Shown here: positions 1 through 64,000 of the stretch, one piece after another
Position numbering within the stretch: position 1 is the first letter of the stretch
Layout: every line of letters starts with the position of its first letter
Origin: a virus
Strand: one strand, 5' to 3'
Virus record (IMG/VR): IMGVR_UViG_3300029319_000002
Location: 1 to 64,000 of that record
Length of the DNA: 64,000 bases
Notes under the pieces: model-generated
What the model was told of the DNA's origin: nothing
What the model saw: the letters and a program-made list of their open reading frames with translations, nothing else
Database searches by the model: none
Translations under genes and position numbers: made by a program

Positions 1-1
1 T

Positions 2-289
2 GGTATTGCGTTTAGTAATAAGAGGTGGTTGCATTTCTTTATGCTCTTTGTTCCTGTTATGGGTCTTTGGACAAGTTCCATCGGTATTATTGGTCTTGCT
101 CTCAACCTTCGTGCTTATGACTTTGTATCCCAAGAACTCAGAGCAGCAGAAGATCCAGAGTTCGAGACCTTCTACACGAAGAACATTCTCTTGAATGAGG
201 GTCTTCGTAATTGGATGGCAACTGTTGATCAACCACATGAAAACTTTGTGTTCCCTGAGGAAGTTCTTCCTAGAGGTAATGCACTGTGA
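2..289 (+). CDS. psbD: Photosystem II D2 protein, 3' part (gene starts before the window)
   Basis: Frame from nt 2 reads [23 protein letters not shown]...[31 protein letters not shown]...[12 protein letters not shown], the D2 C-terminus. Confidence 0.99.
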
Positions 290-498
290 ATGGATTTGAA
301 GTATTCTTTTATTTCGTTTGCTTTGCTATTATTGCAGGTGGTGCCTTTGCGATGATGTGGGGGAACATTCAATCAATCAATAAGATGATGGATGAACCTC
401 CTAAACCAAAACATCCAGAAGCACCTGATCCTGGTGACGAAGTAATGTATGTGGATTTATCTAGAGAAAGACTTGAGAAACTTTATGAAGATCCATAA
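286..498 (+). CDS. Small membrane protein, DUF2973-like
   Basis: N-terminal TM helix then HPE-containing soluble tail; GTGA overlap with psbD stop; family assignment from memory. Confidence 0.55.
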
Positions 499-527
499 TT
501 GACAAACTAAATATTTTCTGCTATTCT
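499..527 (+). promoter_or_regulatory. Sigma70-type (early) promoter
   Basis: TTGACA(499-504)-17 bp-TATTCT(522-527). Confidence 0.75.
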
Positions 528-553
528 AGGAGTCCAAAAGGACTCCTTTTTTT
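528..553 (+). terminator. Rho-independent terminator
   Basis: AGGAGTCC-AAAA-GGACTCCT followed by T-run. Confidence 0.8.
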
Positions 554-856
554 ATGAACAAATTCTATCTCTTTTCTAAAAAATCTTGTGGACCTTGTGC
601 TCTTGTAGACAAGTATTTTAATTCAATCAAGCAAGATACCAGCATCATTGAAAAAGTAGATCTGGAAGACTTTGGTAATGATGCTATTCCTCAAGAGAAT
701 CTAGACCTTGCAAAGCGATATGGTATCACTGCCACACCAGTTCTGGTCATTGTTAAAAGTGACGATGATGACTGCGTGCTTGAGGAACATGTTGGTGGAT
801 TAAATATCACACAGAACATTCGCCGTTGTCTTGAAAAATACACTTATAATGATTAA
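554..856 (+). CDS. Thioredoxin/glutaredoxin-fold protein
   Basis: CGPC active-site motif and GITATPVLVI cis-Pro region. Confidence 0.85.
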   Translation: MNKFYLFSKKSCGPCALVDKYFNSIKQDTSIIEKVDLEDFGNDAIPQENLDLAKRYGITATPVLVIVKSDDDDCVLEEHVGGLNITQNIRRCLEKYTYND

Positions 857-960
857 TTTCAGAATTAAGTTAGGGAATCCAGATATACTTTGATAAAAAT
901 ATGGATTTTTTATATCACTTAAAAAATGAATACCTAGATAGGGTAGTCGAGTAAACTAAT

Positions 961-1284
961 ATGAAGTTTTTCTTTGCACTACTAACTATGTTATTTCTTG
1001 CTACACCTGCTTGGGCTGTAGATGTTATGATGGGTGCAGATGGTAACTTGGTTTTTGAACCAGCAGAGGTTACCATTACTGCAGGAGAGTCAGTTCATTT
1101 TGTAAATAATATGCTTCCACCACATAATGTAATTGTGGAAGATCATCCAGAATTGGGTCATGAAGCTCTAGCAATGTTACCGGGTGAAGACTTTGAAGTT
1201 GCATTTTCTGAAACAGGTGACTATACTTATTGGTGTGGTCCCCATAAAGGAGCAGGAATGATTGGCATAGTTCACGTCGAATGA
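961..1284 (+). CDS. petE: Plastocyanin
   Basis: Signal peptide; PHNV and YWCGPHKGAGM copper ligands. Confidence 0.98.
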   Translation: MKFFFALLTMLFLATPAWAVDVMMGADGNLVFEPAEVTITAGESVHFVNNMLPPHNVIVEDHPELGHEALAMLPGEDFEVAFSETGDYTYWCGPHKGAGMIGIVHVE

Positions 1285-1457
1285 ATCCTAACGAAAAAAG
1301 AGAGTTTTATAAACAACTCCGAGAACGAATTAAGCAACTTAGAATGCAACACTTGTTTGAAGAGCCTTGTCCACTTTATGAACCAGAGTGGGAAGAAGAC
1401 CACTATTGGGACTGTAGACTAACCTACGACTACGAAGAAGATGAAGAAATTCAATGA
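1281..1457 (+). CDS. Hypothetical 58-aa acidic protein (not in ORF track)
   Basis: MNPNEKREFYKQLRERIKQLRMQHLFEEPCPLYEPEW...; ATGA coupling to petE, fills the gap to ptoX. Confidence 0.7.
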   Translation: MNPNEKREFYKQLRERIKQLRMQHLFEEPCPLYEPEWEEDHYWDCRLTYDYEEDEEIQ

Positions 1458-1947
1458 AATTGTTTTAAACATAACAGTTACGATCATTGATTACCTCTAT
1501 AGAGGCAGACATTTTCAACGATTTTGGGTTCTTGAAGAAATTGCCAGAGCACCTTACTTTGCTTTTTTAAGTGTTCTACATTTAAGAGAGTCTTTAGGTT
1601 TGCGTGGTCCAGAACATCTATACTTGATGAAAGAACACTTCGCACAAACTGTCAATGAAACAGAACACTTAGAATATATGGAAAGTCGAGATGGTAATCG
1701 GTATTGGATTGACCGATTTTTTGCTAGGCATCTCGTACTCATTTATTATTGGGTCAATGTGGTTTATTATTGGGTGGCTCCTAAGTCTGCATATCACTTG
1801 TCTTATGAAGTAGAAATTCATGCCTCTGTGACTTATGCAAAATATCTTGCACTTGAAGATCCAGATAATCAAGACATAGTTAGAATTATGAATGATGAAA
1901 TCCAACACTCTCAAGAATTAAAAGAAGCAATGGAGATGATTCGATGA
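1441..1947 (+). CDS. ptoX: Plastoquinol terminal oxidase
   Basis: RFWVLEEIARAPYFAF, NETEHL and DEIQHS di-iron carboxylate motifs of the AOX/PTOX family. Confidence 0.96.
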   Translation: MKKFNEIVLNITVTIIDYLYRGRHFQRFWVLEEIARAPYFAFLSVLHLRESLGLRGPEHLYLMKEHFAQTVNETEHLEYMESRDGNRYWIDRFFARHLVLIYYWVNVVYYWVAPKSAYHLSYEVEIHASVTYAKYLALEDPDNQDIVRIMNDEIQHSQELKEAMEMIR

Positions 1948-2027
1948 CAACGTTTTTTATAATTCTTCTCGTTTCATTATTAGTTGGTGGTATGCAACTA
2001 ACATGGCCCACTAAGTATCATAAGTAA
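1944..2027 (+). CDS. 27-aa single-TM microprotein (not in ORF track)
   Basis: MTTFFIILLVSLLVGGMQLTWPTKYHK; ATGA coupling upstream, TAAATG junction downstream. Confidence 0.55.
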   Translation: MTTFFIILLVSLLVGGMQLTWPTKYHK

Positions 2028-2261
2028 ATGTCTAAACAAAAAGATTGGATATGGGAAGGAGGTCCAATAGAACCTCCTCATAGAATTACTAAACAAGAAG
2101 TTCAGGAGATGATCGATGATGCCATACGAAAACATAATCGTAATGCTTCAATTATCAGCATGTGTGTTGGTTGGGTTGTTCTTGCACTTTTTGCTGAAGG
2201 TCTCCTTCGACTTATCGGAGTAATTGACCCTATATTCCCATGGCTCAAGATAAACTTATAG
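2028..2261 (+). CDS. Hypothetical membrane protein
   Basis: Abuts previous stop; C-terminal TM segment. Confidence 0.65.
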   Translation: MSKQKDWIWEGGPIEPPHRITKQEVQEMIDDAIRKHNRNASIISMCVGWVVLALFAEGLLRLIGVIDPIFPWLKINL

Positions 2262-2443
2262 AGTGGGTAGGAATTGTTACTGCAATTTTATTTGGATTGA
2301 CTATGATATGTCAAGGCCACTTTATATTCCATCAGAAACATGGATACTCCCGAAAAGAAACAGAAAACCAAGAAGCAAGAGACCGAATTAGACGACAAGT
2401 CGAAAAGGTCATTAGAGATCGAAAAAATGATTCATCCACATGA
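2240..2443 (+). CDS. Hypothetical membrane protein
   Basis: N-terminal TM, basic tail; short overlaps with neighbours. Confidence 0.5.
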   Translation: MAQDKLIEWVGIVTAILFGLTMICQGHFIFHQKHGYSRKETENQEARDRIRRQVEKVIRDRKNDSST

Positions 2444-2609
2444 TGATGAACCAGATCCGACTGCTTATATGGGCAATTATAACTTTCCACAAATGTTATT
2501 TGCATTCTGTCTAGGATTTGTTACCATGTTTGTATTGTTTGCTGATGAACTAAATGATTTTAAGGGATGTCCCTTTCCAGAATATTTTCAAGAAGAGGTA
2601 AAAGGATGA
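2427..2609 (+). CDS. Hypothetical membrane protein
   Basis: Start moved to ATG 2427 to minimise overlap; one TM segment. Confidence 0.55.
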   Translation: MIHPHDDEPDPTAYMGNYNFPQMLFAFCLGFVTMFVLFADELNDFKGCPFPEYFQEEVKG

Positions 2610-2773
2610 GTAGATTTAAAGACTTTACAGAAGAAGAACATCGAATGCTTGCAGAAGCACTTTGGAAAAAACAGAGATCATTCATCGCAGGTGATAGAAT
2701 GTTTAAATTATACGAAAAACTTCTTAATGAAGTTCTAGATCAAATTGATTATGTTCCTGGGAGGGTACTATGA
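2606..2773 (+). CDS. Hypothetical protein
   Basis: ATGA coupling at both ends. Confidence 0.6.
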   Translation: MSRFKDFTEEEHRMLAEALWKKQRSFIAGDRMFKLYEKLLNEVLDQIDYVPGRVL

Positions 2774-3816
2774 AAGTAGGATTGATTGGATTAGGTCGTA
2801 TGGGTGAGGGAATGTCTCGCCGCATGATTAAAGCAGGTATCGAAGTACATGGGTATCGTAACAATGTTAAAAAAGCTGAAGAACAATATGAAAAGGGTTA
2901 TATTAGTGGATATACCACTTCTTTGGAAAGCCTTGTTCAAGTAGTACACACTGGTACGGGTGTATTTACTGATACTGTGAGATCTCCTGGAGTCTTTATG
3001 ATGGTAGTACCAGCAGAAACAGTAGAGGACACACTCAATGAGTTATTACAGTTTTGTGTGGAAGGAGATATTATTATTGATCATGGCAATAGCAATTTTA
3101 AGGACTCTCGCAGACGGGCAGACAGGTTATCTAAACTTGGGATGTCGTATCTTGACTGCGGTACTAGTGGTGGTGTTTACGGTTTGGAGCGTGGATACTG
3201 TCTTATGGTTGGTGGTGCAAATTTTGCAGTATCCGCCTGCTCTCCAATCTTTAGGGCACTCGCACCAGGTATCAGTGGAGCTCCAAGAACCGATCCTTTC
3301 GGTTATGAGACCTCTGCTGAGCATGGTTGGCTCCATTGTGGACCTCCAGGTGCTGGTCACTTCGTAAAAATGGTTCATAATGGAATCGAATACGGAATCA
3401 TGCAAGCATACGCAGAGGGATTTAATATCCTACATGAAGCAAATGCTGGATCACAATACGTTAAAGAGGGAGATGCTGAAGTTGCTCCAATGGATAACCC
3501 AGAGGACTATCAGTATGATATTGACTGTTCTGAAGTGGCTGAGTTATGGCGTCGTGGTAGTGTGGTTGGGTCTTGGTTGCTCGATCTTACCGCTAATGTA
3601 TTACGCAGGGATAGAGAGCTTAGCAAGTTCGATGGGGGAGTATCAGACAGTGGTGAGGGTCGTTGGACTGTTCACGCTGCTGTGGATCTTGGCGTACCCT
3701 CTCCTGTTATCAGCAGTGCGTTGTGGTCACGTTTTGAGTCACGCCGTTTGGGTGCTTTCGCAGCCAAGGTTTTAAATGGAATGAGAGCAATGTTTGGGGG
3801 GCATGAAGTACGATGA
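2770..3816 (+). CDS. gnd: 6-phosphogluconate dehydrogenase (decarboxylating)
   Basis: GLIGLGRMG Rossmann motif; IIIDHGNS, GTSGG, KMVHNGIEYG. Confidence 0.98.
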   Translation: MKVGLIGLGRMGEGMSRRMIKAGIEVHGYRNNVKKAEEQYEKGYISGYTTSLESLVQVVHTGTGVFTDTVRSPGVFMMVVPAETVEDTLNELLQFCVEGDIIIDHGNSNFKDSRRRADRLSKLGMSYLDCGTSGGVYGLERGYCLMVGGANFAVSACSPIFRALAPGISGAPRTDPFGYETSAEHGWLHCGPPGAGHFVKMVHNGIEYGIMQAYAEGFNILHEANAGSQYVKEGDAEVAPMDNPEDYQYDIDCSEVAELWRRGSVVGSWLLDLTANVLRRDRELSKFDGGVSDSGEGRWTVHAAVDLGVPSPVISSALWSRFESRRLGAFAAKVLNGMRAMFGGHEVR

Positions 3817-4025
3817 AGTATCAGTTAACTCTGATATTATGCTTTACACCATTGATGATCATCTACATAGTGATGAAGTTATCCGTATGGATTTCTGCCG
3901 TAAATGCTGAACAGGATTATGTCAGAAAAGAACCATTACGAAAACGAGGACCCTTTGTGGAAAATGCATATGCAGATGTTGACGAAAAGGAAGAAGAATA
4001 TGGAGATCGCACAGACTATAAATGA
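3813..4025 (+). CDS. Hypothetical membrane protein
   Basis: ATGA coupling to gnd; N-terminal TM. Confidence 0.6.
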   Translation: MKYQLTLILCFTPLMIIYIVMKLSVWISAVNAEQDYVRKEPLRKRGPFVENAYADVDEKEEEYGDRTDYK

Positions 4026-4143
4026 AGTGCTTTTTAGGTATTATTCTGATAAAGGTGAACCTGTTCCTAACTGGAGGATTCGTAAAGATCCTGATTGGTG
4101 GATAGAATACTTACAATCTCTAAAAAAAGATGACTTTAGCTAA
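4000..4143 (+). CDS. Hypothetical protein
   Basis: MEIAQTINEVLFRYYSDKGEPVPNW...; start refined to ATG 4000. Confidence 0.55.
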   Translation: MEIAQTINEVLFRYYSDKGEPVPNWRIRKDPDWWIEYLQSLKKDDFS

Positions 4144-4261
4144 TGCTCTCGCATGGATTTCGATACCCTTTGTACTATCCACAGTATATTTCGGGATACG
4201 AAAAGGTGAAAATGACTACTACGAAACTGACAAATACAATGGAAACGGAACCGCTCACTAA
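4130..4261 (+). CDS. ndhP: NDH-1L small subunit NdhP homolog, 43 aa (not in ORF track)
   Basis: MTLANALAWISIPFVLSTVYFGIRKGENDYYETDKYNGNGTAH: one TM plus a tail matching cyanobacterial NdhP (FFG..NGFYDTD.YHGNGSAH, recalled). Confidence 0.85.
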   Translation: MTLANALAWISIPFVLSTVYFGIRKGENDYYETDKYNGNGTAH

Positions 4262-5573
4262 AGGTATAGTAATTTTCGGTGCAACCGGAGATCTATGCAA
4301 AAAGAAATTAATTCCCGCATTATATAAACTTTGGGAGAAAAAACTTCTTCCAAGTTCTTTTGTAATTACGGGTGCATCTAGGAGAGATCCTGGTAGAGAT
4401 GTTTGGTTAGAAACTTTGGGTGATTATCCTCAAGATTTTGTTGATCTTCTTGATTATGTTTCATGTGATTTAGATGATATAGAAAGTTTAAATCATCTTC
4501 CAGAAACAGATGATACAACTTATTTCTTATCCGTTCCACCAGAGAGGTATGAAAATGCCATCACCAACCTCAAAGAATCAGGACTCCTCGACAACCCGGA
4601 AACCTCCCGTGTTGTTATTGAAAAACCCTTTGGGTACGATTTTAAATCTGCTAATCATTTACAGTCAGTGGTGGGCAGACATCTACGCGAGAAACAAGTT
4701 TATCGCATTGACCATTATCTTGGTAAAGATACTGTCAATAATATTCTTGCTACCCGTTTTGGTAATATACTTCTTGAACCACTTTGGAACAGGGAGTATA
4801 TAGAAGAAGTTCAGATCTTTGCAACTGAAACTATTGGTTGTGAAGGTCGTTCACAATACTATGAAGGTGCAGGTGTAGTTAGAGACATGTTGCAGAATCA
4901 TATGCTTCAGGTTCTTGCATTGATTGCGATGGAGGCACCTTGTAGAATGGATGCAAAAGAAATTCGTAGAGAAAAAGTTAAAGTTTTATCTGCCACTCGT
5001 TTAGGTGTAAAATTAATCTGTGGACAATATGACACATACAAATCTGAAGAGGGCGTTGATCCTCGGAGTCACACTCCTACCTTCGTTGCTGGTGATCTTT
5101 ATATTGATAACTGGCGTTGGAAGGGAGTTCCTTTTCACTTCATGACAGGAAAGAAAATGCCTTATGGGTGTGTAGAAGTTGTGATTAAACTTAAAGCACC
5201 ACCTCTCGGATTATTTGAGGGAGAGATTCCAGGTCGCATTGTTATGAGACTTCAACCTCATGCACATCTTGATATTCAAATTGATGTGAAGTCTCCTGGA
5301 CTTGGTGATTCTGTTGAATTAGCAACCCTGACTCATCGATATCCTGATTGGCTTGGTGTTGATGGATATGAAAAACTTCTTTATGATGCTATTGAAGATG
5401 ATCAATCTCACTTTGTTCACTCAGAAGAAGTATTAGAATCATGGAGAATTGTTAATGAGTTACTTTGCACCGGAGAATCTTGTCCAATTAGAACTGTCCC
5501 CTATATCTATCTTGGTGGATGGGGTCCGCAACATAAAGTGGATCAGATTACAAAATGGGATTATCCTGCATGA
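4239..5573 (+). CDS. zwf: Glucose-6-phosphate dehydrogenase
   Basis: IFGATGDLCKKKL, RIDHYLGK, RDMLQNH, RWKGVPF; start refined to ATG 4239. Confidence 0.98.
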   Translation: METEPLTKGIVIFGATGDLCKKKLIPALYKLWEKKLLPSSFVITGASRRDPGRDVWLETLGDYPQDFVDLLDYVSCDLDDIESLNHLPETDDTTYFLSVPPERYENAITNLKESGLLDNPETSRVVIEKPFGYDFKSANHLQSVVGRHLREKQVYRIDHYLGKDTVNNILATRFGNILLEPLWNREYIEEVQIFATETIGCEGRSQYYEGAGVVRDMLQNHMLQVLALIAMEAPCRMDAKEIRREKVKVLSATRLGVKLICGQYDTYKSEEGVDPRSHTPTFVAGDLYIDNWRWKGVPFHFMTGKKMPYGCVEVVIKLKAPPLGLFEGEIPGRIVMRLQPHAHLDIQIDVKSPGLGDSVELATLTHRYPDWLGVDGYEKLLYDAIEDDQSHFVHSEEVLESWRIVNELLCTGESCPIRTVPYIYLGGWGPQHKVDQITKWDYPA

Positions 5574-5602
5574 TTGACAAGCACACTTAAAGGTTGTATA
5601 AT
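5574..5602 (+). promoter_or_regulatory. Consensus sigma70 promoter for talC
   Basis: TTGACA-17 bp-TATAAT. Confidence 0.9.
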
Positions 5603-5625
5603 ATAAAAGAGGTTTATTCAAAATA

Positions 5626-6276
5626 ATGAAAATTTTTCTAGATACTGCAGACACTGAAGTTATCACAAAGCATTTTGAAACTGGTCTCATTGATGGAGTA
5701 ACTACTAATCCATCACTTATCATGAAGTCTGGACGCAACCCTGATGATGTATATCAGGAACTGAAAGATCTCGGTGTTCGTGACATCAGTATGGAAGTCA
5801 TGGGAACTGCTGACGATATGATTACTGAAGGTATGCGATTGTTCAAAAAGTTTGAACACTGCAGCACCATTAAGGTTCCTCTTACGCGTGATGGTTTAAT
5901 CGCCTGTCGTCAACTTTACACTAATGGTGCAAATGTTAACGTAACTTTGATCTTCTCTGCCGCACAAGCAATTCTTGCTGCTAATGCAGGTGCTCGGTAC
6001 GTTTCTCCTTTTGTAGGAAGACTTGATGATCAGTCTGTTGCTGGTCTTGAGGTAGTTCGTTCCATTGCTGATATGTATCGTATTCATGGTTGTCCTACTC
6101 AGGTTCTTGCAGCATCAATCCGTAGTGTTCAACGTGCTGTGCGTTCTTGGTATAATGGTGCCAGTATTGTAACAATGCCACCAAAAATCTTTGAACAGAT
6201 GTATGATCATATTCTAACGGACAAAGGTCTCGAAATCTTTGATCGTGATGCTGCCCAAATTAAACCGAACCTATGA
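5626..6276 (+). CDS. talC: Transaldolase (TalC/FSA family)
   Basis: MKIFLDTAD, GVTTNPSL, TIKVP, YVSPFVGRLDD. Confidence 0.98.
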   Translation: MKIFLDTADTEVITKHFETGLIDGVTTNPSLIMKSGRNPDDVYQELKDLGVRDISMEVMGTADDMITEGMRLFKKFEHCSTIKVPLTRDGLIACRQLYTNGANVNVTLIFSAAQAILAANAGARYVSPFVGRLDDQSVAGLEVVRSIADMYRIHGCPTQVLAASIRSVQRAVRSWYNGASIVTMPPKIFEQMYDHILTDKGLEIFDRDAAQIKPNL

Positions 6277-6524
6277 TTCATCCAGAAATAGCAGAAATCG
6301 CACTCCCAACTGGTGCTGAACTAATTGATGAAGTTTTCTATGTATGGGAAACTCGTTTTGGTCTCCACTCCACAATGACTGTAGAAGGTCGTAAAATGCT
6401 TACTGGACTTGATAGAAAAGCTGTCATTGATATGACTCGATGGCATCTTAAGTGCGAGCAAGATGGCACTTTAGATCAGTATACAAGAGTGGTAAATAGT
6501 GGAGTAGTCGGTGGAAAACTGTGA
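6273..6524 (+). CDS. Hypothetical protein
   Basis: ATGA coupling to talC. Confidence 0.7.
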   Translation: MIHPEIAEIALPTGAELIDEVFYVWETRFGLHSTMTVEGRKMLTGLDRKAVIDMTRWHLKCEQDGTLDQYTRVVNSGVVGGKL

Positions 6525-6530
6525 ACTAAG

Positions 6531-6689
6531 ATGAATAACAAGCAACGAGACGCATTGGGACTTTTCATTGAAAGTGTCCACAAACCCGATCATGAATTGA
6601 GACAGTGTGCTCATAATCAAAAATGTTACTACGAACTTCTTGAGTGGAGATCAAAAGTATTAGAATATCTAAAATCTCAATACAACTAA
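6531..6689 (+). CDS. Hypothetical 52-aa protein (not in ORF track)
   Basis: MNNKQRDALGLFIESVHKPDHELRQCAHNQKCYYELLEWRSKVLEYLKSQYN fills the intergenic gap. Confidence 0.7.
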   Translation: MNNKQRDALGLFIESVHKPDHELRQCAHNQKCYYELLEWRSKVLEYLKSQYN

Positions 6690-6716
6690 TAAATATCCTT
6701 GTGAACATAACATATT

Positions 6717-6911
6717 ATGGACTACAAACCTTACTCACCAGAATGGCATCGTAAAAGATACCTAAAGGAAGCAATTGACAAGTATCTTGACGATTATGTT
6801 GAGAATGATATTATTGTACGAGATATTCTGGACATTGTTTGTGATCGTCAAGAACGAGCACATGCAGAGTATCATAAACTTGAAGATCTAGAATTAAAAT
6901 TGCGGGACTAA
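6717..6911 (+). CDS. Hypothetical protein
   Basis: ORF downstream of ATAAATA late-like motif. Confidence 0.7.
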   Translation: MDYKPYSPEWHRKRYLKEAIDKYLDDYVENDIIVRDILDIVCDRQERAHAEYHKLEDLELKLRD

Positions 6912-6912
6912 T

Positions 6913-7227
6913 ATGCTATCAACCCAATACAGACTCCGACTGGAATTCATCTGTAAAAAGATCGCAAACAAAGAAGAGGTAAAACTAGAGGATATGATCT
7001 GGGCAGAAAAACTTGCCAAGGCACATACCACTGCTAGAGACTGGTTAAACAAAGCACGTCGTCAAGCTGCTCAAGATATTCAAGAGGGTAGTGTAGATGA
7101 TTTTATGAACAAGATGGGATTAGGAGATCCTGATCCGTCTAATTATAAAACAGGGTTTGATGGTGCAGAAGATATCAAAGATTGGTTTAAAAGAGATAAA
7201 CCCGATGATTGGAGGCAACGTGATTGA
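6913..7227 (+). CDS. Hypothetical protein of a type common in cyanomyoviruses
   Basis: 104-aa ORF adjoining the previous gene. Confidence 0.75.
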   Translation: MLSTQYRLRLEFICKKIANKEEVKLEDMIWAEKLAKAHTTARDWLNKARRQAAQDIQEGSVDDFMNKMGLGDPDPSNYKTGFDGAEDIKDWFKRDKPDDWRQRD

Positions 7228-7463
7228 TGGCCAGAACTAATCGCAATCTACCTTATGACGGATCTCCTATGAGGAAGATTCGTAGTAAGAATGAAAAGTC
7301 TCAACTTGAAGACATTCTTAATAATCCCGAACTCAAAGATTTACCTGTTAGTAAAGTAAATCGAATGATGTCTCGTCGTGGTGAAAGTGGTAGACTACCC
7401 GATGCATGGGATGACCTTACAGTTTCTGCTTATTATGAAATGGATTGGAGGCAACATGATTGA
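7207..7463 (+). repeat. 21-bp direct repeats flanking one ORF
   Basis: GATTGGAGGCAACGTGATTGA (7207-7227) and GATTGGAGGCAACATGATTGA (7443-7463), 20/21 identical. Confidence 0.85.
7227..7463 (+). CDS. Hypothetical protein between direct repeats
   Basis: TGATG coupling; ends DWRQHD, echoing DWRQRD of the upstream gene. Confidence 0.65.
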   Translation: MARTNRNLPYDGSPMRKIRSKNEKSQLEDILNNPELKDLPVSKVNRMMSRRGESGRLPDAWDDLTVSAYYEMDWRQHD

Positions 7464-7641
7464 AGATCCCCGTGCAGAATACGAAGAAAAATGGAAAGTG
7501 GCAACAAATAAGGTGATTGTTGAAAATCTTATTGAAAAGATTGAAGAACTTTTAAATGGTAAAGCAACCTATCATATTTGTTGTGATAGAACCACTCAAC
7601 ATGAAAAGATAGTAATCGAATATAACCACAAAAAGAAATGA
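7456..7641 (+). CDS. Hypothetical protein
   Basis: GGAGG SD 4 nt before ATG 7456. Confidence 0.7.
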   Translation: MIEDPRAEYEEKWKVATNKVIVENLIEKIEELLNGKATYHICCDRTTQHEKIVIEYNHKKK

Positions 7642-7877
7642 CAGAAACAGTAGTAATTTACAGCAACGGTAGTCAGGAGTGTGAACGAATGGCAATGCTT
7701 CTTAGGTCACTTGAGGGTCAATTTCTAGAATATAAATTAAATAGTCACTTTACACAGAAAGGATTTGAAGCAGAATTTGGTAAAGATGCTGAATATCCAC
7801 AAATTAATATTGGATATACACATGTTGGTGGTATGAAACAAACCTTACAGTTCATGAAAGATAAAGGACTTTTCTAA
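7638..7877 (+). CDS. Glutaredoxin-fold protein lacking CxxC
   Basis: VVIYS...YPQINIGYTHVGG glutaredoxin signature; single Cys. Confidence 0.7.
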   Translation: MTETVVIYSNGSQECERMAMLLRSLEGQFLEYKLNSHFTQKGFEAEFGKDAEYPQINIGYTHVGGMKQTLQFMKDKGLF

Positions 7878-8341
7878 TGGGAATGTTTGATCAAATTCGC
7901 AACGATTATAAACCTCTTGGTCCAGAGTTTCAAGGAGTTCTGCAAACAAAAGACCTTGATAATTTAATGGATTGGTATTATATTGATCCATCTGGAAAAC
8001 TATCTTTAGTGGAATATTCAGGCACTCAGGACTTTGTTCCTAGAGAGTGCAATGATAGAATGTTCCCACTTATGAATTGGAAACCAAACGGAAACCATGG
8101 AAGAGTGATGGCTTGCACTCTTACTGATACTGTGGTAGTATATCCAGAGAAATGGGATGGGGATTGGACCCAAACACCTGAATGCTGTATCCACTTCGTG
8201 GATGGTAGGATTCAGAACTTTTATCATGGAAAACATTTTCAAATTGGCAGTACAGGTCGCAAAGCAATCTCCTTCAAAAAAGAAGGTGGGTGCTGTTCTA
8301 CTGAAGAAAAACAGGGTGATTGCGACTGCGGTAAATCTTGA
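7877..8341 (+). CDS. Hypothetical phage protein (3' end overlaps the deaminase)
   Basis: TAATG coupling; MGMFD...QTKDLD N-terminus. Confidence 0.6.
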   Translation: MGMFDQIRNDYKPLGPEFQGVLQTKDLDNLMDWYYIDPSGKLSLVEYSGTQDFVPRECNDRMFPLMNWKPNGNHGRVMACTLTDTVVVYPEKWDGDWTQTPECCIHFVDGRIQNFYHGKHFQIGSTGRKAISFKKEGGCCSTEEKQGDCDCGKS

Positions 8342-8615
8342 GACTAAGACTCATCCCGTTCAAGCATTTTGGGCAGAAAAAGTAGGTCGTCCTGAAAAAA
8401 TCTTTCTTCATGCTGAATTAAATGCTTTGATTAAAGCAAAAGATAAAGCAGATAAGATTGTAGTCGCAAGACTTGGAGGACTTAATTATACTGAACTAAG
8501 AATGTCTAAACCTTGTCCAGTTTGCTCTGCATATCTTCGTGAGTGTGGGGTTCAGCATATCTACTATAGTGTGACTAACAACAAATTTACTTACGAATAC
8601 TGGGAGAAAGACTAA
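8226..8615 (+). CDS. Zn-dependent cytidine/dCMP deaminase-superfamily protein
   Basis: KVGAVL, HAELNAL and KPCPVC motifs; start refined to ATG 8226. Confidence 0.88.
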   Translation: MENIFKLAVQVAKQSPSKKKVGAVLLKKNRVIATAVNLETKTHPVQAFWAEKVGRPEKIFLHAELNALIKAKDKADKIVVARLGGLNYTELRMSKPCPVCSAYLRECGVQHIYYSVTNNKFTYEYWEKD

Positions 8616-8860
8616 TGGAAGACTTTTATGTTTATTCAAAAGACGAGTGTATATTTTGTAGGCAAATAAGACAAGTTTTTCTTTTGAAAGGTATTTCATT
8701 TCAAGAAATGAAACTTGATAAGGACTTTGATTTAGAAACTTTTAAGGAAAAATTTAAAAGTTCAAAGTCTAAATCTTTCCCACAAATTCTCCACGGTGAA
8801 AAATATGTTGGAGGATTTATTGATACAATCAAATATTTAAAAGAAGAAAAAATTATCTAA
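8615..8860 (+). CDS. Glutaredoxin
   Basis: CIFC, SFPQI, YVGGF. Confidence 0.9.
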   Translation: MEDFYVYSKDECIFCRQIRQVFLLKGISFQEMKLDKDFDLETFKEKFKSSKSKSFPQILHGEKYVGGFIDTIKYLKEEKII

Positions 8861-8863
8861 ATA
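8857..8863 (+). promoter_or_regulatory. T4-type late promoter
   Basis: CTAAATA at the gene end. Confidence 0.55.
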
Positions 8864-8930
8864 ATTGCAATCATCAAAGGAGGTCGATTCATTATACTTT
8901 TAGGATGAGTAGTTTATAGGAAAGAAAAAA

Positions 8931-9167
8931 ATGATTGCAGCAACGTTAACATTCTCTGCTCTATTCTCTATTGGAGCATTGATAATTGGATTCATGGCAG
9001 GTTGGTTCGTTAACACGTATTACACGGATTATATCGAACAGATAACTACTCCACAACTCCACCCGGAAATGTATGATGAAGAAGGTAATTTGTTACATAC
9101 ACAATTACTTTCGGTTCGTTTTGAAAACGAATCTCTACTTGATTTTTATGAAGATGACGACGACTAA
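8931..9167 (+). CDS. Hypothetical membrane protein
   Basis: N-terminal TM, HPE motif, acidic tail. Confidence 0.7.
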   Translation: MIAATLTFSALFSIGALIIGFMAGWFVNTYYTDYIEQITTPQLHPEMYDEEGNLLHTQLLSVRFENESLLDFYEDDDD

Positions 9168-9182
9168 TTAATTCTGTTTACC

Positions 9183-9635
9183 ATGGCTAAAAAATTACCT
9201 AGTAATCCCCTAATCAGTGAAGTGCTACAAGCTGCTTCTAGTGCAAAAACAAAAAAAGAAAAGATCAAAATCCTACAAGAGTACAAAAACGATGCTCTAC
9301 TAGCAATTTTGATTTGGAACTTTGATGAAACTGCAAAGAGTGCTCTACCTGAGGGTGATGTTCCATACACACCTTCAGATGCACCTGCTGGAACAAACTA
9401 TCATACTCGACTTGTAGTTGAGCATAAGAAACTGTTTCACTTTATTCGTGGTGCATCAGATCTAAATCAAAACCGTAAGGAAATGATGTTCATTAATATG
9501 CTAGAGTCACTTCATGCTGACGAAGCAGAAGTTCTAGTTCTTACTAAAGATGGAAAACTCTCTAGTAAGTATAGAATCACTCTACCAACTGTTAAAGAAG
9601 CATTTCCAGAAGTTACTTGGGGGAATAGAGGTTGA
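9183..9635 (+). CDS. Conserved T4-like cyanophage hypothetical protein
   Basis: 150-aa ORF with LPEGDVPY and LESLHADEAEVL motifs. Confidence 0.75.
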   Translation: MAKKLPSNPLISEVLQAASSAKTKKEKIKILQEYKNDALLAILIWNFDETAKSALPEGDVPYTPSDAPAGTNYHTRLVVEHKKLFHFIRGASDLNQNRKEMMFINMLESLHADEAEVLVLTKDGKLSSKYRITLPTVKEAFPEVTWGNRG

Positions 9636-9636
9636 T

Positions 9637-9894
9637 ATGGGAAGTTTTTCAGTATTATTTCCAGATTGTGACCCTTCGCAAGCAGATGACACTAGTTTAC
9701 CAACTAATGCATATTTGGTCGAATATATTCAAGGTGAAACTTCACATTACGATATCGTGATGTCCAGTAAAAAAGTAGATATATTTGACCATTACTATGA
9801 TAAGTATAGAAAAGATCTTTTGAATATCACTCAAACAGAGGGTAGGATTCGTCCTAACCTTTATGGAGAGAGCAAAAAGAAAAAGGGAAAGTGA
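9637..9894 (+). CDS. Hypothetical protein
   Basis: Start refined to ATG 9637, directly after the previous stop. Confidence 0.7.
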   Translation: MGSFSVLFPDCDPSQADDTSLPTNAYLVEYIQGETSHYDIVMSSKKVDIFDHYYDKYRKDLLNITQTEGRIRPNLYGESKKKKGK

Positions 9895-9955
9895 TTTCCC
9901 AAAAAGGGGGAAAAAAATTCCCCAAAATTTTTGCTCAAAAAGGTCGATTAAAAAT

Positions 9956-9971
9956 TGTATTATATAATACA
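9956..9971. promoter_or_regulatory. Candidate NtcA box
   Basis: Perfect 16-bp palindrome TGTATTATATAATACA = TGTA-N8-TACA; contains TATAAT at 9963-9968. Confidence 0.6.
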
Positions 9972-9978
9972 CTAATAC

Positions 9979-10007
9979 TTGACTAAATAAGACAGATGGT
10001 CTAATAT
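9979..10007 (+). promoter_or_regulatory. Sigma70-type promoter with overlapping late motif
   Basis: TTGACT-17 bp-TAATAT; CTAAATA at 9983-9989; predicted start about 10014, just before riboswitch P1. Confidence 0.6.
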
Positions 10008-10015
10008 AGACCTAT

Positions 10016-10246
10016 CGTTCATCCAATGCTATCACTCTTATTGGCATTGACCTTAGCCAACCACGATCCGTCACCCTACGGGTGGCATATGACTTGTGAA
10101 AGGTTCTTACAAAGACGATTAGAGATCCAGGCAGATCCAAACCTTGACTTTAGGTCGAAGTTGAATCTAATAAGGTATCTAAAATCAAAAGTAGAAGGTG
10201 AATGTAAAGGAGTGTATACATAGGACGCAAGTAAGTCGCGGAACGG
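10016..10246 (+). ncRNA. Glutamine-II (Downstream-peptide) riboswitch-like unit 1, with an ORF inside the P2 loop
   Basis: CGTTCATCC ... GGACGCA-AGTAAGTCGC-GGAACGG; P1 CGTTC/GAACG and the CGCA junction match the motif. Confidence 0.65.
10026..10223 (+). CDS. Small two-Cys protein nested in riboswitch unit 1
   Basis: Hydrophobic N-terminus; MTC...I...LD...KL.LI...K...EC. Confidence 0.75.
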   Translation: MLSLLLALTLANHDPSPYGWHMTCERFLQRRLEIQADPNLDFRSKLNLIRYLKSKVEGECKGVYT

Positions 10247-10248
10247 AG

Positions 10249-10461
10249 CGTTCATCCCATGTTTGAATTACTCTTATATTCAACACTTAGTTGTACTCAA
10301 GCCGATGCTATTATGTTTCGGATTACTACAAATAAGCATTTAGATGATGAACTCAAACTTGAGTTAATTGAGACCGTAAAGGACTCAGCACCAGAATGTG
10401 ATTATTACTGGGACGCAAACGACTGAAGGAACGGGGCCTAAAAATCCAACTACTTCAGGAG
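10249..10461 (+). ncRNA. Glutamine-II riboswitch-like unit 2, with a pseudoknot over the RBS of the DUF4278 gene
   Basis: CGTTCATCCC ... GGGACGCAAACGACTGAAGGAACGGGG; CTGAAG (10423-28) is complementary to CTTCAG (10453-58), which overlaps SD GGAG. Confidence 0.78.
10259..10426 (+). CDS. 55-aa two-Cys protein nested in riboswitch unit 2, paralog of 10026 (not in ORF track)
   Basis: MFELLLYSTLSCTQADAIMFRITTNKHLDDELKLELIETVKDSAPECDYYWDAND. Confidence 0.75.
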   Translation: MFELLLYSTLSCTQADAIMFRITTNKHLDDELKLELIETVKDSAPECDYYWDAND

Positions 10462-10468
10462 TAAACAA

Positions 10469-10636
10469 ATGAACACACTTACTATCATCAAAAAGCAGAT
10501 TGAAAAGCAATCTGCAATTCACGATGCACAAATTTCTCACACTGCCTATCGTGGTGTTAAGTATAATGTAAACTGTGCAGAGCAACAGGATCTTCATGGA
10601 ACCTATTGCTATCGTGGTCGCACCTATACTAAGTGA
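10469..10636 (+). CDS. DUF4278-family peptide, 55 aa (not in ORF track)
   Basis: Two YRG motifs (AYRGVKY, CYRGRTY); CAGGAG SD; directly downstream of the riboswitch. Confidence 0.85.
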   Translation: MNTLTIIKKQIEKQSAIHDAQISHTAYRGVKYNVNCAEQQDLHGTYCYRGRTYTK

Positions 10637-10641
10637 TCACA

Positions 10642-10737
10642 ATGGAAGCATTACAAATAGTCGGACTCACGTCTCTAGGTTGTGCAGCATTTATTGGATT
10701 ACTTTACGGTGAACTAATTCTCCTCAATAAAGTCTAG
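10642..10737 (+). CDS. 31-aa single-TM microprotein (not in ORF track)
   Basis: MEALQIVGLTSLGCAAFIGLLYGELILLNKV. Confidence 0.6.
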   Translation: MEALQIVGLTSLGCAAFIGLLYGELILLNKV

Positions 10738-10745
10738 GAGGACAA

Positions 10746-10904
10746 ATGCTGAAGATCAAAATTGAATATGATCTTCCAGTATATGATCCAGAAAAACACG
10801 ATCCGAATAAAACTTTTGCGTTTTTAACTTATCGTGGTGTACATTATGCTAAGTGGGTTTATTTAAAACCTCTTAGCAAGAAAAACTGGAAAATAAGTAA
10901 TTAA
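10746..10904 (+). CDS. 52-aa YRGV-motif peptide, DUF4278-like (not in ORF track)
   Basis: AGGAGG SD; FLTYRGVHYAK. Confidence 0.75.
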   Translation: MLKIKIEYDLPVYDPEKHDPNKTFAFLTYRGVHYAKWVYLKPLSKKNWKISN

Positions 10905-10940
10905 GAGGGTCTTGACGACCCTCTTTTTTATTGCTATAAT
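10903..10940 (+). terminator. Terminator with the -35 of the next promoter in its loop
   Basis: AAGAGGGTC-TTGAC-GACCCTCTT-TTTT; TTGACG(10912)-17 bp-TATAAT(10935). Confidence 0.85.
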
Positions 10941-10962
10941 ACCTTTGTAACCAGTCCCTACC

Positions 10963-11145
10963 ATGTACGAAGAACTTAATTGTTTTGAGGAAGCACTCAA
11001 GCATTTTGGCACAAGAGTTGAAGTCATTTGTGCTCTAGAGTTATCAAACCGCATTTCTTCTGAAGATGCTTATAAGATGATTAAAGATGAAATGAAAGAA
11101 GTAAAGAAATGTCGTAAGCAATTTAAAAACGAAAAAGACTGCTGA
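10963..11145 (+). CDS. Hypothetical protein
   Basis: First ORF after the promoter. Confidence 0.7.
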   Translation: MYEELNCFEEALKHFGTRVEVICALELSNRISSEDAYKMIKDEMKEVKKCRKQFKNEKDC

Positions 11146-11146
11146 G

Positions 11147-11470
11147 ATGCCTACTAAACAAAATCTGTTTCCCTATGAAACATTTCCTATTCGACTTGAG
11201 CATAAAGAAGGAAAAGATACAAAAATTTGCCGATTTCAGCACTTTGATCATTTCCAAAAATATATGTTGCGATATGGTTTAAACCCTAAGGATTGCAAGA
11301 TTGATTTTGCTCCAGGAACGGATATAGATATTAGCAAGATCTCAAAAGAACAAAAAGGAAAGGACCAAAAGACCAAAAAACTATTTTCTAATTTGGAGAC
11401 ATTTTTTAATGGAAAGGGACAAACTAAAACTAATCGTAAGAAATCTCAAACTTCTCGTCGAAAGTCTTGA
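11147..11470 (+). CDS. Hypothetical protein
   Basis: Follows the previous stop; basic tail overlaps the next ORF. Confidence 0.55.
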   Translation: MPTKQNLFPYETFPIRLEHKEGKDTKICRFQHFDHFQKYMLRYGLNPKDCKIDFAPGTDIDISKISKEQKGKDQKTKKLFSNLETFFNGKGQTKTNRKKSQTSRRKS

Positions 11471-11660
11471 ATCAGAAATCTTTTCTGATGTAGATAGTTA
11501 CCTCCCGGATAAATCAGAAAATTTTGATGATGAAGTAACTGGACTTCCAATGGATTCCTCTGAAAACTTTGATGAAATGTATGATGATTGGGAATATGAT
11601 TGGTCTGATAATGAATTAACATATAGAGATACAAATGATGATGATGGTGACGGACTGTGA
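11409..11660 (+). CDS. Hypothetical acidic protein
   Basis: MERDKLKLIVRNLKLLVESLESEI coiled-coil start, Asp-rich tail. Confidence 0.7.
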   Translation: MERDKLKLIVRNLKLLVESLESEIFSDVDSYLPDKSENFDDEVTGLPMDSSENFDEMYDDWEYDWSDNELTYRDTNDDDGDGL

Positions 11661-11875
11661 TACTTCCCATTTTATTCGCAGCTGTTGTTGGATTTCCAGC
11701 ATATCCCACTTGCCATCCAGCAACTGCTGCCTGGGACTATGCACAGTTACAACGTCTTGGTGCTAGTGATGAAGTAGCATGGCAGTTAGGAGTTGTTCCA
11801 TATCATGATGGCACTCCAGAGTGTCAAAAGAGGGTGGAGTACAGCATTGACTTCAATAAGAGGACATGGAGATGA
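11657..11875 (+). CDS. Hypothetical exported protein
   Basis: GTGA coupling; signal-like N-terminus; two Cys. Confidence 0.55.
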   Translation: MILPILFAAVVGFPAYPTCHPATAAWDYAQLQRLGASDEVAWQLGVVPYHDGTPECQKRVEYSIDFNKRTWR

Positions 11876-11900
11876 ACGGATTTAATAGGAGGACTTAAAG

Positions 11901-12050
11901 ATGAGTAAAGAATACAAAAAAATATTAGATTATATTAAACATGCTTTGGCACACCCTCACCTTTATGAGGAAAGTGAGTTAGAATATCTTCGTAAAACGA
12001 AGAAAGAAATGAAATCACAAATGAAGTACAACAAGATTTTTGGAGAATGA
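11901..12050 (+). CDS. Hypothetical 49-aa protein (not in ORF track)
   Basis: AGGAGG SD; ATGA coupling to thyX. Confidence 0.65.
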   Translation: MSKEYKKILDYIKHALAHPHLYEESELEYLRKTKKEMKSQMKYNKIFGE

Positions 12051-12685
12051 CTGTAAGACTGATTCAAGCAACACCTAATCCTGAAGAGAACATGGCATAT
12101 GTTGCCCGTGTTTCTAATCCTAACAACCAGGAAAATCCTAACTATGCAGGATTGCTAAAATATTGTATTAAGCACAACCACTGGAGTGTGTTTGAGCAAG
12201 CATATATGACTCTTGAGATCGAGACCAATCGTGGAATCGCAGCTCAAATACTGCGCCACCGTTCATTTACATATCAAGAATTTTCACAACGTTATGCTGA
12301 TTCTTCCCTACTCTCGGAGACGATCCCTCTACCTGAACTACGGAGTCAAGACACCAAGAATCGTCAGAATTCTATTGATAATGTTGACCCGTTTGTCAAA
12401 CAAGAACTTGAAATTGCGATGAGAAAGCATTTTGATTCTGCAATGGACATCTATAAGCATATGCTTGAAATGGGAATTGCAAAGGAATGTGCTCGCTTTG
12501 TGCTTCCCCTCGCAACACCTACAAGAATCTACATGACCGGTTCATGTCGATCATGGATCCATTATATCCAGTTGCGTTCTGCTAACGGAACACAGAAGGA
12601 GCATATGGATGTTGCACTTGCTTGTAGAGATATTTTCTGTGAACAATATCCTACGGTTGCAGAAGCACTTGAGTGGACTAAATAA
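12047..12685 (+). CDS. thyX: FAD-dependent thymidylate synthase
   Basis: HWSVFE, QILRHRSFTYQEFSQRY, AKECARFVLP. Confidence 0.98.
   Translation: MTVRLIQATPNPEENMAYVARVSNPNNQENPNYAGLLKYCIKHNHWSVFEQAYMTLEIETNRGIAAQILRHRSFTYQEFSQRYADSSLLSETIPLPELRSQDTKNRQNSIDNVDPFVKQELEIAMRKHFDSAMDIYKHMLEMGIAKECARFVLPLATPTRIYMTGSCRSWIHYIQLRSANGTQKEHMDVALACRDIFCEQYPTVAEALEWTK
12678..12684 (+). promoter_or_regulatory. T4-type late promoter
   Basis: CTAAATA. Confidence 0.55.
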
Positions 12686-12706
12686 TTTCATACACTATTT
12701 TTTAAT

Positions 12707-12955
12707 ATGGCAACTTACCCCGTCGTTAATACCAAAACTGGTGAGACAAAAGAAGTGAAAATGAGTGTTCATGAATGGGATCAGTGGAAAGAAGATAATC
12801 CAGACTGGTCCCGAGACTATTCTGACCCATCAACAATGCCCGGTGTGGGTGAGGTTGGTGAGTGGAGGGATAAGCTCGTCGCAAAAAATCCTGGATGGAA
12901 TACTGTCCTGGAGAATGCATCAAAAGTCCGAGGTTCTAAAGTAAGAAAGATTTAA
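12707..12955 (+). CDS. Conserved hypothetical protein
   Basis: MATYPVVNTKTGE start; typical neighbour of phoH. Confidence 0.75.
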   Translation: MATYPVVNTKTGETKEVKMSVHEWDQWKEDNPDWSRDYSDPSTMPGVGEVGEWRDKLVAKNPGWNTVLENASKVRGSKVRKI

Positions 12956-12958
12956 TCT

Positions 12959-13717
12959 ATGCCAAGAAATAGAAAGAACGGAAACAACTCTCCAATTGGA
13001 GTTGGAATGACTGCTAAGCAAATGAGACGCAGAAAACCTATCAATGCAGATTTGATGGTTGACATTAATCCACTTACGGATAATCAAAAAAAGTTTTTCG
13101 ATTCTTATAAGAAAGGGCAAAATTTATTTGCATACGGATGTGCAGGCACAGGTAAAACATTCATCGCACTATATCTTGCATTGAAAGAAGTTCTTGATGA
13201 TAGAACTCCATATGATAAAATTTACATTGTAAGATCTCTTGTTTCTACCAGAGAAATTGGATTTCTTCCTGGAGACCATGAAGATAAGGCAGCACTCTAT
13301 CAGATTCCTTATAAGAATATGGTAAAATACATGTTTGAAATGCCTACAGATTCTGACTTTGAACTTCTTTATGGCAACTTAAAAGCACAAGAAACTATTA
13401 GTTTCTGGTCTACATCCTTTATTCGTGGTACAACTCTCGATAATGCAATTGTCATTGTTGATGAATGCCAAAACTTGAATTTTCACGAACTTGATAGTAT
13501 AATTACAAGGATAGGTGACGATTCTAAAATCTGTTTTTGTGGTGATGCCACACAGACGGATCTAACCAAAACTTATGAAAAGAATGGTATTCTTGATTTC
13601 AAGAAAATCCTCCACTCTATGAACGAGTTTGACATTGTTGAATTTGGTCTTGATGATATTGTACGTTCTGGTCTAGTTAAATCTTACCTATTTGCTAAAA
13701 ACGAATTACAATTATAA
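12959..13717 (+). CDS. phoH: PhoH-like ATPase
   Basis: GCAGTGKT Walker A; IGFLPGD; RGTTLDNAIVIVDECQN. Confidence 0.96.
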   Translation: MPRNRKNGNNSPIGVGMTAKQMRRRKPINADLMVDINPLTDNQKKFFDSYKKGQNLFAYGCAGTGKTFIALYLALKEVLDDRTPYDKIYIVRSLVSTREIGFLPGDHEDKAALYQIPYKNMVKYMFEMPTDSDFELLYGNLKAQETISFWSTSFIRGTTLDNAIVIVDECQNLNFHELDSIITRIGDDSKICFCGDATQTDLTKTYEKNGILDFKKILHSMNEFDIVEFGLDDIVRSGLVKSYLFAKNELQL

Positions 13718-14406
13718 TGTTTGAACACGTTGAACTAGATCTCAGTCCTCTCGAAAGAGAAACCATTGATGGAGTTCGTTATTACAAAATACCAGATAAT
13801 CATAGTCTCCTCAAATTAGTTTCTATTACTTCGGTGATCAGTCACTACAATAAGGAGACTTTTGCTAAGTGGAGAGAAAAAGTTGGTGATGACAAAGCCA
13901 ATGAAATCACCAGAAAAGCAACTAGTAGGGGCACGGACTTTCATACTCTTGCTGAACATCTTCTTAATAATGATGAACTTCCATCAGGATCAGTTCAACC
14001 ACTTTCTGAATTCTTATATCTTATTGCAAAAGATGAACTAAAGAATATCAATAAAATTTATGGTCTAGAAAAAGCACTTTATAGTAAAGAGTTGGGAATT
14101 GCAGGAACTGTAGATTGTATTGCAGAATATAATAATGAGTTAGCAATCATTGACTTTAAGACAAGTAAAAAACCCAAACCCAGAGAGTGGGTTGAAGGTT
14201 ATTTTGTACAATGTGCAGCATACGCTTGCATGTTATATGAGATGACTGGTATAATTGTAAAGAAATTCGTCATCCTTATGGCTTGTGAAGACGGAGACTG
14301 TGTTGTCTATGAAGAATATGATAAAGCAACATACATCAAAAAATTGTCCCAATACATCACTAAATTTGTAAATGATAAACTTAATTACTATGAAAAAAAC
14401 GTTTGA
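13717..14406 (+). CDS. PD-(D/E)xK (Cas4-like) exonuclease
   Basis: RGTDFH, AGTVDCIAEY, IIDFKTS, Q..AY motifs. Confidence 0.88.
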   Translation: MFEHVELDLSPLERETIDGVRYYKIPDNHSLLKLVSITSVISHYNKETFAKWREKVGDDKANEITRKATSRGTDFHTLAEHLLNNDELPSGSVQPLSEFLYLIAKDELKNINKIYGLEKALYSKELGIAGTVDCIAEYNNELAIIDFKTSKKPKPREWVEGYFVQCAAYACMLYEMTGIIVKKFVILMACEDGDCVVYEEYDKATYIKKLSQYITKFVNDKLNYYEKNV

Positions 14407-14647
14407 AGAAATTTCATCAGAGAAATTTATATCCCCAGCAAAGTTTTCGGAAGAAATCGAAAACATTGTCAAACGAAATCCAGAGTTTAACTATATCGAA
14501 GCAATAGTATCTTTCTGTGAAGAGAAGGGTATTGAAGTTGATGCCATCTCCAAATTAATTACAAAACCTTTGAAAGAAAAGATCAAGAGAGATGCAATCG
14601 AGCTAAATTATATGAAAAAAACATCGAGAGCAAAATTGCCTTTATGA
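14390..14647 (+). CDS. gp33: Late-promoter transcription coactivator gp33
   Basis: YIEAIVSFCEEKGIEV...LKEKIKRDA; sits upstream of gp59. Confidence 0.88.
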   Translation: MKKTFEEISSEKFISPAKFSEEIENIVKRNPEFNYIEAIVSFCEEKGIEVDAISKLITKPLKEKIKRDAIELNYMKKTSRAKLPL

Positions 14648-15243
14648 AAGTGACACCCTTTGAAGTTTATCAAACATATTTGTCATTCAAAAATCATTTT
14701 ACCAAAGAGAAGTATGATTACTTCAAATATTCTGGTAAAACTAATGCATCTATCACATCATTTAATAAACGTCGTGATAGATATTTCTTTGAAAAGATGT
14801 CACGACAAAAAAGTGATATTGAAATAAAAGAATATTTTCTATCAAACTTTATCACCGAAGATCCATCAAAGATTTGGATTAAAGAAATTATTCAAAACGG
14901 TGAAAATAGATATACTGATTGGAAAAAGAAAAATCAATCATTATCATATATCTTTAGTGAAGAAGTGACTTCAGTTTTTGAAACTAAAAACTTTGATGCC
15001 ATGTTCTCCACTAAAAAAGGACACCCAGTAGTATTCAAAAAATATTTGGGTGGGGAATTATCTATTGAAACAATGGTAATTCTTGATAAAATACTAGGGT
15101 TCAGAAATGATTTTGATTCTAAACTTACAGATCCTGTGTGGATATCCGTAAGTTTAATTTTAAAGAAGTACGAACCCTTTCTAAATATTGATGTATTTCA
15201 CTTTAAAAAAATATTGAAGGAGATTATTAAAAATGGCACTTGA
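14644..15243 (+). CDS. gp59: Helicase loader gp59
   Basis: YLSFKNHFTKEKYDYFKY, FNKRRDRYFFEK. Confidence 0.93.
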   Translation: MKVTPFEVYQTYLSFKNHFTKEKYDYFKYSGKTNASITSFNKRRDRYFFEKMSRQKSDIEIKEYFLSNFITEDPSKIWIKEIIQNGENRYTDWKKKNQSLSYIFSEEVTSVFETKNFDAMFSTKKGHPVVFKKYLGGELSIETMVILDKILGFRNDFDSKLTDPVWISVSLILKKYEPFLNIDVFHFKKILKEIIKNGT

Positions 15244-15424
15244 AAACAATGAAGTTTTGCAAAATCTTATCCAACAACGCAAAGATTTGACAGAACAACT
15301 TGATTCTACTCGCATTACTTTAATTAAAGTCGAAGGTGCGATCGATGTTTTACAGCAAATTGAAAAATCTAAAGAAGAACCCTCAGATTCCGTAACACCA
15401 GAAGTAGTAGAAACAGATGAGTAA
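15233..15424 (+). CDS. Small coiled-coil protein
   Basis: Heptad pattern with IKVEGAI motif. Confidence 0.65.
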   Translation: MALENNEVLQNLIQQRKDLTEQLDSTRITLIKVEGAIDVLQQIEKSKEEPSDSVTPEVVETDE

Positions 15425-15752
15425 TTTCTTTGACTCTGAAATGGTCAGTACAGAAATTGAAAGAATTTCCGAACTACAGGAAGTTCTTTATCATAAACTT
15501 CCAGAATTTCCTGAACTTGATAAGGAAGAAAAACTGGAATTAATTGCTATGTTAGAAGAACTTTTAGATAAGCAAAAAATTCTTTATACAAGATTATCTC
15601 TATCTGATGATCCTGCAGCAATTAAAATGAAAAATCATCTTGATTTACAAAAAACTATGTTAGGTGTTCCGCAAGATGTCTCTCCAAATCAAATTTTCGA
15701 TCAAATGAAAACGGTCATTGATAGATACTTAGATTTTATCGACAGAGAATAA
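15417..15752 (+). CDS. DUF1825-like protein
   Basis: FFDSEMV...QKILYTRLSLSDDP motif. Confidence 0.8.
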   Translation: MSNFFDSEMVSTEIERISELQEVLYHKLPEFPELDKEEKLELIAMLEELLDKQKILYTRLSLSDDPAAIKMKNHLDLQKTMLGVPQDVSPNQIFDQMKTVIDRYLDFIDRE

Positions 15753-15806
15753 TAGGGATAGCAACCCCTCTAAAAGTTCTGTTTACCCTATTAGGAGAAA
15801 CAGATG
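15750..15806 (+). promoter_or_regulatory. Structured leader able to sequester the RBS
   Basis: TAATAGGG/CCCTATTA and TCTGTTT/AAACAGA pairings around SD AGGAG. Confidence 0.45.
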
Positions 15807-15917
15807 GCAAACTCACCAGTCGATAAGAGTAAAGAATTTATCAAGTCGGGGATGACCCTGATCACTGACCAAGCATCAGATCGACACTTGAAACGGGTTA
15901 AGAAAAAAACCAAATAA
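15804..15917 (+). CDS. 37-aa basic peptide (not in ORF track)
   Basis: AGGAG SD; MANSPVDKSKEFIKSGMTLITDQASDRHLKRVKKKTK. Confidence 0.7.
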   Translation: MANSPVDKSKEFIKSGMTLITDQASDRHLKRVKKKTK

Positions 15918-15922
15918 ATATC

Positions 15923-15971
15923 AGGACGGTACTGAAAAACTCTTGACAGTGCCGTCCTTTTTCGTTATACT
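15923..15971 (+). terminator. Terminator with embedded gene 32 promoter
   Basis: AGGACGGTACTG...CAGTGCCGTCCT-TTTT; TTGACA(15943)-17 bp-TATACT(15966). Confidence 0.85.
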
Positions 15972-16006
15972 ATCCAAGTAATCCAATTTACACAGGCCAA
16001 ATCCAA

Positions 16007-16951
16007 ATGTCTTTTTCCGATCTAAAGAAACAATCCAAACTCGGTTCCCTCACCCAGAAACTGGTGAAGGAAGTCGAAAAACTAAACAGTAATCCTAACT
16101 CTGATGACCGTCTCTGGAAACCCCAAGTAGACAAGTCCGGTAACGGTTACTCTGTCATTCGTTTCCTCCCTGCCGTCGAAGGTGAAGAACTTCCTTGGGC
16201 AAAGGTATACAACCATGCTTTCCAAGGTTCCGGTGGTTGGTTGATTGAGAACTGCCTCACTTCTGTCGGTGGTAAGTGTCCCGTTTGTGAGTCCAACAGT
16301 GAACTGTGGAACTCTGGTACTGATGCAAACAAAGAACTTGCTCGTACTCGTAAACGTAAACTCTCCTACTACGCAAACATCTATGTCGTAAAGGATCCTG
16401 CCAATCCTGAGAATGAAGGTCGTGTATTCCTTTATAAGTTTGGCAAGAAGATCTTTGACAAGATCATGGGTGCTATGCAACCTGAGTTTGAAGATGAAAC
16501 TCCTATCAACCCCTTCGACTTCTGGGAAGGTGCTGACTTCAAACTGAAGATCAAGAAGGTTGCAGGTTATTGGAACTATGATTCCTCTGAGTTCGCACGT
16601 CAGGCACCTTTGCTGGACGACGATGATGCTATGGAAGCAATCTGGAAGAAGCAGTATGCTCTTGCACCTTTCCTTGATGCAGGTGAGTTCAAGACTTACG
16701 AAGAACTAAAGACTCGTCTAGACTATGTTCTTGGTAACAAGGGCACTCCCCGTTTCCAAGATCAGGAGACTGTAGAGGAGGAAGAGCAGTTCCGTCGTGA
16801 GAACCGTGGAGAGGCAGTACCTATGCCACAGTCGATGCGTAATGAACTAGATTCACTCAGTGATGGACGTGACTTCAATAGTTCTGATATTACCCCCACT
16901 GATGATGAAGATGATACTCTAAGTTATTTCCAAAAACTTGCTGAAAGCTGA
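16007..16951 (+). CDS. gp32: Single-stranded DNA-binding protein gp32
   Basis: DDRLWKP, VIRFLP, CPVCE, YKFGKKIFDKI, NYDSSEF, acidic tail. Confidence 0.98.
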   Translation: MSFSDLKKQSKLGSLTQKLVKEVEKLNSNPNSDDRLWKPQVDKSGNGYSVIRFLPAVEGEELPWAKVYNHAFQGSGGWLIENCLTSVGGKCPVCESNSELWNSGTDANKELARTRKRKLSYYANIYVVKDPANPENEGRVFLYKFGKKIFDKIMGAMQPEFEDETPINPFDFWEGADFKLKIKKVAGYWNYDSSEFARQAPLLDDDDAMEAIWKKQYALAPFLDAGEFKTYEELKTRLDYVLGNKGTPRFQDQETVEEEEQFRRENRGEAVPMPQSMRNELDSLSDGRDFNSSDITPTDDEDDTLSYFQKLAES

Positions 16952-16968
16952 TGGATGTATTTTTTATC

Positions 16969-17001
16969 GCACTATACCTTTTTGGCATAGTGCTTTTTTT
17001 T
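16969..17001. terminator. Terminator between convergent genes
   Basis: GCACTAT...ATAGTGC stem followed by a T-run, in the gap between gp32 and gp53. Confidence 0.75.
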
Positions 17002-17023
17002 ACTTGGGGTCTAGGAGAAGATT

Positions 17024-17662
17024 CTAAAGATTAGGATTAGATACTAATTTAATTCCTCTGTTTATAAATTGGGAAGATCTTCCATATCTTAAGGAATTGA
17101 ATTCTTCTGATAATTTTTCAGCATATTGAGATCGTAAAAGAACGATGTTTCTCTTAGCATCGTTCTTTTTTCTTTCTATATCTAAAAAAAGTACCGGTTT
17201 AATGGGAGATGTAGTGGAGTTTGTTATGGGATTGGTAAAGGTAAAAGTAGAGTCAACTCTCAGTCCTGCAGGTAATAATAGTCTTCCTTGACTATCTCTA
17301 ATTTCTGTTGTTTCATAATATGCAATATCAGTATAACTTTGTTCTTTATATTTGTTATCAAGATATTCATAGAATTTGAAATCTTCTATGGGCCACTCAT
17401 TATAGACATCAATAATATTATTTGATAGTAAAACTATCCAATCAAGTCTAGGATTTCCATAAATTTTATCGGCAACATTATCAGGTCTTTCATTACCTTT
17501 GATTTTGTATTTTGTATTGAAAGATAAGTTCTGAAAAATATCTTCTCTTATTTTCAATCGAACAAAAAAGTTCTTGACATCATCTAAGTCAAATAAAGAA
17601 TTTGACTTAGGATTTAGTGATGGGTATTTTAAATTGGGAAGGGAGCTTAAGTAATTAGCCAT
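17024..17662 (-). CDS. gp53: Baseplate wedge protein gp53
   Basis: ERPDNVADKIYG..LDWIVLLSNNI LysM-like motif. Confidence 0.92.
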   Translation of the reverse strand: MANYLSSLPNLKYPSLNPKSNSLFDLDDVKNFFVRLKIREDIFQNLSFNTKYKIKGNERPDNVADKIYGNPRLDWIVLLSNNIIDVYNEWPIEDFKFYEYLDNKYKEQSYTDIAYYETTEIRDSQGRLLLPAGLRVDSTFTFTNPITNSTTSPIKPVLFLDIERKKNDAKRNIVLLRSQYAEKLSEEFNSLRYGRSSQFINRGIKLVSNPNL

Positions 17663-19020
17663 TAGAATCCTACGTCGTCTACATCCATTTTCTCTGGAAC
17701 AGAGAGGAACTCTGGGGGTTCTTCATAATCATCATAGAATATAGGTGTGAGTTCAGTAAATGATAAAGCCATACTCACACTGACTGGTTGAGAGTCATCT
17801 TGATATGTAGCATAACCATTTGGAGCATAGTTGATACCAACACCTTGACATGCACATATCTTAAACTTATTTAATCCTTTAATATGATCCTCTAGACCTT
17901 TTCTATATGACACTCTGAATACATTAGGACTTTTTAAGAAAAAAGCAGAATTACTGCTTCCTAAAACAGATTTCTTTGGTGCAGATCCTTGCTTGAAAAA
18001 TCTGATAATTTTTCTAACCTCTTTTGCTTCAGTATTATTTCTAGGAGCAAATTGAAAAGCAAAACTGAACTGCCTTAGATTTTGTCCACTGAATAATAAT
18101 TCTAGATTTTTATTGGTTACTCTTCCAGATGATCTAGTCAGGATTTCTTCAGGACTAACTCCAAATCCAATTGCATTCGTAGCAGAAGAAATAAGTTGCC
18201 TTCTCAGGATGTCTCCAAATACAGGATTGTTTAATACATTTCCCATTTCTTTTAGTCCACCTGAAGCCACTTCTCCAATTTTTGACATTGCTGCTCCCAC
18301 TCCCTCACTCGCTCCGGTGTTTATGACATCTCCAACAGCATTTGCAACACCCATACTAGCTGCTACTGCTGCAGCTTGTCCTGGTCCAATTCTAGAATCA
18401 TTCCAACTTACTGTGTTTTGATCTCCAATCCCATTAGGTATTGGGAGTCTTACAGATCCAAGTAATACTTCAATGGGTTCAACTTTCTGAATACCAGTAA
18501 ATGTATCTGAAAAACTTTGACTAAAGAGAGCAGATGTTGGTGGTTTATATGAAAATTGTTCGATATAAAGATTATCTTGTCCTTCAGAATATTGAGCATC
18601 AATTGGATAAACTAGAGCACCAAAATTTCTATCCTTAGTTGTTTCGTTATAATCTCCTCCATCACCCTCAAATATTGGAAGAATACCGGGACCATTGCCA
18701 ACATTTGGGGATGAATTACCATTAACATTATTATCAGTTTCAGTATTAGCACTACTTTGCTTAGTATTATTCAAAAACTGATTTGTTTCTTCTGCAGTAG
18801 AAAAATTTAAGTCTGATGTTAGAACATTAGTTGCAAATGGAACATTATTTTGAGTCTTAAAAATTTCGTCTGCTAATCCTTGATTTTGATTATTACTAAA
18901 ATATTCTGATGGAGATATCGTTTCACCATTGCTCGCATTATAAATCGCAGTAAGACCACCACTCTCTTGATTCAGAGCACCAAAATATCCATTTATGGTA
19001 TTTGTATTTTTATAAGCCAT
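17662..19020 (-). CDS. gp48: Baseplate tail-tube cap gp48
   Basis: NLELLFSG..LRQFSFAFQFAPRN..EA..V..II.FFK; gene order. Confidence 0.88.
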   Translation of the reverse strand: MAYKNTNTINGYFGALNQESGGLTAIYNASNGETISPSEYFSNNQNQGLADEIFKTQNNVPFATNVLTSDLNFSTAEETNQFLNNTKQSSANTETDNNVNGNSSPNVGNGPGILPIFEGDGGDYNETTKDRNFGALVYPIDAQYSEGQDNLYIEQFSYKPPTSALFSQSFSDTFTGIQKVEPIEVLLGSVRLPIPNGIGDQNTVSWNDSRIGPGQAAAVAASMGVANAVGDVINTGASEGVGAAMSKIGEVASGGLKEMGNVLNNPVFGDILRRQLISSATNAIGFGVSPEEILTRSSGRVTNKNLELLFSGQNLRQFSFAFQFAPRNNTEAKEVRKIIRFFKQGSAPKKSVLGSSNSAFFLKSPNVFRVSYRKGLEDHIKGLNKFKICACQGVGINYAPNGYATYQDDSQPVSVSMALSFTELTPIFYDDYEEPPEFLSVPEKMDVDDVGF

Positions 19021-19024
19021 TCGG

Positions 19025-19561
19025 TTAACTTCTCCAGATTTTTCTGCTTATGATGGTGTCTCCACTTGCATCTACGAACTGTTCAACAGGCAAAACGGAG
19101 ACTCCTTCATAGTTTGTAGGAGTTACTCTATTGAATGACGATTGTATTTGACTGAACAAGTATCTATGTATAGTCTTATTTGGCACAATAATGCCATCTC
19201 CTTTATTTATCAATGATTTTGCATATCCAGGTCGAATAGTTGGGGATAAGTAATGTAAATTTGCACCAAGAAATGAGGATTCCTCTACTTCTATCACATA
19301 TACTAATGGATATAAGTCATGGTAAGGATATTTTTCAGGATATGCAGCAGAATATGAAAAGAAATACATCTCTCCAGGTTCTACTCCACCCCTTTCTTCA
19401 GATTCATCGTCCGGAGTATCATCATCTTCATTAAAAGTTTGTTGTAGATATTCGATCAATTTAGAACGATACCACTCTTTACTTCTATTTTTACCTAATG
19501 CATCTTTTTGTATTTGCTCAAAGACTGGTCCAGATACACTACTAGAAAATCCTTTACTCAT
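19025..19561 (-). CDS. gp2: DNA end protector gp2
   Basis: GEMYFFSY...YHDLYPLV...FLGANLHYL. Confidence 0.85.
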   Translation of the reverse strand: MSKGFSSSVSGPVFEQIQKDALGKNRSKEWYRSKLIEYLQQTFNEDDDTPDDESEERGGVEPGEMYFFSYSAAYPEKYPYHDLYPLVYVIEVEESSFLGANLHYLSPTIRPGYAKSLINKGDGIIVPNKTIHRYLFSQIQSSFNRVTPTNYEGVSVLPVEQFVDASGDTIISRKIWRS

Positions 19562-19995
19562 ATACCTAGTTCCTTTTCTGTGAGAATCTTAAAGTCCCAT
19601 AGACGATCTTCACAAAATTCTTCAGCAGCTCTCCACTTTGCTTGATTGACACCATAAGTAACAACCTCATTCATCCAAGTTTTTGTTTTTCGTTTTGGAC
19701 TCATGTTAGGTTTCTTAGTTTGCTTTAGTGGTTTTATTTCAATCAAACTTTTTTGAATATTTCCTTGTCTATTTCTATACTTAATATAGAAGTCTGGAAA
19801 ATAACGATGAACTCTATTATCCTTTGGTGAGACATAAGGTATCCATAACTCTTCACTACCCCACTCTAAAATATTTTCATTCTTATCACAGTAATTCATG
19901 AACTTAAGTTCCCAGAGAGATCTATAAACAATATTTGATGGATCACCCTTATACTTTAAATAGTTGGATGGTCTAAATTTCCCCGAATAACTCAT
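19558..19995 (-). CDS. gp4: Head completion nuclease gp4
   Basis: YSGKFRP..KYKGD..YRSLWE..HRYFPDF..IEIKP. Confidence 0.95.
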   Translation of the reverse strand: MSYSGKFRPSNYLKYKGDPSNIVYRSLWELKFMNYCDKNENILEWGSEELWIPYVSPKDNRVHRYFPDFYIKYRNRQGNIQKSLIEIKPLKQTKKPNMSPKRKTKTWMNEVVTYGVNQAKWRAAEEFCEDRLWDFKILTEKELGI

Positions 19996-20023
19996 ACATA
20001 GTATAGTAGTCTTATGTAAAAAA

Positions 20024-20030
20024 TATTTAG
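20024..20030 (-). promoter_or_regulatory. Late promoter for the gp4-gp2-gp48-gp53 unit
   Basis: CTAAATA on the minus strand, about 30 nt before the gp4 start. Confidence 0.65.
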
Positions 20031-20032
20031 GG

Positions 20033-20761
20033 ATGAGTCAGTACATACCTTTTTTAAATTATAATGTTGCCGATATCCTGACTCTTTTTGGAGAACCCTC
20101 TTTATCTACTTTTTACATGGTATTTCTACCTGTGGGTGAAGTAGGTTCTAATTTAGCTAACGCATTCAAAGAAGCAGAATTATATAATACATCAAAAGAT
20201 GGATATAGACTTGAGGAAAAAATGTCCTTACTATGTTCTGATGCAACTCTTCCAGGATCTACATTTAACACTGTAGAAGTTAGAGGAAATCGTCAAGGAA
20301 TCACTGAGAGAGTTGCAAATTATAAAATATATCCACCAGTAGATTTTTCATTTATGGTAGACGCTGGACACTCAGTAATTCGTCTATTTGAAACTTGGAT
20401 GGGATTCATCTCTCCTTTAAATGGTGATCCAGATGATCCAACATCATATTATAAATTTAGATATCCTGATGAATATATTTTAGATTTTTATATCGTAAAA
20501 TTTGAGAAAAATGAAACCGCATTTGATCCAGGTGCTTCCAATTCACTAGAAATATTTCAGCAGTCTACAAAAACAGCTTATAAGTTTAAACGTGCATATC
20601 CTGCAAATATGGCATCCATTCCGTTGTCATATGATGGATCTTCACTAATCAAGTCTAGTATTACTTTTAACTATGATCGATATTATGCCTTCGATGTCGA
20701 AAAAGATATCACACCAACATTCATTAAAGAGTTTATTGATAACATCGTAAAGGGTGGATAA
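20033..20761 (+). CDS. Tail-tube fold protein (gp54/gp19-like)
   Basis: LLCSDATLPG, YKF.RAYP..MASIPLSY, ITFNY. Confidence 0.8.
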   Translation: MSQYIPFLNYNVADILTLFGEPSLSTFYMVFLPVGEVGSNLANAFKEAELYNTSKDGYRLEEKMSLLCSDATLPGSTFNTVEVRGNRQGITERVANYKIYPPVDFSFMVDAGHSVIRLFETWMGFISPLNGDPDDPTSYYKFRYPDEYILDFYIVKFEKNETAFDPGASNSLEIFQQSTKTAYKFKRAYPANMASIPLSYDGSSLIKSSITFNYDRYYAFDVEKDITPTFIKEFIDNIVKGG

Positions 20762-20764
20762 ATA
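20758..20764 (+). promoter_or_regulatory. Late promoter
   Basis: ATAAATA before gp26. Confidence 0.6.
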
Positions 20765-20793
20765 AAAACACATAATGTTTATGATGTCATAAC

Positions 20794-21522
20794 ATGCCTT
20801 TACCAAAAATTGCTACTCCCAAGTATGAATTGGAGTTACCTTCAACTGGAGAAACTATTGAATATAGACCATTTTTAGTCAAAGAAGAAAAAATTCTTGT
20901 GCTTGCTCTGGAAAGTGGTAGTCAGAATCAAATTACTAAAGCAGTAAAAGATGTTTTGAAGAATTGCATCTCTACGAAAGGGATCAAAATTGATAAACTT
21001 CCCACCTTTGATATCGAATATCTTTTCTTAAATGTTCGTGCAAAATCCATTGGAGAGAGTGTAGATGTAGAGGTCATCTGTCCTGATGATGGTCGAACTA
21101 CTGTGAAAAAGACTATCTATCTTGATGAAATTGAAGTTAAAAAGAGTGATGATCACAATCCAGTGATTGAAGTTGGAAATGGATATTTTGTAAAGATGAA
21201 ATATCCCTCACTAGATCAATTTATTGAAAATAACTTTGAAGTTGAAGACAATAAAACTGATGAAAATTTTAAGAAATCTTTGAGTTTGATTGCATCTTGT
21301 ATTGATTCTGTATACAATCAGGATGAAGCATGGGATCCCTCTGATTGTACAAAGAAAGAACTAACTGACTTTATCGAGTCACTGAATAGCACACAGTTTA
21401 AGAAAATTGAAAAGTTCTTTGAAACTGTTCCTAAGTTAGCACACACATTTAAGATTACAAATCCCGAAACTAAGGTTGAAAGTGAGGTAACAATTGAGGG
21501 ATTAGCAAGTTTTTTCGCATAA
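20794..21522 (+). CDS. gp26: Baseplate hub subunit/chaperone gp26
   Basis: MPLPKIATPKYELELPSTG..YRPFLVKEEKIL; ends GLASFFA. Confidence 0.93.
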   Translation: MPLPKIATPKYELELPSTGETIEYRPFLVKEEKILVLALESGSQNQITKAVKDVLKNCISTKGIKIDKLPTFDIEYLFLNVRAKSIGESVDVEVICPDDGRTTVKKTIYLDEIEVKKSDDHNPVIEVGNGYFVKMKYPSLDQFIENNFEVEDNKTDENFKKSLSLIASCIDSVYNQDEAWDPSDCTKKELTDFIESLNSTQFKKIEKFFETVPKLAHTFKITNPETKVESEVTIEGLASFFA

Positions 21523-21542
21523 CGATAGGTCATAATGACCTA
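21510..21542 (+). other. Candidate -1 programmed ribosomal frameshift signal
   Basis: In-frame T TTT TTC heptamer (21510-16), 9-nt spacer, hairpin TAGGTCA-TAA-TGACCTA (21526-42). Confidence 0.7.
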
Positions 21543-21707
21543 GTTAATTATTATAGAATAAATTTTGCTTTGGTGCAGTTCCATAAATATTCTTTGACAG
21601 AGCTTGAGGACATGATGCCTTGGGAAAGAGAAATTTATATTTCTATGCTTCAACAGCATCTTGAAGAAGAACGATTAAAGCATCAGCATAAACATGGTAT
21701 CACCTAA
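21510..21707 (+). CDS. gp51: gp51-like baseplate hub assembly protein in the -1 frame, lacking an upstream ATG (not in ORF track)
   Basis: ...HNDLVNYYRINFALVQFHKYSLTELEDMMPWEREIYISMLQQHLEEE matches the gp51 pattern. Confidence 0.85.
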   Translation, partial: FFRITIGHNDLVNYYRINFALVQFHKYSLTELEDMMPWEREIYISMLQQHLEEERLKHQHKHGIT

Positions 21708-24700
21708 AATTGGACCCAGTTTTTTCGGAAAGAATTACGAAAGATACGTCAGTGAACTAACCACTGAGGGTACAATTGCTGGTGAGAAGTTAACACCAGA
21801 AGAAAGAAAAGAAGGGTTTAAAAAGAAAGGTGATAAAATTAATTTCAAGAATTTCTTAGAAAAAGTTCTTGAAAGGTTACCTCCTGATGCTCAGAAAAAA
21901 ATAACTGAAGGTGAGATTAATCGTGTCAATTTTGACAGATATGGAAAGAAGATATCTGTTGATGATTTAAGGCAAGACTCATCTGTAAATATAGGATCAG
22001 AAAATAGAAACACTGGTTTAGAAACTAGTGGATTAGTTGCCCCAAGATCTCTGCTTATAAATCCAGAACAATTACTTGATCTTGATGAAGTAGTATTAGA
22101 TCCAGAAAAAGTATCTACTGCTATAGTAAAATCAACAGATCCAGAAAAAGTATCTACTGCTATAGTAAAATCAACAGATTCTGATAAACTATCATCAGAA
22201 TTAGTAAAAACTATTGACTATGAAAAGATAGTAAATGAATTAGTAAAGACTAATACGATATCAAATGTAATAGAGTCTAAATCTATAGAACTCTATAAAG
22301 ATAAAAATGGAGAATATAGATCTATAGTAGATCCAGAAATAAAGGAAGTTGTTGTAGAATCCTTAGATGAAAATATTCCAGATGAACTAGATGACTTAAT
22401 AAAAAGTGTTCGTGAAGAAAGAATCAAACCTAAAAAAGATGATAAAATATTTGCAAACATAAAGGAGACCAATAAAAATCTTTTAGAAACAAATAAAGCA
22501 CTTTATGGACTTATCAAATCTCTAGAAAAAGAGATGGTTGAAGATAGAAAGAAAGCATTTAAAGAAAAGGATAGACTTAGAAAGGAACAAAGGAAAGCAA
22601 CACTTGCATCCTCTGGAGTTGTTCGTTCAGGTAGTTCATCCACAATGAGAAGACCTAGAGTCAGTGGCACTGGATTATTTGATAATCCATTATTCAAATT
22701 CTTAGGATTATCAGCACTTGCAGGATTAGTAGAATTTATTCCTAGAATTATTGAATTTGTTGAAACTTTACCAGAAAGAATAAACAAATTCTTTACTGAA
22801 GATATTCCTGAGTTTATAGGAAAGAAGTTTGAAGAATTTAAGAGTTTTGTTGGTGGATTCTTCACAGATAGATTCAACGAAGTCAAACAATTTTTTGAAG
22901 ATATTTACACTGGAATTGACGAATTTACTGGTGGTAGACTCACTGAATTTATAGAGGGAATCAAAGGTCTTGGACCCATGATTGTTGAGAAATCGCAAGA
23001 GTTCTATAAGACAATTGATGACTGGACAGGTGGTAGAATATCTGGTGCTTTTGATTGGATTGGGAAGAATGTAATTGATCCATTAGGTGCGTTCTTCAAA
23101 GAAAAGATAGATTATGTTGGAACAAAGGCAGGAGAACTCTGGTCAAACTTTAGTAGCAGTTTCCTCAATTTCTTTGGTGATATTAAGTTTGAACTTCCAG
23201 AGTTTCCTGACTTAGGTGTAACTGAAGTAATATCTAATACTCTTGGACTAGAACCTGCAGTAGAAGGACCAGATCTAACACAAGATTTAGTTGCTGTTGG
23301 TGGCACAACTGCAGCAAATATTGCTCCTATGTCTGGTGCAACAGGAATGGCAGTAGAAGGAATGGATGCATCACAAGTTGCAAACCAGATTCCGAACATG
23401 AATGTTGGTGGAAAATCAGTCCAGTTAGGAACAGGATTATCCCAGGGTGGAACTGGAGAAGATGTTCAAAAACAAATCAGTGGACTGAAAGAAGGTGGTG
23501 CAAAAGGTGTTCAGGTATTAGGAACTGGTGATGCTGAGAAAGATGCGACATTACAAGAAATCGTTGCTCAGAATAAAGACTTTGCTACATTCTTACCAGC
23601 AGTAAAATCTGACACTGGTGGAATTGATTATAATGCCACTGCAGCTGCAGGCACTCAACAAATTCAAGATAATATTGCGATGCGTACAAGTGGACCTGGA
23701 GATCCAAATTCTGCACAATCTAAAACTGCTAGAGAAGTAGTTGCTTCGATGGGATTTACTCAACCAGATTTTGATACTTTTAAAGGTGTAGTAGCACAAA
23801 TAGAGTCTGGTGGTAAGTATGATATTAAAGGTGGTTCTGGTGATCATTATGATGGAAGATATCAGTTAGGTGCAGAAGCAAAAACAGATGCTGCAAGATA
23901 TCTTGGTGTTCCTGACCCTGGACATACTCCAGAGTCTAGACAAAGATTTAGAGAAGATTCTGAGATGCAGGAGAGATTCTTTGCTGCATTTACAAAAGCA
24001 AATCATACTTACTTGATGGGTAATCCTGAATATCGTGATGCAAGTCCAAGAAGAAAATTACAGATTCTTGGTTATGCACATAATCAAGGTATGGGTGGTG
24101 CTGAGAAATGGATGACCACAGGTGAAGTTGGTGCTGATGGGTTTGGAACAAAAGGAACAAAGTACACTGATGAAATCAGAAAAGCATTTGCAAGTACAGC
24201 ACCTCAGCAGAGACAACCTCAGAGATCTGCACAACCAGTTTCTGCAGCACTTACTGGAACTCTTGATAAGATTGATTCTGGTCAAATGGCACATACCACA
24301 TCTGGAACTAGAAAACCATCTGTAGTATCAACATCAGCAGTTATTCCAAATCGAGATTCTATCTCAGTTACTTCTAGAAGAGGAATGAGAGATCATCCAG
24401 TTGCTGGTGGACAAAAAATGCACCAGGGAACTGATATATCTGCACCATCTGGAACCCCACTATATGCTTTCACTGATGGTGTAATTACTGATCGTGGACA
24501 TGATAATGGATATGGAAATTACATGGCATGGAAAGATTCTTTTGGATCTGAGCATTTCTATGCACACATGACACAAATGTCCGCTAATATAGGTGATAGT
24601 GTGAAAGCAGGAACTATTATCGGAAAATCTGGTGGTGGTGCTAATGACCCTGGAAGAGGCACGTCCACTGGACCACACTTACATTGGGAATATGGTCCTG

Positions 24701-25080
24701 TCGGAGAAACAGGTAGGAATGGTGCTGGACTGGTAGATCCTTTAGATAAGTTTGATTACATGATGCCTTTTGGTGCAAAGAAAATTATTGGGTCACCAGA
24801 ACCAACCCCAACACCTGCTCCTAAACCAACATCAATTACTGCAGTACCTTCACAAACACAAGCAGCAGCAGACGCCGTTTCTAGAACTCCCTCCAGAGCA
24901 TCTAGATCCAGAGTTAGTAATATAAATCTACCTGCAGAAGTGAGAAATAATCCTGTTATCGCAGGATCTACTGGTGGACAAAGTTCATCAACTGAAAACT
25001 ATGTCCCTAGAGTTTCTACTAGGACTAGTAGTGACATTTATCAAATTAACACTAGATCTCTCTTTAATATCGTAGGATAA
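21694..25080 (+). CDS. Tape-measure/hub-like protein with lysozyme-like and M23 peptidase domains
   Basis: Helical Trp/Phe-periodic middle; QIESGGKY...GRYQLG lysozyme-like segment; HQGTD...YAHM...GPHLHWE M23 motifs. Confidence 0.8.
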   Translation: MVSPKIGPSFFGKNYERYVSELTTEGTIAGEKLTPEERKEGFKKKGDKINFKNFLEKVLERLPPDAQKKITEGEINRVNFDRYGKKISVDDLRQDSSVNIGSENRNTGLETSGLVAPRSLLINPEQLLDLDEVVLDPEKVSTAIVKSTDPEKVSTAIVKSTDSDKLSSELVKTIDYEKIVNELVKTNTISNVIESKSIELYKDKNGEYRSIVDPEIKEVVVESLDENIPDELDDLIKSVREERIKPKKDDKIFANIKETNKNLLETNKALYGLIKSLEKEMVEDRKKAFKEKDRLRKEQRKATLASSGVVRSGSSSTMRRPRVSGTGLFDNPLFKFLGLSALAGLVEFIPRIIEFVETLPERINKFFTEDIPEFIGKKFEEFKSFVGGFFTDRFNEVKQFFEDIYTGIDEFTGGRLTEFIEGIKGLGPMIVEKSQEFYKTIDDWTGGRISGAFDWIGKNVIDPLGAFFKEKIDYVGTKAGELWSNFSSSFLNFFGDIKFELPEFPDLGVTEVISNTLGLEPAVEGPDLTQDLVAVGGTTAANIAPMSGATGMAVEGMDASQVANQIPNMNVGGKSVQLGTGLSQGGTGEDVQKQISGLKEGGAKGVQVLGTGDAEKDATLQEIVAQNKDFATFLPAVKSDTGGIDYNATAAAGTQQIQDNIAMRTSGPGDPNSAQSKTAREVVASMGFTQPDFDTFKGVVAQIESGGKYDIKGGSGDHYDGRYQLGAEAKTDAARYLGVPDPGHTPESRQRFREDSEMQERFFAAFTKANHTYLMGNPEYRDASPRRKLQILGYAHNQGMGGAEKWMTTGEVGADGFGTKGTKYTDEIRKAFASTAPQQRQPQRSAQPVSAALTGTLDKIDSGQMAHTTSGTRKPSVVSTSAVIPNRDSISVTSRRGMRDHPVAGGQKMHQGTDISAPSGTPLYAFTDGVITDRGHDNGYGNYMAWKDSFGSEHFYAHMTQMSANIGDSVKAGTIIGKSGGGANDPGRGTSTGPHLHWEYGPVGETGRNGAGLVDPLDKFDYMMPFGAKKIIGSPEPTPTPAPKPTSITAVPSQTQAAADAVSRTPSRASRSRVSNINLPAEVRNNPVIAGSTGGQSSSTENYVPRVSTRTSSDIYQINTRSLFNIVG
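22099..22179 (+). repeat. 39-bp exact tandem duplication (DPEKVSTAIVKST x2) with degenerate copies following
   Basis: gatccagaaaaagtatctactgctatagtaaaatcaaca occurs twice. Confidence 0.95.
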
Positions 25081-27395
25081 TGTCATTAGGATCAATTAAA
25101 AGAAAAATAAACGCAAAGACATTATTAGGTCAATCCTCAGTTTTACGAGAGAACAGTGAGGTATTAAAAAAAGGTGTCAAAAAGTTAGCAGTAATATTAA
25201 CTGAAAGAAAGAAGATTAGTCCATCAACATTGATGGCAACAAAAAAACCCGAAGTTGTAGAACAGAAAAGAATTGGTCCAGGTGAATATGATAAACCTGA
25301 GGGTGGTGGATTTCCCCTTGGTCCTTTGTTGGCAGGACTCGGTGCATTAGGTGCTGCAGTAGGACTTGCCGCACTGGATCCAAAAATGTTTTTAAGGAGA
25401 TTTGCAAGAGCATCTCTTAAAGCACTTAAAAATCTTATCGAGAGGTTACTAAAAACATTTAAAGGTGTTATAGAATCTATAGGGAAAGTATTTAAAAAAA
25501 TATTTAATGCAATTGCAGAGAATGTAAAGAAACTAAAGAATCTCATAGACGATAAACTTCTAAAACCATTACGAGAAGCATTTGAGAATGCTATTAATAG
25601 TAAGTGGTTTGCGAAGTTGCGAGGATTTTTTGATGATATTGCAGAATCTGTAAAAACTTTTATTAAGAATTCAGCAGAGAGATTTAAAACATTTGCTGAT
25701 GATATTTTCAAAAGAGTAAAAACTTTTACTGATGATGTTATTGAAGGTGCAATAATAGCATTCAAAAAAATTCTTGATGATATTGCTGACAAGATATTAA
25801 AACCACTCAAATCTGTAGTGCTTGAATTTGTTGAACGCACTAAGAACTTTTTGAAGGATGGTGTAAAAAATATTGGACAAACAATTGCCGAAAGAGCAGG
25901 TAAAGAAAGTTTTGGTGAAGTAATCGAAGTTGTAAGTGATACATTATTAAAGAATTTTGATAATACTGTAGATGGTATTATTGGTTTTGTAAAAAAACCT
26001 GTTGATGCTCTACAAGGATCTCTTAAAGCATTAGGTGATGCTGGAATTGGTATAGTTAAAGTTAGAAGTCTTCCAGGTTTTGAAATAGTAGAAAATACTG
26101 TTGCTAATATATCAAAATCTCTTGACGGTATAGGTAGAAATGTAAAGTCTGCTGTAAGAGATATCCCTAAACAAGTTGGTGAATTAGTTACTGATATAAA
26201 AGCAGGAAATACTCCTGTCCAAAAAGCATTTGGATTTGTTGCACAACAATTCGATCCCGAAGTAATGGTATCGAGATTCGGTAAAGGATTAGATTTTATT
26301 AAGGGAGTAGGATCTCAAATTGGTGGTGCAGTATCTACTATGAAGGAGGGATTATCTCAATTAAACATTGTAGAGCAAGCATCAAAATTTAAAAATGATA
26401 TGGTTGCTAATGTGGGTGGATTCATTGGTGATTTAAAAACTTCCGTAACTAATAATATTCAAAATACCATTTCTGGTGTATTTGGAAAGAGTAATACTCA
26501 ACAACAAATTCTAGGTCAAGCAGAATCTGCTATTCAGCAAATATCTAAAGATGCAAAACCCGGATTAAAGGCAGTTAAGGGTGCTAGTGATCAAGCCACT
26601 AAAGTATTTGATTTATTTGGTCCACTAAAGAGTGGGTGGAGAGAAGCAACAGGTAAGTTTGAGCAACTTTTTGCACTTGCTGAATTTGCAGTTTCATATG
26701 GGTCTGCAATTGATGCTCAAAAGAGAGAAGCAGAAGGAGGACCCCCTGCAAAATTTATGGGAAGTGATATAAAAGGACAGACGATGGGTGATGCTATTCT
26801 AAGTGTATTGGGTGCGTTTGGTGGTTCTGCTATCGGATCTGCATTAGGAACTCAAATTGGTGCTACCATTGGTGCTGCTGTTGGAGCACCGGTTTTTGGT
26901 GTTGGTGCTGCGGTCGGTGCAGGTGTTGGTGGATCATTATTTGGATTTTTAGGATCTGTTCTTGGTGGTATAATTGGTGAAGATATTGGTAAACTAACTT
27001 CTTCAGCAATTGCAGATAGAGTTACTATTCCCGATCCATTCTTAGAAGATAGAAATCTATTTTCTAAAGAAGGTAGAAGTGATTTAACAGTTTTAGGTAT
27101 GTTTGGATTGGGAGAACCTGCTCCTACTGAAGAACAACCTCAAGGTGGATTTGGTAATCTTGCACCTAAACCAGTGAAGATGACCCGTGATTTCCAATCC
27201 ATGGAAGATTACACCGAATACATTACAGATACTGAGGTTGTGATTATTACCAAAGAAAATGTGGTAAATAATGTTGTACAAACACCTATGGTTCAGCAAA
27301 GTAAAGGTGGCATGATTCCTATACCTATTGGTTCTGGTGAATCAGTGTTAGATAATTTTAGATCCAGAGCACTTTCTCAATTAGCATATACCTAA
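25080..27395 (+). CDS. Tape-measure-like protein
   Basis: Long amphipathic helices (about 11-aa periodicity) and a Gly/Ala-rich hydrophobic segment. Confidence 0.7.
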   Translation: MSLGSIKRKINAKTLLGQSSVLRENSEVLKKGVKKLAVILTERKKISPSTLMATKKPEVVEQKRIGPGEYDKPEGGGFPLGPLLAGLGALGAAVGLAALDPKMFLRRFARASLKALKNLIERLLKTFKGVIESIGKVFKKIFNAIAENVKKLKNLIDDKLLKPLREAFENAINSKWFAKLRGFFDDIAESVKTFIKNSAERFKTFADDIFKRVKTFTDDVIEGAIIAFKKILDDIADKILKPLKSVVLEFVERTKNFLKDGVKNIGQTIAERAGKESFGEVIEVVSDTLLKNFDNTVDGIIGFVKKPVDALQGSLKALGDAGIGIVKVRSLPGFEIVENTVANISKSLDGIGRNVKSAVRDIPKQVGELVTDIKAGNTPVQKAFGFVAQQFDPEVMVSRFGKGLDFIKGVGSQIGGAVSTMKEGLSQLNIVEQASKFKNDMVANVGGFIGDLKTSVTNNIQNTISGVFGKSNTQQQILGQAESAIQQISKDAKPGLKAVKGASDQATKVFDLFGPLKSGWREATGKFEQLFALAEFAVSYGSAIDAQKREAEGGPPAKFMGSDIKGQTMGDAILSVLGAFGGSAIGSALGTQIGATIGAAVGAPVFGVGAAVGAGVGGSLFGFLGSVLGGIIGEDIGKLTSSAIADRVTIPDPFLEDRNLFSKEGRSDLTVLGMFGLGEPAPTEEQPQGGFGNLAPKPVKMTRDFQSMEDYTEYITDTEVVIITKENVVNNVVQTPMVQQSKGGMIPIPIGSGESVLDNFRSRALSQLAYT

Positions 27396-28672
27396 TGTCC
27401 GTCAATAATACTTCTTACAATATAAAAAAATTTGATGTTGGTGATTATGATATTTCTCCTAACATTGCTCATATTAAGTACTATGAGAGTGTTCTTTCAC
27501 CTGCAATTATTTTTGAAGTAATTATTGCTGAAAGTGAAGGTCTATTGAGTGGATCTAGAGGTGGTGGTGGATTACTTGGTGGTGAAGAATGTTTGATTGA
27601 TATTTCCACATCTAGCACTGGAAATGAGGAAGCAAGTAAATTTACATTCTTAGAAAAAGAAAAATTATATCTTAGGCAAATTCTTAATGCAGATCCTAGT
27701 TCTCAGAATAATGTTTATACATTAATCATTACAACTGCAGGAGCACTGATTAACGAAACTAGCAGATGTACAATGAGATATGAAGGTAAAATTTCTGATA
27801 TTGTTGCAACAATTGCAGGAAATAGTTTTGCATCTTCAAGTGACGTAAATATTGAAATAGAAGAGACTGAAAATACATATGCATTCATCGGTAATGCAAG
27901 AAAACCTTTCCATACAATTACATGGTTAGCAAAGAAATCTATTCCCTCTGGTAGTTTCGGCAATAAAAATACAGAAGGTTCTGCAGGATTTTTCTTTTAT
28001 GAAGATCGTGATGGATATAAGTTTAGAAGTGTTGATAGTCTTTGTACTCCTCCTGATACAGATGTTATTCCACTATTTGAACAATCAGAATTAAGTGAAC
28101 CAAATAAAGATAATAGATATAGAATTCTAAGTGCTAGTTTTGATTCCAACACTGATCTGCTTGAAAATCTACGACTAGGAATGTACTCCAACGTAAACTA
28201 TTTTTGGAATGCGTTTGATCAAACAACACAATGCTATCAATACAATTTACAGGATAATTACGGCACTAATATAAAAACTTTAGAGAGCACTGCATCTCCA
28301 TATTCAGTTCCTTTGGGACTAGAAGAGTCACCATCGAGAATTATGTTCTCTATTTTAGATACTGGATGTTTGGAAAAAACTGGATTTATTGAAAACCAAG
28401 AATATTATATTCAAAATCAACCTAAATATCAGGCGCAGGCTGTTGTTAGGTATAACTTAATTTTTTCACAAACAGTAACAATTACTATTCCTATCAATAC
28501 AACATTAAGAATTGGAAATGTTATCAAATGCAATTTTTTGCAGACAGGTGCTGATGGAAGAGATAAACTAAGAAGTGGTAATTATTTGATTGCTGAAATA
28601 TCACATCAATTTTCAGATAATGCTGCATATACTGGACTAAAATTAATTAGAGATTCCTATTCGGAGGTATAA
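27395..28672 (+). CDS. Baseplate hub protein (gp27/late control D-like)
   Basis: FFFYEDRDGYKFRSVD, LRIGNVI, SGNYLIAEISH; position before gp5. Confidence 0.6.
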   Translation: MSVNNTSYNIKKFDVGDYDISPNIAHIKYYESVLSPAIIFEVIIAESEGLLSGSRGGGGLLGGEECLIDISTSSTGNEEASKFTFLEKEKLYLRQILNADPSSQNNVYTLIITTAGALINETSRCTMRYEGKISDIVATIAGNSFASSSDVNIEIEETENTYAFIGNARKPFHTITWLAKKSIPSGSFGNKNTEGSAGFFFYEDRDGYKFRSVDSLCTPPDTDVIPLFEQSELSEPNKDNRYRILSASFDSNTDLLENLRLGMYSNVNYFWNAFDQTTQCYQYNLQDNYGTNIKTLESTASPYSVPLGLEESPSRIMFSILDTGCLEKTGFIENQEYYIQNQPKYQAQAVVRYNLIFSQTVTITIPINTTLRIGNVIKCNFLQTGADGRDKLRSGNYLIAEISHQFSDNAAYTGLKLIRDSYSEV

Positions 28673-28676
28673 ACCA

Positions 28677-28904
28677 ATGGAAAACATCGAAGCACACATC
28701 AAAAAAGATAAAGAGATCCTACAAGATCCAACAACGTCTCCTCAAGCACGTCGTCACGTAGAGGAAGAATTACATGAATTAGAAGTTTATGTAAAAAATC
28801 ACAAGGAAGAGATTGAAGCAGGAGATCATCATGATCCCTCACCTCTTGAACTTTATTGTGAGGTGGAACCAGGTGCTCCTGAATGTAAGGTACATGACAA
28901 TTGA
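28677..28904 (+). CDS. cp12: Calvin-cycle inhibitor CP12
   Basis: C-terminal LELYCEVEPGAPECKVHDN (CP12 Cys pair); HVEEEL core. Confidence 0.9.
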   Translation: MENIEAHIKKDKEILQDPTTSPQARRHVEEELHELEVYVKNHKEEIEAGDHHDPSPLELYCEVEPGAPECKVHDN

Positions 28905-28910
28905 TAACAA

Positions 28911-31139
28911 ATGATTTCTAACGATTATCTTCAAAGCAATTACTTAGGAAGAGATGGATTTACGTGGTGGGTTGGTCAAATTGCTGATCCCGACAAATCT
29001 GGGTGGGGTAATGCTAAAGAATCTCAAAATAAGAGAAGATTTGATCCTGACATACAAGACCTCCCTGAGCATGAAGTTTATGAAAGAAGATGTAAGGTTA
29101 GAATTTTTGGATATCACACAATTTCAGATAAAGATGGGTATGTTCTCAAGGATTCTGATCTTCCTTGGGCACATATCCTAGTTCCCTCAGGTATGGGAAG
29201 TGGTATTCATGGTCTTGGAATTACACATGAATACCAGGGTGGGGAAAATGTTTTGGGATTTTTCTTAGATGGGGATGATGCCCAACAACCAGTAATCATT
29301 GGTAGTTTTGCTAGAGGACTACAGACGGGTGATGTAAAAAACACACCACCATCAGAAAAAAAAGATGAGTCTGATTGCACCATAAAACCATTTAAACCAG
29401 TTCTTAACACTGGAGAAATGAGACATCAGCATCTATTTAAGGATCCGAAACTGAAAAATAGTCCTACAGGAAAAGATTACGAGGATGCAAACACTGGACA
29501 GAAGAAAACTGCTAATCAATCTGATGGTCAGTCAACTATGGATGCCATTGCTGGTGGAAATAGTGATGAAACCGGAGACAAAGCAGCTGCTAAATTAGTT
29601 GCCCCTGTTAATGTTACAAGACCCGGAGTTGGAAAGGGTGATGATGATGACGATTCAGTGAGTAGTTTACTGGGAGAAATGGAAGGACACTTGAATTCTG
29701 CTATAAAAACTTTACAAGCTGTTCAAAAATATAAAGAAGTTTATTTTGATTCTACTGTAAATACAATTAATTCTTTAGGAAATCAAATTGGTGGACAGGT
29801 AAAAGCAATTGCAGGATTAATTAGAAAAGTACTTGAAATTGTAAAAGGTGAACTGGTTGATCTGTTTAATATTGCCTTTACTGAGGCACAAGTGCTTTTA
29901 CCAGAAACATTTAAACCTATCTTAGGATTAACTTTTAATGAATTGATAGAGGTTGTTCTTTGTGTATTTGATCAATTCCTTGAATTAGGAGTATTTGATA
30001 AAATTTTTGATATAATTTCTAAAAATATTTTAGGCAATATCCTAGATGCTCTTCTTTGTGCAGTTGAAAATATATTAACAGAAATTTTAAATGAATTCTT
30101 ACAACCAATTTTTGATGCTATTAAAGGAACTTTAAAAGCATTAGGTACTTTGTTAGGCACAGTTGGAAATTTTATGGGTGAAGCAATTAGTAAAGCTTTC
30201 AGTATTTTTGAAAATATTTTATCTTTCTTTAAATGTGCTCCCTCAAGATTTCGAGGTCCTGAATCAGCTGGATGGGAATTATCAGGTCCAAGTAAAATAG
30301 AAAAAAATAATTTTGCTAATATTTTAGGTAATATTAAAATTCCTGAAATCCCACTACCACCTGGATTAGATGAATCAAAGAGAGAATCTTTAAAATGTGA
30401 CGCTAATATCGCATACTTATTCCCACCAAAAGTGGAATTTAGTTTTGGAAATGCGCTAGGTCAAGCTTTTGTTAGTGATGGAAAAGTTATTGGAATTTTC
30501 TTAGTAGAACCCGGAAAAGGATATTCTCCACTTACACCACCAGCAATTTCAATTAAACAACCTGGAAACTATGGAACTGGTGGCGGAGCAAAAGCTATTG
30601 CTATTGTTGGTCCTGATGGAAGTATTGAAAATGTGTGTCTAACGAGTCCAGGAACTGGTTATGTATCAACACCAGAAGTTGCCGCAACTTCTATTTCATC
30701 GTTAGAGGAAGAAGATTTTGGATTATTGCCTTTACCAAAAACTTCCGATCAAGTTGATGCCATTCCATATTTAAAAGACATCTATATTAAGTTTCCCGGT
30801 TCTGGATATAAAGATACCGACACCGTTTTAATTAATAATGAAGATCCCTCAAAATATGGACTTAAGTTGGAAATGGATACTGGACCAACTGGTTTCATTT
30901 CAGAAATAAATATTCAAAACAATAATAATACACCACCCGTATTTAGAAATTTACCACAGATATCCATATTATCTGATACTGGATCTGGTGCTATAGCAGT
31001 AGGATGTTTAGGATTTATGATTGTAGAAACTCAGAAAAAAGATGATTCAGGTAATATTGTAGCAACCACTGCTGATGGACAAACCATAGCAGTGAATGCT
31101 AGTGACATCAAAACTTCAGTCAACTGCTTCTTACAATAA
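28911..31139 (+). CDS. gp5: Baseplate hub/spike protein gp5 (OB-fold; no lysozyme domain seen)
   Basis: GRDGFTWWVGQI, RCKVRIFGYH, LPWA, V.GFFLDG..AQQPVI.GS. Confidence 0.9.
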   Translation: MISNDYLQSNYLGRDGFTWWVGQIADPDKSGWGNAKESQNKRRFDPDIQDLPEHEVYERRCKVRIFGYHTISDKDGYVLKDSDLPWAHILVPSGMGSGIHGLGITHEYQGGENVLGFFLDGDDAQQPVIIGSFARGLQTGDVKNTPPSEKKDESDCTIKPFKPVLNTGEMRHQHLFKDPKLKNSPTGKDYEDANTGQKKTANQSDGQSTMDAIAGGNSDETGDKAAAKLVAPVNVTRPGVGKGDDDDDSVSSLLGEMEGHLNSAIKTLQAVQKYKEVYFDSTVNTINSLGNQIGGQVKAIAGLIRKVLEIVKGELVDLFNIAFTEAQVLLPETFKPILGLTFNELIEVVLCVFDQFLELGVFDKIFDIISKNILGNILDALLCAVENILTEILNEFLQPIFDAIKGTLKALGTLLGTVGNFMGEAISKAFSIFENILSFFKCAPSRFRGPESAGWELSGPSKIEKNNFANILGNIKIPEIPLPPGLDESKRESLKCDANIAYLFPPKVEFSFGNALGQAFVSDGKVIGIFLVEPGKGYSPLTPPAISIKQPGNYGTGGGAKAIAIVGPDGSIENVCLTSPGTGYVSTPEVAATSISSLEEEDFGLLPLPKTSDQVDAIPYLKDIYIKFPGSGYKDTDTVLINNEDPSKYGLKLEMDTGPTGFISEINIQNNNNTPPVFRNLPQISILSDTGSGAIAVGCLGFMIVETQKKDDSGNIVATTADGQTIAVNASDIKTSVNCFLQ

Positions 31140-31765
31140 TGACAGAGAAAAATATACATACAGAGACTCACGAACTCTATAGAGTTGAAAGTGGAGTCAA
31201 GGCAGATAGTCCAGATTTAGGTGAATGTTATTATAAAGTAACTTGTGGTGATACTAGTGGATTTGCATTTTACCAAGATGGAGAGCATATTCTTAATGCT
31301 AGAAAAGTTTCAATTGAAAAAGTAGGAACCGATGTTGCAGAAGTTGGAAAACGACATAATGATACAAAGACCTTTGCCCCTTCAAAAATAATTCTTGCAG
31401 AAAGTGGTGACATTTATTTTGAAGCAAGGGGTGGTGATATTATTATGAAAGGAAACAATATCATTATGCACGCTAATGGATCTGAAAATGATGAAGGTCA
31501 TGTATTCATCAGTGCCACTAATAGATTAATTGCTGAAGGATCGAATGTAGATATGAGAGCTTTTTCTGGAAGTTTTAAAATTACTTCAAAGACGGGTTTG
31601 GCAGTAAAAGGTGGAACCACTTTAATAGGTGGATCTAGTATTGATATTCAAGAAGGATTGGGAGTTAGTCCTACAGCTTTCGTATCAAGTATTATCACTG
31701 GTAAAATATTTACACCAACAAAGTTTCTGAAAATATTCCAAAATTTCTTAGTAGGTAAAAAGTAA
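31139..31765 (+). CDS. gp5 C-terminal-like beta-strand protein
   Basis: TAATG coupling; beta-rich, resembles spike beta-helix segments. Confidence 0.5.
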   Translation: MTEKNIHTETHELYRVESGVKADSPDLGECYYKVTCGDTSGFAFYQDGEHILNARKVSIEKVGTDVAEVGKRHNDTKTFAPSKIILAESGDIYFEARGGDIIMKGNNIIMHANGSENDEGHVFISATNRLIAEGSNVDMRAFSGSFKITSKTGLAVKGGTTLIGGSSIDIQEGLGVSPTAFVSSIITGKIFTPTKFLKIFQNFLVGKK

Positions 31766-31766
31766 A

Positions 31767-32714
31767 ATGGCAAGAGTTAACGAATTACAAACACCAAAAT
31801 TAGTTGTAGGATTAGATGTAATACCTAATATCGCACATTCTGGTCAGGCATACATAAATGGACCTTTGGTTGTAGGAGCACCAATTTTACCTACAGCTGC
31901 ATTAGCAATCAATTTACCAACGGTCCCCTCTTTAGGTGCTTATTCGGCACAGCAAAATGCAATTGGATTGAAAATTATTTCACCAACCACAGGATTTATT
32001 GTCACTGCTCCTGCAAGCATTATCAATGGAATCTTAACAACTAATGGTATAAAAGTTGTCAATGGAACTAAAACAACCAATGGACTAGACACAAAAAATG
32101 GTCTGAGTGTCAAGAACGATGTTGCCATTGGTAATGGTAAGAAGATTGAAAATAGTGGTCAAATCACAAATGGAGGTACAGTTCTCAATGGTGGAGCTGT
32201 TATCAATGGAGGATTAGTTGTAAATGGTATAATTACTGGAACTACAACTGGAAATAAGGTCAGTTTTGATATTCCACACGCAACAAAAAAAGGAAAAAGA
32301 ATTAGACATATTGTCGCAGAAGGTCCAGAAGCAGGAATTTATATTCGTGGAAAGTTGAAAGGAAACGTCATAGATTTGCCAGAATATTGGAATGGACTTG
32401 TAGATCCCGAAACAATTACCGTAACTTTAACTGCTTTTGGAAGACCACAAAATTTATATGTAAAAGACATTCCATATGGAAGACAAATCATTATTGCAAA
32501 TGAAGATGGAACTATGCCAGATTGTCATTATGAAGTGTGGGTTGCTAGATGGTTAGATAAAGATAATCACGAAGATAAATTACATGTTGTTTACGATGGT
32601 GAATGCTATGATGATTATCCGGGAAATAATGATGTATTTTGGAAACTAACCGACACTCCAATACCCACCAAAAGAACTGGCACACCCCCTGTAGACACCG
32701 ACCCCGAAACCTGA
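31767..32714 (+). CDS. Spike/needle-like protein with 6-residue NG repeats and C-terminal chaperone-like domain
   Basis: NGIKVV-NGTKTT-NGLDTK-NGLSVK...; FDIPH...GPEAGIYIRG...LPEYW. Confidence 0.6.
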   Translation: MARVNELQTPKLVVGLDVIPNIAHSGQAYINGPLVVGAPILPTAALAINLPTVPSLGAYSAQQNAIGLKIISPTTGFIVTAPASIINGILTTNGIKVVNGTKTTNGLDTKNGLSVKNDVAIGNGKKIENSGQITNGGTVLNGGAVINGGLVVNGIITGTTTGNKVSFDIPHATKKGKRIRHIVAEGPEAGIYIRGKLKGNVIDLPEYWNGLVDPETITVTLTAFGRPQNLYVKDIPYGRQIIIANEDGTMPDCHYEVWVARWLDKDNHEDKLHVVYDGECYDDYPGNNDVFWKLTDTPIPTKRTGTPPVDTDPET

Positions 32715-32744
32715 TATAATACATAGGTACACAACTCCAATTCA

Positions 32745-32960
32745 ATGGAAGACATTTTTCAATCTACTGGTTCTGACGACGAGTATCTGGTTCGTTTTGT
32801 AGTCAACCCCATGCGTAAATGCTTTGATCTTTACGGCAGTGAAGGTAGTCATCAAACTGTTGAGTGTGATACTGAAAAATTCATGGACATTCTGAGATTC
32901 ACCCGTGATATTTTGGAAGAGCAGGGAAGTTGTGAAATGGTTTATGTAAATCCTCTTTGA
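32745..32960 (+). CDS. Hypothetical protein
   Basis: 71-aa ORF between spike and fibre genes. Confidence 0.65.
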   Translation: MEDIFQSTGSDDEYLVRFVVNPMRKCFDLYGSEGSHQTVECDTEKFMDILRFTRDILEEQGSCEMVYVNPL

Positions 32961-32987
32961 TGTAATCGGATACTAGATTTCTTCTGT

Positions 32988-32994
32988 CTAAATA
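32988..32994 (+). promoter_or_regulatory. Late promoter
   Basis: CTAAATA 30 nt before the fibre gene start. Confidence 0.7.
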
Positions 32995-33024
32995 CATTAG
33001 AAGAAAAATTTAGTATTCAGATAA

Positions 33025-36000
33025 ATGCCTCTCAGTAGACTAGAGAACTTTATAAAGAACGTCGAAGGTACTATTCTTTATGTAAATCCAACCGATCAAG
33101 ATGCTACTGATAGTATCGAAAATCAGGGTAATTCTTTAACTAGACCCTTCAAGACGATTCAAAGAGCTTTAATAGAAGCTGCTAGGTTTTCTTTTGTCGC
33201 TGGGAAAGATAATGATAAGTTCGACAAGACAACCATTCTGGTTTATCCAGGAACTCATAAGATTGATAATCGTCCTGGATTAAGTATTGATAATAATGGT
33301 GGAACCGCACAATATAAGGATAGATTTGGTAATATAGCATCTTTTGGTGAATTAACTGCATCATCAAACTTTGATATTGAGGACTCTGCTAACGTACTAC
33401 ATTACTTTAACTCTGTTAGTGGTGGTGTAATTATTCCTAGGGGTACATCTCTAGTTGGTATGGATCTTAGAAAAACTAAGATTTCTCCATTATTTGTACC
33501 TGATCCTCAAAATAGTGAGATTGATAGAGCTGCCATCTTTAAAGTAACTGGTGGATGTTATTTTTGGCAGTTTAGTATCTTTGATGGAGATCCAAACGGA
33601 ACTGTATATAAAAATTATTCAAATACAAGATTCACACCCAACTATTCTCACCACAAACTAACTTGTTTTGAGTATGCTGATGGAAATAACACTATTGAGT
33701 TGGGTGCAGTAACTGGAGGTTCTGCAGTCTCAAATAATCAGACAGATTTAGATAGTTACTACTTTAAAGTATCTAATGCTTATGGTTCAAGTTCGGGAAG
33801 AGCAATACCTTCTTGGCCTACAAATGAAGTTCTACAACCAAAATTAGCAGAGAATCAAATCGTTGGTGCTGTACAAGCAGATGCGATTGGTATTACTAGT
33901 GTATTTTCTACTAATAACACTGATTACACATTCAGTGGTGCTGTTGGAAAGAATGTCGTTGTTACAACAACTATCGCCCATAATCTAAATGTCGGAACTC
34001 CTATTATTGTTTCTGGCATTACAACAAATTCTAGCGCCCCTTCAAGTGATCCTACATTTAATGCTGAGGGTGGTACTGTGGTAGCAGAAGTGCTCTCACC
34101 AACTCAGTTTGCTTTTGTAGCATCTGAAGACACTGTAGTCACTAATCCTCATCTATCTGGAGACGAAACCGTACAGGTAGAACCTGATACTGTAACTGGT
34201 GCATCACCATATATCTTTAATCTCAGTCTCAGATCGGTTTATGGTGTCAATGGACTACATGCTGACGGATCTAAAGCAACTGGATTTAAATCCATGGTTC
34301 TCGCTCAGTTTACGGGAATCGGCCTTCAGAAGGATGATAACGCCTTCTTACTTTATAATAGTACCACAGGAACATATAACGATACTACAACAGTTGCTGA
34401 TAGTGAAAAACCATTACATATCAACTCAAAGGCAATTTATAAACCAGAATATGAGACCACTCACGTAAAGGTAAGTAATGGTGCTGTCCTCCAATGTGTT
34501 TCTATTTTCGCAATTGGTTTTGCCAATCACTTCCTTGCTGCTAGTGGCGGAGACCAAAGTATTACCAACTCAAACTCAAATTTTGGCGCAAAAGCTCTAA
34601 TTGCTAGAGGATTTAGAGATGCTGCTTTTGCAAGAGATAATAGTGGTTATATTACTCATATCATTCCACCAAAGAATGTAGTTAAAGAGGAAGAATCTAG
34701 TTTCTGGGTTCCTTTAGATGTTGGTCTAACTACGTCACACACTGTTGGAACTGGTAGTTCTGACAGATTATATACTTTTGGATATAGTGATGAAGATGTT
34801 CCACCAACTCATATTATTGATCAATTCAGAATTGGTTCCAGAGTTGCAGATCAATTAAAATTAGAAGTTAGTAATGTAACTCAAACTGCAAATATTGTGA
34901 TGGAAGGTAGTACTATTGCTACTAGTCAGAAAATTTCATTTGTTGCCAAAAATACTGCAGGAACTGCAAATAGTATTACTGAATCTACAGGATCTATTTT
35001 TGGATTAACGGGATCTCATGAATTTGCAGATGGGGAAACTGTAAGAATTCTATCGGATGATGGCATTATTCCTGATGGTATTGAACTAGATCAGAAGTAT
35101 TTTGTTATCAAGACTGGTCTAAATGCAGATCAAATCAAACTTGCAAAAACTTTCAACGAAGCAGTTTCTAGTAATACAAGTGCTATTGAAAATGTAAATA
35201 CCACTGGTGGATCACTTAGAATTATTAGTGCGGTTTCCGATAAATTCCCAGGGGATCCAGGACATCCAATTCAGTATGATACGACAAAAAATAACTGGTA
35301 CATTAATGTTAAGGGTGATGCTACTAATAAAATTTATAAAGCAATTGAGAATTCAACCACTAAGGTAACAAGTAAATCTTTCATTAGCAGGAAGTCTGAT
35401 AATAGAAACTTAGATGATAGAATTTATAAAATTAGATATGTAATTCCTAAGGAATTCCTAAACGCAAAACCACCTGCTGCAGGATATGTTCTTCAAGAAT
35501 CTAGCAGCACCATTGTAGAAAATACAAGTGAGTATTCTGCAAGTATTGCAAATCTAACTGATTTTAGAAATTTAAAAGTTATTCATGATATTGATTACAG
35601 TTCATCTTTGGGAATTGCGACTGTTACTTCAGAAATTCCTCATAGAATAACTTCCGGTGCAAAGGTTAAACTTAATAAAGTTTCAAGTTCTAATAATACT
35701 ACAGCAGCTGATAAAAAAGGATTCAATGGAATTTTTGATGTTCAGAGTGTTGTAGATAGCAAAACATTTACTATTAATGTTCCTACTGTAAGAGATCCAG
35801 GAAATTTCTTAAGTAATAGACCTGCTGCAATAACAGATAGAGATGAAAACCATCCTAACTTTTCTATTAATCAATATTCGGAAGTTTATTACATCTATAG
35901 GGTAAATGAAATATCTGAATATCAAGAAAATATTCAAGATGGTGTATATCATTTAACTTGTCTATTGGGTAGTGTTAATCCAACTTCAAGTTTCTTTGCT

Positions 36001-39000
36001 GATCGAGGTTTCTCTCAGAATGTAGTTAATCTCTATCCTATGCTTGATAGAGATAATTATACTATGGACCCCTCTGCTTCACTATCAATTGCATCTAATA
36101 AGAGAGTTAGTGAAGTTGAAACTGGTGACTTAACTCAAAGTATTACTAAAGAATTTGTTAACTCACTACTTGTTAACAACAGATATGGTTTCAATATTAC
36201 AGATCTAACTTACGATCAAACCACTGGCATTACGACAGCTACCACTGATGTTCAGCACAACTTAAATAATTTAATTCAAGTTAGTATTGCTAACTCTGGT
36301 AGTGGATTTGGATTCTCTGGTATTTCAACAACGATCTACAATGCAAAACTAACTGGTGGAACTGGTGAAGGTGCTACAATTAGATTTACCACTAACACTG
36401 GTGGAAACTTCAGTTTAACATCCCCAGTCATTGTTGATGGTGGTTCTGGATACTCTGTTGGTGATACACTAACTGTTTCTAATGTTGGCATTCCTACATT
36501 CTCTGGTGGTGGTGTAAATTATTCTACCGCAACTTTAACGGTAACTAGTATAAACCAAGCAACTGAGAACTCAATTCAGATTGAAGACGCTATTGATCAT
36601 GGTGAAAAATCTAATGAGTTTAACGGGGTATTCAGAATTCTTAGTGTTCCTTCATCCAAAAAGGTTTCATTCTTACTCCCCCCTTCAAATAGTGGAATCG
36701 GAACTCATAAGAAGAATGGTAAGTTTATTCTTGCTGGATCACTTTCTACAATTACCAGCATTGAATATACTGATCCATCTACAGGAATTGTAACAGTTAC
36801 TTGTGGCACTGCTCATGGACTTAATATTGGTAATGCTTTCAAGATTGATTATAATGATGAGTCTTCACTAACAAGTTCTATTTACAATGGCAACTTTATT
36901 GTAAATGAAAGAGTTGGAATTAACACTTTCACATTTAAAATTGGAATGGGAGTTGCGACAGCAACACCCCCCACTAACGTAGGACACATTCTTCCTACAG
37001 GATATACTGCTCAAGAAGCAGATAGTGATTCAAGTAGAGAAAACATTGCAAGGAGAATGAACTCCTTCTATGTTGGTATTTCGACTACAATTAATTCTGG
37101 AATAACAACTTCTTCTACAACAGTAACTCTGTCAAATGCTGATGGATTTGAAAAAGGTGATTATGTTGAAATTGGATCTGAAATTGTTCGAGTTAAAAAT
37201 GCATTCTCTAGTAATCAAGCAGATATCTTAAGAGGTTTATTCGGAACTAGAGTCACATCTATTCCCGCAGGAACCCTTGCCAAGAAAATTAGACCAATTC
37301 CAGTTGAGGGAAGAAGATACTCTATTCTTCGTGCTTCTGGTCATACTTTTGAATATGTTGGTTTTGGACCAGGCAACTATTCTAATGCATTACCTCAGAG
37401 ACAAGACAGAATTCTTGATAAAACGGATCAACTTCTATCACAATCTGAAAAAACTGATGGTGGTGTAGTCGTTTACACTGGTATGAATGATAGTGGTGAT
37501 TTCTATGTTGGTAATAGAAGACTCAGTTCTAATACTGGACAAGAAGAAACCATTGGAATTCCAGTACCTAGATTTGTTGGTGATGATGGAGATGACACTA
37601 GACTCAGTGTTGTCTTTGATGACGTAACCGTCAAAGAGTTCATCAAGGTTGAAGGTGGAGCAGGAAACGTTATTACCTCTGAGTTTAATGGTCCTGTTGT
37701 ATTCAACAATAAAGTTAATTTCAATTCTGATCAGGGATCTGACTTCAAATTCATCACTCTAAAAGGAACTGATCCTGATAATACAAGAAGAAAGTATAGT
37801 GTAGGGATGGGAACACCCCTAGCAGATGCTGATAACAGTGTTGGTGATGTTGTATTCAAGAATGACCCCGTTCCTGGTGGATATGCTGGATGGATTTTTG
37901 CAGGAGAGGAAGGAAGTGAGAATAATAAGTGGAGAAAGTTTGGACTGATTGCACCCGAAGATGCTGAGCAAGATACTGATACTGATAGCAATATCAACTC
38001 TCCTCTTGGAAACTTCACTATTCTACCATCAAAAATTGGTATTAACACCAATCAACCACAAAGTGTAATTGAAGTTAAGGACGGACTTACTAGACTTGAC
38101 AGATTATATGTTGCAGGTATTGCTACATTCCAAGATTCAGTAACTCTTACAAATGTAACTCTTGATGATCTAACAATTAATGACAGACTATCAGTTTCTG
38201 GAACGGTTAGTATTGATGCTCCTGGTGGTTACGTTCTATCTGGAAATAGTCAGATCACAGGACTTACTACACATACTGGTGATTATGATTTAGTTGGTGG
38301 ATTACAAGTAGAGAATAGTGCTTCTGTTGGAGGAACTCTAACAGTTTCTGGAAATACTGATCTAAATCGCAATTTACAAGTTTCTGGTAATACAAGTCTT
38401 CTTGGTGCTTTAAGTGTATCTGGAATCACAACACTAGGTGATAAGTTAAATGTATCTGGATCACTATGTGTTAATGGAAGTTCTCTTCTATCTGGTGCAG
38501 TCCAAGCAAAAACTACTCTAAGTGTTGGTCAAAACCTAAATGTTGGTAATAATGCATCTGTTGGTGGAACTCTAAAAGTAACTGGAGACACATCATTAGA
38601 TGGTGGATTGAATGTATCTGCAGCAACTGTTCTCAAAGCAGGTCTAACAGTTTCTGGAAATACAGACCTTAATAAAGATCTCACAGTTAGTGGAAGCACT
38701 TCTCTCAACGGATCTCTAAGAGTTCTTGGAAATACTTCTTTAGATAATTCATTAACAGTTAGTGGTCCTACTACAATCAAGAATACACTAACACTTTCTG
38801 GAAGTGCAGACTTTAATAACAACTTACAAGTTTCTGGTAATGCATCTATTGGTGGAAACTTAAATGTTGATACAAATGCAGAGATTGCCGGAACACTTTG
38901 TGTTGGTGGTCAAACTCAACTCAAAGGTGACGTATGTGTCGGTGAAAGTTTAGTAGTTAATAATGGTGCAGTTATTGGTCAACAATTAACTGTTTCTAGT

Positions 39001-42000
39001 TCTTCTAATTTAATAGGAGAAGTAGTTGCAAGGAGTTACTTAGCTGTTTGTGGAAACTTAAGTGTTGGTGGAGATACAAATCTTAAGGGAGATTTTACAG
39101 TTTCTGGAGAGGCAGACTTTAATGATAACTTACAGGTTGCTGGTAATCTGTCTGTTGGTGGAAACACAAATCTCGATGGAGCTCTATCAGTCTCCGGAAA
39201 TACAACTCTTAGTGGAACGTTAAGTGTTAGACAGAGTTCAGTATTGAAAAACCCTGTAACAGTATGTGGACCTGGAGACTTAAAAATTGTTGGTACTGCC
39301 GCAAATGTACTCATTGAAGATCTTGATTTTAATCAACCAAGAATAGAATTTAAGGGTAAAGTTGTAGAAACTAGAAGAGTCAGAGCATATATTGAACCCT
39401 CAGAAGGTGGTTCTGCTTCTGCTAATGCTCAGGGACTATCAATCTTCACTGGTGGTCAACTTAAGGAAGCATTTACTGTATCTGGAAACCATACAATCAA
39501 AGTACCGGATCCAGATATTGCCAATTATCCAACTCCCGTATTTAGAATTGATGGTCCCAGTGGAGACACTGATATTAATGGATCCTTACAGGTATCTGGA
39601 AACGCAAGTTTTGGTGGTGATATATCTGTAAGTGGTTTACAAGTTTTCAGTAATCTAAGTGTTGGTGGTAACTTAAGTGTTAAAGGAAAAACATATCTCA
39701 GTGGAAGTTTAAGTGTTAAAGGAACAACATACCTTTCTGGTGATGTTACTGCAAAGTCTAATGTAAGTGTTGAAGACAATCTAGCTGTTGGTGGAATCAC
39801 AATCCTCCAGAGCATCTTACAGGTTAGGGGAGATGCAAGTTTTGCTACCAACGTAAGTGTTGGTGGTAATACATTTATTGGTGGAAATGCCTCAGTTGGT
39901 GGAACATTATGTGTTGAAGGTCAAGCATTCTTTAACAGTGATATTAATATTTCTGGAAATAGTTTATTCACCGGAAGAATAGATGTTTCTGGTGATGCAA
40001 TGCTCAACAGAAGTAGTGGTATCACTACAACCAGACAATTAGATGTAAATGGCAATGTACAGGCAAGTGGACTAGTTTGTGCTGGAACATTGAGAGTTAT
40101 TGGCACCACATCTCTCGGTAATCTTGATGTTAATGGCACTGCTTCATTCGCATCATCTGTTCAAATTGCAGGTAATACCTCAGTTGGTGGAGTTCTAAGA
40201 GTTCCTGGAACTGCTTCTATAGGAACGTTAAAGTCAAGTACTTTAAGTGCCCAAGGTCAAGCATTTGTAAATGAAAACTTGACAGTTACTCAAAATACTG
40301 ATCTAAATGGAAATCTAACTGTATCTGGAACAACCACTCTTTCTGGTGCAGTTCAAGCAAAAGGTAATTTAAGTGTTGGTGGAAGCACTTCTCTCAACGG
40401 AACTTTAACAGTTCTTGGAAATACTTCTTTAGATGGTTCATTAACAGTTAGTGGTAATACTCAACTCAAATCTAATGCATCTGTTAGTGGAAACTTATCT
40501 GTTGTTGGTGATACATCTTTAGATGGAGATACTTTCATCTCTGGACAATTGAGAGTTGATCAAACTTTACAGGTTCAAGGTAATACTTCTCTTGATAAAG
40601 ATTTGTATGTTAGTGGAAATGCAACTATTGCAAGAGCAATTGTTACTGGTAACTTAAGTGTTGGTGGAACCTTTAGTGCTGCTGGTAGTGCTAATATTGC
40701 TGGTGATGTAACAGTAAGTAGTTTAAGAACTCAAGGAAGACTGCAATCACAAGGAACTCTGTCTGTTGTAGGACAGACACAAATTCAAGGTCAGATTTCC
40801 GCTGCTGGTCAAATAAGATCTGCTGGCAGTATTATTGCTACACAAACTTTAAGAGCAACTGGCAACTTATGTGCTGATGGTAATGCTTTTATTAGTGGAA
40901 CATTACAAGTTACTGGTGCGTCTGAGTTCCAAGCAAAACTCAGTGCTAATACTATTAGTGCTTCTGGACAAGTAATCGTCGATCAACAGGTTCAGGCAGA
41001 TGGCAGTGGATTATTTGGTCAAACTGTAAGAGCAGGTGGTTCTTTATGTGCCCAAGGTCAAGCATTTGTAAATGAAAACTTGAGAGTTACTCAAAATACT
41101 CAACTCAAAGGCAATGCTTCTGTTGGTGGAACATTAAAAGTTGATGGAACTACATGCTTAAGTGGAGGTGCCACTATTTCTAGTGCATTACAACTAAAAA
41201 GTGAACTAGATTTCATTGGTGCTGTCGATAAGTATATTGACTTTATGTTGGTATCCAGTAATGCTTCTACATTTACTGCCAATTTTAGAAGTATGAATCA
41301 CGGAGGCCAGGGATTTCATAATCATTTAGTTTTTAATCGTGGTGCTGCTGTTGATTTATATCATAACAATAATCTAAAAGCAGCAACTAGAAGCACTGGT
41401 TTCTATGTTTCTGGAACATTATGTGCCCTTGGACTTGATGTTTGTGGAAATGGTAGAGTTACCGGTAATCTATCTGTTGGTGGAATCTTTAGAGTTGCTG
41501 GAGCTACATCTTTACAAGGAAATCTGGATGTTAACGGAACTCTTCAAGTTGCAGATGAATCTAATTTCCAATCAAAAATTAGCACTAATAATATTAGTTC
41601 TTCTGGACAAGTAAGAGTTGATGGTCAAATTAGTGCCGGTGGTTCTATTCTTGCTGGTCAAACTTTAAGAGCAAGTGGTAACTTATGTGCCGATAGTAAT
41701 GCATTTATTGGTGGAGCACTACAAGTTACTCAAGGCACTACACTTCAAGGTAATGCAACTGTTGGTGGAACCCTTAGAGTTGCTGGACTTACATCATTAC
41801 AAGGTGGTGTTGTAATTGATACATCCATGGATGTTCAGACTACAATGAATGCAAATGCCATTAGTATGTCTGGTACATTGACAATAGGTCAACAGGCAAA
41901 TCCAAATATTCAACTAGAGTCAAGCGCCTCTGGAGGACCATTTATTGACTTTGCTCGTTTTAAACAAGGACAATTACAAGATCGTGGTGCAAGAATAAGA

Positions 42001-42672
42001 CTTACTGGTGATAATGAACTTTCAATTCAAGATACCACTTCTGTTAAAATTGATGGTCAAACCTTTATTTCAGGTAAATTAAAATCAACTGGAGAATTAC
42101 AAACGGCAGGTTCTTTATGTGTTGCTCAATCAGCACAGGTTAAGGGTAACTTATCTGTAGGTGGAGCACTAAAAGTTGCTGCTGGTGTGTCATTACAAGG
42201 TGGTCTTGCAGTTACTGGAACATCATCTTTCAAAGGTAAAATACATGCAGATAGTATTAGTACGTCTGGTACATTTACTGTATGTGGTACTGCTCTTATA
42301 AAAAATGCTGCAACTGTATGTGGACCTCTAAAGACTACAACTATTTGTCATAGAGGAGCATCTGCTTTTGATCAATCAGGTAATGCTGATTTCTTCGCAA
42401 TCCGTGCTTTTGGTAGGATTGCTTCTAATGGTACCGTCCTGGCTGGTGCAAACTTCACCGCATCGAAGCAGACGTGTGGTAATTATTCAATAAACTTCCA
42501 GAAAGGTATTGGAAATCAAAAACCAACAGTTGTTCTTACCACCAGTGGTAGTAGCTCAGTTGCAAGAATAATAGCATACAGTAATGTAGGTGGACAAGGA
42601 TTCCAGTGTCACATTATTTCTGGTGATGGTGTTAGAAAGAGCTCTGGATTCTCATTCATGGCATTAGGATAA
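33025..42672 (+). CDS. Giant virion/tail-fibre protein (3215 aa)
   Basis: N-terminal ILYVNP...RPFKTIQRAL beta-helix start; beta-sandwich repeats; long GNLSVGG-type repeat shaft from about nt 38200. Confidence 0.85.
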   Translation: MPLSRLENFIKNVEGTILYVNPTDQDATDSIENQGNSLTRPFKTIQRALIEAARFSFVAGKDNDKFDKTTILVYPGTHKIDNRPGLSIDNNGGTAQYKDRFGNIASFGELTASSNFDIEDSANVLHYFNSVSGGVIIPRGTSLVGMDLRKTKISPLFVPDPQNSEIDRAAIFKVTGGCYFWQFSIFDGDPNGTVYKNYSNTRFTPNYSHHKLTCFEYADGNNTIELGAVTGGSAVSNNQTDLDSYYFKVSNAYGSSSGRAIPSWPTNEVLQPKLAENQIVGAVQADAIGITSVFSTNNTDYTFSGAVGKNVVVTTTIAHNLNVGTPIIVSGITTNSSAPSSDPTFNAEGGTVVAEVLSPTQFAFVASEDTVVTNPHLSGDETVQVEPDTVTGASPYIFNLSLRSVYGVNGLHADGSKATGFKSMVLAQFTGIGLQKDDNAFLLYNSTTGTYNDTTTVADSEKPLHINSKAIYKPEYETTHVKVSNGAVLQCVSIFAIGFANHFLAASGGDQSITNSNSNFGAKALIARGFRDAAFARDNSGYITHIIPPKNVVKEEESSFWVPLDVGLTTSHTVGTGSSDRLYTFGYSDEDVPPTHIIDQFRIGSRVADQLKLEVSNVTQTANIVMEGSTIATSQKISFVAKNTAGTANSITESTGSIFGLTGSHEFADGETVRILSDDGIIPDGIELDQKYFVIKTGLNADQIKLAKTFNEAVSSNTSAIENVNTTGGSLRIISAVSDKFPGDPGHPIQYDTTKNNWYINVKGDATNKIYKAIENSTTKVTSKSFISRKSDNRNLDDRIYKIRYVIPKEFLNAKPPAAGYVLQESSSTIVENTSEYSASIANLTDFRNLKVIHDIDYSSSLGIATVTSEIPHRITSGAKVKLNKVSSSNNTTAADKKGFNGIFDVQSVVDSKTFTINVPTVRDPGNFLSNRPAAITDRDENHPNFSINQYSEVYYIYRVNEISEYQENIQDGVYHLTCLLGSVNPTSSFFADRGFSQNVVNLYPMLDRDNYTMDPSASLSIASNKRVSEVETGDLTQSITKEFVNSLLVNNRYGFNITDLTYDQTTGITTATTDVQHNLNNLIQVSIANSGSGFGFSGISTTIYNAKLTGGTGEGATIRFTTNTGGNFSLTSPVIVDGGSGYSVGDTLTVSNVGIPTFSGGGVNYSTATLTVTSINQATENSIQIEDAIDHGEKSNEFNGVFRILSVPSSKKVSFLLPPSNSGIGTHKKNGKFILAGSLSTITSIEYTDPSTGIVTVTCGTAHGLNIGNAFKIDYNDESSLTSSIYNGNFIVNERVGINTFTFKIGMGVATATPPTNVGHILPTGYTAQEADSDSSRENIARRMNSFYVGISTTINSGITTSSTTVTLSNADGFEKGDYVEIGSEIVRVKNAFSSNQADILRGLFGTRVTSIPAGTLAKKIRPIPVEGRRYSILRASGHTFEYVGFGPGNYSNALPQRQDRILDKTDQLLSQSEKTDGGVVVYTGMNDSGDFYVGNRRLSSNTGQEETIGIPVPRFVGDDGDDTRLSVVFDDVTVKEFIKVEGGAGNVITSEFNGPVVFNNKVNFNSDQGSDFKFITLKGTDPDNTRRKYSVGMGTPLADADNSVGDVVFKNDPVPGGYAGWIFAGEEGSENNKWRKFGLIAPEDAEQDTDTDSNINSPLGNFTILPSKIGINTNQPQSVIEVKDGLTRLDRLYVAGIATFQDSVTLTNVTLDDLTINDRLSVSGTVSIDAPGGYVLSGNSQITGLTTHTGDYDLVGGLQVENSASVGGTLTVSGNTDLNRNLQVSGNTSLLGALSVSGITTLGDKLNVSGSLCVNGSSLLSGAVQAKTTLSVGQNLNVGNNASVGGTLKVTGDTSLDGGLNVSAATVLKAGLTVSGNTDLNKDLTVSGSTSLNGSLRVLGNTSLDNSLTVSGPTTIKNTLTLSGSADFNNNLQVSGNASIGGNLNVDTNAEIAGTLCVGGQTQLKGDVCVGESLVVNNGAVIGQQLTVSSSSNLIGEVVARSYLAVCGNLSVGGDTNLKGDFTVSGEADFNDNLQVAGNLSVGGNTNLDGALSVSGNTTLSGTLSVRQSSVLKNPVTVCGPGDLKIVGTAANVLIEDLDFNQPRIEFKGKVVETRRVRAYIEPSEGGSASANAQGLSIFTGGQLKEAFTVSGNHTIKVPDPDIANYPTPVFRIDGPSGDTDINGSLQVSGNASFGGDISVSGLQVFSNLSVGGNLSVKGKTYLSGSLSVKGTTYLSGDVTAKSNVSVEDNLAVGGITILQSILQVRGDASFATNVSVGGNTFIGGNASVGGTLCVEGQAFFNSDINISGNSLFTGRIDVSGDAMLNRSSGITTTRQLDVNGNVQASGLVCAGTLRVIGTTSLGNLDVNGTASFASSVQIAGNTSVGGVLRVPGTASIGTLKSSTLSAQGQAFVNENLTVTQNTDLNGNLTVSGTTTLSGAVQAKGNLSVGGSTSLNGTLTVLGNTSLDGSLTVSGNTQLKSNASVSGNLSVVGDTSLDGDTFISGQLRVDQTLQVQGNTSLDKDLYVSGNATIARAIVTGNLSVGGTFSAAGSANIAGDVTVSSLRTQGRLQSQGTLSVVGQTQIQGQISAAGQIRSAGSIIATQTLRATGNLCADGNAFISGTLQVTGASEFQAKLSANTISASGQVIVDQQVQADGSGLFGQTVRAGGSLCAQGQAFVNENLRVTQNTQLKGNASVGGTLKVDGTTCLSGGATISSALQLKSELDFIGAVDKYIDFMLVSSNASTFTANFRSMNHGGQGFHNHLVFNRGAAVDLYHNNNLKAATRSTGFYVSGTLCALGLDVCGNGRVTGNLSVGGIFRVAGATSLQGNLDVNGTLQVADESNFQSKISTNNISSSGQVRVDGQISAGGSILAGQTLRASGNLCADSNAFIGGALQVTQGTTLQGNATVGGTLRVAGLTSLQGGVVIDTSMDVQTTMNANAISMSGTLTIGQQANPNIQLESSASGGPFIDFARFKQGQLQDRGARIRLTGDNELSIQDTTSVKIDGQTFISGKLKSTGELQTAGSLCVAQSAQVKGNLSVGGALKVAAGVSLQGGLAVTGTSSFKGKIHADSISTSGTFTVCGTALIKNAATVCGPLKTTTICHRGASAFDQSGNADFFAIRAFGRIASNGTVLAGANFTASKQTCGNYSINFQKGIGNQKPTVVLTTSGSSSVARIIAYSNVGGQGFQCHIISGDGVRKSSGFSFMALG

Positions 42673-42676
42673 ACCC

Positions 42677-42705
42677 TTGACAAACTCTCTGAACTTATGT
42701 AGAAT
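42677..42705 (+). promoter_or_regulatory. Sigma70-type promoter inside the structural region
   Basis: TTGACA-17 bp-TAGAAT; inverted repeat TCTCTGAAC/GTTCAGAGA brackets the -10. Confidence 0.65.
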
Positions 42706-42774
42706 AACTCTGCTAGGGTTCAGAGAAGTATGTTAAATACTAAAGAGATAATGGTAATTATAAATTATTAAAAG

Positions 42775-45700
42775 ATGTCTAAAGAACAGATTTCATATAA
42801 TTTTTCTTCAACTGAAGTCATTAAAGAAGAAATAGAGGTTCATAATTTAACTATTGAATCTATTGATAAAGAATTACCTAAGTCTCAGGCAAAAGGTGAA
42901 GCTTTCACTAAATTAATTGCAGTTGTTGATCAAGAATTATTTTCAAAAGTATCTAGAGTTAATGAATTAGTAGATGAGATCAAAGGATTTCATGAAGCAA
43001 GATTAGCAGGAACTGGAAGTATAGGTGATTTAAATGCGATTCTTGAGACATATCAAACTAATGTTGTAGGTCTAGGTCTTTTAACTCCTTTTAATGATCC
43101 GTTATTTAACCCGAATACAAGTAATACTGGCAATAATTATTTAAATAGTAATCTTAATAAGGCAGCATGGTTCTCCAATATTGGAATTTCTTCAGTAGTT
43201 GTAGGACATACTACTACTGCAAATAAAAGTACTAGAGGTGTATTTGAACCTGTATATAGTCCAGAATTTGAGTATAGGTATAGAATTCAAGAACCTTGTA
43301 ATATTGAATTAAATGAGGAAGATCATTGGGATGGAGCAACATATGAATTTAAGATTGTAGAAAGAGAACCAGGAACTTATAAACAATCAGCTGATGGAGG
43401 TATTAGGGCAGAATATGTTCCAAAATTAATTTGTCCAATTGATGAAAGACCAAATGGTGCTGGTGAAATAACCATTAACAAAATTAATATTAGAATTTAT
43501 GGATATGATTTAGAAGGAGAAAATCCTGTTGAAATAGTAGAATCAGATCTGAGTGAAGATACCGTAGGAATTGGAACTCTTAATATTATAGAAGATGTTA
43601 AAAATGTCTACGATGTTGGTATTAATACTAATAATAGTATTAGTTTTTCATTTGATGGACAAACATTTAGTGGAAATATTACTGAAGGAAGTTCAAATTA
43701 TAATGCTTATATAAAACCTAGACTGGATGAAATTGATGATCTAAGAAAAGAAATTCAAGACCTCAATATTGACATCAATAAGATGAAGGATATGAGGATT
43801 AAGACGGATTTATATACTTGGTCACTTGCTTTTTCAAAAAACGATACTAACGATCAAAAAAATAAAAAATTTAATACTATAGGAACTTTTAATAAGTTTC
43901 AAGACAAATATAAAGAAGTTTTAAATTTTCCTGAACCAAAGAATGAGGAAATTACGAGAGGAAAAACTTTTGCAGAATTAACTGAAGAAGAAAAGGGTGA
44001 ATTATCTGAAACTTATGGACTTGGTATTCCAAAAAATATTAAACCAAAAGTTGGTGAAGATAATCAACCAATTACAAACCCTGTAACTGGTAAAAAAGTA
44101 TATATTTCAGATGACGGATTTAATACAAATTATGATGAGAAAAAATTAAAGAGATTTCTTAAAAAAAATCCTAGTGCAACTTTATTTAATGATTTTACTA
44201 TCACTGAATCAGGTTCAATTGTTGTAATTGATTCTACTGGAACTGCAACGACTTTTACTGGAATTACTACTCAAATCAATAGAGTGACTTCTGGTGGAAT
44301 GAATTCTGGTAATGTTGGTTCTGGAGTGTCTATTGTTCCTCAGGATTTTAATCTTCCTACAGGCATACCTACAAGTAATGTTTTACCATCTCCAGCATCA
44401 GAAGTAGGACTTGCTGTAACTTTTTCTGGATCTATTGGTGTTGCTACACTTGCATGGCAAGAAGGATATTTTGATGAAGTAACTGCTAACGTATTTGTTG
44501 GTGCTGCCACATCAATTAGAGCTGCTTCTATTGATAATAGTCTTGATGAAGATCTTCCATTGTTAATTACTGTTGGTGCAAGCACCGATACTAGAGCTGA
44601 TATAACACCAGTAGTTAATCATAAACTTACATTTAATCCCTTTTCAGGTGAGTTAAGTGTAGGTATTATCTCTGCAACTGAACTTATTGTTGAAACTGGT
44701 GTCATTGGTATTGCAACCGCTGCTAATGTTGAAGACGGTGGTAGTGATACTGATGGCATCTTACTATTCACTGATTTTATTGGAAATGCTGCAAATGTTC
44801 TTGGTGATTCCGGAATCAGAGTCAACCCATCTCGTAACGAGATTATTGCAAGTCGTTTTACTGGTATTGTTTCTGCAACTGATGTTACTGCAGGTGTTGC
44901 AACACTCAGTGAGTTGGGAGTTGCTGGTATTATAACTGCTGCTGAAAGTGAAATAGCTTTCTTTCAAACTCAATATTTCGCAAGGTCTTGGCCATATCAT
45001 GATTGGACTAATTCTCAGAAAGGAGTTACTCTTCGGACTCCAGGTCAAAATATAATAATTCAAGCCGGTGGTGCTCAGACAACTAGGAGTTATGTTTCTC
45101 TTACTAATGGTGGTGGTGTTTGGATCGGTGGTGGTTATCAAGATCCTGAAGGAGTTAATATCAATGCTGGTTCTGGTGATGTAAAAATAACTGGTGGTGA
45201 TGTCGGTATTGGTTCTACACAACCAACAGCAAAACTTGATGTAGATGGAACATTAAATGTATCCGGTGTTTCTACATTCACAGGTTCTATAAGTCTTCCC
45301 GATAGTTCTGGAGACACAGTTGGTAGAGCATTATTTGGTGATAATGATGACTTAAGAATTTATCATGATGGTAATAACAGTATCATTCAAGAGGTTGGTG
45401 CTGGAGATTTAAGACTTGCTGGTAATGTTGTTAAACTTAATAATTCAAATAATACTGCCACCATGGTTAAGGCTACTGATGGTGGATCAGTAGAACTCAA
45501 TTATAATAATTCTAAGAAACTTGAAACCGATGATTCTGGTATTGATGTAACAGGTCATATTGAGGCTGATACCTTAAATGTATCTGGTGTAACAACAGTT
45601 GGAACTATTGGTGCGGGAACTGGTGATATTACCACACTTAATAGCACTACTATTAGCAACTCAGGTCATCTAGAATCTGGATTTATTGATGTTGGAATTG

Positions 45701-48700
45701 TTACTGCCAACACTGGAATTATAACCAGTGGTTATGTTGAACAACTATCAGTTGAAGAGCAGATATTTACTACTGATGGTAATACTGATATCAACTCAAC
45801 GTTTGATCAAATAACAATTAGTTCTGATGCTCAGGGAAGGTCATTTACTGACTCTGATCAAGTAATTTATGTTGCAGGATCTCCTGGAATTGGTGGATTG
45901 ACTAATGGTCAATTCTATTATGTTCAGACAGTAGGAATCAATACAATTAAGTTGTACTCTGATTCAGCACTTTCTAGTTTAGTAGAGGTAACACCATCTG
46001 GTTCTGATGGTGTTCATACTTTCAGAAAAACTGAAGTTGGTATTGGAACAATCGAGAAGTTTTATTCAACTTCCGCAGAGATTAAAGATGTCAATGTAAC
46101 TGGAGTTGCAACTGTAGCATTCTCTACAACTACTGATGCTTATATTGGATTCTCTACTATCAATAATTTACAGATTAGAGGTCCGGTTGTAGCAGATCTA
46201 TTTGATATTTCTAACTTTGTATATGACAATAATACTGGAATATCTACAATCACAGTTGCTAGTGATATTACTTTCAGTGCAGGAGATAGAGTGACTCTAT
46301 CTGGAATAGCATTTACTTGTCCTGATGGTTCTGGCATAACCACAACTGTTTTTCCAGATGGAACACAAGGATTTGAATATCTAGTCAACACTAAACTTAC
46401 TAATAGAATATTTACTACTAATGTGGGAATATCTACTATCATTCATACTTATGATAGTGGTGGTCAAGTTACTTTTGGTCTCAATAACTCATATCAATTC
46501 CCTAACACTGATGGTGCTGCTGGTCAGATTCTAAAAACGGATGGATCCGGAACATTAACATTTGAAGCACCGGATACATTCGGTGGAAATAGAATTTATG
46601 TATCAGCAAGTCTTGGAAATGATATTAATGATGGTAAGAGTGCTCCTGTAAAAACTATTAAGAAAGCAGCACAACTTGCGGCAGCAGAAAGTTATCTGTA
46701 TCCTGTAACTATTATGGTTGCTGGTGGAAATTATGTAGAAGATAATCCTATTATTCTTGCTGATGATGTTGCTGTTGTTGGTGATAACTTAAGAAGAGTT
46801 GTAGTTAGACCAAAGAACAAACTAAGAGATTGCTTTAGAATTAGAAACGGTTGTTATGTAACAGGTGTTGTATTTAAAGATAATGTTACTTTCCCTGCCG
46901 GTGCCGGTGTAAGACATGATATCTTGGATCAAGCAGGAAATTATGCAAAAATTCTTGTCAACGGTGAAACTGGAACAGCAACAACTTACAGAACCTTTAT
47001 CAATCCAGTTGTTACTCCCGTTGTATCTTCTGCTAGTACTGTTGGTATTTGTAGTAGAATTGACGACTTAATTAAACTTACAAAAGATTCGTTAACTGAT
47101 GAGAAAACTAGTTTACCAACTAGATCTGCAGGTAATACTGATCAAGAGTTTACAGATGCTGGTAATTTAATTATTGCTAATATTGGTGCATCTGCTGGAG
47201 TTGCAAGTGTGGCATATATTCCAGGAAATGCTGTTGGTTGGTCAACTGCTGGTGGTGGTGGAAACTTCACATTATCTGATACTCAGATCACTGAATTTGA
47301 GGAAGAAGTTCATAATATTGTATTTGGTATTGCTGATGACTTAAGATATGGTGGAACTTTTGGAAATGAATATACTCTTAAAAAGATTAGAGATCTTGTA
47401 GTTGGAACTCCCTCTTTTGCGTTTGATTACATCGTATCTTTTGATGATCCTCTTGATACTACTACGAGTAGGGATGGATATGTTGGATTGTCATCAGATA
47501 AACCAAGAATTACACAATCTCCTTACATTCAAAACTGCTCTATTATTTCATTCTTAGGTGCAAATGGATGTAATGTTGACGGTAGTAAAATTATTCAAGA
47601 AAACGAACCTATCGTAGAGGAAGAGGCAGAAGTTCCTTTTGTTGGTGATGTTCCTGATCAAGGAAAATCAATGGTTGCAAATGCCTTCACCGCAGTTACA
47701 TTTGGTGGCATTGGTTGGAAAGTATCCAATGCTGGATATGCACAGATTGTTTCTTGTTTCCAAATCTTCTGTCAAATTGGTTCTTATGCACAATCTGGTG
47801 GATATCTATCAATCACCAACTCTGCAACCAACTTTGGATTATATGCTCTAAGAGCATCTGGATTTAGAGCACAAGCATTTGAGTTTGATAAGGGATTTAT
47901 ATTCTCTGATGGAACAAGTGGTGCAAATCAAACACTAAGAGTTGGTGGATTGAAAAGAGCTGAGCAAGATTTATATGTCTTAAGATTTATTAATGATGAT
48001 ACTGGTGTTGATCAAACAGAAAACTTTAAAACTGCAGGAATTACAACATCATTATCAAGTTCTGGAATTAATACTATAACTGATCGAATTGATATCAGTG
48101 GAGTTTCTGCATCATTATCAGATTCTGATGGATTACTTTACATTGCACCATCCAATGAAAAGCAAATAGGTGGACTTGTAAATGATACTACTTATTACAT
48201 TAAAAAGATTGGTACAGGAACTACTGCAACACTACACTTTGATGATGAATTAAGAAATCAGATTGATTTAACAGAAGTTCCTGCAGGTATTCATACTTTT
48301 ACTAAAGTTGCTGAAGAATTTATTGCGAGTGAAATTATTGAGAGAAGCACCACCTATCAGAATCTTACATTAGCAGATCCCATAGGAGTTGGTGTTACTT
48401 TTGTTCCTGGAACATCTATTTCTCAAGTTAGATCTGATAATGCAGTTGCTGTAGGATTTGCTGTTACTTGGACATCTAGTGTTCTCACTGTAAGTGTAGA
48501 GAACTCGATTGATGCCGATAATGCAACTGCTAGAGTGTTATTCCAAACAACAGCTACAGCTGCCGCAGGTAGTGGTGATGGAAAAGTTAATGATGAAAAT
48601 GACGTAAAAACAAGTATCAATGCTGTAGAAAGTAGAAGTGACTTACATACAATTAACTTTAAAGTAGATTCTACAATCACAGGTAATCCTATCATAGGAA

Positions 48701-51546
48701 TTACTGGACTTCCAAAACTATATCAGTGTCATTTGCATAGACCATCTATTGTTAATTCTTCCGCACACACTTGGGAATATGCAGGATCTGGTATTGATTA
48801 TAATGCTCTTCCTCAAAACGGTGGAATTGCCAATGCTGAATTTGAACAATATAACGAAAATGGTGGACAAGTATTTACTTCTGGAACTAATGAACTTGGT
48901 GACTTTAAGGTTGGTAAGTCAATTACTGCATTCAACAGAACTGGTAACATTGATTTCCAAAATAAAGTCACAATTGGTCAATTAGATTCACTTGAACTAT
49001 CACTATCTGGTGGTGTCAAAATTACAGAAATTTCTATAAGTAGAGAACTTGGGAATGATGAAATCGGTGGACCATCTGATGCTAGATTGGCAACACAAGC
49101 TGCCACTTATGGATATCTAACTGGACATTTAGGACCTTTCATTGATCAAAATAAATCAACTGCACCAATTCCTTCTGCTGTTCCACAATTAAATTCTCAG
49201 GGTCTATTAGATCCTGGAATGATTCCTGCTCAAATCAGATTTAACAATGTATTTGAAACAAATGTTAGTGGTGGTAGAACAGATTTATGTAATGATATTC
49301 CTGCAATCGAAGTATTAAAATCTGATATTGTCACTGAAGAATTTGTTGGTGCTGGTGAGACAACAACCACCACTTCTAACTTTACAATGACTTTCGAGAA
49401 TGAAAGTCAATTCTTAGTTCTTAGTTCAGATACTGATGATTTTGCCTTTGATAATGGAGATATTGTAACTGCATCTCAAAATGGAGCTACCGGAATTGTA
49501 ACTACACCCACACATATCTCTTACGGAAGTACTGGACTGGTTAAAGGTGTTATTAATACAATTAGTGTCAGTGCTGGTGGAACTGGATATAATGTTGCTG
49601 GAATTTATAGTGGTGTAAACTTAATTTCTACAACAGGAATTGGAACATCTGCTATTGCTGATGTTACTGTTAATTCTCTAGGAGAAGTTGAAAATATTAA
49701 TATCAGAAGGGGTGGTAGATTTTATGCATCTGGAGATACATTTATTGTAGATCCTCAAGCGATTGGTGGAGTAGATGTTGGATTTACAACATTTACTGCT
49801 AGTGTTACCAATGTTGATACTAGATTATACGTAGATCTCATTGGAGATAAATCTCAATTCTTCGCAACTCAAAGTGTTCCTGATTTTATCTCTGATGGAA
49901 CTGTATCTGCAGGATCAACTGACTTTTCAACTGTTTATACTGAAACTTTCTTACCAACTTCTGTTGGTGTTGGTGGTAGTATTTTCTTTAGTGAAAATGC
50001 AATTTTAATTGATACAGACACATACGACTTTGATGACGGAGATCCAGTTCTCTATACTGTCACTGGAGGAACTGTATTAGGACAACTTGAGAACAACAAA
50101 ACTTATTTTGTTAAAAAAGTTGGTGTAAATTCTATCAGATTATCTACAACATATGATGGCAATAACATTGTCACTTTAGATGCATCCGGAACCGGAACAC
50201 ATCAACTAAAGAGACTAGGTGTTAGTACTGCTACGGATTTTATTGTATTCAAAGATCATGGATTTACTCTAGGAAAATCTTTAAAATATACCTCAGGTGA
50301 TGGTCCTGCAGGTATTTCTACAGGAAGTTATTATTTTGTTGGATCTGTAGTGACTAATGGATTCACATTACATGATGTGAGACAAGATGCTCTCAATTCT
50401 ATTAATGGATCTACAGTTAATGCTAGAGATTTAACCACTGTTGGTAGTGGAATTGGAACTTTTGATGAGCAAAATGTCACATTTGTAAGCACCATTAACA
50501 CTTCTTCTAATAACAAAAATAATTTCAGTATTCTAGTTTCGTCTGCAGATATTGATGCTTCTAATGTTATTAGTGGTGTACTTGAAGCTGATAGATTGGC
50601 AATAAATGGAACTCCAAGCAATACAACATTTTTAAGGGGTGATAGCACTTGGGCTGGTGCTGTTCAAAGTATTGCTGTTGGTGTAGGAACAACATCTGCA
50701 ATTAATGTCTTCCCTGGCACTCCATCAGTAAGTATTGTTGGAAGTGGAATTAACACATATTATGGTAATTTAAGACTAGATGTTCAGGGTGTTTCAACTG
50801 ATACTGCATTAATTGGAGCAGATGAATATTCTACACTTGGTGTTGTTAGATTGAGATGGAAAGATGGTTCTGATACAGGACCATTTAAAGTGACTAATGA
50901 TGATTTCTTAGTTGATTTACAGAGCACTGTTAGTGGAACAAATGATAATAGCATTGATGCTTACAGATTCCAAGGTCAAACTCTTGCTGATGTTGTTAAT
51001 TTATCAACTCAATCTGTAAACGGTAACAGCAGAGGAACTTTAACTACATTAAATGGTGGAACTGGTGCAGCAAATAATGCTGCAACTACTGGTCAGATGC
51101 TGGTTTGTAATACTGCTGGAGAGTTTAATACATCTTCTGCACCAACATTAAATGGTAAACTCGGTATTGGATTCTTTAGTGCCACTGCTTCCGATATTAA
51201 AGGAACATTAGATATTGATCAATTAGCATCTCATGATACTACATCAACAACTACAACCACAACAACACAAACCTCTATCTTTAGTTTTGATAAATCCGTA
51301 TTCAGAACTGCAAAAGTTTTAATTTCCATAACTGATGCAGATGGATCTAATTATCACTCCACTGAAATGCTTGTAATTCATGATGGAACTGATGCATATA
51401 AGACCGAATATGGTTCTATTTTTACCTCACAATTAGCAACATTTGCTGTTGATGTGAGTGGAACAAATGTAAGAATTCTTGCAACTCCTGCATCTTCAAA
51501 CTCAATCACATTCAAGGTTTATGCCAGTGGTTTAATACGAGTTTGA
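42775..51546 (+). CDS. Giant tail-fibre/adhesin-like protein (2923 aa)
   Basis: Gly/Thr-rich repeats; RIYVSASLGND..DG..PVKTIKKA pectin-lyase-like beta-helix; HTF/HGF beta-sandwich repeats. Confidence 0.85.
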   Translation: MSKEQISYNFSSTEVIKEEIEVHNLTIESIDKELPKSQAKGEAFTKLIAVVDQELFSKVSRVNELVDEIKGFHEARLAGTGSIGDLNAILETYQTNVVGLGLLTPFNDPLFNPNTSNTGNNYLNSNLNKAAWFSNIGISSVVVGHTTTANKSTRGVFEPVYSPEFEYRYRIQEPCNIELNEEDHWDGATYEFKIVEREPGTYKQSADGGIRAEYVPKLICPIDERPNGAGEITINKINIRIYGYDLEGENPVEIVESDLSEDTVGIGTLNIIEDVKNVYDVGINTNNSISFSFDGQTFSGNITEGSSNYNAYIKPRLDEIDDLRKEIQDLNIDINKMKDMRIKTDLYTWSLAFSKNDTNDQKNKKFNTIGTFNKFQDKYKEVLNFPEPKNEEITRGKTFAELTEEEKGELSETYGLGIPKNIKPKVGEDNQPITNPVTGKKVYISDDGFNTNYDEKKLKRFLKKNPSATLFNDFTITESGSIVVIDSTGTATTFTGITTQINRVTSGGMNSGNVGSGVSIVPQDFNLPTGIPTSNVLPSPASEVGLAVTFSGSIGVATLAWQEGYFDEVTANVFVGAATSIRAASIDNSLDEDLPLLITVGASTDTRADITPVVNHKLTFNPFSGELSVGIISATELIVETGVIGIATAANVEDGGSDTDGILLFTDFIGNAANVLGDSGIRVNPSRNEIIASRFTGIVSATDVTAGVATLSELGVAGIITAAESEIAFFQTQYFARSWPYHDWTNSQKGVTLRTPGQNIIIQAGGAQTTRSYVSLTNGGGVWIGGGYQDPEGVNINAGSGDVKITGGDVGIGSTQPTAKLDVDGTLNVSGVSTFTGSISLPDSSGDTVGRALFGDNDDLRIYHDGNNSIIQEVGAGDLRLAGNVVKLNNSNNTATMVKATDGGSVELNYNNSKKLETDDSGIDVTGHIEADTLNVSGVTTVGTIGAGTGDITTLNSTTISNSGHLESGFIDVGIVTANTGIITSGYVEQLSVEEQIFTTDGNTDINSTFDQITISSDAQGRSFTDSDQVIYVAGSPGIGGLTNGQFYYVQTVGINTIKLYSDSALSSLVEVTPSGSDGVHTFRKTEVGIGTIEKFYSTSAEIKDVNVTGVATVAFSTTTDAYIGFSTINNLQIRGPVVADLFDISNFVYDNNTGISTITVASDITFSAGDRVTLSGIAFTCPDGSGITTTVFPDGTQGFEYLVNTKLTNRIFTTNVGISTIIHTYDSGGQVTFGLNNSYQFPNTDGAAGQILKTDGSGTLTFEAPDTFGGNRIYVSASLGNDINDGKSAPVKTIKKAAQLAAAESYLYPVTIMVAGGNYVEDNPIILADDVAVVGDNLRRVVVRPKNKLRDCFRIRNGCYVTGVVFKDNVTFPAGAGVRHDILDQAGNYAKILVNGETGTATTYRTFINPVVTPVVSSASTVGICSRIDDLIKLTKDSLTDEKTSLPTRSAGNTDQEFTDAGNLIIANIGASAGVASVAYIPGNAVGWSTAGGGGNFTLSDTQITEFEEEVHNIVFGIADDLRYGGTFGNEYTLKKIRDLVVGTPSFAFDYIVSFDDPLDTTTSRDGYVGLSSDKPRITQSPYIQNCSIISFLGANGCNVDGSKIIQENEPIVEEEAEVPFVGDVPDQGKSMVANAFTAVTFGGIGWKVSNAGYAQIVSCFQIFCQIGSYAQSGGYLSITNSATNFGLYALRASGFRAQAFEFDKGFIFSDGTSGANQTLRVGGLKRAEQDLYVLRFINDDTGVDQTENFKTAGITTSLSSSGINTITDRIDISGVSASLSDSDGLLYIAPSNEKQIGGLVNDTTYYIKKIGTGTTATLHFDDELRNQIDLTEVPAGIHTFTKVAEEFIASEIIERSTTYQNLTLADPIGVGVTFVPGTSISQVRSDNAVAVGFAVTWTSSVLTVSVENSIDADNATARVLFQTTATAAAGSGDGKVNDENDVKTSINAVESRSDLHTINFKVDSTITGNPIIGITGLPKLYQCHLHRPSIVNSSAHTWEYAGSGIDYNALPQNGGIANAEFEQYNENGGQVFTSGTNELGDFKVGKSITAFNRTGNIDFQNKVTIGQLDSLELSLSGGVKITEISISRELGNDEIGGPSDARLATQAATYGYLTGHLGPFIDQNKSTAPIPSAVPQLNSQGLLDPGMIPAQIRFNNVFETNVSGGRTDLCNDIPAIEVLKSDIVTEEFVGAGETTTTTSNFTMTFENESQFLVLSSDTDDFAFDNGDIVTASQNGATGIVTTPTHISYGSTGLVKGVINTISVSAGGTGYNVAGIYSGVNLISTTGIGTSAIADVTVNSLGEVENINIRRGGRFYASGDTFIVDPQAIGGVDVGFTTFTASVTNVDTRLYVDLIGDKSQFFATQSVPDFISDGTVSAGSTDFSTVYTETFLPTSVGVGGSIFFSENAILIDTDTYDFDDGDPVLYTVTGGTVLGQLENNKTYFVKKVGVNSIRLSTTYDGNNIVTLDASGTGTHQLKRLGVSTATDFIVFKDHGFTLGKSLKYTSGDGPAGISTGSYYFVGSVVTNGFTLHDVRQDALNSINGSTVNARDLTTVGSGIGTFDEQNVTFVSTINTSSNNKNNFSILVSSADIDASNVISGVLEADRLAINGTPSNTTFLRGDSTWAGAVQSIAVGVGTTSAINVFPGTPSVSIVGSGINTYYGNLRLDVQGVSTDTALIGADEYSTLGVVRLRWKDGSDTGPFKVTNDDFLVDLQSTVSGTNDNSIDAYRFQGQTLADVVNLSTQSVNGNSRGTLTTLNGGTGAANNAATTGQMLVCNTAGEFNTSSAPTLNGKLGIGFFSATASDIKGTLDIDQLASHDTTSTTTTTTTQTSIFSFDKSVFRTAKVLISITDADGSNYHSTEMLVIHDGTDAYKTEYGSIFTSQLATFAVDVSGTNVRILATPASSNSITFKVYASGLIRV

Positions 51547-51547
51547 T

Positions 51548-51554
51548 CTAAATA
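51548..51554 (+). promoter_or_regulatory. Late promoter
   Basis: CTAAATA. Confidence 0.7.
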
Positions 51555-51597
51555 GTAATACAATAAAGAAAGACACAAGGGGGGATAGTGAACTCCT

Positions 51598-54500
51598 ATG
51601 GCAAATAGAGATTTTAAGGTACGCCACGGTTTAAATGTTTGTGGGAACTCCAGTTTAGGAGGAGACGTTGCGATATCTGGAAATTTAGATATAGGAGGTA
51701 ATCTATCACTGGAGAGTGCAGATCTCAGTGGTGATTTACAAGTATCTGGTGCTGCATCTTTTGGATCATTAAAGGTTGCTGGAACAACATCACTGCAAGG
51801 TGGTCTTATAGTTGATACATCTCTAGATGTTCAAACTACATTACAAGCAGATGCTATAAGTGCTAGTGGTCAGTTACAAGTTGATGGAACTACATCTCTT
51901 AAGGATACACTAACTGTTAGTGGACTTACATCATTACAAGGTGGTCTTGTAGTTGATACATCTATGGATGTTCAATCCACATTACAGGCAAATACTATTA
52001 GTTCTTCTGGTCAGTTAATAGTACAGCAACAAGCACTTATTGCAGGTCAAACTTCTGTTGGTGGAACTTTAAAAGTTACGGGAGAGTCTCAGGTTGCCAC
52101 TATTAGTTCTTCTGGTCAGTTAATAGTACAGCAACAAGCACTTATTACAGGTCAAACTTCTGTTGGTGGAAATTTAAAAGTTACTGGTGCCACAACATTA
52201 TGTTCAACATTAGAAGTACAGGGTACAACTACTCTTTCCGGTGATGTTCAAGCAAAGGGCAATTTAAGTGTTGGTGGTGATTTAATTGTTTCTGGAGCAC
52301 TTCAAGTTGGTGGTTCCGGAGGATCTGGTTTTAGTGTTGATAGTCCTGCAACTTTTGGAAATACTGTAACGATATCTGGTACAACTACTCTTTGCTCTGA
52401 TTTGAGTATTGGGGGAGGAGGAAAAATCACAATATCTAGTAATACAACTCCTCATATTCAACTAAAAGGTGATGGTCCTCACAAACTTAGATTTCACGAT
52501 GCTGGAACTACATCACAATCAAAAGCATTAGACTTAGTTTATAGGACAAATCCAAATACTTTAGGATTTGAAAAAGCATCTGATGAAACAAAGATATGGG
52601 AAACTGATGTTGATGATTTAAAAACTACTTTTCATGAACAAGTACTTATATCAGGAACTATTTGTGCCGGAACTGCTATCATTGCAGGAGCTTTGCAAGT
52701 ATCTGGAGGTGCAGACTTTCATTCAACTCTTCAAGTCTCTGGAAATGCAAGTGTTGGTGGAAATTTTTCAACTAATACCTTAAGTGTCGGTGGTTCAACT
52801 ATCCTTTCTGGTGCTGTTCAAGCAAAAAGTGATATCAGTGTCGGTGGTTCAACTATCCTTTCTGGTGATGTTCAAGCAAAAAGTGATATCAGTGTTGGTG
52901 GAAAACTTGTAGTCGGTGGAAGTACAATATGTGGATCTGCTATTTTAGCTTCTAATGTTTCAACTCAATTTTTACAAGTTTCTAGCAATACACGTATCGG
53001 TGGAGTATTACAAGTTACTGGATCAATTTCTGCCCCTGGTGGCATTCATGCAGCTGGTGGTGATATTCAAACATCTGGAACTATTTCTGGAACTCAACTT
53101 AAGTTTGTGAGTGCTAGTGGTCAGAGAATGACCGTATCTAATCTAGATTCTGTCTCCGGTAGAGTTGGAACTTTATCTGCCACTAAATTTAATTTTACTA
53201 GTGCTGGTGGTCAGAGAATGACCATATCTTCTGCTACTATAACATCACTAAATGTAAGCACAATTACTGTTAATCAGCAGGGCAACATTGCTCGAAGAAT
53301 TAGTGGAACTGTCGCAAGTAATAATTCATCTTATGTAACTGCATTTACTGTAACTGGTAATAATCTGGCATCATGCATTGAAGTATTCTTTGAAGGATCT
53401 ATTGCTAACGTTGTAGTTGCATGTTATGCAGAAATTGTAGTTAATCATAGTGGTGATATAAGTATTCGCACTCACCAAGGACAGTATGTAACACTAGATG
53501 TTCAAGTTATTAGTAATGGTGATGAAGATTTTGCAGTATTGGTTAAGAGAAATGGTGGAGTAGCAGGAACTGCAAACCTTAACTTTAATGTTTATCCAAA
53601 AGGTGATGAAACTGTTACTGCAACATCAACTAACCCTTATTCAGGAACAACATTTACTCATACTGGTGCAAGAGGAACAAAGATAACTGCAACTGGTGGA
53701 AATCCTCATAAATTTGAAACTGACGGTGCCATTGTTGGTGGAAAGACACTAACAGTTAGTGGACTTACATCACTACAAGGTGGTCTTGTAGTTGATACAT
53801 CTATGGATGTTCAGACCTTATTACAAGCAGATACTATTAGTGCTAGTGGTAATCTTACAGTTAAAGGTAGTAGTGTTCTTTCTGGTAAAGTAACAGCAAA
53901 GTCTAATTTAAGTGTTGCTGGTTCAAGTATCCTTTCTGGTGCAGTTCAAGCAAAGAACACTTTATGTGTTGGTGGAAGTGGAACTATTGCTGGAGTATCA
54001 TTTGATAAAGGTTGGGTGAGAATTGGAACTGCTGATGCTGGAATTGCAATGGATCCCAACGAGATTTACTTTGCTGGTGCTGGTAATCTTGGAACATTAT
54101 CTGGTCACTTAACTCTGAATCCTGCACAAAGTATTGTCACCAGTAAAGTATTTGATTCTACTGCTAATATTCAAACCACTGCTATTATTTCAGGAACGCA
54201 ACTCAGATGCACATCATTTGCAGGAACAACTGTTGATGTTACAGGAACTTTACAAGTATCTGGATCTACATCTTTAGGGTCACTAAAAGTTGCTGGAACC
54301 ACATGCTTACAAAATACTACAGTTGTTAATAGTGCATTACAACTAAAAAGTGAACTAGATTTTATTGGTGGTACTAATGGAAAAATAATTGACTTTACGT
54401 TAAGTTCTAACACTACTGCAACTCTTAGAAGTCATGATGCTAATAATCAAAACTTTCATAATATGCTAATTATGCACCGTGCTGGTGCTGTTGAGTTATT

Positions 54501-57500
54501 CCATAATAATCAATCTAAAGCAGCAACTACAGCAGGTGGACTTGCTATTACCGGAACATTATGTGCTAGTCAAGATGTCAAAGTTGCTGGTCAATTAAGG
54601 GCAACAGGTGCTGTTTCTGTTGATGGGAGTGCTCATGTTGCTCAAGGTTTACAAGTAGGAGGAACTGCATCTATAAATGCACTAAGAGTTGCTGGAGCTA
54701 CATGTGCTCAAGGACAAGCATTTGTAAATGGGTCTTTAAGAGTTACTGAAAATTTGACAGTTTCTGGTGCTACTGCCACAGTGGTTGCTCTTGATGCTAA
54801 TCATGTTCAGGCATCTGGAGTTCTTTCAGGAACTCAACTCAGATGCACCAGTGCTTCTGTTGGTGGAACATTAGTAGTTGGTGGAACAGCATCTTTTAAA
54901 GGTGCTCTAAATGTTTCTGGAACATTAAGTGCTCGTAAGTATAGTTTTGAACCCTATGGTGTTGTTCCTGCCTATAGTAATAATTCCTATCAAACAATCA
55001 CATATAACTCAGCAGAAAGTGCAATAGAACTATTTTCTTCTAGTGATACTGCCATTGGAATGGCATTCCCTGCATGGAAAGTTAATGTAAATCCAGGAAA
55101 CAAGTGGCAGATTACGATGCAAATTCGTGCATCAGCAAATACCACTGGTGGTGTTTACATTAGAGTTTATGAATATGATGCAGAATTACCTAATGGAAAA
55201 ATCGCAGTATCTCATGAAGCAAGTAACTCACTAGTCCAAGAAGATACAAGAGGAAAAGCATTATCACCAATATATGAAAATCAAAATGGAAGCACTACAT
55301 GGCAGACTTTAACATTTGAATACACTCCTACTGGCAGTGCAGTTTGGGCATCTATTGTTGTCTTGAACTGGACAGGATTAGGAACAAATAGATTATATGT
55401 AAGAGAACCTCAGATCAATAGTATTCTTGAGAACGTTAATGTTGGTAGTAATGTTCAAGTTGCTGGACACGTTTCTGCTGGTGGTTATGGACATTTTGGA
55501 CAAGCTTTACAAGTATCTGGATCTGCATCTTTAGGGTCACTAAAAGTTGCTGGCACTACATGTTTACAAGGTCAAGCAATTGCAGAGCAGTTACAAGTTC
55601 ATGGAATAACTAGCACTGTTCAATCAATAAGAACAGCAGCACAATCACAAACTAATGCTAATGGTATTGGTGGACTTGCAATATATTCCTCATCTATATC
55701 TTGGGCTGGAATATCAATTACTGGTCCCGGTGCTACTAAAACTTTGGGTATTCATTATGGTGGACAGAATGATAATACTTTAAGATTTGGAAGATATCAA
55801 AAAGCTGCAAGTATTACTCAAGGTGGTAATTATGAAGCAAATCCAGTCATGTTTGACATGGATAATGGAGCAATTCAGACTATAGGACAGGTAAATGCAC
55901 AAGGTGATTTATTCTGTAATGGACAAGTAAGAACAGCTGCTCAAGTTTCTGCTGCTGGAGATGTAAGAGCAATAGGTCAATTAAGATCAAATGCTCAAGT
56001 TTCTGTTGCAGGTGGTGTTATTGCAAAAGGAGGTTTACAAGTATCTGGAACTGGATCTTTTGGAGCATTAAAAGTTGCTGGAGTTTTATCTGCACAAGGT
56101 GGTTTAGTTATTGATAGTTCATTTAATTGTCAGATCGTAGCACAATTCAATAATATTAGTTGTTCTGATAATATAAGAGTTGATGGACAAATTAGTGCTC
56201 AAGGTTCTATTCTTGCTGGCCAAACTTTAAGAGCAGGTGGTAACTTATGTGGTCAAGGAAACACATTTTGCAATCAACTTTTAAGAGTTGGTGGAACTGC
56301 ATGTTTGCAAGGTGTAGCAGTTGTTAATAGTCACATAGATTTGAAAAGTGAACTGAATTTCGTTGGTGCTACCAATAAGTATATGGACTTTATGTTGGTA
56401 TCCAGTAATCAAGCTACATTTAATGCCAATTTTAGAAGTATGAATCACCAATCCCAGGTATTTCATACTCATTTAGTTTTTAATCGTGGTGCTGCTGTTG
56501 ATTTATATCATAATAATAATTTAAAGGCAGCAACTAGATCCGGTGGATTCTATGTTTCTGGAACATTATCTGTTGTTCAAGATGTAAAAGCAGGAGGACA
56601 AATAAGAGCAGCAGGTGCATTATCTTGTAATGGTAGTGGTCACTTTAGTCAAGGAGTGCAAGTATGTGGAACTGTTTCTTGTAATGGATTACATGCTGCT
56701 GGTGGTAATATTCAAACAACTGGTGCTATTTCTGGTAATACTGTAGTTGGTCAAACACTTCAGTATAACACCCGTGTAAATGGAAATAACCAGGCTCAAT
56801 ATGACAAACTAAGAGTATGGAATAATGGTAATTATGCAATCGGCATGAATAATGCAATGACTGGTGCACATTTGAATGATTATGCGATGACATTTACCAT
56901 GAATAATGAGCAGGATCGTGGTTTTGTGTTTAGACATAGTGGTATGAATAAAGCACAATATGCGATGGCAATGAATGTTTCTGGAAGAACTGCTATTGCT
57001 CACGGATTAAGAGTTGGATATGGCGTTAATTGGCAAGGTGATCCAGGAACTAATCAAATACACTCAGCAGGTGATGTTTATGCTGGTGGACAATTAAGAG
57101 CAGCAGGTGCTGTTTCTGTTAATGGAAGTGCTCATGTTGCTCAAGGTTTACAAGTAGGAGGATCCATTTCTTGTAATGGATTACATGCTGCTGGTAGTAA
57201 TATTCAAACAACTGGTGCTATTTCTGGTGGTCAACTATTAACTGGTGGTCAAGTTCTTGCTGGTGGAAAGGTCAGAGGAACTCAAGTTTGTGCTCAGGCA
57301 CAATGCCTTGTAAACAATCAATTAAGAGTTAGTCAGGGAACTATTCTCAATGGTACTACAAGTATTAAAACTGCAAATGGAACAACACACTGGAATGGAC
57401 AAAACCAAAGAAGAAGTGTAGTATGGAGAAATGATGGTGGACACTATTACTTACTAATTACTGGACAGCAAAATAATGCAAACACATCTTGGAATAGTTG

Positions 57501-58053
57501 GAGACCGTTTTATGTAAGTCTTTCTAATGCATATGTCAATTTTAGAAGATTAATGATAACACAGCAGATAACCGCATGTGGTCAAATTCAATGTAAGGGA
57601 AAGGTTTCTGCTGTGTGTGGTTTTGGTGGTGGTGGTGCCGACTTTGCTGAATATTTTGAATGGGCAGATGGTAATCCAAACGTATCAGATCGTGTTGGAA
57701 GATCTGTTGTAGTTACAGGATCAAGTGGAAAGATTGGTATTGCTACTACCGGACAAACTCCATTTGGAGTTGTAACTGGAAGAGCAGCATTTGTTGGTAA
57801 TACTGCTGGTCGTTGGCACCAAAGATACTTAAAAGATGAATATCTTAGAACTATTAAAGATGAAAATGGAAATGATGTTCCTAATCCTGAATTTAACTCT
57901 GCCTGCACTTATTTTACCAGAGAACAAAGAGCAGAATGGGATCCTATTGGAATGATGGGTAAAATTCCTGTTCGTGTAGGTGAACCTCTCAATCCTAATT
58001 GGATGAAACTAAGAGTTATTTCACCTACGGTTGAAGAATATCTCGTAAGGTGA
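51598..58053 (+). CDS. Tail-fibre protein (2151 aa) with carbohydrate-binding-like insert and C-terminal peptidase G2-type autocleaving chaperone
   Basis: Beta-repeat shaft; Trp-rich jelly-roll-like segment about 54950-55430; GADFAEYFEW...REQRAEWDPIGMMGKIPVR tail. Confidence 0.85.
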   Translation: MANRDFKVRHGLNVCGNSSLGGDVAISGNLDIGGNLSLESADLSGDLQVSGAASFGSLKVAGTTSLQGGLIVDTSLDVQTTLQADAISASGQLQVDGTTSLKDTLTVSGLTSLQGGLVVDTSMDVQSTLQANTISSSGQLIVQQQALIAGQTSVGGTLKVTGESQVATISSSGQLIVQQQALITGQTSVGGNLKVTGATTLCSTLEVQGTTTLSGDVQAKGNLSVGGDLIVSGALQVGGSGGSGFSVDSPATFGNTVTISGTTTLCSDLSIGGGGKITISSNTTPHIQLKGDGPHKLRFHDAGTTSQSKALDLVYRTNPNTLGFEKASDETKIWETDVDDLKTTFHEQVLISGTICAGTAIIAGALQVSGGADFHSTLQVSGNASVGGNFSTNTLSVGGSTILSGAVQAKSDISVGGSTILSGDVQAKSDISVGGKLVVGGSTICGSAILASNVSTQFLQVSSNTRIGGVLQVTGSISAPGGIHAAGGDIQTSGTISGTQLKFVSASGQRMTVSNLDSVSGRVGTLSATKFNFTSAGGQRMTISSATITSLNVSTITVNQQGNIARRISGTVASNNSSYVTAFTVTGNNLASCIEVFFEGSIANVVVACYAEIVVNHSGDISIRTHQGQYVTLDVQVISNGDEDFAVLVKRNGGVAGTANLNFNVYPKGDETVTATSTNPYSGTTFTHTGARGTKITATGGNPHKFETDGAIVGGKTLTVSGLTSLQGGLVVDTSMDVQTLLQADTISASGNLTVKGSSVLSGKVTAKSNLSVAGSSILSGAVQAKNTLCVGGSGTIAGVSFDKGWVRIGTADAGIAMDPNEIYFAGAGNLGTLSGHLTLNPAQSIVTSKVFDSTANIQTTAIISGTQLRCTSFAGTTVDVTGTLQVSGSTSLGSLKVAGTTCLQNTTVVNSALQLKSELDFIGGTNGKIIDFTLSSNTTATLRSHDANNQNFHNMLIMHRAGAVELFHNNQSKAATTAGGLAITGTLCASQDVKVAGQLRATGAVSVDGSAHVAQGLQVGGTASINALRVAGATCAQGQAFVNGSLRVTENLTVSGATATVVALDANHVQASGVLSGTQLRCTSASVGGTLVVGGTASFKGALNVSGTLSARKYSFEPYGVVPAYSNNSYQTITYNSAESAIELFSSSDTAIGMAFPAWKVNVNPGNKWQITMQIRASANTTGGVYIRVYEYDAELPNGKIAVSHEASNSLVQEDTRGKALSPIYENQNGSTTWQTLTFEYTPTGSAVWASIVVLNWTGLGTNRLYVREPQINSILENVNVGSNVQVAGHVSAGGYGHFGQALQVSGSASLGSLKVAGTTCLQGQAIAEQLQVHGITSTVQSIRTAAQSQTNANGIGGLAIYSSSISWAGISITGPGATKTLGIHYGGQNDNTLRFGRYQKAASITQGGNYEANPVMFDMDNGAIQTIGQVNAQGDLFCNGQVRTAAQVSAAGDVRAIGQLRSNAQVSVAGGVIAKGGLQVSGTGSFGALKVAGVLSAQGGLVIDSSFNCQIVAQFNNISCSDNIRVDGQISAQGSILAGQTLRAGGNLCGQGNTFCNQLLRVGGTACLQGVAVVNSHIDLKSELNFVGATNKYMDFMLVSSNQATFNANFRSMNHQSQVFHTHLVFNRGAAVDLYHNNNLKAATRSGGFYVSGTLSVVQDVKAGGQIRAAGALSCNGSGHFSQGVQVCGTVSCNGLHAAGGNIQTTGAISGNTVVGQTLQYNTRVNGNNQAQYDKLRVWNNGNYAIGMNNAMTGAHLNDYAMTFTMNNEQDRGFVFRHSGMNKAQYAMAMNVSGRTAIAHGLRVGYGVNWQGDPGTNQIHSAGDVYAGGQLRAAGAVSVNGSAHVAQGLQVGGSISCNGLHAAGSNIQTTGAISGGQLLTGGQVLAGGKVRGTQVCAQAQCLVNNQLRVSQGTILNGTTSIKTANGTTHWNGQNQRRSVVWRNDGGHYYLLITGQQNNANTSWNSWRPFYVSLSNAYVNFRRLMITQQITACGQIQCKGKVSAVCGFGGGGADFAEYFEWADGNPNVSDRVGRSVVVTGSSGKIGIATTGQTPFGVVTGRAAFVGNTAGRWHQRYLKDEYLRTIKDENGNDVPNPEFNSACTYFTREQRAEWDPIGMMGKIPVRVGEPLNPNWMKLRVISPTVEEYLVR
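51994..52184 (+). repeat. 105-bp period near-identical duplication in the fibre gene
   Basis: actattagttcttctggtcagttaatagtacagcaacaagcacttatt at 51994 and 52099. Confidence 0.9.
52783..52901 (+). repeat. 54-bp tandem repeat (SVGGSTILSG[A/D]VQAKSDI)
   Basis: Copies start at 52783, 52837 and (partial) 52891. Confidence 0.9.
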
Positions 58054-58058
58054 TATAA

Positions 58059-58066
58059 TATAAATA
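58059..58066 (+). promoter_or_regulatory. T4 consensus late promoter
   Basis: TATAAATA. Confidence 0.75.
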
Positions 58067-58093
58067 TCTCAAGTTGATAACTACATTACAACA

Positions 58094-58330
58094 ATGAAAA
58101 AAGCATTAGAAACTGTTTATACATCATTTGAAACTCAATTAAAAGAGCATAAAGAAGCAATCGCAAAATTGGAGGGTGAACTCATGCAAAGACGAGAGCT
58201 TGCTCTAAAACTTGAAGGGGCTTTAGAAGGATTTGCTCTTGTAGATAAAGAATCAAAGAAACCTGAAAATATGCCGATGGTTCAATTAGATGATGAAGAT
58301 GAGGAGGAAGAATCTGAAGAGGAGGATTGA
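58094..58330 (+). CDS. Small coiled-coil acidic protein
   Basis: LKLEGALEG motif similar to ORF 15233. Confidence 0.7.
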   Translation: MKKALETVYTSFETQLKEHKEAIAKLEGELMQRRELALKLEGALEGFALVDKESKKPENMPMVQLDDEDEEEESEEED

Positions 58331-58333
58331 TAA

Positions 58334-58480
58334 ATGAGGAGAAGATATCGCATCATATTAGAACTAGAATTGATGGAAGATAAAGAACCAGAGGCTCTTG
58401 ACTGGCAAGAACTTCTACAATTAGAAGAGAATGAATATGTTGATGTGATAGATGTTGAAGAAGAAGATGATGTTTGGTGA
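58334..58480 (+). CDS. 48-aa acidic protein (not in ORF track)
   Basis: GGAGG SD; MRRRYRIILELELMEDKEPEALDWQELL... Confidence 0.65.
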   Translation: MRRRYRIILELELMEDKEPEALDWQELLQLEENEYVDVIDVEEEDDVW

Positions 58481-58498
58481 CAATCTAACTTCTGTCAC

Positions 58499-58535
58499 AA
58501 CCTCCCTTGACGGGGAGGTTTTTTTATGTTATGTT
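58499..58535 (+). terminator. Terminator with embedded -35
   Basis: AACCTCCC-TTGAC-G-GGGAGGTT-TTTTT; TTGACG(58507)-17 bp-TATGTT(58530). Confidence 0.8.
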
Positions 58536-58554
58536 ATAATCAAAACGAGATTGT

Positions 58555-59409
58555 ATGAAACCAGCAAAGTTCAAAACTTGTCTCCGTTATCCTGGTGGAA
58601 AGAGTAAAGCACTCAAAACTTTGGGAGAATGGATTCCATCGGACTTCAAAGAGTTTCGAGATCCATTTTTAGGTGGTGGAAGTATTCCTTTGATGGTATC
58701 ACAAAACTATCCAAATGTTCCTGTTTGGGTGAATGACAAATACTTCTTTTTGTTTAATTTCTGGTTGCAACTGCGTGATCAAGGAGTCCTTTTGTCAAAT
58801 AAAATTAGGGAAATTAAAGAAGAAGTAAATGGTGACGATGAAGCACATCGAGATCTGTTTAATCAGTATGCAAAAGAGATGAAAGATTATGAACCTTTTA
58901 TGCAAGCAGTTGCATTTTTCATCCTAAACAAGTGTTCATACTCTGGACTCACTGAAAACTCTACATTTTCAAAGACAGCATCTAGATCAAATTTTTCGAT
59001 TGTTGGTGCTGAGAAACTAAAAATGTTCTCACATATTATCAAGAACTGGAAAATCACTAATGTTGATTATTCTGAGGTGATGTGTGCTCCTGGTGAAGAT
59101 GTTTTTGTATTTCTAGATCCTCCATATGATATTAAAGATTTTCTTTATGGAACTGATCGCAAACTTCACTCTTCATTTTCTCATGAAAGTTTTGCTGACA
59201 ATGTGGACAAATGTCCGCATCAATTCATGATTACTTACAATAAGAATGAGTGGTTAGAAACTAGATACAAAGATTATACTCTTAAAGACTGGGAACTTCG
59301 TTACTCTATGGTTCATCGTGGAGATAAAGGCACAAAAGAAAATATAAAAACGGAATTGTTAATTTCTAATTATAACGTGGACACTTTAGAAACTGCCACA
59401 CTATTCTAA
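58555..59409 (+). CDS. dam: DNA adenine methyltransferase (Dam/D12 class)
   Basis: LRYPGGKS, DPFLGGGS, FLDPPY. Confidence 0.93.
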   Translation: MKPAKFKTCLRYPGGKSKALKTLGEWIPSDFKEFRDPFLGGGSIPLMVSQNYPNVPVWVNDKYFFLFNFWLQLRDQGVLLSNKIREIKEEVNGDDEAHRDLFNQYAKEMKDYEPFMQAVAFFILNKCSYSGLTENSTFSKTASRSNFSIVGAEKLKMFSHIIKNWKITNVDYSEVMCAPGEDVFVFLDPPYDIKDFLYGTDRKLHSSFSHESFADNVDKCPHQFMITYNKNEWLETRYKDYTLKDWELRYSMVHRGDKGTKENIKTELLISNYNVDTLETATLF

Positions 59410-59455
59410 CCACTCCCACATTTTTCCTGTATATTAAAAGAGTCAAAGAAATCAA

Positions 59456-59623
59456 ATGCAAGGTTCTTCACAAGTTCTCCGTTCACTTCAATCACTTCAG
59501 CAATGCTATCGTGACCAAAATTTTGTTCTTACTAAAGAACAACAGGAACGATATGATGAGTTGCTGATGCTCCGTCGTGCTTTTATTCAGCACTGGAGAG
59601 AAAATAAACAAATCACAAACTGA
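59456..59623 (+). CDS. 55-aa hypothetical protein (not in ORF track)
   Basis: First ORF after the TGTATATTAAAAGAGTCAAAG cassette. Confidence 0.7.
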   Translation: MQGSSQVLRSLQSLQQCYRDQNFVLTKEQQERYDELLMLRRAFIQHWRENKQITN

Positions 59624-59634
59624 GGTAAACTATC

Positions 59635-59772
59635 ATGCAATGGGAAGTTCAACTTATCAAAAACGGTCGTCAATTTTCGGATTATGTTTTTGCATCAGAT
59701 TTTAATGATGCCCGAGATGTTGCAATCCATCGCAATCCTGGTTCTACTTTTATCACCGCAAATGTAGTTTGA
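59635..59772 (+). CDS. 45-aa hypothetical protein (not in ORF track)
   Basis: GAGG SD; MQWEVQLIKNGRQFSDYVFA...ARDVAIHRNPG. Confidence 0.7.
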   Translation: MQWEVQLIKNGRQFSDYVFASDFNDARDVAIHRNPGSTFITANVV

Positions 59773-59789
59773 TTTTTCTCTACTTTTTA

Positions 59790-59933
59790 ATGAAACTAAC
59801 TGTTACTTTTTCAGGGTATGTTCCTGAAGAATGTAATGATAATCACAGACAATATGATACTCAAAGGGGGAATCATATTGAAAGAACTTGCATCATTGAA
59901 AACACGCAAAAAATTGGTGTGCCAGTTCAATAA
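59790..59933 (+). CDS. 47-aa hypothetical protein (not in ORF track)
   Basis: Fills the gap up to the next promoter cassette. Confidence 0.5.
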   Translation: MKLTVTFSGYVPEECNDNHRQYDTQRGNHIERTCIIENTQKIGVPVQ

Positions 59934-59940
59934 CCTGCAC

Positions 59941-59976
59941 AAACCTCTTGACTTTTCGGTCGAGAGGTTTTATATT
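59941..59976 (+). promoter_or_regulatory. 12-bp hairpin with embedded promoter
   Basis: AAACCTCTTGAC-TTTTCG-GTCGAGAGGTTT; TTGACT(59948)-17 bp-TATATT(59971). Confidence 0.75.
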
Positions 59977-60002
59977 ATATTCATCAATCAAAGATTACTG
60001 AC

Positions 60003-61193
60003 TTGACTATCACTCTTCGTCCGCATCAACAACGTGGCATCAATCGTATGGAAGAGTATGCCAAAGGTCAACTGATTTTCCCCACCGGAGCAGGTAAAAC
60101 TCTCACGGCAATTATGGATGCCAAGAGAGTTTTTGAGACCGCAAATTCTCACAAAACCATTGTGATTGTTGCTCCTCGTATTCTCCTTGCTGAGCAACTT
60201 TGCAGTGAGTTTCTGGAGGTTATTCAACGCAAAGATGTGCATGTGATGCACGTTCACAGTGGTGAAACTTCTTACTTCAGCACCACTAAAGTCAAGGAGA
60301 TTGAACTGCATGATTCTGTCTGCAAAACTGCTGGTGAGCATCAACTTATCTTCACCACTTACAACTCTCTGGGTCGCATTGTAGACGCAAAGGTTGAGGT
60401 CGATACTATCTACTTTGACGAGGCACATAATAGTGTCAAACGTAACTTTTTCCCTGCAACTGAGCACTTCAGTCAAGAGGCAAATCGTTGCTATTTCTTC
60501 ACTGCAACCCGCAAAACTTCTGTCACCATTATGAAACCCGGCATGAATGATCGTGCCGTCTATGGTGATGTGATCTGCCGAGTTTCTGCACCTGAGTTGG
60601 TTGAAGGTGGTTTCATTCTTCCCCCTAAAGTTAAGGTAATTGAAATGGACAAAGTTGATCGCAAGTCCATCACTCCTCACCTTGAAAGTAACAACATTCT
60701 CACCACTATTGATGACATCAACATCAAAAAGATTCTGGTGTGTGCAAAAACTACTAAGCAACTGACTACAATTTTCCAGACAGATTTTGCCGATCAATTG
60801 GAACAACGTGGTTATTCTTATCTGTATATCACTGCCAAAACTGGTGCTGTTATCGACGGTGAGAAAGTTTCCCGTGAGAAGTTCTTTGAAACTTTGAACG
60901 CTTGGGGTAAAGATCCTAGCAAAAAGTTTGTTGTTCTTCATCGTTCAATTCTGTCCGAAGGTATCAACGTCAGTCAACTGGAAGCAGTCATCTTCATGCG
61001 TAACATGGATGTGATTGAAATGACCCAGACTGTGGGTCGTGTGCTTCGTAAAGGTGGTGAAAGTAAGACTTATGGGTTCTGTGTCGTTCCTGTTTATTCT
61101 AAGGTAGGTATCTCCACTCAACGTGGATTGCAGACAGTTATTGATACTGTCTTTGAAAAAGGTGAGATGCTTGATAGTGTTGTTCGTCGTTGA
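60003..61193 (+). CDS. Superfamily 2 DEAH helicase (type III restriction Res-like core)
   Basis: LRPHQ, PTGAGKT, FDEAH, FTAT, SEGIN, QTVGRVLR; TTG start. Confidence 0.92.
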   Translation: MTITLRPHQQRGINRMEEYAKGQLIFPTGAGKTLTAIMDAKRVFETANSHKTIVIVAPRILLAEQLCSEFLEVIQRKDVHVMHVHSGETSYFSTTKVKEIELHDSVCKTAGEHQLIFTTYNSLGRIVDAKVEVDTIYFDEAHNSVKRNFFPATEHFSQEANRCYFFTATRKTSVTIMKPGMNDRAVYGDVICRVSAPELVEGGFILPPKVKVIEMDKVDRKSITPHLESNNILTTIDDINIKKILVCAKTTKQLTTIFQTDFADQLEQRGYSYLYITAKTGAVIDGEKVSREKFFETLNAWGKDPSKKFVVLHRSILSEGINVSQLEAVIFMRNMDVIEMTQTVGRVLRKGGESKTYGFCVVPVYSKVGISTQRGLQTVIDTVFEKGEMLDSVVRR

Positions 61194-61194
61194 T

Positions 61195-61903
61195 GTGCCA
61201 GTGGGGAGAACTGTCCACCATTCTCCCCAAAGCACCATAAAACATGTATATTAAAAGAGTCAAAGGAATTTAAGTCATGCACCTGATTGATTCTCTGGAA
61301 ACAAAAACTGACTGGGGTAAGATTTTTGGTGTTGTAGATTCTCTCTACAATGATGCAGGATTCTCCTCCAATGCTGATAACTTTGCCCGTGCAACTGCTG
61401 TAGAGAAAGCAATCGCAAAGTTCTCAGATCTTGAACGTGTAGATAAAACTGGATATGATTTTCTCTTCGGTGATAAAAAGATTGAACTGAAAATGGGCAA
61501 GAATTTATTCTACAAACGTAAGGACATTCATGCCACTAAAAAGTTCAAAGTAAAATCTTTTCTGAGTGAGAAGAAAACTGTCGAAGATTTCCGTCAAAAT
61601 AAAACTTTTGACTACATGATGGTGATTGATCTCACGGCACGTCGTGTGGTGATTGTTGAAGATGAGAAAGCACGATCTTTGTATCAAGAAGGTGCTGATG
61701 GGGCAATGATTGAACTGAAGTTGGGTGACTATTATCAGTGTGATTTGGGTGAGTTTGATGTTACTGAACCTCCCACACTTTTGTCTAGAGCTATCAACAA
61801 AGCAATCGAAGGTTATCTGGACTTCTGAGTGTGCCAGTTTATCAAAGTGTCCACCATTCTCCCCAAAGCACTCTAAAACCTGTATATTAAAAGAGTCAAA
61901 GGA
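61195..61903 (+). repeat. ~73-bp near-identical direct repeats flanking one gene
   Basis: gtgccagt-N7-a.tgtccaccattctccccaaagcac..taaaac.tgtatattaaaagagtcaaaggaa at 61195 and 61831. Confidence 0.92.
61277..61828 (+). CDS. PD-(D/E)xK restriction-endonuclease-fold protein
   Basis: VEK...GYDF-x6-IELK catalytic pattern. Confidence 0.6.
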   Translation: MHLIDSLETKTDWGKIFGVVDSLYNDAGFSSNADNFARATAVEKAIAKFSDLERVDKTGYDFLFGDKKIELKMGKNLFYKRKDIHATKKFKVKSFLSEKKTVEDFRQNKTFDYMMVIDLTARRVVIVEDEKARSLYQEGADGAMIELKLGDYYQCDLGEFDVTEPPTLLSRAINKAIEGYLDF

Positions 61904-61911
61904 ACAACGAC

Positions 61912-62301
61912 ATGACCACTCAAACATTCTCCGAGTTCGTTGCAACTCAAGATGCACGGAACACCATTGAACTTAACGTCCGTAAGTATTCTTTGATGCT
62001 GTGTGATGCACTTGAACTTGATTTCAAGACCAGTCATCCTAACTCTGAACCCTACAAGTTCTACATCGAAAGTGGTCGTAAGTATCACAAAATTATCATG
62101 GAAACTGATGGTGGTTCTAGTCGTCTTGGACCTTCCCGCAGTGTTCATGCCTTTGTTGATAAGAAAACGGGTGATGTTTACAAAGCAGCATCATTCAAAG
62201 CACCTGCAAAGATTGTTCGTTATAATCTTTGCATCATGAGTGACCGTGAATGGTTGTTTGAAAATGCAGATTGGGCAGGTTCTTATCTTTACATCAAGTG
62301 A
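61912..62301 (+). CDS. Conserved phage hypothetical protein
   Basis: GRKYHKI...SVHAFVDKKTGDVYKAASFKAPAK..RYNL. Confidence 0.8.
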   Translation: MTTQTFSEFVATQDARNTIELNVRKYSLMLCDALELDFKTSHPNSEPYKFYIESGRKYHKIIMETDGGSSRLGPSRSVHAFVDKKTGDVYKAASFKAPAKIVRYNLCIMSDREWLFENADWAGSYLYIK

Positions 62302-62311
62302 GGATCAAAAA

Positions 62312-62479
62312 ATGATTACTTCAAAAAAACAAATGCTCCGCATTATGAAAGGTTGTGAGGGTGCAGATACTCTCACCCGTGAGCAAAAGTTCCAAGTCTT
62401 TGTCAACGTGTGCGACAACATGTTGAAGGAAGGTAGAATGTCCAAAGCAACTCACAAACGGTTCACTCACATTTGGTAA
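62312..62479 (+). CDS. Hypothetical protein
   Basis: GAGG SD; start refined to ATG 62312. Confidence 0.7.
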   Translation: MITSKKQMLRIMKGCEGADTLTREQKFQVFVNVCDNMLKEGRMSKATHKRFTHIW

Positions 62480-62763
62480 TGGAACTTCCTCATGATTTCC
62501 CCCATCAACCCCCAGAAGGTTACTCCTATGAAATACAAAATCACAAAAGGAATGTGGTTGCTATTTGGTTACGGGATCACCGCAAGTATTCTTACACTAA
62601 TGATGATGTTAGGACTATTTGGGGATTCTACAATGGAAAAAAAGGAGAATACTATGCCCCAATCAATGCAAAGAAAGCAGGAGATGTAGTGAACATAAAT
62701 GATACGCGGAATTACACCGCAATGCAACTTAATTTCAAAGGATTAGAGGGATTTTTTATATGA
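62479..62763 (+). CDS. Conserved cyanophage hypothetical protein
   Basis: TAATG coupling; IWGFY...YYAPINAKK.G..V...DTRNYTAMQL. Confidence 0.8.
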   Translation: MELPHDFPHQPPEGYSYEIQNHKRNVVAIWLRDHRKYSYTNDDVRTIWGFYNGKKGEYYAPINAKKAGDVVNINDTRNYTAMQLNFKGLEGFFI

Positions 62764-62862
62764 AATTCCGCGGCACCGGAAACCAGTTGACAAGGTGGCA
62801 CAGTGGGGGTTGAGATCCCCCCAGATCTGTGCAATGATACCATCATGAACAAAGCAAACGAC

Positions 62863-63105
62863 ATGGCAACCAAAATCTTCTCACTGACACCATCCGAACA
62901 ACAGGCAAAGTGGAATGACATTATGGGTCAAATGTGTGCCTATGTTGATGATACAAATGCCGACGTAGATATGGCATATGATTGGGTATGTGAGATGCTC
63001 AACATTTCCTCCTTTGTTGACAATGAAACTGCATGGAATTCTTTCTATGATGTGTGGGAGTCCTGCGATAATCGCAACGACTTGAACACTTTCCAAATCG
63101 TTTGA
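62863..63105 (+). CDS. Hypothetical acidic protein
   Basis: Start refined to lie downstream of the promoter cassette. Confidence 0.65.
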   Translation: MATKIFSLTPSEQQAKWNDIMGQMCAYVDDTNADVDMAYDWVCEMLNISSFVDNETAWNSFYDVWESCDNRNDLNTFQIV

Positions 63106-63116
63106 TAAACTACATC

Positions 63117-63347
63117 ATGACTAAGTTTTATCTTATTCTTTTTATTGCATCATTGTCGGCACTACTAAGCGTTGAAATCATGAATGTAATTGATGCAAAA
63201 AAGATAGAAAAATTAAATGCTGAAATGCGTAAAGAGTTCAATGAAAAGCAAAAGAAAGAAATATCATTGATGAAAAAATTCTGTTTGGAATCAGATCCAT
63301 CAGACTTATATCTAATTGATTTAGAAACTTTGTGTGAAGGATATTGA
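63117..63347 (+). CDS. Hypothetical membrane-anchored protein
   Basis: N-terminal TM, coiled coil, two Cys. Confidence 0.55.
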   Translation: MTKFYLILFIASLSALLSVEIMNVIDAKKIEKLNAEMRKEFNEKQKKEISLMKKFCLESDPSDLYLIDLETLCEGY

Positions 63348-63517
63348 TGAAAATTATGCAAAACAACTATCTCACTGACTACATCGAATCCAAAGGTTAC
63401 ACTGTTCAAGAGTGTTCCAAACCTGCTAAAAAAGAGATTCCCGCTAACATGCGGGACCGTTATTCTTCCTACGAAGAGTATAAAGAAGCACTGCACGATT
63501 TTCTCAACGGAATGTGA
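63347..63517 (+). CDS. 56-aa hypothetical protein (not in ORF track)
   Basis: TGATG coupling; MKIMQNNYLTDYIESKGYTVQEC... Confidence 0.65.
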   Translation: MKIMQNNYLTDYIESKGYTVQECSKPAKKEIPANMRDRYSSYEEYKEALHDFLNGM

Positions 63518-63592
63518 CGGTGAACTAAGTGGCACAGTATTTTGGCACTGGGGTCAAAATCGTGTATTCTATAAGAGTCAAAGGAACACACT

Positions 63593-63757
63593 ATGAACAC
63601 GAAAGTCGCAAAGCACCTCTCAATCCCTGAGAATCGCATCAACTATTCTTTTCACTTTCTTGGTGAGTTTGGTCCTGATTTTGTAGATTACAAAAAATGT
63701 TATGATGCCATTGCAAAATGGTCTGACAAACTTGACACCTCTGAGGCACACTATTGA
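63593..63757 (+). CDS. 54-aa hypothetical protein (not in ORF track)
   Basis: First ORF after the cassette; AAGGA SD. Confidence 0.65.
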   Translation: MNTKVAKHLSIPENRINYSFHFLGEFGPDFVDYKKCYDAIAKWSDKLDTSEAHY

Positions 63758-63945
63758 TGCAAACAACAACAGCAACTTATCAGATTCAAGTTACAACTGA
63801 CGAAGGACATTTGTCATTCTTAAAAGACATGCCCACACGTCCAAAAACACAAAAGGGGATCAAATCACAGAACAATAAGTTATCAAAATGGGTAGAAAAA
63901 CAATATCCTAATTTTACTTCCTACGACATTTCTCTTCTCAACTGA
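63757..63945 (+). CDS. Hypothetical protein
   Basis: TGATG coupling at both ends. Confidence 0.7.
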   Translation: MQTTTATYQIQVTTDEGHLSFLKDMPTRPKTQKGIKSQNNKLSKWVEKQYPNFTSYDISLLN

Positions 63946-64000
63946 TGACTTATTCTGAACTTTTAGTGCAGTTGCTTCAACTTAACGCGGAACAGTTGCG

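Follow-up and report, generated by a model that had tools for sequence, protein, structure and literature searches.

A predicted type-I glutamine leader with genes in its hairpin loops upstream of YRG peptide genes in cyanophages

The window, a 64,000-nt stretch of viral DNA (positions 1 to 64,000 of IMG/VR record IMGVR_UViG_3300029319_000002), carries a cassette whose leader RNA is predicted from comparison of related sequences to be a single glutamine type-I (glnA-type) three-way junction, with P3 enclosing a second aptamer-like module. Each of the two variable hairpins of the predicted fold carries a whole protein-coding gene, gp196-like in one and gp197-like in the other. The best explanation, to which a probability of about 0.7 is assigned, is a type-I glutamine leader with genes in its loops which serves as an ON switch for a YRG gene and receives an NtcA-type input. 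All sequence features listed in the initial annotation of this region were located and are kept in relatives. Its interpretation was supported in part: the homology to glutamine riboswitches stands; the reading as tandem glutamine-II aptamers was not supported. The listed motifs are invariant across six divergent phages, which is far above chance. The arrangement is carried by more than 400 sequenced cyanophages, and the central 42 nt of the junction occur in one copy apiece in 424 phage records. The location of the cassette in the genome differs between phages.

Promoter, NtcA-type box and terminator

The transcription unit is bounded by the following elements.

9956-9971: palindrome TGTA-N8-TACA, containing the NtcA-type box GTA-N8-TAC at 9957-9970; 8 nt 5' of the -35, centre at about -50.5
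9979-10007, + strand: sigma-70-type early promoter TTGACT-17-TAATAT, 9/12 matches, predicted start at about 10013-10015
9998-10012: dyad GGTCTA-ATA-TAGACC, enclosing the -10 hexamer
10903-10931, + strand: intrinsic terminator, a 9-bp stem followed by a T run; the loop contains the -35 of the next promoter

The palindrome is perfect, as had been claimed, and its conservation was checked in related cassettes. An exact GTA-N8-TAC is present in 166 of 239 unique cassettes (69%) at fixed offsets, either 8 nt or 2-3 nt 5' of TTGAC or covering the -10/transcription start. Among unique IMG/VR upstream regions it is present in 68/118, against 0.037 expected per 110 nt. A perfect box score was reached by 0.7% of shuffled controls, and GTA-N8-TAC occurs 22 times across the whole window versus 11.3 expected, a single box alone being unremarkable. 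Activating NtcA sites are centred at -41.5 and replace the -35, and repressing sites lie over the -10 or the transcription start. The non-canonical position noted earlier is agreed: the centre lies near -50.5 rather than -41.5, the TTGACT -35 is intact, and the box matches neither the activating nor a clear repressing position. Its centre in some other phages is at about -45 or over the -10/transcription start. No promoter of the canonical NtcA-activated type, in which the -10 follows the box by 22 nt, fits the window.

The TTGACT-17-TAATAT promoter was likewise found as annotated. Its -10 ends 8 nt before CGTTCATCC at 10016, and the predicted start, just 5' of this motif, agrees with the claimed distance of about 2 nt. 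The mRNA from this early promoter is accordingly predicted to begin 1-3 nt 5' of the structured leader. TTGACN-16..18-TAnnnT with a -10 ending 7-9 nt before CGTTCA was found in 89 of the 118 unique IMG/VR upstream regions, and the dyad around the -10 (GGTCTATAATAGACC) was found again in most related promoters. The terminator follows the second YRG ORF, as had been described.

Leader architecture

The repeated motifs, the strands of the predicted fold and the adjoining Shine-Dalgarno (SD) region are given below.

10016-10024 and 10249-10257: two copies of CGTTCATCC
10223-10229 and 10411-10417: two copies of GGACGCA
10240-10246 and 10428-10434: two copies of GGAACGG
10016-10020, + strand: outer P1, 5' strand CGUUC; partner GAACG 10429-10433
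10022-10028, + strand: P2, 5' strand UCC-A-AUG, containing the ORF1 start codon; partner CAU-A-GGA 10219-10225
10219-10225, + strand: P2, 3' strand CAU-A-GGA, overlapping the ORF1 stop UAG (10221-10223)
10226-10233, + strand: J2/3 CGCAAGUA, made up of the CGC strand of the ligand site and the E-loop half AAGUA; invariant
10234-10238, + strand: P3, 5' strand AGUCG; partner CGACU 10420-10424 across ORF2
10240-10253, + strand: inner module helix, GGAACGG (GAACG 10241-10245, linchpin G 10246), linker AG, CGUUC 10249-10253
10255-10259, + strand: inner hairpin, 5' strand UCCCA, which continues into the start codon of ORF2; partner UGGGA 10409-10413
10413-10424, + strand: inner J2/3 ACGCAAA and P3 3' strand CGACU (10420-10424)
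10423-10428, + strand: CUGAAG, made up of the final 2 nt of P3 and J3/1 GAAG (E-loop half); alternative partner CUUCAG 10453-10458
10429-10434, + strand: outer P1, 3' strand GAACG plus linchpin G, from RF01739 alignments, RNAalifold and MFE
10453-10461, + strand: CUUCAG (10453-10458) overlapping the SD AGGAG (10457-10461) of ORF3

The two copies each of CGTTCATCC, GGACGCA and GGAACGG had been listed in the initial annotation as two consecutive units. The inferred homology to glutamine riboswitches was borne out by compact, ORF-less relatives, which pass the RF01739 cut-off of 35 bits with 43.6, 42.9, 40.3, 38.6 and 38.4 bits, each in one alignment spanning both units. A search of the window and of the whole phage genome against Rfam, at gathering thresholds and at E<=10, returned no glutamine family; an RF01739 match of 19 bits at 127.5 kb of the phage genome, only 19 nt long, was ignored. 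Five cyanophage isolates gave no glutamine-family match in Rfam either. The window escapes Rfam because ORF1 occupies the P2 loop and ORF2 the inner hairpin loop. It had no match at the RF01704 gathering cut-off (33 bits), and compact single units scored 20.8-31.1 bits with this model, one reaching 34.0. A covariance model built from 40 compact relatives failed to bridge the ORFs, its best match in the window being the junction alone (16.5 bits). A strict pattern search of genome contigs with GGACGCAANNNNCTGAAGGAACG gave 10 matches, mostly chance, and yielded the first compact relative (L009). After removal of the ORF interiors, the window is 87% identical to the best RF01739-passing relative, and its MFE structure is the nested fold.

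Pairing of CGUUC 10016-10020 with GAACG 10429-10433 was chosen by the RF01739 alignments of compact relatives, by RNAalifold and by the MFE of the spliced window. The outer P1, P2, the inner helix and the inner hairpin were recovered de novo by RNAalifold from 40 compact sequences. In the nested structure 96.4% of cells are paired versus 87.1% in shuffles, with a covariation score of 0.259 versus 0.086; none of 500 shuffles reached 0.259. The P1 strands are invariant in all relatives and a second copy of each exists. Because P1 and the inner helix never vary, neither can be tested by covariation, and the choice between outer/inner and tandem pairing rests on P3, the E-loop, the Rfam alignments and the folding energy, which favours outer/inner pairing by 2-3 kcal/mol.

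The P2 helix is supported by covariation. In 40 compact relatives it is 100% paired with four pair types. Across ORF1, pair 1 is C:G in 35/35 sequences and pair 2 is likewise formed in all 35, as 21 C:G and 14 U:A; AUG:CAU is paired in 26-28 of the 35. The stop codon that ends ORF1 covaries with the base at 10024, UAG accompanying C, and UAA or UGA accompanying U. J2/3 matches the RF01739 consensus aCGGAAGUA, and both E-loop sequences, AAGUA at 10230-33 in J2/3 and GAAGG at 10425-29 in J3/1, align to that consensus; a G of GAAGG is replaced by A in about 30% of relatives. All five positions of P3 are paired in 139/139 unique sequences, with seven distinct compensatory helices including AAUCG:CGAUU, AGACU:AGUCU, AUUCG:CGAAU and AGUCA:UGACU, and a further variant occurs in one row of Weinberg's glnA alignment. 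A long P3 class has 6/8 positions paired, with covariation and with conserved C.A mismatches.

The module inside P3 repeats the conserved ligand-site nucleotides as a circular permutation: GGAACGG comes first, followed after a linker by CGUUCAU, a hairpin and GGACGCA. Its helix is predicted by RNAalifold and MFE and is invariant in sequence, the linker always measuring 2-3 nt. Pairs 1 to 4 of the inner hairpin are formed in 108, 108, 106 and 93 of 108 unique ORF2-bearing sequences, pair 3 being C:G in 85, U:A in 13 and U:G in 8; the stem of compact forms is 99.5% paired with four covarying pairs.

Compared with type I (RF01739; e.g. the Synechocystis gifB leader), the phage leader shares a predicted P1 CGUUC:GAACG, a variable P2, J2/3 ending in AAGUA, P3 and J3/1 GAAG, the position 5' of a DUF4278-type gene, an SD-masking partner strand that adjoins the 3' side of the aptamer, consistent with an ON switch, and an NtcA-type site at the promoter (PMC6212724). 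It differs in the second, permuted module within P3, in the complete genes in P2 and the inner hairpin, and in a C:G linchpin, as in type II. In the 81 genomes searched, each type-I match of host picocyanobacteria is a single junction, 55-100 nt long, whose P1 is CGUUG:CAACG. The type-II crystal structure has a C:G linchpin and the ligand-site nucleotides C1, G2, C17-G18-C19 and C39-G41 (PMC6698751); the corresponding segments CGUUC, CGC and GGAACGG are present twice in the phage leader and are invariant. With glutamine-II (RF01704) it shares CGUUCA(c/u)CC, a hairpin, CGCA, GGAACGG, the C:G linchpin and a place before short YRG/DUF4278 peptides; the host of these phages uses this class. It differs from glutamine-II in that no P2 closes a 9-nt GGAACGG loop, the A33:G42 context is missing, scores are mostly below cut-off, and the helix CUGAAG:CUUCAG has nucleotides in common with P3 and the E-loop strand. 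No helix flanks the first GGAACGG. CUGAAG:CUUCAG flanks the second copy, with a loop of at least 24 nt and no preceding AU.

Genes in the loops and downstream peptides

Five ORFs follow one another in the cassette.

10026-10223, + strand: ORF1, 65 aa, gp196-like (phrog_6471), within the P2 loop
10259-10426, + strand: ORF2, 55 aa, gp197-like (phrog_504), within the inner hairpin loop
10469-10636, + strand: ORF3, 55 aa, gp198-like (phrog_545), two YRG motifs, DUF4278-like
10642-10737, + strand: hydrophobic ORF, 31 aa, alternative GTG start at 10633, conserved in relatives
10746-10904, + strand: ORF5, 52 aa (phrog_6192), one TYRGVHY motif

That the nested ORFs are real genes is indicated by their codon-position diversity, PHROG families and homologues. 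Diversity at codon positions 1/2/3 is 0.23/0.18/0.46 for ORF1 and 0.35/0.15/0.47 for ORF2 (55-aa class), for which 77 homologues were found. The last base of the ORF1 stop codon is a G that pairs in P2. The ORF2 start codon lies in the stem, and the reading frame passes through the aptamer core and stops inside CUGAAG, so that its C-terminus, WDAND-stop, is encoded by GGGACGCAAACGACUGA, that is, by the aptamer core and the 3' strand of P3. The stem pairs covary across both genes, each of about 200 nt. The loops of other phages can be as short as 16-51 nt (P2) and 16-31 nt (inner hairpin): the 269 unique elements include 43 fully compact ones, 113 and 24 with a single ORF, and 66 with both, making ORF-bearing forms the majority (203/246) of complete unique elements, in isolates from many genera. 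Searches for a function of ORF1 and ORF2 gave no Pfam match, PHROG families of unknown function and virus-only clusters in the protein atlas. Each of the two proteins starts with a hydrophobic N-terminus and contains two Cys. A paralogous relationship between them is no more than suggested (blastp E 0.014; hhalign P 4e-4, probability 34%). Genes in terminal loops of a fold that must still close are also found in group I/II introns. The phage case differs in that the RNA is of a metabolite-sensor type in an mRNA leader, that the stems closing the loops contain start and stop codons, and that one ORF is co-encoded with the predicted ligand-binding core.

The 55-aa peptide with two YRG motifs and the second YRGV peptide were found as annotated, and these downstream peptides resemble DUF4278. 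With Pfam PF14105 (DUF4278), ORF3 reaches 18.9 bits (E 0.002) and ORF5 13.3 bits (E 0.11), both below the cut-off of 25.3; ORFs in the position of ORF3 in other phages reach 26-31.5 bits, exceeding it. A PDB search for ORF3 found no solved relative. Variation in the 31-aa ORF is consistent with coding, and it has no family match in Pfam or PHROG.

The CUGAAG/CUUCAG pairing had been described as a pseudoknot covering the SD of the 55-aa peptide. The helix is real, overlaps the SD and covaries: where the third base of CUGAAG is A the partner is U in 35/35, and where it is G the partner is C in 58 and U in 25, with zero mismatches (118 sequences). It forms in the MFE structure once the expression platform is included. 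In the nested fold it is not a pseudoknot; since it overlaps P3 and the E-loop strand, it is more likely an alternative helix that sequesters the SD.

Alternative readings, mechanism and significance

The initial annotation proposed tandem glutamine-II (Downstream-peptide) riboswitches, here taken as two independent aptamers, each closing its own pseudoknot, with CGUUC1:GAACG1, CGUUC2:GAACG2 and CUGAAG:CUUCAG as P2 of the second. This reading was considered first and was then set aside on the covariation of P3; it is regarded as unlikely. Such pairing is chemically possible because all four strands are identical in sequence, and CUGAAG and CUUCAG flank GGAACGG like P2 in type II. Single units give sub-threshold to borderline RF01704 matches (the one of 34.0 bits versus 33), and the Weinberg 2010 alignment treats unit 2 as a separate aptamer and reports 'tandem' glnA RNAs. 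However, AGUCG of unit 1 pairs with CGACU of unit 2 with many compensatory changes, and in a tandem fold this P3 would cross the pseudoknot of each unit. Of the two E-loop halves, AAGUA falls in one unit and GAAGG in the other, and unit 1 lacks a P2-like flanking helix and the type-II A33:G42 context. The type-I model, not the type-II model, passes on ORF-less relatives, and only when spanning both units; RNAalifold and folding energy favour the nested fold. As in the glycine riboswitch and the 'tandem glnA RNAs', there are two ligand-site copies per leader, which could give a steeper response; the phage copies differ in being nested, in having a common P3 helix and in the circular permutation of the inner one.

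It is very improbable that the ORF-bearing form is a disabled relic in which gene insertion broke the switch, its blocks persisting under coding constraint, as translation signals or RNase sites, or as sites where a mobile early-gene cassette recombines. The missing Rfam match of the window would fit such a relic, as would the occurrence of the cassette at different genomic places, the partly coding core (WDAND) and the demands on a 4-7 bp stem closing over about 200 nt of translated RNA. Against it, non-coding blocks (CGUUCAUC before ORF1, J2/3, the 5' strand of P3, GGAACGG and the linker) are equally invariant in ORF-bearing and compact forms, P2 and P3 show compensatory changes among the ORF-bearing sequences themselves, and these are the prevalent form among complete elements and isolates. 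Least probable is a real fold that senses a ligand other than glutamine, or that acts in protein binding or processing. In its favour, the ACGG of type-I J2/3 is replaced by ACGC, no E-loop accompanies the permuted inner module, and the long P3 class has its C.A mismatches; yet all type-II glutamine-contact nucleotides (C1, G2, C17-C19, C39-G41) are present in both modules, ACGC with GGAACGG retains the linchpin pair in its type-II form, and the association with DUF4278 genes is that of validated glutamine riboswitches.

For the preferred type-I leader, the following scheme is proposed. At low glutamine, CUGAAG would pair with CUUCAG and mask the SD of the DUF4278-like YRG gene, and the start sites of the nested genes would be accessible in the unfolded leader. 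At high glutamine, P1, P3 and the E-loop would form and release the SD, giving an ON switch, and the nested-gene start codons would be buried, so that one sensor would have opposite outputs. NtcA with 2-oxoglutarate may add transcriptional control of either sign. It is proposed only tentatively that glutamine shuts off the intra-aptamer genes and activates the YRG gene with two pockets, at the ends of P3, binding cooperatively. Closure of a 420-nt P1 in competition with translating ribosomes would be kinetically demanding. Because the ORF2 stop codon falls within the anti-SD strand, ribosomes translating ORF2 could expose the SD even in the absence of glutamine and blur the logic.

ON-switch logic and the link to DUF4278 are known from host glutamine riboswitches, and Prochlorococcus has IF17-like proteins without the region known to interact with glutamine synthetase (PMC6212724). 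The YRG peptides are IF17-like and might, speculatively, act on host glutamine synthetase. The layout mirrors the host control of IF17-like genes by NtcA and a riboswitch (PMC6212724), as the initial annotation had suggested. In common with host gifB/IF17-like control, the phage cassette has a promoter GTA-N8-TAC, a predicted glutamine aptamer in its leader and a DUF4278-like product; it differs in the box position (about -50.5; about -45 or over the -10/start in other phages), a near-consensus -35 and extra genes missing from the host version.

In a riboswitch survey, cyanophage genomes yielded just two glutamine aptamers, and the use of riboswitches by phages was judged to be rare (PMC5473149). 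The same predicted sensor core is present in 424 phage records and is invisible to Rfam where the loops hold genes; if the reading is true, riboswitches would be common, not rare, in a major marine phage group. Nested modules with a common P3 would revise the picture of a 'tandem glnA RNA'. Genes that occupy the loops of a predicted metabolite aptamer, one of them with its C-terminus set by the core, are an unusual overlap of coding and structural constraint and suggest reciprocal regulation from one switch; intra-aptamer genes partly co-encoded with a ligand-binding core would be a previously undescribed gene arrangement. Cyanomyoviruses appear to copy the host control of IF17-like peptides by NtcA and glutamine, and this host-like control makes phage manipulation of host nitrogen assimilation directly testable.

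Organisation and distribution of the cassette

The window derives from a complete cyanomyovirus genome of 196 kb. The ordered elements listed in the initial annotation were all located at 9956-10931, and that observation is therefore correct throughout and in all details.

Elements at 9956-10931
9956-71: TGTA-N8-TACA, sequence
9979-10007: promoter TTGACT-17-TAATAT, sequence
10016-24: CGTTCATCC, first copy, sequence
10026-10223: ORF1, 65 aa, ORF
10223-48: GGACGCAAGTAAGTCGCGGAACGGAG, sequence
10249-57: CGTTCATCC, second copy, sequence
10259-10426: ORF2, 55 aa, ORF
10410-34: GGGACGCAAACGACTGAAGGAACGG, sequence
10453-61: CTTCAGGAG, sequence
10469-10636: ORF3, 55 aa, two YRG motifs, ORF
10642-10737: hydrophobic ORF, 31 aa
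10746-10904: ORF5, 52 aa, TYRGVHY, ORF
10903-25: terminator, sequence

The operon terminator is fused with the next promoter: the loop of its hairpin, AAGAGGGTCTTGACGACCCTCTT (10903-10940 region), holds the -35 hexamer TTGACG, followed by a -10 hexamer TATAAT at 10935-40 (11/12 matches) and a DUF7219 gene at 10963-11145.

The stretch is homologous to gp196-gp197-gp198 of phage Syn9 and matched 427 phage records by BLAST; the central 42-nt junction occurs in 424 records, one copy each, nearly all of Synechococcus or Prochlorococcus myoviruses. Across six aligned phages the RNA-like blocks are 100% identical and the intervening ORFs vary chiefly at third codon positions. The cassette lies 3' of nrdB, petE or an HNH endonuclease gene, depending on the phage.

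Among 118 unique upstream regions, TTGACN-16..18-TAnnnT ends 7-9 nt before CGUUCA in 89, and an exact GTA-N8-TAC is present in 68 (background 0.037 per 110 nt). Where the -35 is in place (89 regions), a perfect box lies at most 11 nt upstream in 51 and one with five of six positions in 10; the shuffled controls gave 0.7% and 6.3%. The proposed NtcA-type palindrome is thus conserved in relatives (exact in 166/239 of a wider set) and, being exact in 38/41 fully compact elements, whose hairpin loops lack an ORF, is tied to the cassette rather than to the nested genes. The box stands 8 nt upstream (centre about -50.5, the window's case), stands 2-3 nt upstream (about -45), or covers the -10/TSS, a position reported as repressing for a Prochlorococcus IF17-like gene (PMC6212724). 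NtcA sites across cyanomyovirus genomes generally were reported before (PMC3037559).

The -10 hexamer is enclosed by a perfect dyad, GGTCTA-ATA-TAGACC (9998-10012), shared by most related loci in the form GGTCTATAATAGACC. It resembles the promoter-early stem-loop cassettes known from T4-type phages and may explain the varied genomic positions of the cassette. About 12% of related loci share an A/T-rich element upstream of the NtcA-type box (window 9885-9950; L026, L027, L043, L061, L093, L116), of the form AAGTGATTTCC..GGGGAAAAAAATTCCCC-AAAATTTTTG-(A)TCTGTAAGG-TTTT; a weak terminator-like hairpin (9906-9923) lies within it. A PhotoRC-II RNA (RF01717, 57 bits) was met in a related viral contig (L030:1021-1116) during the glutamine-aptamer scan.

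Fold of the leader

The two CGUUC and the two GAACG strands are identical, and for this reason both a tandem fold (1:1, 2:2) and a nested one (1:2 outside, 1':2' inside) can be drawn. The initial annotation took the former, two side-by-side glutamine-II aptamers, and 'tandem' glnA RNAs were noted by Weinberg et al. 2010, in whose alignment the second unit is aligned alone, with the nested-ORF end in its flank. A P3 helix of AGUCG 10234-38 with CGACU 10420-24 is part of the nested fold. All positions of the 5-bp P3 class are paired in 139 unique sequences, in seven helices (AGUCG:CGACU, AAUCG:CGAUU, AGACU:AGUCU, AAUCU:AGAUU, AUUCG:CGAAU, AGUCA:UGACU and one G.U form); in the rare variant AGACU with AGUCU (L142-146) both strands are altered together, and one row of the Weinberg 2010 glnA alignment holds another compensatory variant. 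In a longer, 8-position class (85 sequences) six positions stay paired with covariation. The halves of the type-I E-loop, AAGUA (J2/3) and GAAGG (J3/1), fall in different units of the tandem arrangement. RNAalifold, given 40 compact sequences and no structure input, returned the outer P1, P2, the inner GAACG:CGUUC helix and the inner hairpin. The nested structure has 96.4% of cells paired versus 87.1% in shuffles and a covariation score of 0.259 versus 0.086, reached by 0/500 shuffles; slid controls gave 32-57% pairing. The outer P1 and the inner helix are invariant, so that covariation tests the other helices only. The nested fold beats the tandem one by 2-3 kcal/mol; for the window leader stripped of its ORF interiors, which has 87% identity to L030, it is the MFE structure. 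Against the compensatory changes in P3, the split E-loop, the RNAalifold result and the folding energy, the tandem reading is improbable.

Most of the 85 long P3 helices oppose C to A at position 3 and A to C at position 6 (e.g. L162, L264); these oppositions are conserved and non-canonical within an otherwise covarying helix.

Within P3 the order is GGAACGG, a linker of 2-3 nt, CGUUCAU, a hairpin and GGACGCA(A/C)A. The inner module is a circularly permuted form of the junction, in which a tight loop closes P1 and P3 is common to the outer junction. The nucleotides that contact glutamine in the solved type-II structure are C1, G2, C17-C19 and C39-G41 (PMC6698751); by sequence comparison the inner module retains equivalents of all of them as a predicted ligand site.

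Rfam gave no glutamine-family match in the window or at five isolate loci. Fully compact loci scored 43.6, 42.9, 40.3, 38.6 and 38.4 bits with RF01739 (glutamine type I; cut-off 35 bits), in a single alignment each, which begins at the first CGUUC, ends at the second GAACG and handles the stretch between AAGUAAGU and ACUGAAGG as a P3 insertion. RF01704 (type II) reached 20-34 bits at most on single units. In some relatives (L003:1020-1085, L004:1255-1320 and many IMG/VR loci) 25-30 nt are added between GGAACGG and the SD strand: AAACGGAUC, a covarying GNRA-capped hairpin and GAGAAGGUU, which by sequence resemble the J2/3-P3-J3/1 segment of a further glutamine-type junction.

Genes in the hairpin loops

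In a phage-like contig (L009) the same cassette has a first hairpin CCC-UUCG-GGG in place of the 200-nt ORF. Scanning IMG/VR with junction and variant patterns yielded 269 unique elements.

Loop occupancy among the 269 unique elements
First short, second ORF-sized: 113
Both ORF-sized, the window's state: 66
Both short: 43
First ORF-sized, second short: 24

All four states are found inside single P3 sequence classes; loop occupancy has therefore changed repeatedly.

The protein families are phrog_6471 (ORF1) and phrog_504 (ORF2). Coding constraint acts on both: diversity at the first, second and third codon positions is 0.23/0.18/0.46 in ORF1, and in the 55-aa ORF2 class it is 0.35/0.15/0.47. 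Start and stop features were taken from the set sampled by junction pattern. The ORF1 start codon lies 2-10 nt 3' of CGUUCAUC(C/U), its AUG pairs with CAU in most sequences, and the final base of its stop codon is a P2-pairing base: UAG occurs with C and UAA/UGA with U in 35/35 sequences. ORF2 starts directly 3' of CGUUCAUCC(C/U) and ends in ...WDAND-stop, which is translated GGGACGCAAACGACUGA, so that its tail is fixed by sequence of the aptamer core and of the 3' strand of P3; P3 variants change it to WDAQV. Inner hairpin pairs are kept across ORF2 in 106-108/108 sequences. The N-terminus of each protein is hydrophobic, and each contains two Cys spaced by about 36 residues. On weak evidence, the two may be distant paralogues. 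Pfam, a homologue search and a protein atlas gave no function for either.

The loops also house several divergent small-protein families beyond the gp196/gp197 types (L036, L089, L095, L104; L027, L062, L076; L046, L056, L068). The N-terminus of one, MKFLLPLLLLTSPTYAGE..., clearly resembles a signal peptide; in an hp1 family the frame crosses GGACGCAAG and ends at UAA within AAGUAAGU, giving ...GRK-stop.

The YRG peptides had been assigned to DUF4278. This holds for the same-position ORF of other phages, a plain N-terminal TYRG peptide (26-31.5 bits; Pfam cut-off 25.3); ORF3 itself scores 18.9 bits, under the cut-off, and the likeness of ORF5 is limited to TYRGVHY. DUF4278 marks IF17 and picocyanobacterial IF17-like peptides, the action of the latter on glutamine synthetase being unproven (PMC6212724).

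Expression platform and relation to host riboswitches

CU(G/A)AAG 10423-28 covaries with (C/U)UU(C/U)AG 10453-58: A in the first strand has partner U in 35/35, and with G the partner is C (58) or U (25). The first strand comprises the last two P3 bases and J3/1, the second overlaps the SD AGGAG, and MFE folds that cover the platform always contain the helix. The SD-covering helix described initially is retained; in the nested fold it overlaps P3 and the E-loop strand and is not a pseudoknot. In hosts, both glutamine riboswitch types act as ON switches, with ligand binding believed to expose the ribosome binding site (PMC6212724, PMC6698751), and CUGAAG:CUUCAG is therefore read as an OFF-state helix that would mask the SD of ORF3. 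It may instead be a type-II-like P2.

The predicted transcript start is 1-3 nt 5' of P1 and the start codons of both nested genes lie within stems, from which the folded aptamer should block initiation at ORF1 and ORF2; conversely, ribosomes on these genes would keep the aptamer from folding. We infer such a reciprocal logic, which translational coupling from ORF2, whose stop lies within the masking strand, to ORF3 could blur as an alternative route. AUGAAC 10469-10474, with which ORF3 begins, is the complement of GUUCAU 10017-10022 in the first aptamer strand. The two are paired in MFE folds of the window and compact relatives, and the pairing fails in relatives with a peptide beginning MTT or MAQ; it may be an additional contact of the OFF state, or coincidental.

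RF01739 matches in 81 host-family genomes consist of one junction each (55-100 nt; P1 CGUUG:CAACG) and have DUF4278 genes downstream, whereas nested modules and P1 CGUUC:GAACG are predicted for the phage element; none of the six host matches inspected by sequence from this search was nested. Two glutamine aptamers were counted in cyanophages by McCown et al. (PMC5473149). A literature search, with Ames and Breaker 2011 outside it, found no phage DUF4278 genes under a riboswitch and no genes inside an aptamer.

Glutamine binding, switch logic and protein functions of the phage element remain putative. The element itself is real: a strongly conserved regulatory RNA with homology to glutamine riboswitches. 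Its new aspects are the nesting of two modules with P3 in common, the genes in both hairpin loops, and its wide yet undetected occurrence.

Follow-up and report, generated by a model that had tools for sequence, protein, structure and literature searches.

A probable composite glutamine sensor in a cyanophage operon

The window analysed here, a stretch of 64,000 nucleotides, is T4-like cyanomyophage DNA and contains a composite RNA element at positions 10016–10434 of the plus strand, on which all features described below are located. This mRNA 5′ end is probably a single composite glutamine sensor made of two interlocked glutamine-I-type cores, which would act by the mechanism proposed below. 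Glutamine binding by both cores, as well as the direction and magnitude of each regulatory effect, would follow by analogy with known glutamine riboswitches. The conserved parts of the glutamine-I riboswitch (glnA, RF01739) are present twice within the element. The sequence CGTTCATCC is found at 10016–10024 and 10249–10257 (2 observed versus 0.15 expected by chance), and GGACGCAA-N9-GGAACGG at 10223–10246 and 10411–10434 (2 observed versus 0.00 expected). All sequence features listed in an initial annotation of this DNA were indeed found at the positions given there.

A total of 427 phage records have the 9900–10950 region, with 69–76% identity in the best matches, which come from Synechococcus and Prochlorococcus phages. 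Its three small genes are annotated in Syn9 as gp196, gp197 and gp198. A sigma-70-type early promoter (TTGACT-17-TAATAT, 9979–10007) ends 8 nt before CGUUCA, and among 97 related loci with a promoter match, 88 have a comparable one whose end is 7–9 nt upstream of CGUUCA. The sensor should thus begin at, or within a few nucleotides of, the mRNA 5′ end, which makes ORF1 almost leaderless. An intrinsic terminator at 10903–10933 closes the operon. Contigs from marine RNA libraries span 10043–10233 and 10240–10432; none covers 9900–10007 or extends past ~10909, and as such contigs do not show transcript ends they are not evidence on where the transcript starts or stops. The junction typical of these doublets was found in only 6 MAG contigs among 185,579 prokaryote genomes. 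These six are probably mis-binned phage; outside viral sequence the doublet junction is essentially absent.

Assignment to the glutamine-I family

The glnA RNA is reportedly the glutamine-I riboswitch of Ames and Breaker in 2011, and Ren et al. are said to have presented its structure in 2015. No riboswitch was matched when the whole 64 kb was scanned with Rfam at gathering thresholds, nor when 9850–10950 was scanned at E<=10. The window is below every Rfam threshold, that of RF01739 being a gathering score of 35 bits, as a result of the two large inserts; the lack of a match is hence not evidence against glutamine-I membership. Relatives free of ORFs match RF01739 at 34–50 bits. A phage relative with a single aptamer reaches 50.1 bits and compact ORF-free doublets 38.4–38.6 bits, while the compact second unit taken by itself scores 34–36 bits. 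With Rfam's own model, Infernal aligns an ORF-free doublet as one aptamer carrying a 39–41 nt insert in P3, i.e. in the nested manner.

The Rfam consensus of RF01739 reads AUCGUUCA-P2-GaCGGAAGUA-P3-GAAGGAACG, and the crystallised Gln-I construct CGUUG-A-P2-CGG-AAGUAA-P3...P3-UGAAG-CAACG (PMC5393176). The window has CGUUC (10016–10020)-A-UCC[ORF1]GGA-CGC-AAGUAA (10229–10234)-GUCG (10235–10238), followed on the 3′ side by CGAC (10420–10423)-UGAAG (10424–10428)-GAACG (10429–10433). Read as nested, it fits both the consensus and the crystallised construct. The pocket nucleotides CGUUCA, CGC and GGAACGG are present in both cores and kept in 147 of 152 loci. The linchpin pair is invariant across loci and thus gives no covariation signal. 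The glutamine-II family (RF01704) was considered as well. Its hallmark is a pseudoknot of the 5′ CGUUC with GGAACGG in a 3′ hairpin loop, with neither E-loop nor P3. It was rejected, as an E-loop and P3 are present and pairing of the second 5′ strand with the second 3′ strand is contradicted by covariation. Relatives score 26–34 bits against RF01704 (cut-off 33), always under the glutamine-I score at the same locus.

Two cores around a common P3

From its conserved elements, the outer core is a complete canonical glnA aptamer. Its P1 is formed by CGUUC (10016–10020) and GAACG (10429–10433), the 3′ strand continuing into the linchpin G to 10434. All five pairs are kept in 58/58 and 32/32 sequences of two alignments, with covariation at pair 5 (C:G to U:A; C:G 23 times and U:A 9 times in the second alignment, 32/32 paired in the nested topology). 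A10021 is the junction A. The P2a stem follows directly and includes the ORF1 start codon: its 5′ strand UCC-A-AUG (10022–10028) pairs with CAU-A-GGA (10219–10225), so that UCC/GGA and AUG/CAU enclose a 190-nt loop. This stem, also predicted by RNAfold, covaries (CG:49, UA:7, UG:2 at pair 3) and carries a 197-nt insert, which is the ORF1 gene. The ligand-pocket strand CGC and the 5′ half of the E-loop, AAGUAA (together 10226–10234), are identical to the crystallised Gln-I RNA (PMC5393176) and agree with the Rfam consensus.

The P3 helix has its 5′ strand GUCG at 10235–10238, extended by A10234:U10424, and pairs with CGAC at 10420–10423; the latter strand continues into the 3′ half of the E-loop, UGAAG, up to 10428, as in the Rfam and crystal layouts. 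This helix is closed over 181 nt and not by a tetraloop. It covaries (GC:52, AU:5, GU:1), and AGUCG/CGACU, GAUCG/CGAUU, AGACU/AGUCU and AGUCA/UGACU are all found among relatives. The complementarity of AGTCG (10234–10238) and CGACT (10420–10424) had been put forward at first as a speculative contact between two units. It is real, covaries and corresponds to the canonical P3. That this helix is flanked by both E-loop halves, AAGUAA at 10229–10234 and UGAAG at 10424–10428, is what makes the outer aptamer complete.

The second core lies inside the first. Its elements come in the order GAACG-GAG-CGUUC-A-UCCCA[ORF2]UGGGA-CGC-AAA, and all pocket nucleotides are present. A hairpin, P1′, is formed at 10241–10253 by GAACG (10241–10245) and CGUUC (10249–10253) with the loop GAG, in which G10246 is the inner linchpin. 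It was obtained in every RNAfold run, and a G:C to C:G swap with both sides changed is observed in it. The P2b stem, which covaries, has UCCCA at 10255–10259 as its 5′ strand, the last A being that of the ORF2 AUG; its 3′ strand UGGGA is followed by the inner junction CGC-AAA (together 10409–10419). This core has no E-loop; its P1′ is a closed hairpin and its P3 an open helix. By its element order, it is a circular permutation placed in the outer P3 loop, with P3 common to both cores.

Interlocked versus side-by-side topology

A first collection with a pattern of 14 specified bases gave mostly chance matches and about 25 useful loci. In total, 326 loci were gathered from IMG/VR and phage records, from which 152 unique doublets were parsed. 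Variant loci were fetched with patterns that fix the change on one strand only; this biases how often variants are seen, without affecting which base lies opposite. At P1 position 5, the bases of the first 5′, first 3′, second 5′ and second 3′ strands are C/G/C/G in 73 loci, C/C/G/G in 70, U/C/G/A in 8 and U/G/C/A in 1. Pairing the first 5′ strand with the second 3′ strand, and the second 5′ strand with the first 3′ strand, gives Watson-Crick pairs in 152/152 loci, versus non-complementary bases in 79/152 when each 5′ strand is paired with its own 3′ strand. According to this covariation, the outermost P1 strands (the first 5′ and the last 3′ one) pair with each other, and the two in between fold into a local hairpin. 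Variation in P1 and in the pocket nucleotides is almost absent, so that this topology rests on one variable pair per helix.

In the alignment of 32 loci, the nested structure is 98.8% paired, and both fifth pairs are formed in 32/32 sequences, the inner one being CG:30 and GC:2. In the side-by-side structure the fifth pairs are unpaired in 30/32 and 31/32 sequences. The 58 loci with the window's own architecture are 98.3% paired in the nested structure, and both partners change in five of the pairs. Of 500 shuffles, none is as highly paired or has as high a covariation score and one attains five both-side pairs, a significance that is overstated as the sequences are related; slid controls are 27–44% paired. 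Pairing is maintained, and covaries, over the initial three pairs of P2a and the initial five of P2b. The arms of each stem (24 nt) also prefer each other: P2a has a duplex energy of -15.2 kcal/mol with its own partner versus -9.9 with swapped ones, and P2b -11.3 versus -9.6 kcal/mol (permutation p<0.0005 for both). The long-range P2 stems consist of 3–7 contiguous base pairs around loops of 150–200 nt. Translating ribosomes would hold them open.

RNAfold of 10012–10475 gives -121.4 kcal/mol (z=-3.6) and predicts an extended P2a, in which the ORF1 AUG pairs with a CAU just before the stop, together with the P1′ hairpin and the helix that masks the SD of ORF3. For compact doublets the RNAfold z-scores, from -0.4 to -1.9, are not significant. 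To judge from these models, thermodynamics alone does not pick between the topologies.

The initial annotation had seen long-range P1 and P2 pairs in two self-contained RNA-plus-ORF units. Covariation agrees with it for the P2 stems; that each unit closes its own P1 does not stand, the fifth pair being mismatched side by side in nearly all sequences of the 32-locus alignment. Two independent glutamine riboswitches placed side by side, each closing a P1 of its own around one ORF and acting in a pseudo-cooperative manner, are accordingly very improbable. Such an arrangement is how tandem glutamine doublets have been described (PMC9481103). Each half-pair does resemble a complete aptamer in homology searches, the compact second unit being recognised even alone, and RNAfold of the compact doublet L161 yields a fold of this kind. 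However, it is already contradicted by covariation: more than half of the unique loci (79/152) would have C.C plus G.G, or U.C plus G.A, at the fifth pair. The E-loop halves and P3 strands are moreover divided between the two units, neither of which has a complete canonical core, and P3 would be a pseudoknot crossing both P1 helices. What is found instead of two independent tandem switches is a pair of cores with exchanged P1 strands, a common P3 and one SD helix.

The nested genes

ORF1 (10026–10223, 65 aa) lies wholly within the P2a loop and belongs to phrog_6471, the Syn9 gp196 family. Its ATG at 10026 comes 1 nt past the first CGTTCATCC, and its stop TAG (10221–10223) overlaps the first G of the GGA of the P2a 3′ strand. 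ORF2 (10259–10426, 55 aa; phrog_504, Syn9 gp197 family) is in the P2b loop; its ATG at 10259 comes 1 nt past the second CGTTCATCC, and its stop TGA (10424–10426) is located in CGACUGAAG. It reads through GGGACGCAAACGAC and ends in ...WDAND, the nucleotides for WDAND and the stop being those of the aptamer core and of the P3/E-loop strand. Both ORFs have a coding signature. The pN/pS ratio of ORF1 is 0.31 in frame versus 1.0 and 1.25 out of frame, with a diversity of 0.27/0.18/0.45 at the three codon positions; the values for ORF2 are 0.48 versus 0.81 and 1.62, and 0.43/0.25/0.56. Judged by these signatures, ORF1 and ORF2 are real genes under purifying selection. That they are enclosed by long-range stems (CGUUCAUCC...GGA), as first proposed, is upheld by this coding signature and by the P2 covariation. 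The absence of an SD, claimed for both at the outset, is correct for ORF1 and not for ORF2, where GGAG (10245–10248) lies 10 nt before the ATG; relatives do not keep this GGAG. Whatever the ORF type, its AUG is located 5 nt past CGUUCA. ORF2-type genes invariably stop at the U(G/A)A within CGACU(G/A)AAG, a position that is constant among relatives.

Both proteins match PHROG families of unknown function (6471 for ORF1, E=2.5e-31; 504 for ORF2, E=1.9e-26), and their AlphaFold2 models have a mean pLDDT of 81 and 77, respectively. Foldseek and Pfam searches of the two gave no functional lead. The same layout is predicted for both: a short hydrophobic N-terminal helix, a helix started by Cys, a 5-residue loop, a second helix and a second Cys. 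In hhalign they align from Cys to Cys over 39 columns (P=6.8e-4, probability 27%), and in Foldseek searches of BFVD the neighbours of each recur in the list of the other, at weak E-values. The paralogy of the two proteins, suspected from the beginning, is made plausible by this alignment, by the common predicted three-helix topology and by the reciprocal neighbours; from profiles and models, it can be called moderately supported.

Expression platform and proposed mechanism

The gene downstream of the element, ORF3 (10469–10636, 55 aa), encodes a YRG-repeat protein of putative DUF4278/IF17-like type (phrog_545, Syn9 gp198 family; PHROG E=1.9e-31). It scores 18.9 bits (E=0.002) against Pfam PF14105, under the cut-off of 25.3, with YRG repeats present. 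A second YRG protein is encoded by ORF5 (10746–10904, 52 aa, phrog_6192), which is DUF4278-like but below the Pfam threshold. Genes of the DUF4278/IF17-like type are the class classically controlled by glutamine riboswitches (Klahn 2018, PMC6212724), and gifB of Synechocystis has a validated glutamine ON-switch for which SD release has been proposed (PMC6212724).

CUGAAG (10423–10428), in the P3/E-loop strand, is also the 5′ strand of an alternative helix that masks an SD. Its partner CUUCAG (10453–10458) overlaps the ORF3 SD AGGAG (10457–10461), of which the helix covers only the first two bases. This helix is part of the RNAfold minimum free energy structure and is predicted in ligand-free folds. 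It also covaries: at its variable position in 136 loci, A is opposite U in 36/36 cases with A, the other loci have G:C or G:U, and A is never opposite C. The CUGAAG:CUUCAG helix is likely, from this covariation, to be the expression platform.

The following mechanism can be proposed. At low glutamine, CUGAAG would pair with CUUCAG and mask the SD of the IF17-like ORF3, by analogy with gifB. Glutamine would lock P1, the E-loop and P3, withdraw CUGAAG and thereby turn ORF3 on. ORF1 and ORF2 start within the 5′ strand of P2a and of P2b, respectively, beside the putative binding pockets, and stop within the opposite strands. With AUGs and stops inside P2 strands, the ligand-bound fold should hinder initiation on both genes. 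Conversely, ribosomes on ORF1 or ORF2 would have to unfold the sensor, and the SD helix would be opened as well when termination on ORF2 places a ribosome inside CUGAAG. The outcome would be reciprocal or translation-gated control. The full picture may be that of a strand-swapped sensor with two pockets, reciprocal expression of the nested proteins at low glutamine versus an IF17-like glutamine-synthetase regulator at high glutamine, feedback by ribosomes, and an under-count of phage riboswitches; taken as a whole, we advance it tentatively.

The switch could also be real and control ORF3 while ORF1 and ORF2 merely fill insertion-tolerant P2 loops as passengers, with no coupling to glutamine. 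We regard this as unlikely, though it has points in its favour: each site can have or lack its ORF regardless of the other, a missing ORF being cleanly replaced by a tetraloop, the length of the P2 loop is unconstrained in the family, and several unrelated-looking types of small ORF occur in P2b. Passenger genes would nevertheless not be expected to have their AUG at a fixed offset inside a P2 strand across different ORF families, or their stop inside the opposite strand or the P3/E-loop strand. The lack of an upstream SD for ORF1, and of a conserved one for ORF2, also speaks against it, and the P2 arms covary well past the minimal stem, start codon included. Moreover, translation physically excludes folding of the aptamer, so that some interplay is unavoidable. 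Hardly credible is a third explanation, in which the aptamer was broken by the gene insertions and its motifs are kept as translation signals, RNase sites or recombination joints, without glutamine sensing. The window's failure to match Rfam and the shortness of the long-range stems would agree with such a relic. Yet every pocket nucleotide is retained in both cores in almost all loci (147/152), and compensatory changes are observed in P1, P1′, P2a, P2b and P3 across ORF-bearing loci. A working composite sensor, to whose folding the genes would be coupled, is the more probable reading.

Natural variants and possible origin of the doublet

Relatives of the element occur with every combination of aptamers and ORFs: two with a single aptamer, one triplet, and doublets with no ORF (six), with ORF1 only (four), with ORF2 only (80 unique loci) or with both ORFs (58 unique loci). 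Where an ORF is missing, a short loop, for example UUCG, closes P2; in marine RNA-library contigs, 10258 is joined to 10410 through a TTCG loop. A variant core, AAGUAAGCCGACUCGG, was also encountered. The whole RNA-plus-ORF module had been seen initially as the duplicated unit. This is not supported by the doublets that exist free of ORFs or with either ORF alone, which imply that the ORFs are not obligatory parts of what was duplicated. All ORF combinations being found, with fixed positions of AUG and stop, the doublet itself is the basic unit, and ORFs are gained or lost in the P2 loops. As to the origin, an ORF-bearing singlet may have been duplicated in tandem, with subsequent loss of the inner P3 and E-loop halves. 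We infer that duplication followed by loss would explain both the paralogy and the strand swap.

Relation to known systems and significance

With the glutamine-I riboswitch the element shares P1 CGUUC/GAACG, the junction A, P2, the CGC/CGG pocket strand, the E-loop, P3 and the linchpin pair, as well as a downstream gene of putative DUF4278/IF17-like type and a proposed ON response by SD release. It differs in that P2 has a translated gene insert of 197 nt and P3 contains a permuted core with a further gene. Like the tandem glycine riboswitch, it has two homologous aptamers, conserved contacts between them and one expression platform, but the glycine aptamers are side by side, each with its own P1, and without nested genes. 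In the Mg2+ leader of Salmonella mgtA, the regulatory peptide mgtL, of 17 codons, is encoded within the alternative stem-loops of the leader. There too, translation of an embedded ORF competes with alternative RNA structures of a ligand-sensing leader, whereas here conserved families of 55–65 aa proteins are encoded inside aptamer stems. The td group I intron of phage T4 is a ribozyme with the mobile endonuclease gene I-TevI in a peripheral loop. Group I introns are thus also structured phage RNAs with long-range helices around a gene in a terminal loop; in contrast to these ribozymes with a mobile endonuclease gene, the present element belongs to a metabolite-sensor family and its small genes are non-mobile.

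Tandem glutamine riboswitches, and glutamine riboswitches in cyanophages, are already known. A survey counted 157 glutamine doublets and 4 triplets and classed them as separate pseudo-cooperative riboswitches (Sherlock et al. 2022, PMC9481103). As in these, two or three motif sets precede one gene, and the ORF-free phage relatives would be counted there. The element described here differs by its exchanged P1 strands, common P3 and single expression platform, and ORFs inside stems are not mentioned in that paper. The strand exchange resembles that in the glutamine-II crystal dimer, where CGUUC of one core pairs with GGAACGG of the other and both pockets are intact (PMC6698751; PMC7357161). That dimer is intermolecular and regarded as an artefact (PMC6698751), whereas the exchange is intramolecular here and fixed by covariation. 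Within the searchable literature, which did not cover the original 2011 glnA paper, no description was found of strand-swapped nesting or of genes inside the stems. Through the strand-swapped nesting of the two cores, a domain swap considered as a crystal artefact for glutamine-II has a natural counterpart, and the way in which tandem glutamine riboswitches are drawn needs revision.

Riboswitch aptamers are usually treated as compact non-coding domains, and here conserved genes are located within the ligand-binding fold. Folding, ligand binding and translation must as a consequence depend on each other, so that the competition between ribosomes and metabolite sensing for a single RNA can be studied here in a natural setting. 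In 2017 a survey from the Breaker laboratory listed only two glutamine aptamers in cyanophage genomes and inferred that phages use riboswitches rarely (PMC5473149). The interrupted form is common in cyanophages and invisible to standard riboswitch searches. With 427 records carrying the locus and no Rfam match in the window, riboswitch use by phages has probably been under-counted; if inserts defeat covariance-model searches in this way, the under-count would be substantial. By analogy with the cyanobacterial system, early gene expression of these phages would be tied to the nitrogen status of the host through the IF17-like protein.

The rest of the operon and its flanks

A GTA-N8-TAC palindrome that matches the NtcA-box consensus is present at positions 9957-9970 of the window, 8 nt before the -35 hexamer of the early promoter. 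This palindrome was found in 40 of 147 related loci, and the 8-nt spacing to the -35 is identical in 33 of these 40. In the window its centre lies at about -50, the canonical position being -41.5. Further down, a gene for a 31-aa hydrophobic peptide (10642-10737) is located between both YRG genes (ORF3 and ORF5). It is kept in S-TIM54 and annotated in Syn2 as CPTG_00098, and the peptide has no match in PHROG or Pfam. At 10912-10940 a strong promoter of the sigma-70-like type (TTGACG-17-TATAAT, preceded by a TG) overlaps the operon terminator, and the next small gene follows at 10963.

Variant sensors and candidate translation signals

Two relatives, L087 (6496-6873) and L092, carry a triplet arrangement of the sensor. 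The core of the extra first unit is AAGUAAGCCGACUCGGAACGG, which holds a local CCG-ACU-CGG hairpin where the strand of helix P3 is usual. Many relatives also have an extra conserved element between sensor and SD, AACGGAUCC-hairpin-GAGAAGGUUAA (L001:1055-1100, L033:615-670 and many loci of A1), which is not present in the window. This element looks like a degenerate 3' half-aptamer, which would be the third (ACGGA...GAAGGUUAAC). The P2b loops of L089, L101, L205 and L048 hold other small ORF types, e.g. ...VNRAKVYPD...CKDAND, with an unchanged AUG offset and a stop likewise within the E-loop strand.

The 5' strand of the outer P1 helix, GUUCAU (10017-10022), is complementary to the start of ORF3, AUGAAC (10469-10474), and the two form pairs in the RNAfold MFE structure. 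This predicted pairing may represent a second contact in the OFF state, or be due to chance; the complementarity is missing from relatives whose downstream gene begins with AUGGC. For ORF2, the AUG is preceded at a distance of 10 nt by GGAG (10245-10248), which lies within the inner P1' hairpin, at its 3' end and in its loop, and the P1' linker differs among relatives (GAG, GGG, GAU, GAA, GGUA). This GGAG may be a weak SD for ORF2 that would be buried once the inner core folds.

Follow-up and report, generated by a model that had tools for sequence, protein, structure and literature searches.

The DNA analysed here, referred to as the window, is a stretch of 64,000 nt (positions 1 to 64,000 of IMG/VR record IMGVR_UViG_3300029319_000002) from an uncultured T4-like marine phage. 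Among named relatives, marine single-cell viral contigs and Synechococcus phage S-CAM9 are the closest (66-70% DNA identity). The locus considered here is made up of the following features:

20033..20761, + strand: tail-tube-fold gene (tube initiator type, gp54/gp48-like); PF23849 Phage_TTP_2, E 3.3e-13; phrog_45 'tail tube', E 4e-26
20794..21522, + strand: gp26, the predicted short chaperone form (TAC-N), 242 aa, 0 frame; PF12322; phrog_150
21496..21500, + strand: Shine-Dalgarno-like GAGGG, 9 nt 5' of the heptamer; putative dnaX-type stimulator
21510..21516, + strand: slippery heptamer T_TTT_TTC, in-register X_XXY_YYZ
21516..21707, + strand: -1 extension, gp51-type C-terminal domain, 63 aa plus stop; phrog_634, E 1.7e-27
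21520..21522, + strand: 0-frame stop TAA of gp26, from the ORF reading
21526..21542, + strand: hairpin, 7 bp, loop TAA, 9-nt spacer; from the pairing arms and RNAfold
21694..25080, + strand: 1128-aa lysozyme-like and M23 peptidase protein; PF01551, E 2e-21; phrog_5867, E 7e-56
25080..27395, + strand: 771-aa tape-measure-like protein; phrog_1272, phrog_4200 and phrog_167, E 5e-17 to 8e-11

The gene order runs from the tube-like gene through gp26/gp51 and the lysozyme/M23 gene to the tape-measure-like gene, which is the second gene after gp26/gp51 and does not adjoin it. In phages Mosig and phiM9 the gene syntenic to 20033..20761 is annotated 'baseplate tail tube initiator'. The three profiles matched by the 771-aa protein are each named 'tail length tape measure protein', and the 1128-aa protein has weak matches to tape-measure phrogs as well. 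Beyond the 3' end of the 771-aa gene lie a tail protein, a gp5-like hub/lysozyme protein and very large fibre proteins. The region around gp26 constitutes the hub/tube module of a T4-like phage.

The 1128-aa protein has a lysozyme-like region at residues 680-835 (phrog_5867), an M23 peptidase at residues 908-1000 and, near residue 150, a short tandem peptide repeat, DPEKVSTAIVKST, in two copies; its syntenic counterpart in S-RSM4 bears the annotation '2OG-Fe(II) oxygenase family like protein'. The ATG of this gene overlaps the final codons and the stop of the -1 ORF (21694-21707, ATGGTATCACCTAA), which suggests that its translation is coupled to ribosomes arriving at this point.

The gp26 ORF ends AGT (21508-10) TTT TTC GCA TAA (21520-22), so that a T_TTT_TTC heptamer stands in register at 21510-21516. 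It is followed by a 9-nt spacer (21517-25) and by the arms of a 7-bp hairpin, TAGGTCA (21526-32) and TGACCTA (21536-42), around the loop TAA. The -1 frame is free of stops from 21498 to a TAA at 21705-07 and encodes, from the heptamer onward, the peptide FFRITIGHNDLVNYYRINFALVQFHKYSL..., in which the start candidates are a TTG at codon 20 (21570) and then the first ATG at codon 34 (MMPWER), in mid-domain. A slip of one base at the heptamer is predicted to join 241 residues of gp26 to 63 residues of the -1 frame, giving 304 aa as against the 242 aa of the short form. An earlier note on this DNA had described the in-register heptamer, the spacer and hairpin, an open -1 frame from 21498 to 21707 that encodes a gp51-like domain, its late first ATG and a gp26-gp51 fusion of about 300 aa; each of these was found as described, the last as a prediction.

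The two parts of the predicted fusion belong to known families. gp26 matches PF12322 (T4_baseplate) with 246 bits, the Pfam gathering cut-off being 24.5 (E 3.8e-73), and phrog_150 'baseplate hub' over profile positions 5-232 (E 6e-79). The -1 peptide matches phrog_634 (gp51, 'baseplate hub assembly catalyst'; E 1.7e-27) and also aligns to positions 227-281 of phrog_150. Because this second match follows directly on the part of the profile taken up by gp26, some members of the phrog_150 family already combine the gp26 and gp51 parts in a single chain. A search of the local copy of Pfam with the -1 peptide returned no match, as did NCBIfam searches with gp26, the -1 peptide and T4 gp51; precomputed annotations on fused gp26-gp51 forms assign a newer family, PF28602. 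The AlphaFold2 model of the -1 extension (pLDDT 79) has three helices, of which helix 1 (residues 2-24) starts at the Phe-Phe pair.

One way to account for this arrangement is that gp51 is an independent small protein of about 45-65 aa, either initiated on its own or produced by termination-reinitiation past the gp26 stop; in that case the conserved T run would mirror just the Phe-Phe end of gp26. This would agree with the inspected phage annotations, in which a separate small 'baseplate hub assembly catalyst' gene is listed, and with the many junctions that have an ATG 2-5 nt past the gp26 stop. Marine cyanophages often have no strong Shine-Dalgarno sequence, so a missing site is weak evidence. 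Helix 1, however, spans residues 2-24, and in the model a start at TTG codon 20 or ATG codon 34 of the window would remove all or most of it; for the same reason annotated gp51 starts would delete part or all of this conserved helix.

Related loci were compared in a set of 231, made up of eight annotated phage regions (S-CAM9, S-RSM4, Pelagibacter phage Mosig, Caulobacter phage Cr30, Vibrio phage F86, Sinorhizobium phage phiM9, Aeromonas phage Aes012 and T4) and of IMG/VR loci gathered with gp26 queries from the window, Mosig, phiM9 and Cr30. A scan of IMG/VR with gp26 of Vibrio phage F86 as query found no relatives. gp26 and the gp51 domain adjoin on one strand in 226 loci; three loci are truncated, and T4 and Aes012 were handled apart. 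The gp51 domain is encoded in the -1 frame in 226/226 adjacent loci, and all 226 (208 unique junctions) have T_TTT_TTN in register, with C in the last position in 161, T in 61 and G in 4. The lineages represented are cyanophage-type, pelagiphage Mosig-type, phiM9-type, Cr30-type and KVP40-like vibriophage. Judged from sequence comparison, a combination of in-register heptamer and -1 gp51 that recurs in 226/226 loci is far beyond chance. The earlier note had proposed conservation of the T run at gp26 ends, with gp51 in the -1 frame, as a check on its reading, and variable frame offsets as evidence against it. A run of TTTTTT followed by C, T or G is present in 226/226 loci and the -1 offset is universal; it is the starts in the gp51 frame that are variable and often absent.

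The nucleotides of the junction are conserved in a way that points beyond the protein. The T run is not merely tied to the stop codon, since across homologues the heptamer is followed by the 0-frame stop at a distance of 3 to 81 nt. The codon before the run is AGT, GAT, TCT, AAT or GCT, which encode Ser, Asp, Asn or Ala, and its wobble position is always T; in the rest of the gp26 genes T occupies 79% of two-fold and 41% of four-fold wobble positions. There, Phe is encoded by TTT in 74% of cases, and Phe-Phe by TTC TTT in 51% and by TTT TTC in 6%. As the wobble T is invariant across four amino acids and TTT TTC is rare elsewhere, the constraint at the predicted slip site is on nucleotides and not on protein; it cannot stem from the protein sequence, as the reading of gp51 as an independent product would have it. 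In all loci, Phe-Phe outside the slip site is mostly TTC TTT, an order that interrupts T runs, which suggests that accidental slippery sites may be avoided in gp26.

Entropy computed per codon position carries the frame-0 wobble signature as far as the heptamer; beginning with the codon right after it, the signature is that of frame -1. From Phe-Phe onward, the 190 unique -1 peptides form a gap-free alignment with conserved His7 (94%), Leu10 (93%), Tyr13, Asn17 (97%) and Phe18 (98%). They have no conserved Met before position 37, and position 5 is Leu in 58% and Met in 39%. An ATG falls within 8 codons of the heptamer in about 56% of junctions, and partial independent initiation may occur in phages with such an early ATG. 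No ATG precedes codon 20 in 44% of unique junctions, and 32% have no ATG, GTG or TTG there. A start position that is unconserved and often missing, an offset of -1 in 226/226 loci and the T4 gp51 chain, in which the domain is fused to a gp26-like body, all speak against an independent gp51, which we regard as very improbable.

The region 3' of the heptamer tends to fold. In the window the hairpin has a folding energy of -8.9 kcal/mol (z -0.8 against dinucleotide shuffles, which is weak taken alone), and RNAfold adds an outer 4-bp helix starting at 21520. Among 37 offsets compared in 194 unique homologues, the 45 nt 3' of the heptamer have the lowest folding energy, with a mean of -8.27 kcal/mol and a mean z of -1.7 against mononucleotide shuffles; the next best offset has -6.99, and the others range from -1.4 to -7.0, typically about -4.7. 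A helix of at least 6 bp lies 3' of the heptamer in 99 of 129 diverse sequences, in pairing registers that differ by clade: 31 sequences have one, 29 another, and the window and two others a third. RNAalifold applied to 129 diverse junctions gave no consensus structure, and compensatory changes in the downstream hairpins are few. These folding data provide moderate evidence that selection would act for 'a hairpin here' rather than for one structure. On the 5' side, GGAGGG or TGAGGG is common but not universal in the cyanophage-type clade and absent from the other clades; in the window, GAGGG at 21496-21500 doubles as codons for a conserved Glu-Gly.

The same 304-aa fusion would arise if RNA polymerase were to add one U on the T run in some transcripts, as a single inserted U gives exactly the -1 frame. 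The site is indeed a homopolymer, with at least seven T in 61/226 loci and eight in some. Efficient slippage by bacterial RNA polymerase, on the other hand, usually takes runs of about 8-9, for which six T are short. Transcription would not require the X_XXY_YYZ register in which the run is always found, and the folding minimum lies 5-9 nt 3' of it, as expected of a ribosomal stimulator. Transcriptional slippage as the source of the fusion is, in our view, quite unlikely; at a low level it could also be compatible with the six-T run, and the protein would be identical.

T4 and Aes012 possess genes 26 and 51 as separate, divergently transcribed genes without recoding. Their gp51 proteins (249 aa) consist of a T4_baseplate domain (E 3.9e-52 and 2e-45) and the gp51 C-terminal domain (phrog_634). 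T4 gp51 spans positions 13-280 of phrog_150, and a tblastn search with the -1 peptide of the window finds the last ~55 residues of Aes012 gp51. Given this architecture, the gp51 domain is naturally a C-terminal extension of a gp26-like body. T4 gp51 is then the in-frame counterpart of the predicted 304-aa fusion, and T4 gp26 represents the short form. An in-frame form of 300 aa, with the junction GFFRIALSH, was found on one Tara contig and may have arisen as a natural fusion or through a sequencing error in the homopolymer. Separately, a 117-aa fragment on an ENA contig is an in-frame variant without the T run (junction ...LEGLASFSGSDGHETLESYF...), which could reflect a long-form-only lineage or an assembly error.

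The frameshift arrangement is seen in Kyanoviridae, Pootjesviridae, Cr30, pelagiphages and the large marine vibriophage F86 (228 kb), which we presume to be KVP40-like. This spread would, by parsimony, make the frameshift state ancestral and the two-gene state derived. In a quick tree, gp26 of T4 and Aes012 groups with the gp51 N-domains of the same phages (SH-aLRT 90); all branches concerned are long and the tree is therefore only a hint that a lineage-specific duplication may lie behind their gp26 and gp51. T4, which textbooks treat as the exception to the frameshift in tail chaperones, would on this account be a derived case in which recoding was replaced by gene duplication. The gp51 of cyanophages and marine vibriophages had been reported, without explanation, to be devoid of the first ~200 aa (Sullivan et al. 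2010, PMC3037559). These 'missing' residues would be accounted for, since the frameshift would supply them.

The AlphaFold2 model of gp26 (pLDDT 88, pTM 0.81) was aligned by VIA-align to 48,161 PDB representatives. The best three matches all fall on residues 1-95 and are 3fgx (Z 8.0), 2ob9 (Z 7.4) and 3klu YqbN (Z 7.4), although by the tool's own warning values of 7-8 may indicate a common arrangement only (Z below 8-9). They cover 85-86 residues at an rmsd of ~4 A, and the next unrelated chain has Z 4.2. Entry 2ob9 is described as 'bacteriophage HK97 tail assembly chaperone', and 3fgx and 3klu are chaperone-type structures too. A Foldseek search of the model against the PDB gave nothing at E <= 0.001 (2ob9 ranked 4, E 0.55), PDB sequences searched with a gp26 profile gave no match, and Pfam Phage_TAC_3 matched weakly in 2/88 homologues (E 0.003). 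The model comparison suggests that the N-terminal domain of gp26 may have a tail-assembly-chaperone-like fold. The analogy with lambda G/GT, which the earlier note had drawn for gp26 and the fusion, is supported by gene position and by this predicted fold.

It is also conceivable that the long form is made, and that the pair are baseplate-hub assembly factors functionally unrelated to lambda G/GT and with different clients. T4 genetics names gp26 and gp51 hub assembly chaperone/catalyst, and both, as is known for T4 only, are needed to assemble the hub/tail and do not occur in the virion (PMC3004832). The gene directly 3' is the lysozyme/M23 gene and not a tape-measure-like one, and the gp26 body (242 aa) exceeds the size of gpG-type proteins, with only its first ~90 residues matching chaperones. 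Yet the hub of T4 includes its tape measure, gp29, the best structural matches are tail assembly chaperones, and the literature, as reflected in citing papers, already calls gp26/gp51 tail assembly chaperones. A role as hub factors unrelated to G/GT thus seems rather unlikely to us.

We propose, and consider likely, that a lambda G/GT-like -1 ribosomal frameshift produces a 242-aa short and a 304-aa long chaperone from this locus. The gp26 gene would be a tail (hub/tube) assembly chaperone gene that is decoded in two ways. The majority of ribosomes would terminate at the TAA at 21520-22 and release the 242-aa short form. A minority would slip back one base with tRNA-Phe on UUU and UUC of U_UUU_UUC (21510-16) and continue in the -1 frame to 21707, yielding the 304-aa form with its three-helix gp51-type C-terminal domain. 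Slippage would probably be helped by the hairpin 9 nt 3' and perhaps by GAGGG 9 nt 5'. The proposal builds on the observed signal and its conservation, the switch of coding constraint between frames, the homology with T4 gp51 and the predicted chaperone-like fold; from these we infer that slippage would be ribosomal, and its efficiency that of a minority event. The short and long forms would correspond to T4 gp26 and gp51 and to lambda gpG and gpGT. By analogy, the common part would serve to bind the tape-measure protein and the extension to bring in tube or hub subunits, which makes these the candidate binding partners of the two forms.

In lambda, gpG and gpGT are produced by a -1 frameshift in the chaperone genes (Levin 1993; Xu, Hendrix, Duda 2004; reviewed in PMC5009743). 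On the proposed reading, the window resembles this system in (i) a -1 slip close to the chaperone gene's 3' end, with tube and tape-measure genes nearby; (ii) a long form that consists of the short form plus a C-terminal domain; (iii) a similar predicted fold (HK97 2ob9, Z 7.4, a value that may reflect a common arrangement only). It differs in the heptamer (G_GGA_AAG in lambda, U_UUU_UUC in the window) and in having a common body ~100 aa longer, an extension of only 63 aa and no sequence similarity. The E / E+E' frameshift of phage P2 occurs on the heptamer TTTTTTG. As in the window, the P2 system (Christie et al. 2002, J Bacteriol 184:6522, cited in PMC12859696) combines a contractile tail with a -1 shift on a T-run heptamer and a chaperone gene 5' of the tape measure, although its proteins are far smaller and of an unrelated sequence family. 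The succession of GAGGG 9 nt 5', heptamer and hairpin 9 nt 3' may have the same layout as E. coli dnaX. Unlike in dnaX, the 5' element of the window is unconserved beyond the cyanophage-type clade and also codes for Glu-Gly, and its role as a stimulator is putative.

A full-text literature search on gp26/gp51 frameshifting gave no direct report. The study of Vladimirov, Gautam and Davidson on the tail assembly chaperones of T4-like phages (Virology 2022;566:9-15, doi 10.1016/j.virol.2021.11.003) surfaced via a citing paper. It is cited in the PRFect preprint (PMC10274946) for some T4-like phages that have a short gene plus a longer fused gene with no frameshifting, and in a 2025 paper (PMC12846349) as a source on poly-T signals for -1 slippage in 'TAC-N genes of T4-like phages'. 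The T4-like chaperones of that study have in common with those described here the protein family (PF12322), the gp51 C-terminal domain and short and long forms with one N-terminal body; for the 'TAC-N' gene of T4-like phages, a poly-T slip site is reported too. T4 and Aes012 differ from the window in having two divergently transcribed genes without recoding in place of one gene plus a -1 shift. The principle of a chaperone frameshift in T4-like phages appears, from the citing papers, to have been described in 2022 already, and the view of the earlier note that it was undescribed for this group is not upheld. With the principle published, the value of the present work lies in confirmation and annotation, not in discovery.

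A review by Atkins et al. (2016) holds the G-T frameshift to be conserved in long-tailed phages 'except T4' (PMC5009743). We think it unlikely, going by the citations of the 2022 paper, that it comprises only the identification of T4 gp26/gp51 and a sequence-level suggestion of poly-T sites, which would leave the family-wide picture as new. Were this so, the new part would be the invariant in-register U_UUU_UUN, the coding-constraint frame switch and the clade-specific downstream hairpins, spanning Kyanoviridae, pelagiphage, rhizobiophage and KVP40-like lineages. The 'except T4' gap would be closed, with separate genes as the derived state in T-even and Aeromonas phages.

The frameshift has consequences for annotation. 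In 6/8 inspected GenBank/RefSeq records gp51 is a separate small CDS with differing starts and without a join or ribosomal_slippage feature; the remaining two (T4, Aes012) have gp51 as a full-length separate gene. Among the matches listed, several further public records leave gp51 unannotated. The proposed frameshift would imply a systematic annotation error, in which hundreds of public T4-like genomes list a free-standing 'baseplate hub assembly catalyst' of 45-65 aa with arbitrary starts. gp51 would be better annotated as a 'join' frameshift product of about 300 aa.

Two further observations concern the sequence downstream. A second in-register T_TTT_TTC lies at 21720-26 (AGT TTT TTC GGA, 'PSFFG'), nine codons into the 1128-aa gene, and is present in the window, in its closest relative (locus L005) and in few others. 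As a slip site it is probably incidental, being found in only 8/204 homologues and followed in the -1 frame by a stop after 10 codons. Further 3', at 33025-58053, three giant ORFs in a row (3215, 2923 and 2151 aa) carry repeated domains of unknown function (phrog_5070/7964) in five to six copies and match tail-fibre phrogs, namely phrog_529 (1337 bits) and phrog_5342.
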